A DNA stretch of 64,000 nucleotides, taken from Alloascoidea hylecoeti (lineage: Eukaryota). Location: NCBI GenBank assembly GCA_001600815.1, contig BCKZ01000001.1, forward strand, positions 1,335,389 to 1,399,388. The letters are read 5' to 3'. A program made the position numbers and the translations under genes. Below the pieces are notes generated by a model, which worked only from the letters and a program-made list of their open reading frames with translations, had not been told where the DNA came from and ran no database searches. Position 1 is the first letter of the stretch. Every line of letters begins with the position of its first letter. Shown here piece by piece: positions 1 through 64,000 of this stretch.

Positions 1-1337
1 TACGGAATATTGTCCCATATTTCTTGGCCATTGTCTGAGTCAGCTCTCAAGATGATAATTGCTTTTGTCTTAATTTGTTGAATAACAGCGCTGTATGTTA
101 TAACTATAATTTGTTAATAACCACTACATTGAATCAGCGGTAGATAAGATAGCTATTGCTTGATATTAGTTAGCGCGTTATATATTTAGGATATTTTTAA
201 ATTAATATATTTGTGGGTACAGTAGTCTTTACAATTGGATATCAAGGTCTAGGCATAAAATATATAAAGATAAAATAAATTTGGTGGTGGGTTTGGGAAT
301 ATGCATAATTATAGTATACCGTGGGTTGAAAATTGAAATCGATGATTCTGAGAAATTCGCCAGACCCGCAGATATCTTGCATCAAAATCTTCAAATTTTA
401 GCGTATCTCATGTTCATGGCCAATCATAATGAACTTGCACGGTAAACGTGGTTGAAGAAATAACCATCGTATAGATCCAATTTTATGCAAGTAATGCTTT
501 ATAATGGTTTTACATATGCCTTGCCCTTGGACGTCGTTTAGTACCGCGATTCTAAATAATTTCGACCATTCTGGTACTAATTAACAGCCATCCATTAATC
601 AACTTTTGGCTTTATTAACGGTATGACCGGTGAATACAACTTCGTGTGCCAAACCTGGGCGAAATTTAGTTATGAGGATGGTTTATAATTAATAATAATA
701 ATGGGCTAAATTAAGTGGAATAACAGTATTATTATTTAGTTAGGGTGTAAGTTTTTACTGCAACTCTACAATGCCAATGGTCCTAAAGCTGCTTTACCTA
801 TTACTTCTTTGAGATCGTTGATTTTTGTTGCGGCGTATAAAAAAGTAATAGTCTTCTTCTCTACTAGAAGTTGATCAAAATCTCCAGGTTGTCTAGCTAT
901 AAGGAAACCTCATCGTTTTATAATGCTCGCGATGGTACGTCAATACAAATAGAAAAAAGTTACTTCCATAATTTGTGATTTTAATACTAAGAAATAATCT
1001 AGTTGTAATATTGAGTGCCAATGAGCGGTTAATCCTTTCATTAACTACAAACTTATAACTTGGTCTTAAATATAGGCCAGTCGATGCTGATGATGAGCAT
1101 TGCACTATCATGATGCCATAAGGCTTATATAGTTTCAACCACATCTAGATCTTGGATTAAGTACAAGTTTTCGTCACTATAATTTAGAAAAATGACTCTA
1201 CAAATCACTTTACAATTGGCATACTAGATATTCCATACTACAGTAAATGATCAATCTATGAAGTACAATGAGTAGATTATAATGACATTAAATAACAGGA
1301 CTTGAGCTTTTTATATCACCACACCGTTATATATTAT

Positions 1338-2111
1338 TTAGATATATCCAATCTTGTTAGCAACATCCAAAGCATCGTAATCAGCAGCTAATCTGACATA
1401 AGCTTTCTTGGTACCATTTGGTCTGATTAAAGTGTTAACTTTCTCGGCTTCAACATCGTACAATTTCTTCAAAGCATTTTTGATTTGATGTTTGTTGGCT
1501 CTGATGTTGACAATAAAGACCAAAGTGTTGGCATCTTCAACTTTCTTCATTGCTGTTTCTGATGTTAAAGGTTCAATAATGACTTTAAATTCATCTAAAC
1601 GGTTATAATGTGGGACACTCTTGCGGGCATACTTTGGAGCACGAGCTAACTGAAGAGTTTTTGGTCTTCGGAAAGATGTTGAGGTACGTGTCTTAAGAAC
1701 CTTTTTGGAGTGGATACCCTTAAGAGTGGCTTTCTTGGCGTTCAAAGCTTTGGTGGATGCTATTGAAAAGTTAGTATTATATTCTTTTAAATATGAATAC
1801 GAAATGAATGAAGATATAATGATAAGATTGTGATGATTTCTAGAGTATTTGAAAAAGTGCAAAAGATTAAGCATGTCCATTCAGCGGCAATCACAATGAA
1901 TAGTCGTAACATTATTTTGAAGATGGTATTGTCTGCTACTTCACTTGCTGCTGTTTAATTTTTTTCAGACCCAAATTGACTGCAATTCTTCCCACACCAA
2001 AATTCCATTCGCTCATAAAAATCATCATCCTTTCAATATATTCACATATTCTTTCAAACTAATAATCTAAGTGTTTGATTTGTTTTAAAACATACATTTT
2101 GCGGCAGCCAT
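1338..2111 (-). CDS. RPL25: 60S ribosomal protein L25 (uL23); exons 2111-2096 and 1759-1338, intron 1760-2095
   Basis: [14 protein letters not shown]...[20 protein letters not shown] is typical uL23. Intron GTATGT...TACTAAC...TAG joins a 16-nt exon (MAAAK) in frame, giving 145 aa. The ORF-track N-terminus is intron read-through. Confidence 0.96.
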
Positions 2112-2182
2112 TGTTGAATATATTAGTCGTGATTATTTGCTTGAACTGTTTTGGAATATTAGAAATCTATGGTCGTTCTAGT

Positions 2183-2266
2183 TTGAGTGCTGTGACTATA
2201 ATTACGCCACTGTCAAAACCACAGAAGTGACTGCTCTATGTATTAGCCCTAATAGTATCCACGTGA
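2183..2266. promoter_or_regulatory. RPL25 promoter motifs: TTGAGTGCTG, TGTGACTA (Homol-D-like), TAGCCCTAAT (Tbf1-like), CACGTGA (Cbf1-like)
   Basis: Motifs read directly; the first three recur upstream of RPS11. Factor assignment is by analogy to known fungal ribosomal-protein regulons. Confidence 0.65.
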
Positions 2267-2475
2267 TATAATACATATTCTAAACCTTATTTGACCAAAA
2301 GAAGTTATGATTTTTATAAAGAAGGCCTCGGGAATTTTAAGTGAGAATGCTGCAAACATTTCTGTTTATATTTATATTTATATTTATATTATTATCATAT
2401 TATACTGGTACTATATACAACCTCGACTTTTCTGGAGGAGAATATTCCTGATAACAAATAGCATACACACAGAAA

Positions 2476-3184
2476 TTACACCCTCCTATATGCTTTGGCA
2501 CGAGGACCACCAAACTTAATCTTTGTATTGTCGGAAATTCTTGTAATCCATGGTTTCACTTTGGCTCCTTCTTTTCCCAGTAGAGCGGCTATAAAACCAC
2601 GTCTAGCGTAATTGTTTCCGCATAAAATTATCTCAATGTTTTTGCCTAAATAACCTCTTTGTTCAACGACAGAAAAGAAACGGGATGAAACTTGAAATGC
2701 TGGATCAAAGCCTTTTTTGGCTTTAGCTCGAAATCCCAGATGCCCAGAACTAATGTGGTACTTGAGCTTTTGAGGTAACTTCAAGTAATATAAGACTTTA
2801 TCATTAAAACTCATTTCTGGGTGTGCTTCTTCAAAATTTGGGATTTCTTCAACAGCAGAGATTCCTAAATGTGTGTTACACTTATTAAATGTAGCTCTTA
2901 TAATATATTTCACCGCAACAGGCTCCATTTCTTGAATGACATTTGAATCTTCTTCCACATTGGGCTTTACTTGTTGTGTATTTATATATTTACCAGGTGT
3001 TTTGGTAGCAGATCTGACATCCAATAATGGTGCTATAAATTTACCTGTTAGTACGGCTAATTCTAATGAAAGTGGCTGACATATGCTTACATCCTGTAGA
3101 AAACTGCCTAAAAGGAGATAATCCTACTCTTAGAGCAGAAAAGGGGGTTCCAGTTATCTGCTTTAATAGCCTGGTCCTAATCAT
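2476..3184 (-). CDS. MRPS18: Mitochondrial ribosomal protein uS11m; exons 3184-3091 and 3044-2476, intron 3045-3090
   Basis: S11 motifs (ATFNKCNTH, SSGHLGFR, ISDNTKIKFGGPRAK); 46-nt intron GTAAGC...TACTAACAG restores an Arg/Leu/Ser-rich presequence-like N-terminus; 220 aa. Confidence 0.85.
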
Positions 3185-3317
3185 TGCTATATCTTATTAG
3201 ACTTGATGTTGGGAAAAATTAGGAGTGAGCGTAACCTCCGGGTAAATCTTCTAACCTTATTAGGCCAACATCACCATCATTCATCTGTCAGACATCAGAT
3301 CTGTACAATTGGGTCAC

Positions 3318-5128
3318 ATGGAAAGAAAAACTCGGACCTCCGGTCATGAAGGAACTGGTGTCGGTGGTATGTCAGTTATTGGAATGAATGGTGGGTTTTC
3401 TTTGAGAAATCTATCGTTTTTACTCGGTTATTTTACTGTGTAGATTATGGTCGTGGATAAATGGAATCACCATTACTTTAATTTATAATTAAAAAGTCCC
3501 CCGAGTTCACGAGCATGATTTCAAAATGAAGAAATGAGACTACTCCTTTTGTTGAATATTGTCTAACTATAATTTTTGATTTAGCTGTTTTACAAATATA
3601 CGATAGGCATGACCACCTAATAAATGTCTCGATAACTGGTTCTAAACCTATAGCAAAAGGAACATTTGGTACGGTTTTCAAGGCATCATTCCAAACTATC
3701 GATGACTCGCAGAATGGCTGTCCTCAGCAAATTGTTGCTATTAAACGAATAATTCAAGATGACCGCTATAAAAACAGAGAAATAGAGATAATGAAATTCA
3801 TTGACCATCCAAATATCACCAAACTTAAAGGATATTCAAATATAGATATCGTAAAAATGGATAAAGAGCGCAAATACAATTCAAGCGCTAGTTTTAAATT
3901 TAATTATCTAGCACATGGTGAAAATGAACAAAGAGATCCTCATAAATCATGTTTATCCATTATTATGGAGTTTATTCCAACAAATCTACACCAGGTTATA
4001 CAAATGCAAACTGAAACACCAAATAAAGCCTTATCAACTACAAAAATCATGATATACTTGTACCAAATTTTTAGAGGTTTGGCATATCTGCATTCTTTTA
4101 ACATTTGTCATAGGGATATCAAACCGACCAATATTATGGTTGATGCAAATAGTAGTGTGGTTAAAATTTGTGATTTTGGATCAGCCAAGATCCTCACGAG
4201 AAATGAACCAAATGTTAGTTATATTTGTTCAAGATATTATAGAGCTCCTGAACTCATCATAGAAAGTACTTGCTATACAACTATGATTGATGTCTGGTCC
4301 ACGGGATGCATCCTTGGTGAAATGATTACTGGGAAACCTCTATTTTCTACTGGAGAGGGTATTAAGCAACTAGATGAAATTGCAAAGGTACTGGGTACCC
4401 CTTCAGATGATACTGTTATATCTATGAATCCTTCTTTTTTCAAGCATCATCGATCTCTAAAAAGTATGGGCCATAAAAAAGTTTTGATTCATACTTCTTT
4501 TAGAAAAATTCTTAAAGATAAATGGTTTATTAATTTAATTACTGATACATTGGTCTATGATCCAACGAAAAGGTTATCGGCCATAGAATCAATGTGTCAT
4601 CCAACATTTGATTATCTAAGAAATAATTATGATCCAAATCTGGGCGGTATTGTTACACCAACTACAGGGGTTATTTTACCTCATGATGAACCTATCACTA
4701 AATGTCCCAATATATTTGAATTTACGGCTCTAGAAAAGGAAGCACCAAGAAATTATTTTCAATTATTGACACCAAAATATCTTATGGCCGAAAATGATAA
4801 CATTAATCCGTTGGTAAGTCCATCTAATAGACCAGACGGTCTAGATACTAGTACTAGATCCCCCAACTCTAGAAATCAATTGCATAGACTATTGATGAGA
4901 GCTTCGAGCAGTCATTTGGGATTCAACCTACACAGTAATAGCACTATAGCTAGCCCTTCAAGTGGGCATCGCGTTAGCAGATCAAGCCGCACTCTCAGTC
5001 GTTATGCCTCGACTGATATGCTGTCTGTTACGTTGACAGAAGGAGATTGGTTTAATCGTCATAAAACTAGTAAATCATCCAATAAGGAGTTTGACGAAAA
5101 AAGGCGAAAAATTAATAAAGAAAAATAA
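3318..5128 (+). CDS. GSK3-family Ser/Thr kinase (Rim11/Mck1-like); exons 3318-3366 and 3585-5128
   Basis: GTFGTVF Gly-loop and VAIK lie in frame upstream of the tracked ORF; HRDIKP, CDFGSAK, EPNVSYICSRYYRAPEL are GSK3 hallmarks. Intron GTATGT(3367)...GTCTAAC...TAG(3584). Exon 1 is inferred from phase match. Confidence 0.88.
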
Positions 5129-5357
5129 TATTAAAGGGATTTCCACTCGCCGTTTAAACATATAGACCCACCATCTTTCATGTTTGTTCATGCTATTTAT
5201 TTTCTTGTCGGGTATGTGATTTAATGATATGTGGATATCGATAGGTTTATGTCATATCATATTATAATTGTATTCAACCATTTAATTAATTATTTAGGGG
5301 TTCATGTTTTTATTTTGTTAAATTGATTATAATTAATGTTCATTGTTTTCCATAATC

Positions 5358-5389
5358 ATGGCCATGCATATGGCCATGCATATGGCCAT
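5358..5389. repeat. Short tandem repeat of ATGGCCATGCAT (about 2.6 units)
   Basis: atggccatgcat atggccatgcat atggccat read directly. Confidence 0.8.
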
Positions 5390-5712
5390 ATACCCAGATA
5401 TAACTATAGCCTTATCTACTCTCTGATGGTAAATATAAATATCATATCCCCATTTCTTTCTAGAAATAATCATTATTCGCCCAAGCAAGCTTTAGGTATA
5501 CTTTAAAGCTGATTCTATAACTAAAAACAAAATGCGCACATGTATGTATATTATTTTATAAAGTTCTAATTGAAGTTCTATATGTTTTATTTGATGCATT
5601 TATGAGTTATAAATTTTCTTTCTTTCTTCCAAATGGCAGTAATGCATATATGATCATATATATAAACTCGCTTGAAATATTTAAATATGATTTAGTTCTC
5701 TGTTTTGAATTT

Positions 5713-7018
5713 TTACATGCGTTCGATTTGCTCGTCAACAACATCAAGGGGTCTAGATTCGGCAGTTTTATTACCATAATACCTTTCGATATCAATGACG
5801 CCATTGAATACTAAGGTACCAAAGACCAAAAGAGAAAATCCAACGAGTTGCAGAAACTTGAAAGATTCCCAACCAAGAGACATAGAGATAATCCAAACTA
5901 AAAGAGTTCTACAAGTATCAATAGTTGACCTTGAGGTTGCGCTAAGATGATGGGTAAGTGATATGCCAAAGAAGTTAAAGCAAGCAATAGAGGTCATAAT
6001 CAAAAATGAAGAAAAGAGAACTTGGGGATTAGAATAAAACATTTGATGAAAACTGGTAACCATATCATAGATTGATCCTGGTTGCCGAATACCAAAGAAT
6101 AGGTGTAATAGTACCATAGCGGAAAAGGTTAAAGTAGTACCTGAAACGCCCTCATAGCCAACCAATTTTAAGGGAATGATTTTATATTTGGTCATAATAT
6201 GTTCTTCTATAACGAACTGAGAGGCAGTAAATACTTGAGCAAGTAGAATCAGAAACATTCCAACGACAACAAGAATGGCAGAAACATTTTTTGAGCCAGA
6301 ATCGGCATCACCGCTAGCCTCGCCACCCGAGGACCTGCTACCTGCCAAACCTACTAGAGTCACACCAAGGGTAACAATGAATAAACTACCCCATTCTATT
6401 CTTGAGATCCTGGATTTTAGAAATATAACACTAAATACAGCAACAAACAATATTAGAGCACCTCGAGTCATCTGGTAAATAGAAACAGGAGTATACATCA
6501 GACCAATGTTCATTAATGTCGTGCCGCACAAATCAAAGGTAGCTGGAATCGACAGTATTATTGATTCCTTTGTCGACATTTCACGTTTCGTCTCTATTTC
6601 ATTTTGCTCGGCTTGTGAGGATGTATCATTTGTAGCAGAACTATAGTTTGAACCACTATCAGTGTTTAATGAGCGATAGGCATTCCTGTCCCCGAGAATT
6701 TTCCTCAAATAACGTGTAAATTTTTGCCTATCAAAATTCAACAGAAAGTAAACGATCCAACTGGTAGATTCACCGATGAACATCTGTAATGTTTGAAGGA
6801 TAGGCTGCTCAAAGTAAACACGCTTAGATAGGTCCGGATCCTCACAATTATCTACACATTGATTATCTTGATATTTTGTAAGGAGGGAGTTGGCACACCC
6901 GCACGTTATTGTGCCGATAACCAGTATTAGGATCTATATGATGATATGTTCGCATCAGTATTATGTATGTTGTGATTGTAGTTCAGCTTAAACTTACTGT
7001 TAGGTTACTATGGGACAT
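5713..7018 (-). CDS. SLC35F6-like DMT/nucleotide-sugar transporter family membrane protein; exons 7018-6998 and 6933-5713
   Basis: Multiple hydrophobic helices; NSLLTKYQDNQCV, FEQPILQTLQMFIGE, SIYQMTRGALILF, SATSRSTIDTCRT. 64-nt intron GTAAGT...TACTGAT...TAG; 413 aa. Confidence 0.85.
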
Positions 7019-7222
7019 AGTGTTTCAAAATTGTGTGTTTAAGCAGTCAGGCAGATGTGGGGGTAGGAAGATAAGGATATGAAGTCGGTATGTATTATAC
7101 TCTACTAAAACTGCAAACTACGTTAATGCTAAATATTTAATTAAATATCACAACCCAACTAATAAATCGCTTTATCAATTAATTATCACTTTATTGATTA
7201 ATAATACCAAAACATATTGATA

Positions 7223-8509
7223 TTACCAGAACATCTCAACGAAAATATTGCCTCTCCAGATCTTCTTACATCCCGTTACAATGCATTTTGTAGGTGCAGT
7301 AAATGTATTTTCACTTATTTCGCCTATCTTCCTTTTTCGTTTTGTATTCTTGGGTGTCTTTCGACGCTTTCCTCGTTCGTTCATTATATTCTTTACACAT
7401 CGTCCACAATAAACATGTCCACACTTCGTAAAAAACGTCCTTTTTGAGAGTTCGGCATCCACAACTGTTAAGTTAGGCACTTCATGCCAATATTGGGGAA
7501 CATCGAATGGAGGAATTATATCTTTTCCTTTGCCATTATCATCTCTACCTTCAACTGGCAGATCATTTGGTCCTTTAATTTCATCCTTCTCTATTACATA
7601 ATCTGGGATGCCAACGCCTAATTCTACTCCACATAATGGACATACAAGAGCATTCTTCCCATCGATCCCTCGTGTATATCCCTTTTCTAGGGGTGGTAAC
7701 GCTTGTTCTAGCTTTAGTCTAGCATTGTAAGCACCTTTCTCTTTTGGATTGGAAGGAAATGAATTTGTTTGGTTGAGCTCATTTAATTGAGGTGACTGTT
7801 CCCGGGTAGAATAATTTGAAAAAACATTGAGATTAACTACTCTATTTAACATATCCATTTGGAAAGATGTAACTGGCCGAGGAGAAAGTCTTTCATTATT
7901 TCTGAATGATGCTCGAGGTACTGGTTCGTACATCGTTTCAAGGGGGATCATGCCTCCAGGAACATGCAAAGCGAAAGTATTTGCCTCTGCTTGCTGGAAG
8001 AAACGAACTCTTTCCCATCGAATTGTTTCTTCTCGTGCTTTTATTTGATCGAGTCTTGTATTTATTCTATTTGCTTCAGCCTGTAAATGAGACCTGCGAG
8101 ACATAGTTGATTGATGCATATTACTTGCTGTCCGTCGAACTTCTGCTAATATTCCCTCCAGTTTGTGTGTTAGTGTTGTTTTCTCTAAATTAATCATAAA
8201 AGCCTCTTCATTAAGAGCTTCTAGTCTTGTGACCAGTGAACGTTCGTTAGAAGACTGAAGTCCTGATCTTGGGAGTCGCGCTGGTCGTTGGGCGTCATCC
8301 AAAATATGTGATTCCTGTAATAATATAAGATCATCCTCATGATCCATATTTGTGGGATTCCTTCTTACTCGCCTTCTCCGTCCTGGGGCACCAGGAAAAA
8401 TTCTCATATTTTCTTGTTGCATAGTTAAAGGTTGTGGTGTTGAGGATGATCCTACCACTTCAATCTCATCGTCATTATCATTATCAGATATTATATCAAT
8501 GACATCCAT
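7223..8509 (-). CDS. SLX5: SUMO-targeted ubiquitin ligase subunit Slx5-like
   Basis: N-terminal SIM-like motifs (VIDII, IEVV); C-terminal variant RING CPLCGVELGVGIPD...ELSKRTF...CGHVYCGRC...KC resembling yeast Slx5. Confidence 0.85.
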   Translation of the reverse strand: MDVIDIISDNDNDDEIEVVGSSSTPQPLTMQQENMRIFPGAPGRRRRVRRNPTNMDHEDDLILLQESHILDDAQRPARLPRSGLQSSNERSLVTRLEALNEEAFMINLEKTTLTHKLEGILAEVRRTASNMHQSTMSRRSHLQAEANRINTRLDQIKAREETIRWERVRFFQQAEANTFALHVPGGMIPLETMYEPVPRASFRNNERLSPRPVTSFQMDMLNRVVNLNVFSNYSTREQSPQLNELNQTNSFPSNPKEKGAYNARLKLEQALPPLEKGYTRGIDGKNALVCPLCGVELGVGIPDYVIEKDEIKGPNDLPVEGRDDNGKGKDIIPPFDVPQYWHEVPNLTVVDAELSKRTFFTKCGHVYCGRCVKNIMNERGKRRKTPKNTKRKRKIGEISENTFTAPTKCIVTGCKKIWRGNIFVEMFW

Positions 8510-8800
8510 CGCACATAAATGGTGGAAGGAATAAATCTCAAATTCCGGGTTTTATTTAGCTGTTCTACCAAGTTGTTGACACTATTTTCTGGAAAGTAAG
8601 ATTTTATTTGTGTAAGGTTTATGATAAGGAAAATACCTCCACCCATCACAAATATTTAATTAAGTACAAACTCAGGTACAATTGCAGTGTAATTGTTTTT
8701 TGGACGGTAAAGCCTAAGACATATAATTTTATTCGTCCAAAGTGTCAGAGTTTACTTATTTAGCACAATAAATTGAAACAATAGTAATATTATATAAATT

Positions 8801-9965
8801 TTATCTACCAGCAAATTTTTCATCCTTTCTCAAGCTTTGGACTGATATTCCAACCATGGCTGGGCCCAAGTCGGTTGAAACTTCCACTAAAACCTTTGCA
8901 TCATTAAAATGTGTAACCGCTTGAACGATAGCTTTGGCTCTTTGTTCTGGATTGTTTCCTTTAAAGATACCGGATCCAACAAAAACACCATCACATCCTA
9001 ATTGCATACACATGGCTGCATCAGCTGGAGTAGCAACCCCACCAGCTGCGAAATTAACAACAGGTAAACGTTGTAATTTAGCTGTTTCTTGAAGTAATTC
9101 ATATGGTGCACCGATTTCTTTAGCATAGTGATATAATTCTTCTGGCGTTTTTGTTCCCGCAAGTTTAATTTCAGCCGATATCTGTCTCATGTGTTTGACG
9201 GCTTCAGTAACATCGCCGGTACCTGCTTCACCTTTTGTTCTGATCATAGCTGCACCTTCATTGATACGACGAAGAGCTTCACCCAAGTTCTTAGCTCCAC
9301 AAACAAAAGGAACCTTGTATGGCTGTTTGTGAATATGATTGACTTGATCGGCTGGTGTTAAAACCTCAGATTCATCAATATAATCACAACCTAATTCTTG
9401 CAGGATTTGAGCTTCGACAAAATGTCCGATTCTACATTTTGCCATAACTATTAAGCAACATAAAGTTAGTTTTATAACTGTATTAATTTTATTGTAGTAT
9501 AGTTACAAGGCATTAACATACCTGGAATAGTAACACTAAATATGACAACAATGTGTTAGAATATAATTGAATCTTCATAAAAGTAAATGATCACTTACGC
9601 ATCCATGATTTCTTTAATCATTTTGGGATCACTCATTCTTGCAACACCACCTTCAGCTCTAATATCAGCTGGAACTCTCTCAAGAGCCATTACAGCACAG
9701 GCACCGGCCTTTTCAGCAACAAGAGCTTGTTCGGCGTTAACAACACTATAAAAACATATTAGGCATAGTGTATTTTATAATTGATAATCATTTTGGCATA
9801 CTCCATGATAACACCGCCTAAAAAAAAAAAAAAATGTTAAAACTTCTTTCCTTCTATCACAACGAAAATCCCGCTGGGGAACAAAAGATAGCAATAAAAA
9901 GTGTACCCACCCTTTAACATTTGAGCCAAGCCAGCTTTAATTTTGAAATTTTCGGTGGAAGACAT
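8801..9965 (-). CDS. SNZ1: Pyridoxal 5'-phosphate synthase subunit (Snz/Pdx1); exons 9965-9911, 9817-9802, 9745-9599, 9535-9522, 9447-8801
   Basis: Spliced product gives [15 protein letters not shown]...[11 protein letters not shown]...[13 protein letters not shown], 292 aa; all four introns are GT-AG and phase-consistent. Confidence 0.95.
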
Positions 9966-10265
9966 TGGTATTTTAGAAGTAGAGATTTTTTGGTAATGTT
10001 TGGGAAATTTATTTGAAAAGTAAAAGTATAAAGCGGAATAACCGCTATTTATATAAAAACTCCAGACTAAAAATGTGTATTTCCAATGAGATCCCGAGTA
10101 TTAATTGATTAATAGACGATAGGTTATTGAGGTAAAGTCAAATATTACCCGAAATAAAGCAAAATCGAAAAGAAAACCTCGGGTCAATAACTTTATAATG
10201 TGGATGCTTTAATGCTATTTAGCATCCTATAAGTTTAGAACCCGCAAAGAGTCGGGCATTACTCT

Positions 10266-10409
10266 TGAGTCATGTCTATGACTCTCTCCGAAATTGCTGT
10301 GATTGGCTCAAAATTATGCACATGTATGCACATAGGCTAAATAAAAATAATATGCAGATCAAAATCTTCAAAGTTGACAAACTAGCCAATGAGTCATGGG
10401 TATGACTCA
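10266..10409. promoter_or_regulatory. Two pairs of inverted Gcn4/AP-1-type sites and two CCAAT boxes upstream of SNZ1
   Basis: TGAGTCAT-GTCT-ATGACTC (10266-10284) and TGAGTCAT-GGGT-ATGACTCA (10390-10409). SNZ1 is an established Gcn4 target in S. cerevisiae. Confidence 0.7.
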
Positions 10410-10957
10410 GTGAAATTCAATCTAACATATCCAAAAAATTTATTTCAACAATTCATAGTTTATTAACTCCCCTTTGAAAAGTTTTAGCTTTGGCACCAAA
10501 TAGCCACTAACTAAAAAAGTATACTACTATCAGCTAAAAGAAAGCAAAAATGCTGGAAACAATTCCAATCCTGTTATCCAAACAAAGGAGGGAAAATACG
10601 CATTAGTTACAATCATGAAGTCTGTCATCCGCTTAATCCTAGTTTATGAACTCATTATTATACTTAATATTAATAGTATATAATATGTTCGTATAAAAAG
10701 AAGTGGATATATTTATTTTACAATTCAGTACTACATGTATAATGTTATATTAACATCTAAAAATGAAATGATAACAAGATATATATATATGTAATTTCTT
10801 TATGGAATTAATAATTAAAATTTAAAAAAGAATGAATAGCCAGGATAAAAGTAGCCAACCCAATTACAGAAAACAATATAAATTTATAAGAAATAAGTAA
10901 AAAGCCAAATATGAAAATTGTAGCAACCTTATTATAGAACAGTATCTGATCCCGATT

Positions 10958-11890
10958 TCAGATTCCACCTCTCATATATCTACCAACAACAATGCAGTGG
11001 TCTCTTTCGAAAGGTTCTAGAGTCAACTGCTCAAGTGGTTTTATTCTTTCTTCTCTTAATTTTTGGACTTCTCTCACAAAAACAGTTCCAGCATCAACTG
11101 TAGAGTCAATACAGTTAGCTTTGATGGAAATTACAATTCCACCTTGATCTTTTAAGAACATATGAGCGTTAAGGGCAATTATTCGTGCCTGATCAGGTTG
11201 AGCAACATCAGCAAATACAACATCGACCATGCTAACAATCATTCTGTATTTCTGAGGATGTCTAGCATCTTCAATGATGGGAATGACATTTGGTCGTTTT
11301 CTCGCCATTGATATTAAATCACGGCCCTGTCTGTTGGAAAATTCCACCGCATATACTGAACCTTCAGGACCAACCAGATCGGAAACATGAGAAACAGAAG
11401 TTCCAGAAGCAGCTCCGAGATAGAGAACTTTTTTACCTGGAGAAATGAAAAGCTCATCTAAACCACCCAAAATTCCGGCAGCTAGCTTAGATCTGAAAGG
11501 GTTCCAAACTCTGAATTCAACTTTTTCGATGATCTTCTGGATGTTGGGATCAGTGTTTGGAACACCGATAATAACTCTTTTCTCACCGTAAACAGATTCA
11601 CCAGGTGTCAAGTTTTTAGTGACAAGTAAGTCCTCTTTACCACGGGCAATAAAAACACCAGGATGTCTATGAGGCTCTATGACGACTTTTACTTCACCTT
11701 TTTCTTCACCTTTTTCTTCACCTTTAGCACCACCTTTTCCTTTCTTTTCTACCCCTCTCTCACCATCCCTTGTACCACCTCTGGCACCTCTTCCCCTTCT
11801 ATCATCGCCTCTAAAATTCCCACGGCCCCCTCGTGATCTACCACGGCCACCACGATTACCACGACCACCTCTTACACCCGTAAAAGACAT
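10958..11890 (-). CDS. NOP1: Fibrillarin, rRNA 2'-O-methyltransferase
   Basis: RGG-rich N-terminus, [34 protein letters not shown]. First ATG at 11890; 310 aa. Confidence 0.95.
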
Positions 11891-12006
11891 TGTAGATTTA
11901 TAAAATGTTTGATACGTGTTAAATTGTAAAAACAGTATATTCTTGTTGTTCAATAAGTAATTGAGCAGTAGAGTGGCTCGAAAAATAGGGGGAAGTGAGA
12001 CGATAT

Positions 12007-12019
12007 GAGATGAGATGAG
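12007..12019. promoter_or_regulatory. PAC-like element (overlapping GATGAG copies) upstream of NOP1
   Basis: GAGATGAGATGAG about 120 bp upstream of a ribosome-biogenesis gene. Confidence 0.55.
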
Positions 12020-13047
12020 AAGAAAACGCTTTGAATTTCGGTCATAAATTCCCGAGATACCAACATGTTAACACAGTCTATAACGGTATTGACAGATCCA
12101 AACAAACACTCAAAAACTTCACAGGATCATCCTAAACTTTGGAATTTTAATTATAAAATATTATTCAATTTGCAATTTTTAATTAATAATTAGAGGTTAA
12201 ATATCTTAGATTATATTGCTTATAAGTTTCTTAATAAATTCTGTAGCGCTAAAGTTACATGTAAGGCTTATAAGGTAAACAAAATATTCAAACAAAAGCA
12301 TGAACCATTAAATTATTTTCTTAATATTAGGCTCTCTTCTGTATACCTATTAAATAAATAGATCACAGATTAGACCCTATTTAATCTTGCAATTAAATGT
12401 TTTGCAAGCTTAAGTTGAACGATCTGATGATCATGAAAGTTACATTTCTCATCTCAACTCTTATACTTTAGACCAATTGTATAAACTTATAAGACAATTG
12501 AAAGAGCGTTAATCATATATCCTCGAAGTTTAAGAAATTATTTAGACTTGCTATGCATAGTTATAACTATACCGGTATATGCATATGCATACGAATAAAT
12601 AATGACAAGTTATTTTTTGACTAATAGATTTGCTTACATGCATATATATATATGCATTATGTCAAAGTATTCTTATGACCTTTTAGTTCTGATTTAACGA
12701 AAGATGGCATATTAAACATAATAATCTATACACAAAAAGTAGATTTTTCAAATTAGAATTGGTTTCTGGTGGTTCTGTGATGATAAGATGGTTACTCAAC
12801 AGAATAGGAGTACGCTGTCAGGTGATATGACCAACAACCCTTACATGCACCATTTAGTATTTAAATACTATAATCGGCTATAACACCAAAAATGGTTGCG
12901 TTTTTTTGCATACTATAGTATACCGATACATACTCCAAATAAATAAATACCCTTTTTAAATATATCATAAAATAACTTCTAAAATTTCGCTAAATGATAT
13001 TTTAGGTATTTTAAAAGGCATTTGCAAATTGCTATCAGCCAAGCGGG

Positions 13048-13621
13048 TTGACTAAGCAGGGTGTTTCATTTTCCGAAATAGGGAGAAGACTTAATATTGC
13101 ACCTACTGTACGGTTCACAGTAATTATACAGAAGTATGCCAAAAACTCTTTTGGTTTAACACCCCTCGAGAATTAAAAAGTCTACAAAACTTACTGATAG
13201 AGAGGCGAATTAAATACTGAGAGTTGTAAAATCTTACCCTTTGGATACGTTTGGCGTACTGGTTTCAAAGTTCAAACATCAAAATATCAAATCCCCGCCC
13301 TAAGTGGTCTTCTAAAAAAACATGGAAACGAAACAATTTAGGGACGTGAAGGGCCTTTTCTAAATGAGAAAAACCAAAGGAAAAATATAATCTAAGGATA
13401 GATAGATGTATAGGTGTGAACGCTTTTTCCACAGGAGCTGAATCCAATTAAGCACACGTGGAATCTTCTCAGAAAAGTTCGTCACAAGGCTGGAATTGAA
13501 ATTACGAGCCTTACAGATGGTTTAGATGTGGGACTTTATGGATCATTGGTCATCTAATTGACACCATGCCTCGTAGAGAGGCGGTTATTATAGGGTTAAG
13601 GGCGCCAACACTAAATACTAA
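13048..13621 (+). mobile_element. Degenerate Tc1-family transposase relic with internal deletion
   Basis: Colinear broken peptides: LTKQGVSFSEIGRRLNIAP (HTH), KLTDREAN*ILRVVKSYP, PFLNEKNQRK, QELNPIKHTW (cf. PDLNPIEHxW), LIDTMPRREAVI/RVKGANTKY* (cf. SMPRRxxAVIxAKGGxTKY). No TIRs found. Confidence 0.85.
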
Positions 13622-16148
13622 ATACTAAACTTAAAATGTCATTTTCAATACAATCTCTAGGATTTACGGAACATTATATAAGAACAGTTTAGCGTCAGGT
13701 GGATTACACAGTAGCTGGTTATAGCAATGCCATTTTTATTTGAACTGATATTATAGCCACTTTTGGCTTTACCTGGCTGTAGCTTTAAGTTATATTTCGA
13801 TAATTCTTATTCTTTTCTGTTTGGTTACTGGTAGAACCTTAGGTGGATCAGTACCTACCTATACATTGTGGCATCTTACTATAAGTACTGGTGCAATGAC
13901 AAGTTTAAGTCTTGTTAACGGTGTAGCTATGTCTATGGTGCTTCTTTGCAATTGATTTAATCTCTAATATAAAACCTTAGAAAAGCATAGAATCTATAGA
14001 TATAAAGCTTGTGTCAAGGGAAGACACCTACATACGATGTGATCATGAATCATGATAGCTTGTTTGAATTCGAACTGGGATAAACCTGGCTTCACAAATC
14101 CTAGCTATAGCTATAGCTATCTTATCTAGCTATAGGCCATAGAGTCTTATAGATAATTTCATAATAACCACAGCTTTGAATTTTTAATCTATACTTGAGA
14201 AAGAACTCAATTATAAGATTGATAATTATATGAAATTATGAATTGAAGAGTTTAAAATAACCAAAATATTATATAATGCTCAAATATTAATTGTGGCTTG
14301 AATTGTTTGGCATATACGACATTGTGCCAATGAGATCTGACGAGAGAGATTAAATTTTGCAATTGATATACGCAAGATTATTAAAACCTAGAGATGATTT
14401 TTCCAGTTCTGTCCAAACAATTATATGAGAAATTTCATGAAAAATCACTGTAACTGGTTGATATCTTTGGGTAAACACCATATATGGATACCAGAAGACT
14501 GAGAAGAGCCCTTAACTATACAAAATCAATATTAATATTGTTAGAATGAGAGAAAATAAACAAGTACACTGCCATTTTCCTAGATATATCGATAAAAATG
14601 CCAGTTACCTCAATTCGAAATGGGTTACGTTGATCAACATTTTTCCCGGGTAGACGTAATTAATATTAAAGCTTCTTAAGCTGAAGTCATAACTTTAAAT
14701 TTGCTATTTATCTATCTGTCCTTAATTATTAATATTAAAACCAATTACGACTCTTAATCTTAGAAAGAATACTGTGGTATATACTATATATCACAAATTC
14801 ACAATATACGTATTAACCACAAAAATTAAAGTTGATGATATTATACTGATATTAATATTATGTGTATTTCTATATCTGCCATATTATCTGACCATACTAC
14901 TTACTACTTACTGGAACCCAAACTTATAATTGGTTATCAGCTAGCGCTTTTTGTCCCTATAAGGCTTATATCTGATCTGATACTCATCGTACTGAAAAGT
15001 TTTGTGAACGTTAGATCTATATCTAAAAATATAACTATTGTATTTATATTAATATCTATAAAAGTGAAATATATTGATACCAAATATATTGATACCAATT
15101 GTTGTACAGTGTTTCTGGTTAATTACATCTAATTAGTAACTTAATTAGTAATTATTATTACACAGCGCTAGATTTAAGACCTGTTTTAAAGAAAACATTT
15201 TCATAGATCCAAAATTATTACATTTACGATGTAAGCCTAAACCACATATATTATAAATTTATATCATGAGACAGTATCTCTCATAATCAAAAATGGGTTC
15301 TAAGTCCGATCTGAAACGTGTACTATACTTTATAGTCATTAATATCACGACTACCGTAGTCATCATATTTAAACTGGATTAAAATTGCTAGAGATACCAT
15401 ACAGTGATTAATGTCTGACTAAGGGCTAGGCAGCATGGGATTATGAATGTCCAAGCCTAAATATTAATGGTGATAATTAGTTGGATCAATAGTTTAGCCT
15501 TGGTTCCAACAATTTGGAATTTACATGATATTTATATTCCTGTTGAGACCTTTTAAGTTTACCCAATGTTTGGATTTCACTTGCTTGTATTATATAATAA
15601 GTGAGTTATCTGAAACAATAACTATAGTAACAGCAAATTTTCCAAACCTTTCTCAATTGCAACCTTCTGTGATAAGAGAATTCTAATTACGTGTTATGTG
15701 CCCTTAAAATTAGCTAGTAAAGATGGTGTTTCCTTGTAAATTTATGTATACTCAATTGTACCGAACTCAAAAAAAGAACTTAACTGGGAATGAATTGGGG
15801 ATGCGACACATTGTTGAGCATAAATACCACCGGAAGATAGATACCTTCGGTGGTAATGGGTGTCATGAGTCATGACCCACGAAACTCGGTAGTTGTAACA
15901 GACTATAATAGATTATATAATTGGCGATATTTTTGTGCTGGGTTGTAAGGTGGAGGAAGGCCAGATGAAAAATCAAGAATGGCCTCAAAAACAGACTTTG
16001 CATACAACAATAATATTAAAAAATATGACTGGCCAACAGCCCCCTGAATTTCGAGATTTGAAAACAAAAACCAACCAAAAGATGATCATCCTTCTTTTTC
16101 TTTCCTGTCATTTTTAAACCTTCCGTAAAATCTTTCCAACCTTCAAAC

Positions 16149-18533
16149 ATGTCTGATTCTGCTTTACCGCAGAGCCAGAGTCATAGTGTGCTTGACTCAG
16201 ACTCAGAAGAGGATTTTAGGCTTCTTAATGCCACCACAGGTTTGTCTCTACCTGCTCCTTCACAACAAGTTCGCCCAGACCAAGTGTTTTTCAAAAATCA
16301 AGATGCAAGTGACGAGCAACAGATAGAGTTACATCAAGACGACATTAACTATGTGGAAGCTGACCTGGTATCCCCATCCCCTCCTCCAGAAGACATCAAA
16401 CCATTTTATATTTATGCTCTATACGATTTTGTTGCGACAGACCCATCACACGCAACCACTGCTAAAGATGATGAACTTATTTTACTCGACGACTCAGACT
16501 CATACTGGTGGCTTATTCAAAATGTTCGGGATAATTCTATAGGTTTTATTCCAGCTGATGCTACAGAGCTGCCACAAGAAAGGCTAGCAAGGCTTAATAG
16601 GTGGAAAAATGAACAGTCAGAGAGAATCCGAAAACACAGTTTGGACAACTTGTCCGATTATGAGATATGCACAACACCTAAGCTAAACAACATAAAGTCC
16701 GTTGCATTTACAAGCCCCACATATTTTTCAGCTTCCGAAAATGACGATGGAGATGACGATGGAGACCTTTCGGATTGTGAAGCCGATTATGAAGATGAGG
16801 GTATTGATAATGATAACGACTTGGAAAGTTCAGAGGATCTTCAACAAACTATGATTGGTGATTCAAATATTGACAACACAACGACAATCAGAGATGCGGA
16901 GCCAGAGTTAGATCCTGTATCAGAAGCAGAGCTACTTCTCCAAACAGAAAAACCTTTACTAGAAAATTCTCCCGAAAAAGTACCAAACATAGATAATTAT
17001 ACACATTCATCCGATAATGATGTTGAAGAAACTATCGACTCACTAGAATCAGAACTTGATCATCATTTAGATGTGCTTACCTCACAACTGGAGCAATTTA
17101 AGAAATTTGATATACCTCCAAGACCCGAATCACCTCCATTAGAAGGAGATATTTCTCCATCAACTGAATCAACGACTGATACTCTCACAAAATCACCCTC
17201 TCCATCGCCTGTCGAAAGATCAGGCACACCCGTATCCGATTTACAGGAAGACTCTGATGCTGTAAACTCCTCTAACTCCACCACTAATTCTAATTTCTCT
17301 CTACATTGCCCTTCTCTTGAATTTCAATACAAAGATGATGAGGATGATCTTCTTGGTACTCCTCCAACAGATATTGACTCCAAACAATTTTCCTCAGCGG
17401 AGCATGTACCTATGGATGAGTCCACCCCTACAGGCAGTCCTTACATAGAGGCTAGTAGTTCTGAATTGCTAACTGTGTCGTCTCCTCGTCTAGATGATGT
17501 TGGTACTATGGATAGCGCCAAAGTTTTAGAAAATTCTAATGAGGGGTCTAACGCTGTCGCAAAAAGATCTTCATTTGTGGATTATGATGGTCATTACCAA
17601 CAAAAACTTAAAGAATCAATAAAGAATACAACACCAATTGTCTCGTCAGGCCTAGCTGAACGTAGTCCATTGTTAAACCAAAACAGCCCAAGGAAAACAG
17701 TTCCACAACCATTAGAACTACGTCCGCGATATAGGAATACTTCTCCCAAGGAAATGCTCTCAGATAGTTCTGATAATTTGCTGAAATCATTGTTTCGCCC
17801 TAGAGGGAAAATTCAACCAATAACGCGAGAACTTTTGGGCCCTAAACGACCCACATCTCCCCTTTACCCGAAACATAGTTTCAAACCAGATGACAACTCT
17901 TCATTTCAGCCTTCTTCGCCAACTCATCCACATATTTCATTCCGCTCAGATCATTCTATTTTAACTTCCCCACGTATTCCCAATAGCACACCAAGAACAT
18001 CGTCAGCAAGGATTACACCGAGACCTGATACACCAGTGGAGTTGCAGGATGCTCCAATTGAAATTCAAGTTCACGGCATTCCCACAATTGTAGGCCCAAT
18101 TGCAAAAAAGAAGAGATCTAGATCATTCACAGATATTGGCGAACAGTTGACATTTACTCAAACTACTCGGCGACAACCAGAACGGGCACATTCACTTCCA
18201 GATAGCTGTATAACAAGACAATCAATTTCTTATTCTGAGTTATTCCCTCAAAATATCAAAGAAAATGATTCAAAGGCTCTTAGCCATAATTACTCATTTG
18301 TGGGGTTGAAACATAGTTCGAGTTCCATTACATCATCCCCAAGACTTCTTCAGAATGAATCAGCTGAAAGTTCCACTACACAGCATGATTTATTTCAACA
18401 ACATCCTTTAAAAGCTGTGTTGTTACATCCGTCAATTGAGAACATTTATCATGAACTGTTTTCGTCGTTTGACTCTTTGGATGAGCAAATTAATTCTTTA
18501 CTGGATCTTGGTCAAAAAACCGTTAGTACGTGA
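16149..18533 (+). CDS. BUD14: SH3-domain polarity protein, Bud14/Tea4-like
   Basis: SH3 (YALYDF...LLDDSDSYWWL...GFIPA) followed by ERLARLN and a KSVAF RVxF-type PP1 docking motif; long low-complexity remainder. Confidence 0.75.
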   Translation: MSDSALPQSQSHSVLDSDSEEDFRLLNATTGLSLPAPSQQVRPDQVFFKNQDASDEQQIELHQDDINYVEADLVSPSPPPEDIKPFYIYALYDFVATDPSHATTAKDDELILLDDSDSYWWLIQNVRDNSIGFIPADATELPQERLARLNRWKNEQSERIRKHSLDNLSDYEICTTPKLNNIKSVAFTSPTYFSASENDDGDDDGDLSDCEADYEDEGIDNDNDLESSEDLQQTMIGDSNIDNTTTIRDAEPELDPVSEAELLLQTEKPLLENSPEKVPNIDNYTHSSDNDVEETIDSLESELDHHLDVLTSQLEQFKKFDIPPRPESPPLEGDISPSTESTTDTLTKSPSPSPVERSGTPVSDLQEDSDAVNSSNSTTNSNFSLHCPSLEFQYKDDEDDLLGTPPTDIDSKQFSSAEHVPMDESTPTGSPYIEASSSELLTVSSPRLDDVGTMDSAKVLENSNEGSNAVAKRSSFVDYDGHYQQKLKESIKNTTPIVSSGLAERSPLLNQNSPRKTVPQPLELRPRYRNTSPKEMLSDSSDNLLKSLFRPRGKIQPITRELLGPKRPTSPLYPKHSFKPDDNSSFQPSSPTHPHISFRSDHSILTSPRIPNSTPRTSSARITPRPDTPVELQDAPIEIQVHGIPTIVGPIAKKKRSRSFTDIGEQLTFTQTTRRQPERAHSLPDSCITRQSISYSELFPQNIKENDSKALSHNYSFVGLKHSSSSITSSPRLLQNESAESSTTQHDLFQQHPLKAVLLHPSIENIYHELFSSFDSLDEQINSLLDLGQKTVST

Positions 18534-19261
18534 TACATTTCATGATTATTATTCATTAGTCTTGATATTGGATTCTTTGGGTAACTCCACAGTTTTACCT
18601 ATTAATACTCCGTATAATATTCATTATTACCACTTGATATATTTATTTTTGCATTTTTTGAATACATTTGAATTCTAAAGAATATACAAAACAAAACACT
18701 CAGTTGGCTCCAAAGAAGTAGCCACCAAAAAATACTTTTCGTTCTTGTTTATTGCTTTCAATTGTATATACTTTGATTTCATTCAGTACAGTTTCTCATG
18801 TTACTCTTCTAGTATGCATACGGTTGTTGTTATTCATCTGAAATATTATTTTTCTTTTTTAAATTCATTATAGTATTAGTTATATTTTTTCACTGTTATT
18901 TCCATAGTAATGCATTTTTTATTTTTATTTCTGGCTTGATTTTGTTTGCGCTTTGATGTTTTGTAGAAGTCACATGACGTAGAAACGTGAGTGCACTCAA
19001 ATGAAAAAAAAAATTGTTTACTGTGTATATATTTTTCACTTTCTCCTTTTTTAATCCCATTTGCGATTGTCTACAAACGAATCGGCATTATTCAGTTGTA
19101 TATGACGATTAAAGTTCTATAAATTGTGTATTCTAAAAGGGTATTTAAACTATACAACACCAAAGAGTTTTAAATTTCTTTAGTGACAAGCGATACAGAT
19201 CTATATTTACATTTCGAATTTATCCCCAACTTTCTTTCTTTGATTGGAACCTACATTGATC

Positions 19262-22197
19262 ATGTCTCCAATTTGGAATCCTCAACCCGAGTACCTTCAG
19301 CAGTTGAAGACCGTGCTCTCTAGCTCATTGTCTTCTAATCCTGTGGATCACCGCCAAGCTCTTGAAGTATGTGTCAATTTTGCATTTTTCATTCCTCATT
19401 TTTCATTCTTCATTTTCATTTTTCATTTTTCGTTATTTTTGATTTGTTGTTTTGGATTAAATATTAATGAAATTACTAGGCTCTAGATCAAGCGAAAACA
19501 CAACCGGAATTTGATAACTATCTTTTATACTGTTTGGTGTTTGATCAAGACTCGGACCTTCAGCTGCGTGCTGCTGCTGGCCTTTTACTTAAGAACAGTG
19601 TCCATTCCTTGTCGTTTGAATCTTCTCCGGATCTCGTTCAAAATTATCTAAAAGGCGAGATTTTAAACGGTTTAGTGGACCCAATTAACTTGATCAGAAA
19701 TATTACTGGTACCGTTATTACCACACTGTTCACTCGATATGGTGTTGAAGGTTGGCCTGAGGTTTTGGTTCAATTAATGAATTTAATAGAAAACTCAAAC
19801 TCCCAACACACAAGTGAAGGCGCATTATCTTCTATTGAAAAGATATGTGAAGATAGCGCTTACAAATTAGACCAAGAGTATAATGGCGAAAGACCGTTAG
19901 AATACATGATCCCCAAGTTCTTAAGTTTTACAACATCCGAAAATTCAAAGGTACGTGCTTTGAGTTTGTCATGTTTAAATCAGTTTATTCCACTGAAAAG
20001 TCAATGTTTGTTTGTTCATTTGGATTCTTTCTTAAGCCAATTATTTTCTCTAGCAAGTGATAGTGATGAGGAGGTCAGAACTAGTGTTTGCACTGCTTTT
20101 GCCCAATTGTTGGATGTTAGACCCGACAAGATTCTTCCACATTTGGATGGTGTCATAAGCTATGCTTTACATACTGTTAATGATAAGAGTGAAGAGTTAG
20201 GACTAGAAGCTTGCAAAATTCTACTTGGTCTTGGTGAATCTAAAATTCCTAAGGAAACAATTCAACCCCATTTGGCTAAAATCATACCTATTTTACTTGA
20301 TAATATGAGGTACTCAGAAATTGAAATCATCACAATGAAAGATGCAGAAGAGGATGATGCAGATCAGGAAGATAATATTGAAGATATTCGTCCTACAAAT
20401 GCCAAAGCTAAAGATGCCCATTCCTCCAGACAAAATGGTCAGTTTGATAATAGTGGCTCAAGAGAAAATGCTAAAGACGAGGATGATGACGATAGCGATG
20501 ATGATGAAGATGATGATGATTATGATGATGATCTGGTACAATGGAATTTAAGAAAATGCTCTGCTGCTTCATTGGATGTGTTCGCTTCACTACTACCGAC
20601 CTCAGTTTTAAACATCTCTTTAACACACTTGAAAGACAAGTTTTCTGATTCGGAATGGCCCGTTAGAGAAGCTGCAATTCTAGCATTTGGTGCCATTGCT
20701 GAGGGATGCATTGATTTGGCCACTCCTCAGTTACCTTCTTTAATTCCTTATCTCGTCAACTCTCTTGATGACAATGAGGCCGCTGTTAGGCAGATTGCTT
20801 GCTGGACTATATCAAGATATGCACAATGGATATGCAACCAAGTTTTTTATAATGGTGATCATTCTAATTATTTCTTACCAGTATTGCAAGCTTTAATGAA
20901 GTGTGGATTGGATAAAAATAAGAAGGTTCAAGAATCTGCCTGTAGTAGTTTAGCAGGTTTAATTGAAATTTCTGGAGAATTACTTGTTCCATATATCAAC
21001 CCTCTGCTACAGCACTTTGTTATTTGCTTTGGCAAATACAAGACAAAGAATCTTATTATATTGTATGATGCAGTTCAAACTTTTGTCGAGAAAATGGGAA
21101 AACGATTAACCGAGAAAGAAGAATATGTTAGCTTATTGTTACCACCTTTAATTGCGAAATGGGGACAACTTCGAGACAGTGATAGAGACTTGTGGCCATT
21201 GCTTGAATGTTTATCTTCAGTTGCAGCTGCTTTGGGTGAGGCCTTCGCACCATATGCCGTCCCAGTTTATCAACGTGCTCTCACCATTTTAGCTACTTGC
21301 ATCAGTCAAGATCAACAATGTGAAACTGACCCTAATATTGAACCTCCAGAAAAGGATTTCATTATCACAACAGTTGATCTGATTGATGGTTTAGTGCAAG
21401 GATTGGGTTCCCTAAGTGGAGAATTGATTCGCTCTGTCGAGGCAGATTTAGGTATTCCTATTCCGATTACTATTGCAGACAAATCATCTGGATCAACATT
21501 AATGGAGCTACTTTTATTTTGTTTTCAAGATACTGTGGAGGAGGTAAGACAATCTGCGTATGCATTACTAGGTGATTTGACCATATTTGTTTTTCAACCT
21601 ATTCTTGCCCCCTATACAGAACAGATATTATATGCAATTACAAATGAACCAGATATGGTAAGCTCAAATCCTAGCCCAGTTTGCAATAATACGATTTGGG
21701 CCCTTGGCGAACTGAGCTTACAGTTAGGATCTTCAATCGAACCATACTTGAGTTCTATCATTCCTGTTGTTATACCTATTCTTAAATCTGGTGGGCAAGA
21801 AACTGTGCTAGAAAATGCAGCTATTACAATCGGACGAATTGGTATTTCATGTCCTGAAGCACTAGCCCCACATTTAGGGGAATTTGTTGAGAATTGGTGT
21901 ATTCGAATGCGATCAATAGAAGAGAACAATGAAAAGGATACTGCTTTCAAAGGAATGTGTAATATGATAATGGTCAATCCTCAAGCAATGACTGCAAACA
22001 ATACTAAATTCAGTATATTGGCACTGTTTGTAGATTGTATTGGAAGATATGAACAACCAAGCCCTGAGTTAAAAGGAATGTTTGGTAAAGTTCTTTTTGG
22101 GTTTAAGGAATTCACTGGATCACATTGGGGAAATAATGTTCTTCAAGTTTTAGATCCAATGGTTTCTAATGAATTACATACTCAGTACGGAATATAA
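19262..22197 (+). CDS. KAP104: Transportin / karyopherin beta-2; exons 19262-19366 and 19480-22197
   Basis: HEAT-repeat protein with acidic loop then WNLRKCSAASLD, EKDFI, ENAAITIGR; 113-nt GTATGT...TAG intron; 940 aa. Confidence 0.93.
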
Positions 22198-22426
22198 ACA
22201 AAACAGAAAGCTAATATATATTATATTAGATTAGATGATCGTCAGAAAGGAATAGGGAAATCTTTTGTGTTTTTCACATGTCATATTGGTTATATATTGG
22301 TTATATAGTATTATATAGATTTAAGTAGTTATTCATTGGTTTGTGATTTTGAGAATAATAATAATAATAATAATAATAATATAATAAGACGTAGACCTCA
22401 TTTATACAAACTTATTCAATTTAACC

Positions 22427-24046
22427 TTATTCGAATCTTTTTTCAAGGATTAGTTTTCCAAAAGGGATTTGTGAATGTCCTTTTCCTAAAACATATGAAG
22501 TATGTCCCCCAACTATACACTCAACAACCCTCCCCGTTAACTGTCTTAAATGGTATGGAGTCAATTTATTCTTAAAGAAACTTTCTTCGTTTCTTACCGT
22601 CCATTTCATATTTTGGTCAAATATTGCAAAATCAGCACACTTTCCAACTTTAATTGATCCTTTGCAATATAATAATCCAGCTTGTTTGGCAGTATTATAA
22701 GATAACCACGTTGAAATTTCAGCAATTGTCATATGACTTCTTCGTTGAGATGATTCATTTTTCTCCAATACTTTTGTCCACATGATCGATAAGCCATATC
22801 CTACACTAGTTATTCCTCCCCATGCATCAAAAAACGACATTGTATCAAATCTTTTCAAATCAATTGTGCAAGGAGAATGATCTGAAACAACAGAAGTTAT
22901 AGTCTTAAATTTCAATGCTAACCATAAATTGAATTGATTGTATTCACCGCGGATTGGAGGTGTACATTTATAATGTGTACAACCATCTGGAATATTTTCT
23001 GATTCTATTGAAAGATAATGAAAACAAGTTTCAACAGTAATCGGTAAGTTCAGAGTCTGTGCCTTAATTAAATGATATAAACATTGTTGACTAGAAAGAT
23101 GAACAATATGCAAAGGAATAGTAGGGTTTCTTTTAGATAATTCAATGATTTGATCAACTGCTCTTGTTTCGAAAGCATCAGGTCTGGATTCTAGATATGT
23201 CTTGTACTGTTTTGGATCTTTGTGCTCATCTGGTGGATTATTCCCTGGGGTTTCTTTAGGATTAGGTATTAATGGACCAATATCGATTATTGGGGCCATT
23301 TCAGAATGGAACATTAATAATGTTTTTTCGTTCTTGATTTTGGGAATTACCTTCTTTTCATAGTCTTTTATTCGGATGCTTGGAAATTCATTGACCTAAA
23401 AAACTCGGTCGGAAGGTTAGATCTTTAAAATATCATGATAAACACAAAAGAAATATGAGATAAGAAAGTTAAACATACTCCAGATTCACTCAAAAAGCTT
23501 TTAAATCCTCTAACACCAGCATTAATAAGAGGGATTATATCATCCTTTTATAACTATAGGTTAGTAAGCTCATTTAACTAACAATTAATATAAGTATTGA
23601 AAGATGTATACCTCATTACCTGGTACAATCCCACCCCAAAATCCAACATCAGTCCAGCATTTTCCTCTTGAGGCTTCTATTTTTTTGTATAAAGCATTTA
23701 ATGTAGTTGTTGGAGGTATTGAATTCAAAGGCATTTCTATAACAGTAGTAATACCACCAGAAGCAGCTGATTTCGTGCCAGTTTCAAATCCTTCCCATTC
23801 AGATCTTCCAGGTTCATTTAGATGAACATGGGTATCTATGACCCCAGGTAATATATATAAATCTCCAAAATTTCTGTAATTAGACTCATATATGCCATAG
23901 TGTGAAAATATCGGATCGTTTGATTCTAGGATAGAGTTGTGGACATAAAGAATGGAGCCTGATATAGTGGAAAAAATAATAGTGGCTGGGTGAAGCTCAG
24001 ATTCCCCATCTAGTAAAACATTTGTAGAAGAAATTGCTCTTGACAT
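22427..24046 (-). CDS. DAL1: Allantoinase; exons 24046-23612, 23544-23479, 23395-22427
   Basis: DTHVHLNEPGR, GGITTVIEMPLNSIPP, AGVRGFK, ETCFHYL, VVSDHSPC; two introns link the two tracked ORFs into 489 aa. Confidence 0.93.
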
Positions 24047-24289
24047 TTATTAGTTATAATGATGTTAATTATAAAGGTGTCTATACCAAGTAGTTGAAAG
24101 GAAATTCTCGGAACTTTAATATTTTAGCTAAGGAACTACTCGTGATGAATGTTTATGAATTTTACACATATTTAATACATTTGCAACAAAGAAAACTATA
24201 GCTTACTATTACAATACTAATATCAATATAAACCTAGCTCATATAAATTATACTCAATTATTAATACACACCCACATATATTATAGGAC

Positions 24290-24934
24290 TCAAACAACAT
24301 TCTTTCTTGAACCTTTGAAAAAGAGTTGGACAATAGCAACCTGAAGACCACTCATACTTGCCATCAAAAACACATCAAAAATAGAGAACCAGAAAATTCT
24401 TGTTTCTGTTGACTTAACAGTTGCCTGATTTCTATGATTTCTTGTTTTGTAGTATTGCATTTCTCTTAACAATGTGGTAACCTTGCGATTCAAATTATCA
24501 AGACTATTTTCCATCGAGTCAGCTTCTTCTTTGACAACATTAACCGCCTGCTTTGGTAACTCAGCTTTGAAATCATCACTTGAGCTTTCAAAGTTGATTT
24601 CAAAATCAACGACTTTCTGAGCGAAAGTGGACATGGTGTTACTGAAGCAAAACTCATACTCTCCAATATCTTCACCGTTGAAAACAAATTCAGTCTGACG
24701 TACCTTTTCTTCTGAGTGTATGACCTGGCCATTTGGCCCCTTTATTGAATAATCAACATCGAATGAACCACCAGATTGAACTGCAAAATAGAAACCTATT
24801 TTAGTATCGAGATGACGAACATCTCCGTAGTAACAAGATTTATCCTGTGGCTCAAGTACAAAAGTCAATGCCGTGGCCAGAACCTTGGAAATGAGTAGAG
24901 CGAGTGCTAGAAGCGAAAAGTGGACTCTGAACAT
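24290..24934 (-). CDS. ERP3: p24/GOLD family ER-Golgi cargo receptor
   Basis: Signal peptide, GOLD domain (FYFAVQSGGSFDVDY, GEYEFCFSN), YYKTRNHRN...VKSTE, C-terminal TM helix with FF tail. Paralog assignment is less certain than the family. Confidence 0.8.
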   Translation of the reverse strand: MFRVHFSLLALALLISKVLATALTFVLEPQDKSCYYGDVRHLDTKIGFYFAVQSGGSFDVDYSIKGPNGQVIHSEEKVRQTEFVFNGEDIGEYEFCFSNTMSTFAQKVVDFEINFESSSDDFKAELPKQAVNVVKEEADSMENSLDNLNRKVTTLLREMQYYKTRNHRNQATVKSTETRIFWFSIFDVFLMASMSGLQVAIVQLFFKGSRKNVV

Positions 24935-25058
24935 GCTGGATTGCGTTGCTTTTGCGTGTTATTAAAATGGAGATGTAGATGGTTAAGAGGATTTCTGGTC
25001 ACATGTCGGGATGAAACACTATTTTTTCAAATGTAACGCAATATCTCAAAAACATAAA

Positions 25059-25523
25059 ATGTCCGGATTATCGCAAAATGAACTGGATGCTCTGGATGCT
25101 TTTGATAAAGAAATATCAGCATTAGAAAAACCGGGAAATGGCAACACGACGATAATCGAGGTAGCCTCAGTACGGTTGAACCAACCAGTGGAGAACCCAA
25201 AGGAGGCCCCAACAGAAAGTGCAATTCAACTACAAAACGAATATGAAAAAGAAGCACAAGACGAAGAAAAACAGGCTCTTTTGAACGAACTACAAGATCA
25301 AAGAGAACTCTTGAAACGAGTGGAAGCTTTAAAAGAGAAACGAAAACACCTGGTTAATTCAGTTGACCCAACTAAAACAGAGCCAGAGCCTACAAAAACC
25401 AAGGAAGTTAATATTGATCATTTTTTTACAGGGCCGCATTCTGATGACGACGATGTTGATGATGATGATGACGAGCACTTTTATCACTTTGGAGGCTGTT
25501 CATGCTGTAGTAGAGGCAAATAA
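25059..25523 (+). CDS. Hypothetical acidic coiled-coil protein, weakly reminiscent of the ZNF830/CCDC16 C-terminus
   Basis: 154-aa ORF from ATG 25059, divergent from ERP3; DAFDKEI and QRELLKRVEALKEKR segments, acidic tail. Family call is tentative. Confidence 0.55.
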   Translation: MSGLSQNELDALDAFDKEISALEKPGNGNTTIIEVASVRLNQPVENPKEAPTESAIQLQNEYEKEAQDEEKQALLNELQDQRELLKRVEALKEKRKHLVNSVDPTKTEPEPTKTKEVNIDHFFTGPHSDDDDVDDDDDEHFYHFGGCSCCSRGK

Positions 25524-25961
25524 CGAATCATAGATCCTTTTGGAATCAATATAAATATAAATACGAGTAGTATTAATGGATTATTTCGTAGATGACCGAT
25601 GGGTTGTTAAAAATGGGTGCCCAGATGTACGCGGATGTGCGTGTATTGTGTCACGGCCTGTTCTCCCAAATTCAAAAGTTGTTTTTCCTCCCAGCTCACC
25701 CGGACAAAACACCATCAACAGAGGGTAACAAGGTAACATTATCGACCATTCTATAAAAGGTATGTCTTCTTATAACTTTATATTTCCTCTTTTTTGATCA
25801 TGTTCTTCTTCAAGAAGTGTATCCCCATTTTTTGGGACTCCCTGTGTCAACACACGAGGTGAACATTGAACACGTTTTTACCTGTCCTAGTTATTGATAT
25901 ATTTCTATAAGATCCTAACATCTCATTAATATTTATATTTAATATTAGCTTTACGATAACA

Positions 25962-28010
25962 ATGCTTTCCCGTGCTAAAGGATACTTCCCCAAAAAAGTG
26001 TTAGAGAAGGAAAAGGAGGAAGATAAAGTTGAGTCATTGGAATCCACGACAAAGAGTATTAAAAAGAAGAATGTGAAACCTCACAAGAAGCCAAAAGAGG
26101 TTGAGCTGGGTGCTCAAGCATTACTCCAATTAGGAACGAAAAAAGAAGATGATGAAAAATCTTCGAATGACAGTGATAACGAAAACACCACAAATGTTAT
26201 CAAGCAGGAAAAAATGCATGAAGAGAGCGAGCCAGTACAAGATGGTCAAGATCCAACTATTCCTTCGAGTGGTTCTAAATCTATCGATGAAAATTTCACC
26301 GAAAGTCCTAAACCTGAACCTGAACAACATTCAGTTCAAGAATCTATTACTGATAATGAACAATCTAACTCCAAGTTTCCAAATGAAACCGTTGAGGCTG
26401 CTGTCATGAGATATGTTGGAGGAACGTTAGATGGGGAATCGGGAGATGGGAACCCCGATGATATCTCCGCTCAATCCCAAAAGAAACGAAATTATGAAAA
26501 TATTTCAAATTTAATGCAAAATTGGCCTGAATTTTTGGATTCTGAATTAGGTTCCAGTTCTAGTCCAACCCATAATAATGGGAACCATTCTAATTCATCG
26601 GAATCACACGATAACACTTCTAATAATCAAAGTAGCTCTTCCACAAGTGTCAATAATTTTGAGATTAACAATGTTTTTACTAGTGGTGATGCAACACAAC
26701 CTGCTCATAAGAAAAGACGATCAGGTACTAGATCAAGACGTGTTGATTCTACTGTTAGTAATGTTGATCCTGAATTAGCTAACATGGACGGTGGTAATGA
26801 GCTTATCCATGCAGCTGTATCACAGCTCATTAATAGTAATTCATTATCATTAGGAAAATTTCTTCATGATAATCAACCCACTGATGGGGATAATAATGTT
26901 GTCATTAAATCTAATACTTCTAATAATCATCATGACTTAGATGGTCCAGATCCACAACAGGTTGCAACCGAAGCAAGCAATCTATCAAAATTAGACCATC
27001 ATAATTCATCAAATGATTGGATTACGACCAATGCATCAACACCGACTGGTAAGGTTTTTTCAAAACAAGAAATGGCTATAATTGATAATGTAATTCAAAA
27101 TTACTGTCAATTACATGGTTTAAGTCGTCAACAAATTTGTGAACGAATTTGGGCAAATGATAGGAAAAAAGATGATTTTTGGGAAAGTATACTACTTGTT
27201 TTGCCAAATAGAACAAGAGCAAGTTTATATAAACATGTTAGAAGATCATATCATATATTTCAAGTACGTGGTAAATGGACAGAAGAAGAAGATCAACAAT
27301 TGGGTGCTTTAGTTTCTGAGAAATCAAGTAAATGGAAACTTATTGGCGATTTGATGGGAAGAATGCCTGAAGATTGTAGAGATAGGTGGAGAAATTACGT
27401 TAAATGTGGTAATAAAAGGGCTTCAAATAAATGGTCAGAACATGAAGAATTAAGTCTTAAACAAGTAATTGAAGAATGGACAACTCTTAATCCTGAAGAA
27501 CCAATTAATTGGACAATTATTAGTGAGCGTATGGGAGGCACAAGATCTCGTATACAATGCCGTTATAAATGGAATAAATTTTTAAAGAAAGAAGCTTTGG
27601 TTAAAGTTAGAGAAATGACTTCACATGAGAAATTTTGGATTTTATCAAAATTAAGAGAATCAAATTATGAATCCCAATCAGAAGTTGATTGGGATAATAT
27701 TGCATCAATAGATCCAAGAGGTATTTGGTGTGGTAAACATTTACAAGTTGCTTTCGATCAAATGGTTAATATGATAAAAGATCATAAAAAGAAATCATTT
27801 CAAGAAATTTTAGCACAATTATCTGATACTGTTTGTATCGTTGGTGTTGATGATATTTTAGCTTTACAACAAGCTCAAGGACAAGAGGAAGATAATCATA
27901 ATAACAATGGTAGTCCACCACAGCATCATGAACAGCTCAAGTCCGAATCGGATGAAGTTGTTGCCAACGCTGTAGCAGTTGCTAGTGCTGCTCAATATAT
28001 GGAAATCTAG
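25962..28010 (+). CDS. Reb1/Nsi1-family Myb-domain DNA-binding protein
   Basis: DDFWESI...RTRASLYKHVRRSYHIF...RGKWTEEED...GRMPEDCRDRWRNYV...INWTIISERMGGTRSRIQCRYKW. Probable 5'UTR intron 25760-25948. Confidence 0.9.
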   Translation: MLSRAKGYFPKKVLEKEKEEDKVESLESTTKSIKKKNVKPHKKPKEVELGAQALLQLGTKKEDDEKSSNDSDNENTTNVIKQEKMHEESEPVQDGQDPTIPSSGSKSIDENFTESPKPEPEQHSVQESITDNEQSNSKFPNETVEAAVMRYVGGTLDGESGDGNPDDISAQSQKKRNYENISNLMQNWPEFLDSELGSSSSPTHNNGNHSNSSESHDNTSNNQSSSSTSVNNFEINNVFTSGDATQPAHKKRRSGTRSRRVDSTVSNVDPELANMDGGNELIHAAVSQLINSNSLSLGKFLHDNQPTDGDNNVVIKSNTSNNHHDLDGPDPQQVATEASNLSKLDHHNSSNDWITTNASTPTGKVFSKQEMAIIDNVIQNYCQLHGLSRQQICERIWANDRKKDDFWESILLVLPNRTRASLYKHVRRSYHIFQVRGKWTEEEDQQLGALVSEKSSKWKLIGDLMGRMPEDCRDRWRNYVKCGNKRASNKWSEHEELSLKQVIEEWTTLNPEEPINWTIISERMGGTRSRIQCRYKWNKFLKKEALVKVREMTSHEKFWILSKLRESNYESQSEVDWDNIASIDPRGIWCGKHLQVAFDQMVNMIKDHKKKSFQEILAQLSDTVCIVGVDDILALQQAQGQEEDNHNNNGSPPQHHEQLKSESDEVVANAVAVASAAQYMEI

Positions 28011-28407
28011 AATATATATGAAATATTTGGCGTTAAAGATTTCAGAAGATTAATTATTATTGTAGTATTTAAATTAACCAGATAGTATATAGTATACTAA
28101 GTATAGGCTTAGGCGATAGGGAGTTATTATTTATAGATAAGTTCGAATTTGCTACCGAATTTGTTTTTTTACAAGCGATACATATAATGTAACTTATAGA
28201 ATGAATATAACATATGACTTGTATTGTTCAAATTAGTATTACATTTGGTAGGTTAATATCGCAGAGAAATTATCTTAATTTCCTTGATCGTATACTTTGA
28301 TCACTTTACAAAACAAAATCTCTACAATAATCGTACATATAATTATGAGGAAAGGGACATCAGATTTAATGTATATTAAGTTAAATTAACAGAATTATAG
28401 AAACATC

Positions 28408-29270
28408 TTAGAACTTCTTAAATTGTTTAGATTTACCAGAAGCAGAAGAAACCTTTAAGACATTGAATCTGACAGTCTTAGATAAAGGTCGGCATTGTCC
28501 AACAGTAACTAAATCACCTTCTTCAACACGGAAAGCTGGGGAAACATGAGCAGCTAAGTTCTTATGTCTCTTCTCGTATCTGTTGTATTTTGGAACGTAA
28601 TGAAGATAATCACGTCTAATGATGATGGTACGATGCATCTTTGTAGAGACAACAACACCACTCAAGATCTTACCACGGATGGAAATGTCACCAACGAATG
28701 GACATTTCTTGTCAATGTAGTGACCATTAATGGCTTCAGATGGTGTTTTGAATCCAAGACCAACTTCTTTATACCATCTCTTGGTACGTTTGTTGACCTT
28801 TGATTTACCATTTTGGAAAATGTGAGGTTGCTAAAGATTATGTTAGAAATCTGTAAATTCTCAAATTATCAAAGAGAAAAATAATAAAGCAGAAAGAGGT
28901 AGAAAAGTATTTTGACCATGATTAAAGTGTTGTTATTCTCGTCTAATCAAAGAGTAATTGAAAATTTATTAACCTGTCAATGTGAAATAATATTTCAACA
29001 TTCCTTTTCATCAAACAGAATTGTCGAGCATTTGTATCTTCTTATATCCCAAATATCCTTTGATTCATTCTGGGCTGATGTCCTCCAATTCTTTAATATT
29101 CCGATATCTTTGATTTGTAGCCGATAAATAAGTAATCCTTTCTTATAATCATCAATCAAATTTTGATTCTACCTCTATTCCAACTTTCTTTTCCTTTGTA
29201 ATCATCATATTGTTATAGTACATACCTTTTGGAAAGCACGCTCAGCTTGGACAGTTAATTCGGTAGCCAT
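28408..29270 (-). CDS. RPS11: 40S ribosomal protein S11 (uS17); exons 29270-29226 and 28830-28408
   Basis: [20 protein letters not shown]...[12 protein letters not shown]...[12 protein letters not shown]; 395-nt intron GTATGT...TTCTAAC...TAG; 155 aa. Confidence 0.97.
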
Positions 29271-29340
29271 CTTTGTATTTGTCGTGTATTGAGAGAACCA
29301 AGAATATCCAGTGCTTGTTACTTTTCCAAAATCTAAAGAA

Positions 29341-29414
29341 TTGAGTGCTGATATTTACTCTCAGCTTATGTAAATGCTAGTCACAATGATTAACTATGAG
29401 GGTCTAGCCCTAAT
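29341..29414. promoter_or_regulatory. RPS11 promoter motifs: TTGAGTGCTG, TAGTCACA (Homol-D-like), TAGCCCTAAT (Tbf1-like)
   Basis: Same motifs as upstream of RPL25; the first and last lie at near-identical distances from the ATG. Confidence 0.65.
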
Positions 29415-29828
29415 TATCTATTTATGATTGTGTGTGTAATATTTATACTGATTGTGAGTAATTATCATCATGTATATATACTGTTGACCGGAAAATAATA
29501 TTTTCAGATATATTTTCAGATATATCGAGAGAATTAGGTTTTAGAACTCCGCGAACTGTTCTCAAGCCTCGCTATATATAATTATAACTATGAATAACAC
29601 ATCTTGATCTCCTTGAATAGAAAGTCAAAAGTTTATATAATCATGAATAAGGGTCTGTGAATATGACTTAACAATTAAAAATGGTATGCGTAGGAGAATC
29701 TACGTTTCTTTAGAATTTTCTTTGGAGTCCATCCTAAATTGTCGTTTTATGAATTTTGCTGTACGGGTGTACGAACGTGTCCTGTAACTCCATCAAAACC
29801 TCAAGCTCGTTAACAATTAATCCTCACC

Positions 29829-32636
29829 ATGAATTTGTTAAATAAACACTCTTTAATAATAATTGGAGTGGTGTTCCATCTTATTTACCTATGGTCTATC
29901 TTTGATATTTATTTTGTTAGTCCTTTGGTTCATGGAATGACACCTTATCCTTCTACTCCAACTCCTCCAGCGAAAAGATTATTCTTGATCGTTGGAGATG
30001 GTTTAAGAGCAGATACTGCATTCGCAAACGTTACTTATCCACAATCGGGTGCCTATCCAGGTAAAACAGGTTATTTGGCCCCAAATCTAAGGAATTTGGT
30101 TTTAAATAACGCGACATTTGGCATTTCTCATACAAGAATGCCAACTGAATCTAGACCTGGGCATATTGCAATGATTGGTGGATTTTATGAAGACGTATCT
30201 GCTGTTACAAAAGGTTGGAAATCAAACCCCGTTGACTTTGATTTTACTTTTAATCAATCTTCACATTCATTTGCTTTTGGAAGCCCTGATGTTGTACCTA
30301 TTTTTACTCATGGTTTGAAGGATGAAAATAAAATCGATATTTGGGTATATGGTTCAGAATTTGAAGATTTTACAAAATCGAGTATTGAATTAGACAAATA
30401 TGTTTTCGATAAACTTGATGAATTATTTTTAAATGCAACCACAGATCCGGAGTTAGATGCTTTACTACGACAAGAGAAGACATGTTTCTTCCTACATTTA
30501 CTGGGATGTGATACTGCCGGACATTCATACAGACCTTTTTCAGATGAATATTTTAATAATGCTGCATATATCGATTCCCAATTGCCTATTTTACAGCAAA
30601 AAATTAAGGATTTTTACGAAGATGATGATTCTGCATTTGTTTTCACATCAGATCACGGTATGTCTGAATTTGGATCTCATGGAGATGGTCATCCTGATAA
30701 CACAAGAACCCCATTAGTTGTATGGGGCGCTGGTGTTCCCAAACCAATTCTTGCAACTGCTGAAGATAAAGGTGACCATAATGAATACTCAGATCCATGG
30801 TTGCTAAATGTTAAGCGACATGATGTTAATCAAGCTGACATTACACCGTTAATGTCATATCTGGTTGGTTTACAATATCCTGTAAACTCTGTTGGTGAAC
30901 TTCCATTAGATTTCATAGACGCTGATATAAAGATCAAAGCGAATTCTTTATTAAATAATGCACTACAAATTGTTGAACAGTATAATGTTAAAGAAACCCA
31001 GATGAGAGGATCTCAGCTTTGGTTTAAACAATTCTTACCTTTTAAAACCGCCCCTATTTCCTCACAGATTTCTAATATCCAAGAAATTATAGAATCTGGT
31101 GATTATGATCTAGCAATTGAAAAAAGTGAAATTTTAATGAAACAATCCTTAGAAGGTTTACGGTATTTACAGACATATAATTGGGTATTTCTACGAACAA
31201 TTGTAACCTTAGGATTTCTAGGCTGGATTGGCTTTGCGTTAACATCTTTCCTTTATAATTTTGTGATCTCGGAAGAAATTAAAGCGAATGATCATCAAAC
31301 AAACTTTAAAGCGCAGTCAATTTCTGTTTTCTCCCTATTAGCAGGCTATTTATTCCTTACAAAAAGTCCAGTTATCTACTATCTTTACGTTATATTTCCT
31401 GTTTTCTTCTGGTGTATTATAATAGAACATAGATTTACTACATTTCAAGGGTTGACAGATTTAGTACTACGTGTTCCAGGTACACATCCTGCTATTCAAG
31501 GAGTTTCAACAATTCTTGTTATTATTATAGCTCTCGAGGCCATTGTTTACGGGTACTTTCAGAGAAAGGTTTTCACAGTTATTCTTCTGATATTATCTGC
31601 TTGGCCAATGCTCGAAGATCGCGTATCCGCAGAGAATAATGAAAATCTTGTATATGCCTGGGTTTTTGTAACTGTTTGCTCGTCTTCTTTTACTTTATTG
31701 CCAGTTGTTAAGGTTGAAAATTTACAGCAAATCTTATTCTCCGGTGGTGGTATGCTTGTTATTGGGATTTATGGTGTCTACAATCTATTCACAAAGTATC
31801 CTACAAAAATTACAACAAAGATCAAAAACGGCTTAACAGGACAGTTGGTATTAGTTTTAACTACCAGTTATGCCACTCAAATTTCGGTTAGTGCTCTACA
31901 GGCTAGAGAAGATTTACCATTATTTTCACAGGTTCTCGGTTGGATCTCACTTGTACTATCCTTCGTTTTACCATTCCTTCAAGGGCCAATAATTAGTCCA
32001 GAGCATTTATTATTGGTTGAATTTTTGGCATTTGCTCCTACATATATTATACTTACCATTAGTTATGAAGGATTTTTTTATATTGGATTCTCACTTATAC
32101 TTTTTATTTGGATTGAGCTAGAAACTATCTTTTTCCCTCATGATAAAACTAGAAAAACACAACAACTGTCCTTACGCGAGGTTAGAATTGCATTAATTAC
32201 TTTTTTTTTGGCACAATTCGGATTCTTTGGTACAGGTAATATTGCATCAATTTCATCATTTCAACTTGAATCGGTTCGTAGGTTAATACCAATTTTTGAT
32301 CCATTTGCAATGGCCGTTCTTTTATTAACAAAAATCTTAATTCCTTTTGCTTTATTATCAACTGCATTGGGTATACTTAATATTAAATTGAATCTTGAAC
32401 CATCAGCATTATTTTCACTTGTTGTTTGTATTTCTGATATTTTAGCGTTAAATTTTTTTTATTTAGTTAAGGATGAGGGAAGTTGGTTAGATATCGGAAC
32501 CACGATATCTCATTATTGTATATCATGTTTAATGAGTTTATTTATTGTTGGATTGGAATATCTAAGTGGATTTATGACAAGAGGTGTGGTTAGACAAGAG
32601 GCAAAGGACATTGAAGAGGAAAAGAAGAAAGCATAG
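29829..32636 (+). CDS. MCD4: GPI ethanolamine phosphate transferase 1 (PIG-N)
   Basis: SIFDIYFVSPLVHGM, VGDGLRAD, PTESRPGH, GHSYRP, SDHGM, FFGTGNIASISSF, EGSWLDIG; 935 aa. Confidence 0.96.
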   Translation: MNLLNKHSLIIIGVVFHLIYLWSIFDIYFVSPLVHGMTPYPSTPTPPAKRLFLIVGDGLRADTAFANVTYPQSGAYPGKTGYLAPNLRNLVLNNATFGISHTRMPTESRPGHIAMIGGFYEDVSAVTKGWKSNPVDFDFTFNQSSHSFAFGSPDVVPIFTHGLKDENKIDIWVYGSEFEDFTKSSIELDKYVFDKLDELFLNATTDPELDALLRQEKTCFFLHLLGCDTAGHSYRPFSDEYFNNAAYIDSQLPILQQKIKDFYEDDDSAFVFTSDHGMSEFGSHGDGHPDNTRTPLVVWGAGVPKPILATAEDKGDHNEYSDPWLLNVKRHDVNQADITPLMSYLVGLQYPVNSVGELPLDFIDADIKIKANSLLNNALQIVEQYNVKETQMRGSQLWFKQFLPFKTAPISSQISNIQEIIESGDYDLAIEKSEILMKQSLEGLRYLQTYNWVFLRTIVTLGFLGWIGFALTSFLYNFVISEEIKANDHQTNFKAQSISVFSLLAGYLFLTKSPVIYYLYVIFPVFFWCIIIEHRFTTFQGLTDLVLRVPGTHPAIQGVSTILVIIIALEAIVYGYFQRKVFTVILLILSAWPMLEDRVSAENNENLVYAWVFVTVCSSSFTLLPVVKVENLQQILFSGGGMLVIGIYGVYNLFTKYPTKITTKIKNGLTGQLVLVLTTSYATQISVSALQAREDLPLFSQVLGWISLVLSFVLPFLQGPIISPEHLLLVEFLAFAPTYIILTISYEGFFYIGFSLILFIWIELETIFFPHDKTRKTQQLSLREVRIALITFFLAQFGFFGTGNIASISSFQLESVRRLIPIFDPFAMAVLLLTKILIPFALLSTALGILNIKLNLEPSALFSLVVCISDILALNFFYLVKDEGSWLDIGTTISHYCISCLMSLFIVGLEYLSGFMTRGVVRQEAKDIEEEKKKA

Positions 32637-33466
32637 AACATATTAGTTAAAATGTATATTTCAAAAAGTGGTTAATAAAATTTAAATCATAATATTTCAA
32701 AATTAGCTTTCATAAATCTAGAGTAGATACTAGATACGATACAAACAATTATTGTACAGTTTTTCCACTCTCATTTGGCCATATTCGAGAATATTAAACT
32801 TTGTTATACCTATAATTAACTGTGTGGGACATTATTGAGAAAACTGCAAATTGAAGGTGTCAGAGGAGGTCAAACACATTTCGTTTGTCAAATCGATCTC
32901 AATTAGCTGCCATTTCTAGTACATATAGTACCAGGGCACCGGGTAGTTAATATTTAGAAAATTAAGCAACGAATTAGATCATGTTCACGCGCGTACGTTG
33001 TGGTCTTCCATAGCTATTTCAATTTGTATCGCTACACAAAACTTAGGTGATTTTTCAGGTTATAATTAGAATCAATGAAGATTAAAAAGGGTAGCGATAT
33101 AAGTTTAATATAGAAGAAACCTAGAAGCAAAACTGGCCTATATGAATGTTTTAACTATATTAAATTATCTAATGAATATATTATGATGTCTGTACGTATA
33201 AGGTATAGTTATAGTTGATATTGATATTGCCCTAAATACATAAATGTAATTCTATCATTTATAATTAAGGTATAGATATAAATTTTAAGCTAACTGAAAA
33301 AAAAAAAAAAAAGAAACATCTTTCGTGATCAAAACCAATAACAGAAATCAACAATTAACAAAAATATAAAAAAAAAATGTATAAACTTCAAACCTGTTTA
33401 CGATCCCATGTTCATAATTTAAAATAAACTAATCCGAAGCTTAATTAATGCATGTACTAATATTCC

Positions 33467-34336
33467 TTAGTTAGGGGATGTTGTTCGCGATATATCGGAA
33501 TGTGTTTCGATTATAAGGTCATCAGAATCGTTTTTATTTTCTTTTACTTGATTTGATGATTCAATATTTGTTAGGGTAGCATTAGTCATCTCAGGATTTA
33601 ATCCACTCTCAAGATTCAATTTCTCTTTTTCTCTGACCTCTTCATCACTGATACTTCCAAATATCCAATCATGTGTATATTTATTAAATCTGAACATCCA
33701 AATTATATGACTTGTAACGATTCCGATTTCTAAAGCTAAAACAACCAAGTATAAAATCATACCCAAAATATCAGAAGTTGGATCTCCAACAATCAAAGAT
33801 AAGAAACTGAAAAGAGCACCCATACTATCCATAAATAAGAAAATAAAATTTATTCCAATTACTTGACCGTTTCTTTTTGCGAGCTCAAAATAAGGTGGTA
33901 ATAAACCGACTGCTAATAAGATTGAAGCAACAACACCAAATATTAAATTTGGCCATTTAGTACCATCTTTATAAACTGGTATTAAAGGAATAATACAAGC
34001 AGCTTGAACGCCAGCACCAATTATAACAAAAGAAGTGCAGTAGATTAACGTCTTCTTTAATCCGATTTTAACAGGTGGATAGTATAAAGATTGACCCCAT
34101 GTAACCAAGCAAAAGAAGGTAAAAAGTTGTGGTTGAATTCTTAATGGTATACTTGCTTCTTGAATACAGAAATATATTGAAAAGGGTATACCACATAGAG
34201 CCCATAGAAATAGCATTACTGTTGGCAGGCCTTCACATGATTTTCTCCTATAATTGAAATAAATTTGTGGAAGCAATTGAATACACCAAAAGACTGTTCC
34301 TATTGTTGCAAGGGCATTAGCTGCTGCAGAGACCAT
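33467..34336 (-). CDS. ILT1: PQ-loop membrane protein, Ilt1/YDR090C-like
   Basis: ALATIGTVFWCIQLLPQIYFNY..K.CEGLP, IQPQLF, GLLPPYFEL, GINFIFLFMD. Confidence 0.85.
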   Translation of the reverse strand: MVSAAANALATIGTVFWCIQLLPQIYFNYRRKSCEGLPTVMLFLWALCGIPFSIYFCIQEASIPLRIQPQLFTFFCLVTWGQSLYYPPVKIGLKKTLIYCTSFVIIGAGVQAACIIPLIPVYKDGTKWPNLIFGVVASILLAVGLLPPYFELAKRNGQVIGINFIFLFMDSMGALFSFLSLIVGDPTSDILGMILYLVVLALEIGIVTSHIIWMFRFNKYTHDWIFGSISDEEVREKEKLNLESGLNPEMTNATLTNIESSNQVKENKNDSDDLIIETHSDISRTTSPN

Positions 34337-37175
34337 TTTATTAATATGTATTTGATAATAAAGTATTATGGGGGAAATCGAAGCTTTTAAATACTAAAAT
34401 TGTTTCGTTTTATCTGCTTTCTTTTTTCTTACTCATGACCTATATGTATATAAACGTGCATTTCAAGTTTTTTTTTTCCCAAACTCTATATATACCGTAT
34501 ATATTACAAAAAGTTCCGCTCAACTTTTCTCTTTAATATATATATTTGCTAATATTTATAGATATAATTGTTACTCTTCGCTTGTTTACTATCATTAACG
34601 CTCTTAAGATCCATACTGAGGTCCTTATTTGCTTTTATTATTATATATTCTCATAACATTATTTCCATACGATGTTACTGAAAAGATTTCCCGTCGTGCG
34701 CGATGAATTGTGCAATACTCTAAAGAAAAACGAAAATCTAAATTGGGTGTCAATTCCGCGGAAGCTACTTCTAGAACATGCAAATGTGTAAAAAAACAAA
34801 CTATAAATATAAATGTTTTTTCTCTCTTTTTTTATTATTATTATATAACTACCTAATATGGTCATATATCATGCCGACAAAGAACGTTAACATACTGTTC
34901 CACAGCTAATAATGTAACTATTTACAATTGTAATCTTTCCTCCTGTCGTCTGAACTTCTGAATTTGATGGAGCTGTCACTCTTAACCGAACTTTATGCGA
35001 TGATGTGTTGCGCCGCGCGGGCCGTTACGAATTTCCCAATTAGGAACCAGATCGCGCGTGCTTTTTAGTATATAACGGTAGAAAATCAAAAATCAAAATT
35101 TTTTAAAACGTTTTTAAGGAGGAAGGAGAGCTTTTGTAATTAATATTAGCCAACCATCGAGATGCGGATATTTCAGTAACTTGCGGAACCAACTTCCAAA
35201 AGGGTTTTGTTAAATAACAGTAATACCATATTTAGAAATTATAAATGCTCAAAAATAAATTATATTTCATTACGATCAATATATACCACGTAAATAATTA
35301 AATATGATAGTTTTTATAAATAGGAAGAATATTTTCAATTAATTATGATATAACGATAACTTTATTGCAATGCGTGTTAGTAATCATGGTATAAAATACT
35401 TATATAATTAGTGAAACGTTTTTATTTACCACCCTTTGATTGTAAGAACTTGTTTTTCGGATTAACATGTGAAATATAAATTCCAGTTCTACTGAATTAA
35501 AGGAAGTTTATAAAGTAAAAGTTACAGTTAGTTAATGAAATGGAAATTCCAATAATTATATAGTACCATTGCTATATAAAATGCTTTGGTTATAATATAT
35601 GCACCTAACATTAGCTGTAATAATTTTCAGTTGTCATTAGTTTAAGTAAATAGAACAAAAGTTTCCGGTATCATATATGGAGATAAATCTTCAGTAATAA
35701 CAAATTCTAAAAGAAATTTCGATATTTATATAGCTGGTGTATGAATTGCTAGTTTATAATTTGCATAGGGTTCATCAAATACCGCCATTACGTGGTCTTG
35801 CATATGCATATGTATATATCCAATAAATCAGAGCACAAATGGCTTTATATATATTCCAGATATACTTTCCGAATAATTTACATTTTTCGGACTTCCATTG
35901 TCCCAAAAAGATTGCAATTGTTGGTCATTTGCTAGGTTTCTTAATCCTTAGTCTGTGAAATTTAGGAAAATTGAGCTGGGAAGGGTCAATAAGGATTAAT
36001 ATTGAGATCATGATCATGATCATGATCACAGAAGTAGGCGCATGTAGCTATCTTTGATTCTAAAGGCCTGTGATTAAATTGAGTTTCAACTGTGTTACAT
36101 TTACTAGATTTACTATCATACATATGAAAATATCTATACCGGTATATAGGTATAAAAACACTTTTCCCCATAAATAACATAGTAAAACGTCCAGATAACC
36201 GCGGAGGACCCAACCGCTCAACCATGGGTAAACACCTTTAATCATATAACTTACAGTTTTTAGATCTCCTCAATCTAATATTAATTACTATCAGTATCGC
36301 AGGAGTAATTTCAATCCTGTTTATAATTAATCATCACCTTTTTAAGAGTCAAATAAAGTTAGGTGTCCAGACAGGTTTTAGTCAAAATCATAATCATCTT
36401 TTGTTTCTCGGCGCTTATATTTGATCTTCGGAACTTCTTATTTCCATTTTGTCAAGCTCTAATTTATACTTAAGCTTTACCTAATTCAGATTGTCGCTTA
36501 CCTTGTATTACTTTATTGGTTTTCTCTCAGTTGTAGTTAACGTTGTTATTGTGGCCATATGGTAATATCATATTAAGTAATTATACTATTATTATGGCTG
36601 TTCGATTAGTGTTGGATATCATATGACACACTACTCGAGAAGTTCACTAGGAGTCAATTGGCTTTTTGGTGTAACGGTAAGATACAGGCTATTTAATTAG
36701 AAGTAATCGTTACTTTGCAATATTGGTTCAAACGATTCAGTTGTTTAAAACGTTCGAGCAGTATTTCCATTCCTGCTTCTCCTCGTGATCATACAGGACC
36801 TTTAATAACGAAAAGTGGTAATTCCTTGTTTTCTATAGAATATTATTCATTTGTAGCTATAGCTAAAGTGTGTGAAAATAGTACCATTTCATTAGAGTTT
36901 AGGGATTGTTAATATTTAAGTATATCGATATAATTCAATTGATTATAAAAATGAGGAAGGAATGCGTTTTTATTATGGGATTGTCAGTCGACAAGAAAAT
37001 GATGCCGAACCGTTATATTTCAACTGGAATCAACATAACATAGTATTTGGAGTATTGATCTGTTTCATTTATGAGAAGACAGCTTTGATCATGATAGCGC
37101 CATTATCATTCTTGAATATACACCTCTTGAAATTTCTCTCTTTCAAATAATTATCAAAAGGAGTACCTTCTGGTA

Positions 37176-37204
37176 AGTCTAAGTCCAAGTCTAAGTCTAA
37201 GTCT
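37176..37204. repeat. Imperfect hexamer microsatellite (AGTCTA)n
   Basis: agtcta agtcca agtcta agtcta agtct read directly. Confidence 0.75.
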
Positions 37205-37679
37205 CAAATATTTATCACTTTTTTCATGATCATGAAAATTATAAATGAATATTCATATAAATCATTCAAATGGGTAACAAGTAACAACCAATTCCTTGTT
37301 GCAAATATACTTTAAGGGTCAATTTTGAAAATCTTCATGATGATGCAATGATGCAAATTAAATTTAAATGAAACATTTATTCATTCATAACAACTAACTG
37401 CTTACCATCCCACGTGAAATCACAAACTCTGATAACAATTTGAAGCCATATCACAACCCGTTGATACGCGCTGATTTATTCCCGATCTCGCCACTTTTAT
37501 AGCTTAACAGATTTTAGTATACCGCTAAAACCAGTTTTGTTATTAGATGATCACCGCTGAGAAATGGAAAATTTACCGTTATTTCTAACAACTATAAATA
37601 CTAAGCTTTAGAATACACCATATTTCGAATTGCTTTTCAAAAATAAGTCCCCTTCTAACCTATTAAGATCCATTATATC

Positions 37680-38948
37680 ATGTCTTCAATTGCAGACACT
37701 ACCTCTCTAACATGGCCAGCCATTGATCCTCAACTGAAAAAGGACATAGACATCAAGTATAATGTCAGACCCTTTGAACATGTCCAGCCTACCAAAGAGG
37801 AGCTGAATGTTATTCATTTTAAACCTCTTGATATCAGCAAGTTTGAGGAAGGGCCTGCGGGATATGCTCAAAGAAAAGTGCTTGCAACTGAACTAGAGAA
37901 ATCTTTACGAACCTACGGATTTTTTGCCTTATCAGGTCATGGAATTGATATCGATTTGATTAATCGATTACATGCTTTTGCTCAATCCTTAATGGAATTG
38001 CCAGAGGAAGAAAAAGTAAAATATTATGCTGGTGGAAACACCACAGATACTGAAGATAAATCTAAATCTCTTGGTGGTGAAAGGGGAAATGGTTATAAAC
38101 AAAAAGGTTATTGGGCTATGCAACAAGGTGTGAGAGATCAAATTGAGCATTATAATTTCAGAGATCTATTGCAGCCAGAAGAATTGAAGAAACATAAACA
38201 GCCAGAACTTGCGCTTGCTTATTTAGATGATCTTATTGAATACTATGACCAAATTCACAATCAACTGTTAAGAAAATTAACAATTTTATGTGACATAATC
38301 TTAGAAATTCCTGAGGGAACATTATGGGAAAATTATTTTAAGGTTAGGCCTGGTGATGTTGAACACTCAGGATTTGGTTGGGGTAGGCTGATGATGTATT
38401 ATGGCATGTCTAAAGAAGACGAAAAGAAAACAGGGAACACTTGGTTAAGAGGTCATTCTGATAGTACAGCATTTACATTCATTTATTCACAACCAATGTC
38501 TTCCTTACAGATTAGAGATTATTATACTGGTGAGTGGAGTCATATTCAGTATATTCCAAATACCTTTGTTTGTAATGCTGGTGATGCCATCGAATTTTTA
38601 ACAGGAGGTTATTTCAAATCTACCATCCACAGAGTGGTTAAGCCACCAGTGGATCAACAGGGTCATAAAAGATTGGGGCTTATCTATTTTTCAGATCCAG
38701 CGCCTTATACAGTTGTTGATCCAGAAGCAGTTAATTCGCCAAAACTTGAAAGATTGGGTTACGTTAAACCACAGAGTTGGGATAAGATTACCTTCGCTCA
38801 ATGGGATGCTGAAAAGGACAGATATTTCGGCTCGGTTAAACTATATTCAGGACCCACTGAGGAACCTACTCCAGTGCTCTTATACGGTAGATACAATGAA
38901 CGTTGGCATCAAGTTGACAATGAGAGAGTTAATTTTGCAAAAGCATAA
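37680..38948 (+). CDS. 2-oxoglutarate/Fe(II)-dependent dioxygenase (IPNS-like fold), substrate unknown
   Basis: YGFFALSGHGI N-domain, HxD in RGHSD, NAGD, STIHRV with a distal Arg. Confidence 0.88.
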   Translation: MSSIADTTSLTWPAIDPQLKKDIDIKYNVRPFEHVQPTKEELNVIHFKPLDISKFEEGPAGYAQRKVLATELEKSLRTYGFFALSGHGIDIDLINRLHAFAQSLMELPEEEKVKYYAGGNTTDTEDKSKSLGGERGNGYKQKGYWAMQQGVRDQIEHYNFRDLLQPEELKKHKQPELALAYLDDLIEYYDQIHNQLLRKLTILCDIILEIPEGTLWENYFKVRPGDVEHSGFGWGRLMMYYGMSKEDEKKTGNTWLRGHSDSTAFTFIYSQPMSSLQIRDYYTGEWSHIQYIPNTFVCNAGDAIEFLTGGYFKSTIHRVVKPPVDQQGHKRLGLIYFSDPAPYTVVDPEAVNSPKLERLGYVKPQSWDKITFAQWDAEKDRYFGSVKLYSGPTEEPTPVLLYGRYNERWHQVDNERVNFAKA

Positions 38949-40605
38949 ACCTGATTATTTGTTGAACGTTGTGTACTCTCGTAGCATAGGTACAGTGTTT
39001 TATATTTATAATTGGCATTGAATGTATATATTTGGTTGATATTTCATTGAATATATATTATAGATATCAATTGTAATATCAGGATAAATATCGTAATCAA
39101 TTATACACATATGCATAATACCTATAATTATCAGTAACTGAAAGGCTTCCTTGAAATGGATATAAATCATCTGCACTTGACACAAATACATCTCAATCAA
39201 TTCATTAAATGTTCGTTAAAATGTTGCGATGAAAATGTAAGACAACATTTATCATTAGATATAATTAGGTAGCACTTAATTCCTATGAGCCAACCTTACA
39301 GGTTCCTAGAACCAACGAACAGATTCATCACCGAAAAATGCGATTAATTATGTAACATGTAATATATAGTAGTAAAACTTGCTTTCTTTTACAAACTATG
39401 TCACAAATAAATCTTACAACAAAACCCGTCAGACCTAATTCAGACAATTTTAAGTTCGCGTTAACATTAACGATTGTTTGAGTTTCACTACCGATTCCTT
39501 TTGTACTCATAATTCATATTTTATTGTGGGTATACGTAATTAAACATATATTTAATCAAAAATATTCAAAATTATCTACTAGGTATATCGACGGTATGTT
39601 ATACCCACATAAAACTCAATTATGAAGTGGCTTGGGAATTTAAAGACTGGATGCTACCTTCTGCCAGTATGGATAAAGCCAATTGATCTTTAGGGCGGCT
39701 TCACAATTGTACCTGTATGTTTCAATTATTTGCCCTTGCTAGCCGAAAAACATTGTTAATTGCAAGCCATCAGAAAAGTAAAAGGCCTTATCAGGTATAT
39801 AGAAAGGATATAAAAGACAGATGTTAGCAAATATAGCAAAAGAAGATGATTGTATCTGTATCTGTACCGGTAATATGCCAACCTTAGTATGTGCCATGTG
39901 GGCAACAATTGCAAGGCATAGCTAGTAACATATTAACACAATTGGTAATGAGGATATAACCCAGGTTAGGGTATTTGAAATTTGAGAACATCCGCTGCTG
40001 TGATTGTATAATAACATTGATATCCTGTTGTATGCTAGATCTAGCTATCGATATCCAAGGATTCCGAACACTATAGAATTTATAGCCATACATGAGTTAA
40101 TAAAATTCTTTCTTTAAAAAACTGTATAACTTATATATTGATATCAATCTATTTGACTAAAAAGTACAAATCTATAATTATAAATTTATAACGTATGAAA
40201 CTCAATTGCAAGCTTGGTTAGCTTAAATATTAAGAAAAAACCAAATCAATTATATTAGCTGTAATTATATCTTTAGTTAATAACACTGCAGTATCGGTTG
40301 ATCATGGGTGTGATATAATATCATTAATTTTATTCCTTTCTGATTAAGATTACCTGAAGCCAGAGATAGTATCATATATAGTGTCATGCCCTTTACCCCT
40401 TTAAATTTAGCTGACAATGCAATCGAAAATAATACATGTAGAATATTTTGTTGAATAATCACGAAATAAAGCAATTGTAAGATAAATATAGTAAATGGTA
40501 AATACTATGGCTAATTATAAATACTAGTAAAACATTATTTTAAATAAATAAATTGTTTGTGAAGAAATATGCATATGCCAAGAAATAAATAATGTTGTAT
40601 GCAAT

Positions 40606-41778
40606 TTAATTAGAGGAGTGGTTGATTTTCCATCTACCTCCAAGTCCGTAGCATCCGAATCCAATGCTTCGTGCAGCATAACAAATAGACTCCGTCTCAA
40701 TTCCATCATACCCTTCAAGTGAATCCCATGTCGTACCAACAACATAAAACGGGCTAAAAGTTATTCCGAATCTTATAAGATCTCCTTTAATGTATAAAAT
40801 GGTTCCCCCAACACTGTCGAGATGTACGATATCATCATTATCATTCAATACTTCCACAAGATCTTCAAAATGTAGTCCCTTTTCAGCTGGTCCTGGAACA
40901 AACACATATTGTGGGTCCATTATTAATTTTTCCTTTTCTTCCTCAGTTGGTTCTAATCTTGGCCCAGTCCAAGCATTTTTGTCGTAGTCGGAGCCTTCTT
41001 GCCCTCCAACTTCGCATCTAGCAGTTAAAATTCCAGGGGGTAGAAATTGTTCGGGAATTGTAGCGTTTGGATGACTTCGCTTCGGTAATATATTATTTTC
41101 AGCTATATCTATCATCCGAGCGACAAGTCCTTCGTCGACTTGATAAACATCTGCATCATACCATAGTACATGTTTTTCCTTTGTAATTGTACTCACCATA
41201 AGATAATTTCGCAATTGTGATATTTGTCTTCTTCGCTCTTTTTGAAGTTCAGATGCATGTCTATTATCTCTAGTGATCTGAATCTTGAAATCATTGGGAT
41301 GATACATTAAATGGACTTTATTAAAATCCTGTAAATAAAATGGGTGTCCATTTGGAGGATGCATTAACAGTTTCTTTATATAAGAGAATTCATTTTCAGA
41401 TGATGTTAATATACCAAGAGTCGTCTTTCGGTGAGAATAATCAGTTCGTTTATAAATTAGTTCAAGATGGTCTAAGAAAGATCTTTTGTTGTTGTCCGAA
41501 TCCAAACCATAAGACTCTTCATTGTGTGCTATTGTAAGCACCAGCATCTCTGAGTCAGTTTCTGTGCCTTTTCTAGGCTCGTATATCCAGTGATTAACAT
41601 TACTACTATCTGTGAAAGTGTTTATTCGTTCTGATTGGAGATGTTTTGAATTTGAAAGATATGAAGGCGTGAAATCAAATTCTTGACTATAATCAGTTAG
41701 AGATATAAGGGAGATGGTGATTATTAGCAACGCTATAGCTGTCGGTAGCATAAAACATTTTCGGATGGTGACGCCCAT
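40606..41778 (-). CDS. Anp1/Mnn9 (GT62) family glycosyltransferase, type II membrane protein
   Basis: N-terminal TM anchor; ERRRQISQLRNYLM, LWYDADV (DxD), YDKNAW, LDSVGGTILY, IETE. Confidence 0.8.
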   Translation of the reverse strand: MGVTIRKCFMLPTAIALLIITISLISLTDYSQEFDFTPSYLSNSKHLQSERINTFTDSSNVNHWIYEPRKGTETDSEMLVLTIAHNEESYGLDSDNNKRSFLDHLELIYKRTDYSHRKTTLGILTSSENEFSYIKKLLMHPPNGHPFYLQDFNKVHLMYHPNDFKIQITRDNRHASELQKERRRQISQLRNYLMVSTITKEKHVLWYDADVYQVDEGLVARMIDIAENNILPKRSHPNATIPEQFLPPGILTARCEVGGQEGSDYDKNAWTGPRLEPTEEEKEKLIMDPQYVFVPGPAEKGLHFEDLVEVLNDNDDIVHLDSVGGTILYIKGDLIRFGITFSPFYVVGTTWDSLEGYDGIETESICYAARSIGFGCYGLGGRWKINHSSN

Positions 41779-44354
41779 ATGGCCTAAGTTTTTGCAAAGG
41801 AATGAAGATGATATGAAGTTTTAAAAATAACCGGCGATTTTCGTGGGTTTTATGGAAAGAGAAAAGAAAGAAAACATGTATATGATTATATGCACGGTCA
41901 CATAATGCACCAGTTCGATCAACGAATATATGTATTCTGTGGCTAAAAAAAGAATAATCAACTTTGCTGCTTCATTTGATAGTGAGGTAGACCACGACAA
42001 TTTAGAATTATATAAGCTTAAACAATATTAACGTTGTGTTAACGTTAGATATACATATAAAGGTTTGATAAACTATAACCTAAATAATAATTTTTTATTT
42101 AATTATGAACCTTGAACTGATGGCATTATATAATTAGCTCTATATTTTATCTGTTTATTTCAAATTGTTTAGTTTAGGATCTTCATAATTAATTATTATA
42201 TAAACTCAAGCATTTACACTACTTAATAATGATAAAAGAAAGCATATAATTATACTTCTTTGATAAAGTTAACGTTAGAGAGCGTGCATATTATAATTGT
42301 TAATCTCATCTACAACATTTAGAGTGGCCTGCAGCCATGGTAAATGATGGGATACTATATCGGAGCTAGATATTTAAGTTGCAATTGGAGTAGGGTTAAT
42401 CCATGAATTAATGGCATCAGTTATATCTGTGTTATCTACAGTAGACTGGCGCATTGATAAATTTACAGAATAGTGATTACAGTATAAAGAGTGAGATTAG
42501 ATTATACGCACATGTACCATGTAAAAGAGTAAATTATCTTGTCTAAACTGGATATCAAAGAATTACTATATAATAATTGAGCTATCGTTAATATCTGATT
42601 ATTTGCATCGGTATCAGCATAGTTATAACTTGCAATCGCAGGTACCTATATTTAATTCAACTAGAATTATAAACTTAACTTAGTTATAGTCAATAGGTTA
42701 TATGTAACAGCGGTAATCGGAGTATTGCGACAGTATAGTAAATTTTGAAATCCATATTTTTTAGATTTCTTTGTCAAAAACTTTGGTATATATAACAATA
42801 AAGTGAACAATCTAGGTATAGTAATGACTTTTGGAGGCGGAAAAATTTATATTTAAGCCGCATATGCTACTTTTGCGTTTTAGATTCCCTATATAATTAC
42901 CTATTTAAACGTTACGCTTACGTGTAACTCGGGTCTCTTACTTTCCGGATAGTTGCGCCGCACTTGAGATATTTCACTGTTTTAGATGTTGGGGACATTT
43001 TCTTTCTCTGTTAAAATATGTGATTATACCGTGTAATTGCCAAGATATATCCTATCTTTATAGAATATTACTACCAATAAATATTATTACCTTATTTGGC
43101 AAATAATGGGAGAATTTGAATATATCATTACATGTTTATATTATTTTTTCTTTGTATATATCTACCTATTAGCGCGGGACAAAGGATATATCGCGATTAG
43201 GATTTGTCGTTCGCTATGCGCATGCATTAATCCACCATATTGCTCCCATATGCATAACATAATATTATACAGGAGAATTTTTCCATTATTTGGTGGTAAA
43301 CTGGTATTATCGGGACCGGTCGGGACCGGTCCCTTTAAAATATCTTTAATTGACAGATAATAATCATGCAGCTGTGGTATACGTAGCTCTTTGTGAAAAT
43401 TTGTAAGATATTGCACTAGTTTAGACTATGTAACTTATCATATAGATAATTACTATTTTTATTTAAATTGTCTTTAACATTTCCGAATACATGTAGTGCT
43501 TAACCTGAGTGCTCACAACTATCAATTATCTTAGAGAAAGAGAAAATATGCATGCAATTGTACATACTACGCTGTGAAGAAGTATCGCAGTATGCATATG
43601 TATGCATTCATTTTGATAAAGCATATTTTATTACTAATATGCATCTTATTATGTAAAAACGTTATTTGTATGGTCGTGAAATCTAGTACTATACAGTGGT
43701 AGATAGGTAAGAAATAGGGGCAAATAATTTGAAACGACATGATTCAGATTCCTGATTTATTTACCTTTTGTCTTCTTTAATATATAACGGAAGTGATTTT
43801 GGTGGTGTATTCAGATCTTCCGCAGGTGTTAAAAATTCTTTGATTTTCCTAAAAGTTGTTCATTTTAAGTGGGACACGTGGACAGCAGCACAATAGTCTT
43901 TCATGGATTATTTAAAGTCAACTTTATCTGTTTTGGTTTGTTGGTATAACTCGAATTAGCGTAATATTAAAAAGGAAATAGTTGAATACAAAGGGAGATA
44001 AAAAACATAACTACTAATCTAATATAGGATTTTATTACGTCGGAATAAAACCAAATTACAGAAGTTATCTCAAGATTCTTAACGGATAAATAGAGTTTTA
44101 TTGGCCCTAGTGTATAAACTATAAACTATTATTAAATATAATACCTGTTATTTACTTATCAACCTGAAAACTTATTTTGAATAAAGACTTTTTTTATAAT
44201 TATATACCTGTATGAACTATTAATATTGAAATATATATATAGTTACCAACCATCCTTGAACTTTTGTAGTACAAAAAACCCCCTTTTCTTCTTTAGATTT
44301 GAATATATTCAAAAATTTATATATAATTATTGACATTTTTAGATTCACATCATA

Positions 44355-45650
44355 TCATGCACAAGGTATGTGTGATAGATATATGATCTTATAGTGATCT
44401 GAATTTATAATTGCATTGGTGCTCACATTGTTATTGACCACTCCAAAATTCCTAACTACCCAAAAATATGGTGAGTCTCTTCTTTTTATCATGACGTTCA
44501 TTTCTAGTTCGAGAAGTTTTCTTCTTACAATGTCGTCACCATCTGCTGGATTTTCAATGAGCATTGCTGTCTTACCCCTCTTACCCTTTCTTAATTGTTT
44601 CATTTTATCCATGAGTTTCAGGTGTTTAAAGGTGGTAATTGAACTACATGTAATTGTTCACCGTTCATTGATACTTCCCCAGAATTAAATTAGTCTCCAT
44701 ATATTTGGAGGTTCTAGCCATTCCAGCCCCCAAAAGATCTATTTTCGATAAAATTCACTCGCGAAATCTGAATTATAAAAACTTCTTTCAGGGTCTTGAT
44801 CGAGATTAAGCAAATTGTCTTCTGGTGGTGTATCTTTTAGAAACATACTTCACCTCCAGATTAAGCAGCCAAATCCCAATCTTCCTGAAGCCAGAGTTGA
44901 TATTAGAAGAAGTTAAGCCTTCACTCCTCGTATAGATCATTGCCGGTATAAAGTTATATTTTCGCGATTGGCATGTTTGATGAAGGTTTTCTCATACCAC
45001 TCCAAAAACATTTCTGCATTAAAGTGTTAGCCTTATTATTGATTCTACAGTATCCTTCTTCTTAGCATATTCCTTCCAAACGTTACCAAGTTTCTTTCCT
45101 TTCATGATTAGGAGTGGTGGCATCGATTTTCCCGCAGTGCTAACGCACAAGTGGGTGGAGAATCCGGGAATTATAAACCCCATTTGACGACAAACAGTCT
45201 CCTCTCCGGGGAAAAAATAGTACCAGGTATCAGCTGTCTCACCCAGCTAAAAGCCCATTTCATAAATATTGTGAATGAACCCCGGTTGATAATGATTTTC
45301 GATTATCTAGGCATTCAATGCTTTTACCATTTCTCGGAGTCCTCATTTGTTACTGCTGAGGAACGATCGATATAGGATTCCAATTCCGAAGTATTTTTGA
45401 TAGTGATCCTCGGATAACCTCTTGCAAAGCCACATACCCACTTATTAGTCACATAATGGCTGGTAGAATCGTTTTTGGTTAGTTTTTTGATGGTGGTAAG
45501 ATGGTACTCATCTTCTTCTGAATTTCTTCAGTCTACCAACTGATCTATGAAACAATAGAGAGCTTCTCTGTGGGCCGCCAGCCCAATACTTGCATAATAA
45601 AGTAGCACAGTAGCTAGCCGATTCTCTCAGGCATTAGTCAAAGTTTGGAA
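44355..45650 (-). mobile_element. Degenerate pogo/Fot1-type (CENP-B HTH + DDE_1) transposase relic
   Basis: Colinear broken peptides: QTLTNA*ENRL, VTNKWVCGFARGYP, YQPGFIHNIYEMGF*LG (cf. IYNMDETGF), CVSTAGKSMPPLLIMKGK, NAEMFLEWYEKTF, SSNINSGFRKIGIWLLN. Boundaries approximate; no TIRs found. Confidence 0.85.
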
Positions 45651-46104
45651 CGCTTCTATAGCCGCTGATCTGGATTGTCCGCTATCAATACGATAAATGC
45701 TAATTGAACGTAGTGTATATATAATTGCATTATAATTCATTTACAGTTAGCGACAAAATACATAACAATCGCAAATGTGTGCCATTAATAATATAGAGAC
45801 TTATTAATGAAGAAATAACTCCTTGATATGTTACATACATGTCATTCCTCTTAATTTCGGCCATGTGAGTACTAGACTTAGGTCATGCTTATGCTGCCAA
45901 CGAATGCAAAAATCTAATTATAATGGTATTATGTAACCCAAACCACGTGATAAGTGACATCCGTACCTCAATACTGGCAATTCTATTAGTGCAAAACTTC
46001 AGCCAATGAGAGGGCCAGTATTACTCTTGCAGCATAGTTTAACCTCCTACATTTACCTTTGGCTCTTTTTTCAATTTTCAGCACAAAAAATCTTCGGATC
46101 CACA

Positions 46105-47258
46105 ATGATATCAGGGCCTGCCAAATCTGCTTTTACTAGGTTTGCCTCTTCAAGAGCATATTCATCCTCGAGCAAGGCTGCTCAGCCAGTTCTATCGGCC
46201 TCATCAAAGAAGTTGATTGCTGGCTCTGTCGTTTTGGGTTCTGCTCTTTCATACTACACTTATAGTTACGGAATCAAAGCCGAAGCTATGTATCCTGCCG
46301 AGCATGGTCTACATCCTCCAGAGTACAACTGGAGTCACAATGGTATGTTTGCTGCTGAATCGGAGCATTTAGATCGCTTCACAGTTTTTCACCCATTTAG
46401 ATTTATACTATCATTGATCCACAAGAAAATGTCAAGAAACAAGGACTAGTGCACATTGAAAACGGTGTCAGTTGTTATCATTTGTGCTTTTCTGACCAGA
46501 CGTGGACGGAAACAATGATTATACCTTATTCATATTTCAATTATATTCTATACCGATACTAACTTTCTTTAGGTATGTTCGAAACATTCGATCACGCTTC
46601 AATTCGTCGTGGTTTCCAAGTATACAAAGAAGTGTGCGCTGCATGTCACTCTCTCAGCCGTGTAGCTTGGCGTACTATGGTTGGTGTATCACACTCCAAC
46701 AGTGAAGTCCGTGAGTTTGCGGCCGAGTACGAATATGACGATGAGCCAGATGATGAAGGTAATCCAAGAAAAAGACCCGGTAAATTAGCTGATTATATTG
46801 CATCTCCATATGCCAACGAACAAGCTGCCAGAGCTGCAAATCAAGGTGCTCTACCACCAGATTTATCCTTGATTGTCAAATCTAGACATGGTGCATGTGA
46901 TTATATCTTCTCAATTTTGACTGGTTATCCAGATGAACCACCAGCAGGTATTGTATTGCCAGCCGGTTCAAACTATAACCCATACTTCCCTGGTGGATCT
47001 ATTGCCATGGGACGTGTGTTGTTTGACGAATTAGTTGAATATGACGATGGAACACCGGCAACAACATCACAAATGGCCAAGGATGTTACCACCTTCCTCA
47101 ATTGGGCTTCTGAACCAGAACATGATGACCGTAAGAAGGCTGGTTTAAAGGTTATAATTGTTTTATCTTCCTTATATTTGTTATCTGTTTGGGTCAAAAA
47201 GTTCAAATGGACACCATTGAAACATAGAAAGATTGTTTTTACACCACCAAAGAAATAA
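46105..47258 (+). CDS. CYT1: Cytochrome c1; exons 46105-46342 and 46573-47258
   Basis: Presequence, AEHGLHPP..WSHNG|MFETFDHASIRRGFQVYKEVCAACHS (CxxCH), YNPYFPGGSIAM; 230-nt intron with TACTAAC; 307 aa. CCAAT at 46003 and CACGTGA at 45944 upstream. Confidence 0.97.
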
Positions 47259-49594
47259 ATCATAAACTCTGTATATGTTCACATGAATATTAACAAATTA
47301 CGATAATATTCAATGTTACTACATCTAATCTATATAAAATAATCGAATTTAGAAAGAAAAAAAAAGGAAATAATTAAAGTGCTGGTTGGTTTTATATTTT
47401 ATAGGCAAGAAGAACTCTAAGCATAATGATAATAAAAAAATTACATAAAAGTTTTTATTTTGCATTATAAATGTCTTATAATAACTTTTTAAAAGAAAGA
47501 TCTCTTGTTAATTATAAAAAATAAGTGTGGATATATCTTACTTTGCGCTTTTAAAAAATTATATATTATCGTTTGCATAAATTTTATTTAATCAGAGTAA
47601 GAGATTTCCTAGTGTGTAAACTGTAATACTAATATACTGGCCGAGAACTGGCCATGGTACTAATTTTACCCCCGTGAATGTATAGCGCTGGTTGATTAGG
47701 TACGAATAAAATACCCCAAATTTGCCTCAAGCTCACCATAGTTTAAACACGTTGTGTGACTGTGATCATGAATATTTGAAATCTGCGATATAATTACAGA
47801 TTGAAATTATGATGAAACTAAGAACAATTATGTGTGAATCTTATAAGCGTAGTTAGTTTGTTAACAGTAATACAGATCTGCCACTTGACAATAAGTGTAA
47901 TTCGCACATTTGTTCAATATAATTAGCCGGATGGACTAAGCTTGCAGGTGAAGCACCATTCAGTGGCATTCACCACTACGTAGGTAATACATATATAGCA
48001 CTAATCAATCATTAATTTTCAGAGTATTTATCAAATATATTTATTGACTTTTGAATGAAGTCTGATAAGGTAAAATTTCAACTATACATCACCTTAAAAG
48101 TATTATTGTAGGAGATATTATTATATGATAAACGAATTAGCTTGGAAAACTGATATTGCCATCCAAATTTGATCCAACTACTCAAAGCTTCCCAGAGGTC
48201 TGACTCAAAAAATTTTCTCTTCATAACTAACAAAGTACGTATATAAATAAATATGATTGAAAACCTATGGTGATCCTAGTTAGCTGGAAATTAGATTGAG
48301 TATCTCGTTAACTTTCTAAGTAATGTATTATTTTGGAGGTACCATCGAGAACTGGAGATCTAACATTAATTTCGGGTTGGCTCTCTAAATATTTACTAAA
48401 TATGAAACCTATTGAATATATATAAATTTAAACCTATTGAAAACAAATACATAGTATTATACTACTTATGAGGTATAGAGATGACATTTAGATGTTCTTA
48501 AGCATGAAAATGACAGAATTTGAACATGAATGTAAGTCGGATATCTCTTTGGGATTGATTCCTACGCCATAAATTATCAGTGCACCATTTCAATGACTTT
48601 AATGTCATATTTGTTTGGTCTCTTCCATTGATATCACACTTGTATTGATTATCTCACAAGATTTGCTCACTATCATTAATAACTGTGAATGAAATACTGA
48701 TAAATTATAGAAATCGTGATAATAATATAAATTAGTAGAGCGTTATCAATACGAGTAATTGAATACCAGATAAATAAAATATGATTATGACAGGCAAAAA
48801 AATTTGTGAAGAAATATTGAAAAAGTAATAAAACCAATCAATAAATACTCTATCTAATATAAGCGGAGTTGGAGATGAAATAGAAAAAGCTTTAGTAATA
48901 TTAATAGTTAGTTCATACTTCATCTAAATATAGAAACAAGCAGCTTTTTAATGATGAAAGAACTCATCACTTTTGGATAAAATTTGTTATATGGGAAGTG
49001 TGGTTAGAGTGGAAATATTTTACGCTATTTTTAAATTAGTCCATTAATATTGTTACCACATTTGTATTCTAAAAATTTTGCAATCTAAAATTCATGTAAT
49101 AAGAAGATATATTTACAACAATTATGATATTACATACTTATTCAAATTAAATATAAAAAATTCTTCAGACCCGCCTATAAAGTTTTATATAATTATTGTA
49201 AATAGCTAATAATGATATTCGTGAACATCCTACTATAACTACGCCAATGATTTTAGATAATAGTGGTGCAAGTAACTGTACTGTACAGCTGCAGCAATAA
49301 ATTGCCTCACGATCGATATGAAATATGCATATTAATACAACTAATTGCAATAAATTCAGTTGCAAGATATCAAGTTCGATTGAAATCAAATTAAACAAAT
49401 GCTAATAAAAAAACTAAATGATCATTAGATGTTCTAAAAATATGTAAAAATCAAAATATAGAAAATTTTAGTAAGAAAACAACAAGTAAAAAATAATCAA
49501 AAAAAAAAAAAGATGATGAAATGACAAAATTGTTAATATAAATTTGAAAACTCCTAATAATTATTTAGATGAGGTGAGTAAACAATACTAACCA

Positions 49595-50548
49595 TTAAAA
49601 ATTAAACCTGGCTGTTCTATTATACAATGAGTCTCTAGGCCAAATAGTTGACTTTGTTGTTTCACTATTCTCATGCTTAGTTACTTTTTGAGTCTGGGGT
49701 ATATTAATAGAAGTATAAATCGATGGTACTTTTTGTTGTACAGTTGGCCGTGTATTAGGTAAGTTGTAAATGTCGGATGTAGTTTCAACGGATAAGCGCG
49801 GCAACTTTGCTCGAGGTTTGTTTGATCTTGTGTTCAATATAGGAGCCAATGGAGGAGCATCAGTTAAATTTGTGTTGAATTTGTTGGTGGGTACTTTATT
49901 TGTAATTGCAGTTTCCAGTTTACAATCATCTGCACAATTCAACAGAAGTGATGAATCTACTATGTATGAATAAGTTGAAACAGAAGTTCTTCTTGTAATA
50001 CTGGAATCCAGATTATCATAATCAGAATCAGAATCAGTATGGTCCAAATCCAAACCATCACTCTCAGAGTCACTTTCAGATGAATTTAAAAACTCCCAAA
50101 GAAATTTATCAGAAGAATTTTTAAATTTTTTACAAATACGGCTCATTTTTACTGCACTTGAAGATCTTTGTAAATTAACTGTAGTTCCTGCTACAATTAA
50201 ATTTGTACTATGATTTGTGGTCATGGGTAAACTCGTACTCTTCCCCTCATTAATATTTGTATCATCGCATTGTGATTTCAGTTCTATATTTGAAATTGTT
50301 GGGGTAGAATCTGTTTCATTTTTCATTATTCGCCTCTGAAGCGGTTGTTGATCTAATGGCAATGAATTTTTTGAGTCTGGATTGCAACGATCATATGTAT
50401 TACGTTTTATGAAACTAGATCCATAAGGTTTTGGGGTCTCATAATTACTTGACAACTCTTGCCAATTATTAGGGACTTCCTCTCCTAATGATCTTGCAAA
50501 ATACCGTTGATATGGACATTGAGACCAATGTGATTGTGTTTTAGGCAT
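49595..50548 (-). CDS. Hypothetical Ser/Thr/Asn-rich protein
   Basis: 317-codon ORF from ATG 50548 in AT-rich DNA; no recognisable domain. Confidence 0.6.
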   Translation of the reverse strand: MPKTQSHWSQCPYQRYFARSLGEEVPNNWQELSSNYETPKPYGSSFIKRNTYDRCNPDSKNSLPLDQQPLQRRIMKNETDSTPTISNIELKSQCDDTNINEGKSTSLPMTTNHSTNLIVAGTTVNLQRSSSAVKMSRICKKFKNSSDKFLWEFLNSSESDSESDGLDLDHTDSDSDYDNLDSSITRRTSVSTYSYIVDSSLLLNCADDCKLETAITNKVPTNKFNTNLTDAPPLAPILNTRSNKPRAKLPRLSVETTSDIYNLPNTRPTVQQKVPSIYTSINIPQTQKVTKHENSETTKSTIWPRDSLYNRTARFNF

Positions 50549-53225
50549 TTTAATAATAATAAATAAGAGCAGCCACAAAGCTTGTAGTATTTGAGTCTAC
50601 CTATTATTTGTTTTCTCTCTAGATTTGAGGTCGTTTGAACTAAATCTCGAGAACTTTTAAATTTGATACGCAGAAAAGCTATGGTTATTTCCCTTTAAAC
50701 TAATACTTAAAAACTAAGGCAAAGCAAGCTTAAGTTAAAAAGGGAATTAATGGGTAATAGACCAAGTAAAATAGGAAGTGTAAAGGAAAATAAAATATTG
50801 AGAAAGTAAGTGGTATAAATATATAATATATAGAATCTTATAGATAGGGGGGCTCCATATGCATCTAAGTTTAAGTAATTCATTTAAAAAGAAAGTAGAA
50901 TCACATATTTCTGAGCCTGTTAATATATGCATTATCTTTCAACTTTAGAGATCGTTTATAATCTGGGGTCAGTTTTTCAAGGCTTTAGTAAAATAACTAA
51001 CGCTCGAGATAGTTAAAGTTTTATAATCACTCTAGATATTAATTGCATTAGCTGGTATAATAGGCGTATGATATAGTGCTAGAATTATGGGGACGCTTAA
51101 TTATATAAAATATAAGGGGAAATAAATATTATAATTAAATTATGACAGTATATCAGCTCATCAATCATAATTGGAATTTTCTATTATGGCGCAATTGTTT
51201 TTTCCTTGTAGCCATTCACGGGAATTCAGATCTAGATGATGACTTTAGTTAATTATGTTATAAACACTCTCGAATTTATAATTATAAACTTAGTTATAAG
51301 TGATAATATTGAAATTTAATAAGTATAAGAAACTATACTTATAATTAAATCTTAATTGCATTTGTTCTTTTTAAAACATATTATAGATCTATAACAAATC
51401 GATAATAATATACACTATATAATTTATTTTCCTGATAATCAGAATTTCAGAAAGTTTAAGCTTTTTTTCAGCCGGTCGTATAGCATGGCCAGAGAGTATG
51501 CACAGAAGGAAACTCGATTAGAAAGCCATAATTAATTGAAAGTTGAAACACATCACAACACAATTGTAGCGACAACAACACCACCAGTGATTCACCAGGT
51601 CTGGTGATAATACCTAATACGTTGCGTTTAAATTTTTTGTTGCTCCAGAGCTATCACTGGTTAATAGTATTAATACATTAATTCGAGGAATATTGAATTA
51701 ATTGAGCAGACATTAACTCGAGCATAATTCACGCACGCGCAAAGTTGATGAGTATAATAAGTCATAAAATAATAATTGCTAGCTTTAGCTAGTAAGTACT
51801 AAGTACTAAGTAATAACCATCATGTCAAGCTTAAAAAGTTGACGTTATCTATTAGATCGTTAGAATTAACGGCTATAAATTTCTTTTTTTAAACTGTATC
51901 TCGATTTATTGACATCGCCGGCAATTAGATATCTGAAATTTTCAAAGATCAATATTACAAATTACAATATTATGTTAATATTTCCCATTTAGTATACATA
52001 TACCGAATTCACTGTGAAAATTTGGAAATACAGCTCACGACAGAGCGCTGCATAAGTTATTTAAATTTATTATATTTGTCGCCAAATATAATTAGCATTA
52101 CAATCATTTGGTATATTAAAAATAGAATAATATTAACTATAAATATATATCATGATTCTTTTCCTTCAAAAGAGGAAATCTTTCCTTTGATTTTCCTTTT
52201 CTTTTATTAAACTCAAATATATATTGCAATTGGGCAATTGCAATGGTCTCACACGACCATTATCCCAATTAATTGCAGTTGGGATACTATAATATCGCTA
52301 CAAATTACATGGATATCCCCCTCTTTTGGTGTAGTAGAAGCTGTCGATCTCAACTGATTTCAATTGACAGTAATAGCTGATAATAATGAGTTAGCTTTTT
52401 AATCATTGCCATTGATCTAGAGTTATAATTAGGTATAGATAGAGCAGATCCAATTGTAAGCGCTGAAAAAAATGTAATACCCGCGGAGAATTCCATCAAT
52501 ATTATTCAATTTAAAGCTGTAATTGGCCATAGTAGTATATGAATAATATTATTAAGATTACGAAACATGTCACATGGTCATTTTTGATAAACGAATAAAT
52601 AAATATTATAATGCTTATATAAAAAAAAAAAAAAAAAAAAAAAACTGCAGTTAGTAGCTACTACTAATTAATAGAACATTAATATTTATAATAGGAGAAA
52701 GAAAAATTAAAAAACTGGCGCCTGTTACTTTCAACTTCCGCTAAATAAGCTTGTTTAACATGTGCCTGCCGCCTTCGAAATCCGGTTTAAAATAAAGCAG
52801 ATGAAACTTGAAACTTTGATAGGTGTTATATTTAATTGAGTATAAGGCTGCTATAAGATCTTAATTTTAAATGTTGCTGACCTGCCACCCTTCTATATCA
52901 CTGATATGTATAAATTATATAATTGTCGTCAGCAAGACATTATAAGTTAACGTTATAACTGCGTGGTGTGAGCCTTATATAAACTTAAGACAATAATGTA
53001 GAAACAAATCTTCAATAAAACTGTATAGAATATATAATCGGAATTTTGAAAAATACTTCGTTATGTAACAGACTAACAGTATTATAGGATGAACGTGTTG
53101 ACTATATGGCGCACCTGAAGAGTTCACAATAAGTTAATTAGCTTCTTGGCGTAACGGCTAGATCAGGTATTGTAGTTCACGAATAAACTTTGTAAGTCGA
53201 AACATTGTATAGGCTACACAATTAT

Positions 53226-54540
53226 CTTCTTTTTGTAACCTTTCATAGGATCCTCAATTAAAACTTCTAACTAGAAACTATTTTTTGATATGTATTTGTT
53301 GCTTTCTACGAATCTGTTTCCACCTTTAAGTTATTAAGCGCTGTAAAGTATCTTGTGAAAGCAACTTCATCTGCGTCTTCATCTATATCGACTCTTCCTA
53401 ATCTGAAACGCTGTTTAATCATTTAACAAGACATCTGAGTCTTCAGCTGACTAAGAACCACCATAAGGAAACTTTTAAATTAAACGTCGACATTGTTCGA
53501 TCTTCTGGAGGGCTGTTAACATCTTCTTTGGGAATACTAAATATGCCAATTCTAAGCTCTGTATCTTCAGATCCAAATAGCGCCGCTACCAAATATAAAG
53601 TATCTGGTAGAATCAGTTACTTCTATCTAGATCAAGAAAAGGGTAAATAAATTAATAAAAATCTTCCTAACATCAGAGGATTTTTCTAAAAAAAAAAATA
53701 TTAATTTTTTTAACTTTATAGAAAAAATTTATAATTTCCAATTAATTGTAGAATTTCTAACTAGAAACTATATATGCAGGTATTTAATTGAGGAAATCAC
53801 TAAAAGAATGAAAAATTTTCTACATCTTCATATTAAATCTTCATATACCGGTATATTATTCTTCCTTCTCTGAAAAGTTTTAAAATGTTTTTGTTTGTCT
53901 TATTTTCTCAAGGATGATTAAGATATTCAACTTCCTCAGTCTATTTCATACATATGCATATGAATTTAAATTTTGTAGTGGTCCCTGCATATCTTATGAT
54001 CTTTCTTAACTCCAAATGCACTTTTTTTTGGGGGTAAATTGGTCCTTCTTTTCTATATTTTATTCCTTGATATTTATTATCAATGTTTTAATTCCGAGTC
54101 TGTCAGATCCCAGCATCTTTCTCATTAAGATGGTCAACGATTCTTCTAACATCTGACATAGAATGAACACCGAGTCACCGACTATCAGAAACATTATAAT
54201 CAAGTAGGATTAGAATAACACAAAATAATGGTTATATCATTGTTAATAAGGAAAAGGATATGTTCTCTATCAAACGCTGTAATGGAACCAACTAAACTCT
54301 AATGGCTGATCCTTATTTTAGTCTATGGATTTTAGTAGTTAAACAAGTTCATATTAAAGATTAACATAGGGATGAACTTTCAAGGAAGAAACTAAGATAC
54401 ATGAAACGCATTCTATTTATAGCAATTTATGACAGCTTCACACTTTTACAACTTTACAATTAAGTCAAGTTTTTTTTTAATTTTGTATAATTTCCGATTA
54501 AGATATGTAAACAATTTAGACGTCTAACTAGAAATTGATC
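53226..54540 (-). mobile_element. Older stacked 3'-end fragments of a LINE-like element (copies A about 53226-53285, B about 53703-54070, C about 54469-54540)
   Basis: Each shows a T-run/TAA...CAATTA or CGATTA...TAACTAGAAA block (53268, 53758, 54525) matching 54622. Copy B also keeps a broken ORF end (IRYAGT...EID*GS*IS*SSLRK*) homologous to IRFAGT...EIDWGILISKNLKK*. Confidence 0.72.
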
Positions 54541-54580
54541 ACTCCAAGGGTATAAAACATCTTCTCCTTTACATCTTTTT

Positions 54581-55409
54581 CTTTTTTTTTAACTTTTCAT
54601 ATATTTTCCAATTAGATTATATAACTAGAAACTATGTAAATTCTGAGGAAATCTCTACTATATATAGTGAAATAAAAACTTCTCTTTCTATTCTTCTTAT
54701 TTTTGTGTATTCTTGACACTCTTCTTTCTTCCCTTCTTATGTACCTAGACCACCTTGAAAGTAAATTTTTTTTTTTTTTTTAGATATATTTTACTTTTTC
54801 AAGTTTTTAGATATTAGAATCCCCCAATCAATCTCATTTAATATTTGTGGTGGTGTCCCTGCAAATCTAATATTTTTCTCTAGTGCCTTTTTGATAAAAG
54901 CCCCATTTTGTTCTATATGGTTATCTTTTGGATTTATGATCAATAATTTGATCTCAATTCTATCGCTTCCTAACATCAACTTCTTTAGTATTCTTATGGT
55001 TGAGCAATCTTCAAATAGATGTAAGATGTCGTCTTTACCTTGTTGACATAAACTACAAATATCAGATTTTTTCGCATTTTTTTGCATTTTTTTGCATTTT
55101 TGTTAGGATGTAGCATATGAGTAACGTATCCCAAGCTGAGTAAATGTACCCATTGTGTCTCCTCAGGGTGTTTCTTATATGTTTCTTTGATAAATCCCCA
55201 CCATTTCTTCCAATTTTCATTTTTTAGTTCCGGAATTAACTGCATCCATTTGTTTGGTTTCAGTATAATTTTGTTTTTATTATACTACTTTTGGCTTATT
55301 GATTTAATTGAGTATTTGGATATGTTTTCTTCTTCCATGTCTTTTATTCTTTTTTCGATATCTTCTCCTGCTGGGTTTTCTACCAATTTTTGTAACGCTT
55401 CTGAGTAAA
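54581..55409 (-). mobile_element. 5'-truncated non-LTR retrotransposon (L1/Zorro-like ORF2 C-terminus, 3'UTR, oligo-A)
   Basis: C-terminal CCHC finger CSLCQQGKDDILHLFEDC preceded by a Trp-rich WKKWW segment; stop at 54791; minus-strand A-runs at 54766-54781 and 54582-54590; frameshift at a 10-bp tandem repeat (55074-55101); 20-bp direct repeat at 54734-54753 and 55410-55429. Confidence 0.82.
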
Positions 55410-55472
55410 TTCTTATGTACCTAGACCACATTACTGTAAGTACAATACAGTTTTCCAGAACCTCATCGGAAA

Positions 55473-55546
55473 GGTCTCTTGGCCCAGTTGGTTAAGGCAC
55501 CGTGCTAATAACGCGGGGATCAGCAGTTCGATCCTGCTAGAGACCA
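55473..55546 (+). tRNA. tRNA-Ile(AAT), intronless
   Basis: GGTCTCT/AGAGACC acceptor stem, anticodon loop CT-AAT-AA, T-arm AGCAG-TTCGATC-CTGCT, downstream T-run terminator. Confidence 0.97.
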
Positions 55547-55939
55547 TCTTTTTGGACTTTTTTTTACAGATTTAAAATCTGTCAATAGATTACCCGGCTT
55601 ACCTTGACCAAACTTTCATTAAAAAGCGATAAGAGACATTTTTTTTTATCAAACTTTCATTTTTTTATTTATTCCCTTTAGAAATTGTTTCCTGATTTAT
55701 TAAAAAAGCAAAAACCCCCTTGTTTGTTAAGCTTATGTTAGTACAGCCCAGTTTTTTGCGTTCTTTATTTTAAGGTTTCAGAAACGTAGAAGTGACCCCG
55801 TTAAGGAGGAAACATAGTTTGATAGTTATCATAATTCATTCCAAAGAGACCCTTGGTTGGTGGAATATTGTTCATAATAAAGTTTATAATTGGTTTCAAA
55901 ATTTAAAAGCTTGCAAATTATTAATTGAAGTCTGAAGTC

Positions 55940-58900
55940 ATGGCAAGGACATCGTTGAGTAGGGGCTCCTTGATGGATGAGAATGACGAGGAAAATAGGG
56001 ATACATTGGATTCTTCCGAAGAAGAAGAAGAAGAAAATGAATCCGAGTATGAAAAGGTATGTATAGACTCAATGATATCAATTGATTTTTATAATTCTAA
56101 GTGATATAATTATTAGGTTCGAGATGGATTTATTATTGATGATAATGACGAAGAAGAAGAGATTTCTAGAGAACATAAAGCAAAAAAAAGAAAACGTTCA
56201 AGCCACCATGGACACAGAAAACATGGAAGAAGTAAAAGAGATGACGAATTAGATGAAGATGACCTTGATTTACTACTTGAAAACAATACGGGGGTAGTGA
56301 ACTATGAAGATTCGGTAAGTGTTTACATTTTTGAAGTTTTATATATTAATATTAACTAACTTTCATTTTAAGGGGAGCAAAAGGTCAAAAAATGGGGAAT
56401 CACGTAGTATTCTTGATCAGATGTTTGATGATGATATTGAAGATATTGACGATGATGATGATGATGCCGACGAAGGTCGTGAACACAGGAGATTTACAAA
56501 TCATGAAACTCTAGTTCACAATAGTAGAAAAATGTTAGATGACCTCGAAGATTTTATTACAGATGATACATCTTCAGAAAATGAAGAAGGAAATAATACT
56601 AGATATGACAAAAGACTTAAATCTGCAACGAGACACAGCACCAGCGCAACTACAAATCATTTTGATGATGACAAACTTGCCGAATTATATGATATTTTTG
56701 GTGATGGTAAAGAGTACGCATGGGCATTAGACGTTGAAGGAGACCATGATGCGGAGGATGAAGATGGTCAGTCTGATAATGAAACACCGAAACTCCATGA
56801 TATATTTGAGCAGAGCGAACTGAAGGAACGGATGTTAACAGATGAGGACAATACCATAAGAGTTTTAGACGTACCTGAGCGTTATCAGAAGCTTCGGGAA
56901 TCATTCAAATCAGGCTATAAATCGAATGATACCAATTTCCAAGAAGAACAAGAATGGGTTTCAACTAGTTTTGTCCAGGAGAAATTCCTAGAAGAAGATC
57001 CACTTGAGGTGCCAACTGCAGAAGCAGTTAAAAATATTTTAGTATTTCTTGTGAAAGAACAACTGGAGGTTCCATTCATCTGGTATCATAGGCGTGATTA
57101 TATGCTCTACGTGGAGGAGGGAAAGACGGCTACCTTAATCTTGGACAATAATGATCTTTGGAGAATATTGCAACTAGACGTTGAGTATCGTGCTATCCAT
57201 GAACAGCGGCAGATAGTAGAAAAGTTATATGAAACAATTGATAAAGATGATCCAATTTATGAAGATATCTACAGAATGGCCGACAGTATCATCTCCTATC
57301 AAGATTTATTTGATTATTTGCAATTTCAATACTCTAGCACCCTGAGAATTAATAACGAAGGATCAACAAGAAGACATCATAAATATGGTCTTTATGATAG
57401 AATCCGGAACGATAGAATGTATGATCTTGTTAGAGGTATAGGAATAGCTGCTAGGGAAGTTGGTGAAAATATTATATCCACTGATCGAGTCTTTCAAACC
57501 ATAGATACCGATGAATATCCGGAGGATATTGTAAACAGATTATTAGAGGATCCACAGGGAATGTTTCATAATAAAGCTCAATACACGAGTGCTGCCAAAG
57601 AGATGTTTGCACAGGAGCTAAATCATGATCCAAGGATTCGTCGTGCTGTTAGAAATTATTATTCACTTTACTGTATGTTTTCAGTTGCAGTGACTGAAAA
57701 GGGTAAACTCAAAATTGATGACAAGTCGCCTTACTATGATTTCAAATATGCAATTAACTTATCCAAACAGTTGCTTAATGGCCATCCAGATAGGTATTTA
57801 AGAATGCTAGAAGCGGAGTCAAAAGGATATATATTTCTTAAAGTTTTTTTACCTGAATATGAAGACTTTATTGAACAATTGAAAACTAATATTTTATCAG
57901 AGAATGATGGCGCTTATGCCACCGCTTGGAATGAATTTAGGTTGGAAACGTTAAATGCAACCCTTCAAAAATTGCAGCCTTTGATGGAACGTAGCATCAA
58001 AGAAGAGCTTAGGAAGGAGTGTGAAAGATACTTATTTTCCTTGGTTCGTGATTCTGTTGGAGTAATGCTTAGACAAGCTCCATTTAAACCCCCGGCTTAT
58101 GTTCCAGGAACTGTTCCTCGTGTTCTTACTATTTCGTTTGGATTTGGAAATCCTTATAAAGATGCTGTTTTTGGGTTTTATTTAGACGAAAATGGAACTA
58201 ATTCTGAACATGTAAAATTTGAAAGTGAACCTAAATTAGCAGAATTTAGGCTTGAATTCGTTAATTTAGTTAAGCGTCGGAAACCTGATGTAATTGGTAT
58301 TTGCGGCTATACTATTGAGTCTGATGGCCTTCGAGCAATTTTGGATGAGATAATAAAGGAGGAAGAGCTTTCAACAGTAAATGAAGATGAGAATCCTATA
58401 TTAATCCCATTGGTATGGGTTCGTGATGATGTAGCAAGATTGTACCAGAACTCCAAACGTGCATTGGCTGAATTTCCTGATCAACCACAAGTTGGAAGAT
58501 ATTGTGTTGGACTTGCTCGTTATTTACAATCGCCCCTATTGGAATATTTAAATCTCGGTAAGGATGTTAGATCAATTCAATTTGATCCACATCAAAGACT
58601 GCTTACCGAAGAAAGATTACAGGAGGCGATTGACTCTTCATTTGTTGATGTAGTAAATACTGTTGGTGTTGATATTAATCAAGCAGTTAATGAACAATAT
58701 TATGCGGCAGCACTGCCCTATGTTTGTGGTTTGGGTCCCAGGAAGGCTTCTGGAGTATTACAGGCAATCCAAGCAAGGGGATCTAGGCTCTTAAATCGTA
58801 CAGAATTAATTACTGGTCAAATAACCACAAAAACTATATTTATGAATTGTGCTAGCTTTTTGAAGATACCTTATGAGGAAAATACGTTTAGAAATGAGGA

Positions 58901-60227
58901 AATTGAGCTGCTGGACGCTACGAGAATACATCCCGAAGATTATGATCTTGCAAGAAAAATGGCTGGTGATGCTTTAGATCTAGACGAGGAAGATTTATTA
59001 GATCTGGAAACAACTGGGGGTGTGATTTCTCAGATTATTGGCAATGATGAAACATATAAATTAAATGACCTTGAGTTAGAATCATATGATCGAGAGCTTT
59101 CGAAATTAGATTCTAGCCTCAGGAAGAGGTTCAACTTGGAGTTAATTAAGCAGGAATTGCAAAATAACTACGGCGAATTGAGAGATGACATGATTCAGCT
59201 GAGCACAGATGATGTTTTTACTATTTTAACAGGTGAAACTAAGGACACATTACGAGAGGGTATGATTGTTCCTGTCCTGATTAAGCGGATTTTTTCCAGT
59301 TTTCTAATTGTTAAATTGCCTTGTATGATCGAAGGAGTTGTGCAACGACAGTACATTACCGACCGTGAGGATGTTCCTCATCCATCTGTTTTATTTCATC
59401 CCAATCAAACGGTATCAGCGAAACTAATAAAACTCGACAAAGAAAATTTTAAAGCTGAGCTATCCACTAGGGAAAATGAGGTTTCCGACGCTCGTGAAAA
59501 TGCTAAAAAGAAACAATTCTTTTGTAAAAGTGAGACTTGGGATTTTGAGCAAGAGCAGTTAGATAGGCAACAGGAATCCCGAAAGAAACAGGCAGAAGCC
59601 AGAGCAAGTAGGGTTGTTAAACATAGATTATTCAGAAATATGGACTCAAAGGAGGCAGAAAGATTTTTGGAACCATACCAAAGAGGGGACGTTATCATCC
59701 GTCCTTCATCACGTGGTATTGATCATCTTGTAGTTACTTGGAAAGTCGGCAAAAACGTATATCAACATTTGGATATTAAAGAAAAAGATAAACCTAATGA
59801 ATATTCGCTTGGACGCAAATTAGAAATCGAGGATCAAACTTACGCAGATCTTGATGAATTGATTTTATATCATATCAAATCAAAAGCTAAAAAGATTGAT
59901 GAGCTTATTCATTCCGAGAAATGTTATAAAGATGTCGATACTCTTGATAAAATCATTCTTCAACTTTCCAACTCTAATCCCAATCGGGCCTACTATGGAT
60001 TTGCTTTAAATCCAACGAACCCTGGCTATTTTTTTCTTCATGTAAAACCTCCCAAGAGCAATAATATAATTGGTTGGCATGTTAAAGTTGTCATTGACGG
60101 GTATATGATGAGGGGTCACTTTTATACAGATCCGATGTCTCTGTGTAATGGATTGAAAACTCTGATGATGAGTGAGGCTGAAAACAAAAGGAACCTGCCG
60201 AAGAAAGGTCATCATCGTAGATTTTAA
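55940..60227 (+). CDS. SPT6: Transcription elongation factor / histone chaperone Spt6; exons 55940-56056, 56117-56314, 56373-60227
   Basis: Acidic N-terminus (DSSEEEE, VRDGFIID), LEVPFIWYHRRDY, GLGPRKA, LLDATRIHPEDYDLARKMA, SH2 (IIRPSSRG); two short introns; 1389 aa. Confidence 0.95.
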
Positions 60228-60860
60228 TACCTTTCTATAACGAGCACTTGTATATTATTACAGTATAGCTAATAGCTAATATGATACATCCTGGAAAATA
60301 ATTTTTTTTAACTATATAGTTGGTGAGCTATAAATATATTAATCGAAGAATACGCATTACGCAAATAAGTACTAAGTAGTATACCTAGTATCACCTTCAA
60401 TTGCAATATATATCTTACAATCCTAGCTATAACTTTAAGCCTGGATATCGCAATTGCTTATATATTTTGGACAGATGGTTATTTGAAATTATAATCAATT
60501 AATTATAAGTTGTAATGGGTGGGGTAACCACTGGCCAGTGAATACTGAAAGTCACTGAATATTATCATTATTATATAATTATATGTTAAGATAGGAAATG
60601 CTATCGATGCAGCCAAATTGTTCTATCAGGCCTATTTTGGAATCCCCATGCGGTTGATTAAGGTTTTCGAAAATTATCATAATCATAGACTTTAATGCAT
60701 CGGAAACCTCAATAATTGAATATGCAGCGATAAGAGACGCCAAAACATAAGTAAGTTAAGTACTGCTGTAATCGTATCTGGATCTGCAGAATATATCAAG
60801 CCCACTAAATTAAAGAGACCCTCTTTCGCTTCATTTTCTCTTACATCAAAATAAGCAAGA

Positions 60861-62579
60861 ATGAATGTGGTAGGCCTTGAGTACGAGGATATTAACACTG
60901 TCCTTAGTGCGAGACATGTCAAGCCAGTGGTAGATCACAACTTAACCGAAGATGAAAAAGCTTTAGTTTCATTGGGGTATAAACAAGAGTTTAAGAGAGA
61001 GTTTGGTTTATGGTCAACATTCGCAGTTTCATTTTCACTATTAGGTTTACTACCTTCAATTGCTTCAACACTCTACTATGGTATGGGTTATGCGGGAACT
61101 GCTGGTATGACCTGGGGTTGGTTAGTAGCCATGATTGGAATACAGGCTGTCGCAAATAGTATGGCTGAATTATGTTCTAGCATGCCTACTTCAGGAGGTC
61201 TTTATTATGCCGCCTTCGTCCTCTCTCCGCCTAAGTGGGGGTGTTTTGCAGCCTGGATGACAGGTTGGAGTAATTTTTTGGTTCAGATTACTTCAGGTCC
61301 GTCTGTTGATTACGCTTTAGCTTGTATGATTTTAGCCATGAAGGCTGAACATAATTCATCTTATACGCCAACTAATGGTCAAATATATGGCTTGAGCACC
61401 TGCTTCATGGTAGTTCATTCTATCATTTCTTCATTACCCACCAAATCTTTAGCCCAGTTCAACTCACTGGGTAGTATTCTTAATTCTGTTTTTCTTTTAG
61501 TTGCTCTTATTGTGATCCTTGCTGGAAATAATAGATCCGGTGATATTCCAAAGTGGAATTCCAGTCAAAAAGTTTGGGGTGTGATTGAGAATCAAACTCA
61601 ATGGCCTGATGGAATAGCAATTTTGATGTCTTTCTTATCAATTATTTGGACGATGTCTGGTTATGATTCACCATTTCATTTATCGGAAGAGTGTTCTAAT
61701 GCTAATATTGCTGCTCCGAGAGCAATTTGTTTGACAGCGTCAGTTGGTGGTCTTTTAGGTTGGGCTTTCCAGTTAGCTATAGCTTACACGGTCGTTGATA
61801 TTTCAGCTGTCATTGATAGCGATCTTGGACAACCATTTGTTGCTTATTTGACTCAATGCTTGAGTCCAAAGCTTGTTGACTTTGTAACTGCAATAACTAT
61901 TATAGCTTCGTTTTTCATGGGAGAGGCTGGGATGATTGCAGCTTCAAGAGTAACTTACGCGTATGCCCGTGACAATTGTTTCCCATTCTCAAGATATTGG
62001 AAGATTGTCAATAAGACTACAGGCACTCCAGTGAATGCTGTATGGTTTAATTGGTTTATAGGTCAACTTTTGTTACTACTAATTTTTGCAGGAGATTCCG
62101 CTATAGGTGCTATTTTCTCTGTTGGTGCATTAGCAGCATATATTGCGTTCACTATCCCCATTTTCATTAAAGTTTTTGTAGCAAAGGATAAATTTAAACC
62201 TGGTCCATGGAATCTAGGAAAATATTCACAAATAACTGGTTATATTTCGTGTGCCTATATTTTACTGATGACGCCAATATTATGCTTCCCACAATATAGA
62301 GGTAAGGATAATACACCAGATGCAATGAACTGGACAGTTGTCGTCTATTTCGGCCCAATGTTAATAGTTTTGATTTGGTATCTTGTCGATGCTAGGAAAT
62401 GGTTTAAGGGTCCTGTTATGACTGTTGACCATGTTATTGTAGAAGGTTCGGAAATTATTACGGGTAAAGAAATAGTGGTCACTGGCAATGATATTGACAA
62501 AACTGGAAATGCCAGTACTATAGCTAGTGACTCAAAGCTTTCACAAGAAAAGGAATACAGAGTTTCAAACAGTGCTTAG
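60861..62579 (+). CDS. APC-superfamily amino acid/GABA/polyamine permease (Uga4/Tpo5-like)
   Basis: LGYKQEFKREF, SMAELCSSMPTSGGLYY, GYDSPFHLSEE, ASRVTYAYARD; about 12 TM segments. Confidence 0.9.
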   Translation: MNVVGLEYEDINTVLSARHVKPVVDHNLTEDEKALVSLGYKQEFKREFGLWSTFAVSFSLLGLLPSIASTLYYGMGYAGTAGMTWGWLVAMIGIQAVANSMAELCSSMPTSGGLYYAAFVLSPPKWGCFAAWMTGWSNFLVQITSGPSVDYALACMILAMKAEHNSSYTPTNGQIYGLSTCFMVVHSIISSLPTKSLAQFNSLGSILNSVFLLVALIVILAGNNRSGDIPKWNSSQKVWGVIENQTQWPDGIAILMSFLSIIWTMSGYDSPFHLSEECSNANIAAPRAICLTASVGGLLGWAFQLAIAYTVVDISAVIDSDLGQPFVAYLTQCLSPKLVDFVTAITIIASFFMGEAGMIAASRVTYAYARDNCFPFSRYWKIVNKTTGTPVNAVWFNWFIGQLLLLLIFAGDSAIGAIFSVGALAAYIAFTIPIFIKVFVAKDKFKPGPWNLGKYSQITGYISCAYILLMTPILCFPQYRGKDNTPDAMNWTVVVYFGPMLIVLIWYLVDARKWFKGPVMTVDHVIVEGSEIITGKEIVVTGNDIDKTGNASTIASDSKLSQEKEYRVSNSA

Positions 62580-63554
62580 AAAATCAAAAGCGTTTATCAA
62601 CTCTAAAAATATTTAACTATGCATTACTAGTTTTTGATTATGTTTGTTTGTTCGTCTGTTTTTTTGTTAGCATTTAATGTACCAAGGTTTATGGTTAAAT
62701 TTTCATTTACAACTGCAAGGTGATCATGATCGATAACAAACTCTCTAAACTATTTAGAAATCGTGGCTGCAATTTTATATACAGTTTTTTCACCTATTGG
62801 TAGCGAAAGTTTTAGAAACTCACTAGTAATTAATTAATAATATGTTTATGGAAATTAGAGGCACCGTTGGAAAAATCTGAAAAGTTTACCATAGTTAAGA
62901 ACACCAATTTACTCAGAAACAGTGAAATATGCAAAATTCTCAATTTAACAAGGATATTTTGATTAAAATGCAAGGATATTTTAATGAAACTGTGATTATC
63001 TGCAAGAGCTTTCCAAATGGAGCCAATAAATCACTTTCAGATGCAGTGGTAAGGTAAATTAGTGCGAGAGTACATAAATGGAGTGCTATCCGGGGAATTT
63101 CCCCCTACTTTTTGCGGCATTCGGCATTTTGGACTAAGTAACGTAGCAGTACTGTAGTAGAAAACATTTATATTCGGATTTTTTACCGTTTTTTTATTTA
63201 ATGTATCCGTGTAATTAATCAGTTTCTTTCCGGCTAACTTTACACTTTATTAATATTATATAATGGTTCGAACGTTCGGTTTCAGTATACTTTGAAAATG
63301 GCGACTTTCTTAAGAAAATATCAGCTATTCCGGAATTGGACAGCAATTAGTTTTCCGTAATTGATTTTGCAGACTAGTACTATTTTACATGAGCAAAAAT
63401 ATAAACTACGAATTATGGCTAAGTTGTTAAATCGATAAAAATCAAAGAACTCTAAGAGTATATATTGGTTCTATTACTGCTGCTTCCGGCACAGTGAGTG
63501 TTGGTGACAAATTATAACGAAAGTGCTTATTACTACTTTTGGTTATAAGTTTCT

Positions 63555-63944
63555 CTATTTAGGCGGACCATACAATTCTTCAGGTTCCAGTTCGTCTTCG
63601 GACTCATCAGCATCCATAGCTTCTGCCTCCAATTCGTCTTCATTAACAAAATTGGGAAAGGCTTGGTGCCAGTTAACCGTTGAAGTGTCGAGCCCAATTA
63701 CATTTCCCATATTTGATACTTCAATTGGGTTCGGGCCCTGCATATTTTGGGGCGCTTCAATGGTGGATGGGAATCTTTGATTAGCACTGGTGCTTGGTGA
63801 CGGGTCGATGATTGTATTGACTGAATATGTGAGTGTAATGGTGGGTTTTAATTGCTTTCTTTTACGTTCCCGAGCCTTGTTTATTCTTCCACGAGCTCTC
63901 TTTTCCTCAAGTTTACGAGCTTGCCATTGATGATACAAGTCCAT
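63555..63944 (-). CDS. Unassigned 129-aa ORF with basic N-terminus and acidic C-terminus; may have upstream exon(s) beyond the window
   Basis: Higher GC than flanks, NLS-like RERKRK and acidic tail; no recognisable family. Confidence 0.4.
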   Translation of the reverse strand: MDLYHQWQARKLEEKRARGRINKARERKRKQLKPTITLTYSVNTIIDPSPSTSANQRFPSTIEAPQNMQGPNPIEVSNMGNVIGLDTSTVNWHQAFPNFVNEDELEAEAMDADESEDELEPEELYGPPK

Positions 63945-64000
63945 TATTATTGTTGTTGGACACTTATTTAAGTTTAAGTTTAATTAGTACTTTCGGGTGT

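Follow-up and report, generated by a model that had tools for sequence, protein, structure and literature searches.

In the 64-kb stretch of Alloascoidea hylecoeti DNA analyzed here (hereafter, the window), at least four, and probably five, broken copies of a LINE-type element, four of whose conserved 3' termini are located within 53226–54631 on the same strand, lie head-on upstream of a tRNA-Ile(AAT) gene, which is the sole tRNA gene of the window (Table 1). In all four window copies, and in a further copy encoded within the database protein P0003, the 5' end of the element is directed towards the 5' end of a tRNA gene (a putative one in P0003). The junctions lie at -43, -63 and -71 in the window and at about -57 in P0003, a geometry that comes from two loci, the window locus having been chosen because of its tRNA. 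It is plausible that the element targets sites upstream of tRNA genes, and this is the reading towards which we lean. The broader proposal, which we regard as evenly balanced, is that a LINE of budding yeasts has independently evolved the targeting of Pol III genes, inserting approximately 45–65 bp upstream with its 5' end tRNA-ward, and that the 5' edges of resident copies prime new ones, giving head-to-tail stacks; this would be the first such case outside the dictyostelids.

Organization of the stack upstream of tRNA-Ile

The motif TAACTAGAAA occurs exactly four times in the window, always on the plus strand (53268, 53758, 54525, and 54622), compared with a chance count of 0.45 per shuffle, and none of the 100 shuffles reached four. 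The four blocks, in which the first-pass annotation had already recognized homologous units in one orientation, align as a single terminus of approximately 65 nt, whose minus-strand sequence is ..ATAGTTTCTAGTTA..TTAATTGGAAA.TATA.TGAAAAGTT followed by an A-run. The order within the terminus is thus hairpin arms, TGAAAAGTT and A-tail (the arms of D1 are located at 54622–54631 and 54605–54614), and all four copies finish in ..TGAAAAGTT with A7 to A9 or A-rich runs. The reverse transcriptase probably recognizes this conserved combination of 3' hairpin, TGAAAAGTT and A-tail. In Smith–Waterman comparisons, the likeness to copy D (D1 and D2 in Table 1) exceeded that of shuffled sequences for A and C as well as for B (z 12.8).

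Table 1. Coordinates of the LINE-type copies, their junctions and the adjacent tRNA gene (window positions).
Feature	Position	Strand	Basis
A, outermost 3' end copy	53226-53300	-	Smith-Waterman z 10.1; significant likeness limited to terminal 67 nt
B, older copy: degenerate ORF2 C-terminus (53974-54161), 3' UTR, hairpin, A7 tail	53705-54165	-	blastn, tblastn, hhalign
Spacer without LINE similarity and without ORF of at least 40 aa	54216-54471	.	Smith-Waterman against D z -1.3
C, approximately 100-nt 3' end copy, A9 tail	54472-54577	-	alignment; Smith-Waterman against D z 5.1
D1, 3' UTR, 3' hairpin and A-tail (54578-54590)	54578-54733	-	alignment, hairpin, depth
Distal exact copy of the 20-mer	54734-54753	.	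sequence search and alignment with copies A and B
D2, 5'-truncated LINE fragment ending ..TTTCAAG	54754-55401	-	ORFs, zf-RVT, relatives, depth
8-nt filler TGAGTAAA at the 5' junction	55402-55409	.	other genomic copies depart after 55401
tRNA-proximal exact 20-mer TTCTTATGTACCTAGACCAC, proposed target-site duplication	55410-55429	.	sequence search
Unique 43-nt flank, insertion site to tRNA	55430-55472	.	sequence
tRNA-Ile(AAT), presumed target	55473-55546	+	ARAGORN; Rfam tRNA 56.4 bits, E 1.2e-10

The spacer between B and C is 256 nt long, has a depth of approximately 2x on 54310–54403, and gave no tblastn match at E<1. An Rfam search of the stack, in which E values as high as 10 were admitted, revealed no relic tRNA there. 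Contigs that cross 55356–55499, at the boundary between the stack and the tRNA gene, without error are listed for runs X1, X2, and X3. The window as a whole is gene-dense, with 22 ORFs of at least 150 aa, and the GC content of the stack region is approximately 30%.

Coding region and classification

Copies B and D run on into homologous ORF2-type C-termini with a CCHC/zf-RVT motif, in agreement with the earlier claim that two of the blocks continue into such sequences; the frame of B matches the family profile with an hhalign E of 1.5e-9. In copy A, a very decayed ORF reaching approximately 53620 may be discerned by eye; homology of the copy A ORF to the family is unsupported (hhalign E 0.2). 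The translation of copy D contains an intact C-x2-C-x8-H-x4-C, and the description of the best-preserved copy as the one adjoining tRNA-Ile was borne out. The D2 part covers approximately 200 codons of the ORF2 C-terminus, with the stop codon TAA at 54791–54793 and an internal A16 at 54766–54781. Besides one in-frame TAG (55285–55287), copy D has a (GCATTTTTTT) repeat that contains a frameshift; the TAG is TGG in other copies, the T>C change at 55286 accounting for 1162.3 of the 1162.3 depth in X1.

The best family for D2 was zf-RVT (PF13966), with E 0.0033 and 18.5 bits, which is below the gathering cut-off of 27.5. The same domain was matched by three of ten family members (best E 3.5e-4), all below the cut-off, and 27 of the 30 named ESM-Atlas neighbors belonged to zf-RVT clusters (score 0.96). 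A HMMER scan of 1.84 billion representatives returned eight relatives at E<=0.001, seven of which are fragments of 63–159 aa with 59–83% identity; the eighth, a repetitive protein of 1122 aa with 26% identity, was judged spurious. The search for near-length relatives gave six fragments. With a 103-aa piece and a 10-row alignment as queries, the two protein libraries yielded no credible relative longer than 159 aa and no match to any long ORF2. The PDB profile search with the ORF remained at the chance level (E 0.55 and 0.77), and its AF2 model had a mean pLDDT of 48.6. RT and endonuclease domains are absent from the 64-kb window, and no ORF1 was found.

For a window that carries no RT, we infer from these features that the family is a LINE-type non-LTR retrotransposon with an L1-type ORF2 C-terminus. 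The alternative that the blocks are the ends of solo LTRs or of some other tRNA-associated element, and that the ORF is unrelated to them, draws on the sub-threshold Pfam matches and on the fact that, in the available part of a review, every described yeast tRNA-targeting element is of the LTR type (PMC5911963). However, the copies show A-tails and a gradient of 5' truncation, LTR-like terminal repeat pairs were not found, and zf-RVT ranks first by two methods, which makes this alternative highly improbable.

Abundance and relative age of the copies

In contigs of four public runs, the summed depth of the 3' end (54592–54685) was 275–340x that of a single copy and the summed depth of the ORF was approximately 12–56x (19–56x for D2 in X1), with the tool's own warning that summed contig depth is not equal to copy number. 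The family is high-copy and 5'-truncated. Copy D departs little from the family consensus, with 12 positions within 54599–55401 at which at least 85% of the X1 depth differed, and copies A–C were covered only approximately 1–3x at a likeness of at least 80%. The youngest copy is therefore the one that adjoins the tRNA. Two joints, 53280>53786 and 53282>54626, were present in all four runs and correspond to contigs mixing A-like, B-like, and D-like parts, which indicates members of the family elsewhere in the genome. Among the joints listed in the four runs there was no empty-site joint for D, which is no proof of fixation. A 21-mer taken from the 3' end had no exact match in metagenome contigs, and of the 354 pattern stretches that the ORF fragment gave there, none was confirmed.

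These data also bear on whether the stack could stem from a single composite insertion that was duplicated locally in tandem and then diverged. Such an origin would agree with the collinearity of B and D, where 53705–54117 aligns with 54584–54977 over 441 columns at 60% identity (blastn). Nevertheless, the copies differ in length from approximately 75 to approximately 830 nt and each has an A-tail; their identity is only 60–70%, while the D family is repeated hundreds of times genome-wide by depth, and the mixed contigs represent family members at other places. We consider tandem duplication very doubtful, and the independent insertions assumed in the first-pass annotation account better for the stack.

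Insertion junctions

The 20-mer TTCTTATGTACCTAGACCAC had two exact matches in the window (up to three mismatches being allowed), at 54734 and 55410, with none expected. The tRNA-proximal one starts 63 nt and ends 43 nt before tRNA-Ile, so the interval of 43–63 bp originally reported for the truncated 5' end is exact for the 20-mer; the homology to other genomic copies itself ends at 55401, which is 71 nt before the tRNA (loose ends in all four runs). By eye, the filler TGAGTAAA resembles positions 54758–54765 of the element itself. The two 20-mers bracket the ORF-bearing part, D2, and the distal one breaks a 3' UTR that is uninterrupted in copies A and B (between ..TTTCAG and A..AGGAAG). The 5' flank of D2 reads ..GGTACATAAGAATTTACTCA and is not an A-run.

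Judging from the sequence, we read the pair as a putative target-site duplication of 20 bp (-43 to -63), but its distal member lies within an apparently continuous 3' UTR. Copy D would then be the product of two successive events at one spot, D1, which is truncated further, followed by D2. The filler may have arisen by template switching. Target-site duplications for A, B, C, and D1 were not identified. We also considered the tRNA-side 20-mer as the remnant of an old copy, the rest of which would be C; this was rejected because C is only approximately 60–70% like D, whereas the 20-mers are identical at 20 of 20 positions.

A second locus

Residues 97–158 of P0003, which may come from another species, correspond to a truncated copy of the same LINE. 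The N-terminal part of this protein threads as an antisense tRNA with a T-run at a score of 30.7, which was reached by none of 3000 shuffles and by none of the 522 window ORFs; the true tRNA-Ile antisense ORF was at the top of the window ORFs with 28.2. The terminator term entered the P0003 score after the lysines had been noticed, and without it the score is 23.6. One of the 522 window ORFs exceeds this value, as do some shuffles in a set of 1000 (99th percentile 19.3, maximum 26.5). A first version of the threading test was discarded as far too permissive, since it accepted 1282 of 2000 shuffles as well as 78 of the 169 window ORFs.

According to this threading, in which the tRNA is read from protein letters, the 5' end of the P0003 copy would lie approximately 57 bp upstream of a putative tRNA, in the same orientation as in the window. 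No lysine run is encoded in its 5' flank. The T arm of the putative tRNA differs from that of tRNA-Ile, and the two loci would involve two different tRNA genes.

Proposed mechanism and alternative explanations

In the scenario that we propose, target-primed reverse transcription would take place at a fixed position approximately 45–65 bp upstream of tRNA genes, presumably where the Pol III initiation complex has its upstream edge, as for TRE5-A, and with a possible link to TFIIIB. For D2, the plus strand would have been nicked 43 bp and the minus strand 63 bp before the tRNA, both positions being deduced, and the 20 bp between the staggered nicks would have been duplicated. Reverse transcription of D2, which presumably began at the 5' edge of D1, would have halted early, giving the 5' truncation at 55401, and the junction would have been closed with the eight filler bases. 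As each new insertion would fall on the tRNA side of the one before it, the older ones (C, then B and A) would shift outward, and with priming on the 5' edges of resident copies, head-to-tail stacks would grow from the tRNA outward.

Repeated insertion that pushed older copies outward was also the original interpretation of this locus, and it is retained here in part. The position of the youngest copy beside the tRNA agrees with it, but the unrelated 256-nt spacer inside the stack fits a simple outward-push series poorly, and the nearest copy is better read as two events. Should the spacer be original DNA, the insertion sites of B and A would have been 300 bp or more away from the tRNA.

The same features may in part be accounted for by self-homing without any Pol III link, in which new copies enter or adjoin older ones (through their A-tails or by homology-assisted priming) after a founder had landed near the tRNA by chance. 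For its integration, Zorro3 of Candida albicans uses poly(A) tracts (PMC7175516), the tail of D1 directly abuts the 5' end of C, the 5' edge of D1 apparently served to prime D2, and all four termini of the window are clustered. On the other hand, the 5' flanks of D2 and of the P0003 copy are not A-runs. Insertion into tails would leave the newer of two copies on the 3' side, but in this stack the youngest copy is the 5'-most and stands beside the tRNA, and in P0003 another copy adjoins a putative tRNA about as closely. We regard self-homing as unlikely, though it is the most serious of the alternatives.

Passive accumulation appears less probable still. Under this explanation, insertion would be near-random or biased to AT-rich or open chromatin, and copies would survive in harmless spots upstream of tRNA genes of a compact genome, in keeping with the gene density of the window, the base composition of the region and the persistence of old decayed copies in the stack. 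Selection of this kind leaves unaccounted for the uniform orientation of all four copies, the three junctions within -43 to -71 and the matching geometry in P0003. Overall, the targeting of sites upstream of tRNA genes remains the reading that we prefer.

Comparison with known systems

In the literature searched, no tRNA-targeting LINE has been described in fungi; within the same literature, tRNA targeting by non-LTR elements is limited to the dictyostelids, and in yeasts it is limited to integrase-bearing LTR elements. A 2018 review of Pol III targeting had, in its available part, guessed that fungal LINEs might target in this way (PMC5911963), and a yeast tRNA-targeting LINE would thus be welcome rather than shocking. 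Possibly, the present element is the first fungal LINE of this type. If the targeting is true, it would represent a third independent route to the tRNA-upstream safe haven and would explain how a compact yeast genome tolerates a few hundred LINE tails. In addition, the host group is amenable to genetics and to retrotransposition assays, with Pol III factors available as well, and the reading of the Pol III complex by an endonuclease/RT machine, rather than by an integrase, would become testable.

The closest parallel is TRE5-A (DRE) of Dictyostelium discoideum, a member of the L1 superfamily, which inserts approximately 50 bp upstream of tRNA genes with its 5' end always tRNA-ward (PMC3159450); a distance of 40–54 bp is given in a review table (PMC5911963), and its copies are often 5'-truncated (PMC3159450; PMC5911963). 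The geometry for which TRE5-A had been invoked at the outset, with a uniform orientation and 5' ends turned towards the tRNA's 5' end, was recovered in our analysis. The two elements are alike in their geometry, namely orientation and upstream distance, and in 5' truncation. They differ in that the host of TRE5-A is an amoebozoan, whereas the yeast LINE, known from its last ~200 ORF2 codons, resides in a fungus and has a 3' hairpin with an A-tail and a CCHC C-terminus. A precedent for convergence is provided by NLTR-B of Polysphondylium pallidum and NLTR-A of D. purpureum, non-LTR elements unrelated to the TREs in which tRNA-upstream integration evolved independently, one of the two behaving in a TRE5-like manner (PMC5006619). 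Their hosts are dictyostelids.

Among the LINEs of yeasts, Zorro3 of C. albicans is of the L1 type and has two ORFs, a poly(A) 3' end, and template switching at 5' junctions; it targets poly(A) tracts, with A-runs on both flanks and no chromosomal preference (PMC7175516). In contrast to Zorro3 (and Zorro1/2), the present copies lie before tRNA genes and have no 5' A-run. LINEs are found in six of eight CTG-clade species, including Ace, Bri, and Can in Scheffersomyces stipitis, and are scattered on chromosome arms and subtelomeres (PMC8546629). They are thus common in some budding-yeast clades, and in the available part of that source an association with tRNA goes unmentioned. According to the corresponding part of the review, Ty1, Ty3, Tca8/beta, Tyl3/Ylt1/Tyl6, and Tj1 are LTR elements that insert upstream of Pol III genes, at 1–30 bp or within approximately 1 kb (PMC5911963). 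The yeast LINE would share its safe haven with these elements, but theirs is an integrase-based system with LTRs, whereas the copies described here are A-tailed, 5'-truncated, and devoid of LTRs.

Probable LINE copies upstream of tRNA-Ile(AAT)

The window is gene-dense, has a GC content of about 30–38% and comes from a fungal, yeast-like genome; its genes include SPT6, an amino-acid permease, cytochrome c1, Anp1, PIG-N and a Reb1-like Myb protein. The SPT6 homologue apparently starts in a short acidic exon (~55941–56057, then GTATGT), with one or two small introns apparent ahead of a 1302-codon frame (56319–60227).

The motif TAACTAGAAA occurs four times in these 64 kb (53268, 53758, 54525 and 54622), always on the + strand and upstream of tRNA-Ile (0.45 expected; four reached in 0/100 shuffles), and this bears out the four same-strand blocks of the first-pass annotation. 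All four blocks share a terminus of ~65 nt, which reads, on the minus strand, ATAGTTTCTAGTTA, a loop of variable length, TTAATTGGAAA, TATA, TGAAAAGTT and an A-run. With four termini on one strand, each with its own tail, the stack of LINE 3' ends described there stands as an observation, and it is very likely a pile of LINE copies, named A to D towards the tRNA.

Features of the stack and of the adjacent tRNA gene, in window coordinates
Feature	Position	Strand	Remark
A	from 53226	-	only last 67 nt significantly similar, z 10.1
B	from 53705	-	collinear with D through tail, UTR and coding region
C	54472–54577	-	tail fragment of ~100 nt, z 5.1
D	54578–55401	-	copy nearest the tRNA
D1	54578–54733	-	earlier, shorter copy (two-event reading)
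D2	54754–55401	-	ORF-bearing part (two-event reading)
Hairpin of D	54605–54631	element strand	directly before TGAAAAGTT and A-tail; same arms in A, B and C
Filler	55402–55409		8 bases between LINE and tRNA-side 20-mer; resemble 54758–54765
tRNA-Ile(AAT)	55473–55546	+	sole tRNA gene of the 64-kb window

The alignment of B with D runs from the tail via about 130 nt of UTR into the coding region, at 60% identity over 441 columns (Smith–Waterman z 12.8), and the frame of B matches the family profile at E 1.5e-9, so that two copies do share an ORF C-terminus, as had been claimed; for the ORF remnant apparent in A, homology was not supported (E 0.2). Because the copies differ in length, carry individual tails and are 60–70% identical, A to D are separate insertions, as the first reading had held, and a recent tandem duplication was rejected on these grounds. 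Separating C from B are 256 nt (54216–54471) that are unlike the LINE (z -1.3), have no tblastn match below E 1 and no ORF of at least 40 aa, and do not fit a simple series of copies pushed outward; within them, 54310–54403 shows about twofold depth and therefore has one further copy elsewhere in the genome.

A low-copy repeat at 53088–53163 has about 4.5 times the single-copy depth in all four public sequencing runs compared (X1–X4), and contigs diverge from the window at 53163 (five each in X1–X3, four in X4). Rfam returned nothing at this repeat. Before the stack arrived, it lay only about 100–170 bp from the tRNA, and for this reason it could be what is left of some other tRNA-associated element, e.g., a solo LTR.

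Fold predictions for 4/4 copies join the conserved decamers TTTCTAGTTA and TAATTGGAAA (element strand) into a hairpin, with loops of 3 to about 22 nt. Since the arms show no compensatory changes among the four copies and the fold z-scores are weak (-1.85, -2.48, 0.10 and -0.39), this candidate 3' structure is a lead only; it may act as a recognition signal for the reverse transcriptase.

Element class, abundance and decay

D codes for about 200 codons (stop at 54791–54793), and its C-terminal part (..SDICSLCQQGKDDILHLFEDC..) reads C-x2-C-x8-H-x4-C, the intact CCHC finger noted earlier in the copy nearest the tRNA. The top Pfam family was zf-RVT (PF13966), with every match below its cut-off (window piece, E 0.0033; 3/10 family members, best E 3.5e-4). 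In the ESM Atlas, zf-RVT clusters were 27 of the 30 named neighbours (score 0.96) of P0009, a member of the family. HMMER against 1.84 billion representatives gave eight matches at E <=0.001, seven of them fragments of 63–159 aa with 59–83% identity to D; the eighth (1122 aa) was discounted as a repetitive protein. As only such short fragments were found, with no other relative longer than 159 aa, an intact ORF2 of this family is absent from the protein libraries searched, and no RT, endonuclease or ORF1 was seen in the window or the library relatives.

Contigs of X1–X4 (three runs labelled organism A, from two studies, and one wood-decay metagenome) were mapped to 52900–55700 at >=80% likeness. 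Relative to single-copy flanks, summed depth was 338, 275, 304 and 321x (X1, X2, X3 and X4) at the 3' end (54592–54685), about 12–56x in the ORF bins and about 1–3x in those covering A, B and C. Since depth summed over contigs does not equal copy number, these values are read only as “high-copy, 3'-biased,” the pattern by which LINEs betray 5' truncation. Past 55401, other copies continue with different sequence, and the loose ends there in 4/4 runs fix the truncation point of D. Of the locus words sampled, a fraction of 0.81–0.86 was present in each run; given the presence of the locus in the wood-decay metagenome, this yeast occurs in decaying wood.

Compared with other copies, D has TGG>TAG at 55286, an expanded, frameshifting GCATTTTTTT repeat near 55074–55084 and a 6-nt deletion after 54877, and it differs from X1 at 12 positions in >=85% of depth. 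These changes mark D as a slightly degraded copy from a family with recent activity; A–C are older copies or members of other subfamilies. Across the short GCATTTTTTT-type repeat at 55062–55100, D is 7–8 nt longer than other genomic copies and the ORF2 frame is shifted.

Insertion model and putative second locus

The 20-mer TTCTTATGTACCTAGACCAC occurs exactly twice in the window, at 54734–54753 and 55410–55429 (0 expected). The distal occurrence lies inside the 3' UTR, between ..TTTCAAG and AAGGGAAG, where A and B are uninterrupted (..TTTCAG joined directly to A..AGGAAG). Its tRNA-side partner was also considered as a relic of an older copy with C as the rest, and this was rejected, C being 60–70% like D and the 20-mers 20/20 identical. 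The pair is most simply read as a target-site duplication of 20 bp, made when D2 inserted beside D1. Nicks would have been placed 43 bp (+ strand) and 63 bp (- strand) upstream of the tRNA, and cDNA synthesis would have started where the UTR of the incoming RNA met the 5' edge of D1. The 20-mer may be target DNA or native to the UTR of the D subfamily; with either origin, the 5' junctions of D1, D2 and, earlier, C would all fall in the same ~20 bp.

Among the seven fragments is P0003, from an NCBI contig of 3,915 bp; its LINE part (residues 97–158) is preceded by 96 non-LINE residues. Proteins were back-translated to degenerate antisense DNA and scored for a cloverleaf (acceptor and T stems, T loop, T8, G10, A14, GG); a first scoring version was too permissive to be of use and was discarded. 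In the log-odds version P0003 scored 23.6 (1000 shuffles: 99th percentile 19.3, maximum 26.5), with 1/522 window ORFs above it. With a T-run terminator term, added post hoc, it scored 30.7, reached by 0/3000 shuffles (maximum 27.9) and 0/522 window ORFs, among which the true antisense tRNA-Ile ORF ranked top (28.2). In the thread, built from back-translated protein letters, codon 76 contains tRNA position 1, so that the truncated 5' end of this LINE probably sits some 57 bp upstream of another, putative tRNA gene, again 5' to 5'.

From these two loci, the best explanation, and a reasonably probable one, is that the LINE targets tRNA genes; homing of new copies to older ones is unlikely, and passive survival of copies in a safe haven near the tRNA seems quite improbable.

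Comparison with known systems

Zorro3 of Candida albicans, the best-known yeast LINE, is described in PMC7175516 as inserting into poly(A), with A-runs on both flanks; unlike it, D and the P0003 copy have 5' flanks without an A-run. Tail-targeting of the Zorro3 kind would place younger copies farther from the tRNA, the reverse of the stack seen. The account of S. stipitis LINEs in PMC8546629 describes them as scattered, a tRNA link going unmentioned there, and the survey in a 2018 review (PMC5911963) places tRNA-targeting non-LTR elements only in dictyostelids, with only LTR elements in yeasts. Our full-text literature searches, subscription-only papers aside, found no tRNA-targeting LINE in a fungus. 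TRE5-A of Dictyostelium is reported to insert about 50 bp (40–54) upstream of tRNA genes (PMC3159450; PMC5911963, Table 1), its 5' end always towards the tRNA 5' end and often truncated (PMC3159450). The stack at tRNA-Ile has this same geometry in distance and orientation, as first proposed, and, if confirmed, the element would be a fungal, L1-type counterpart of TRE5.
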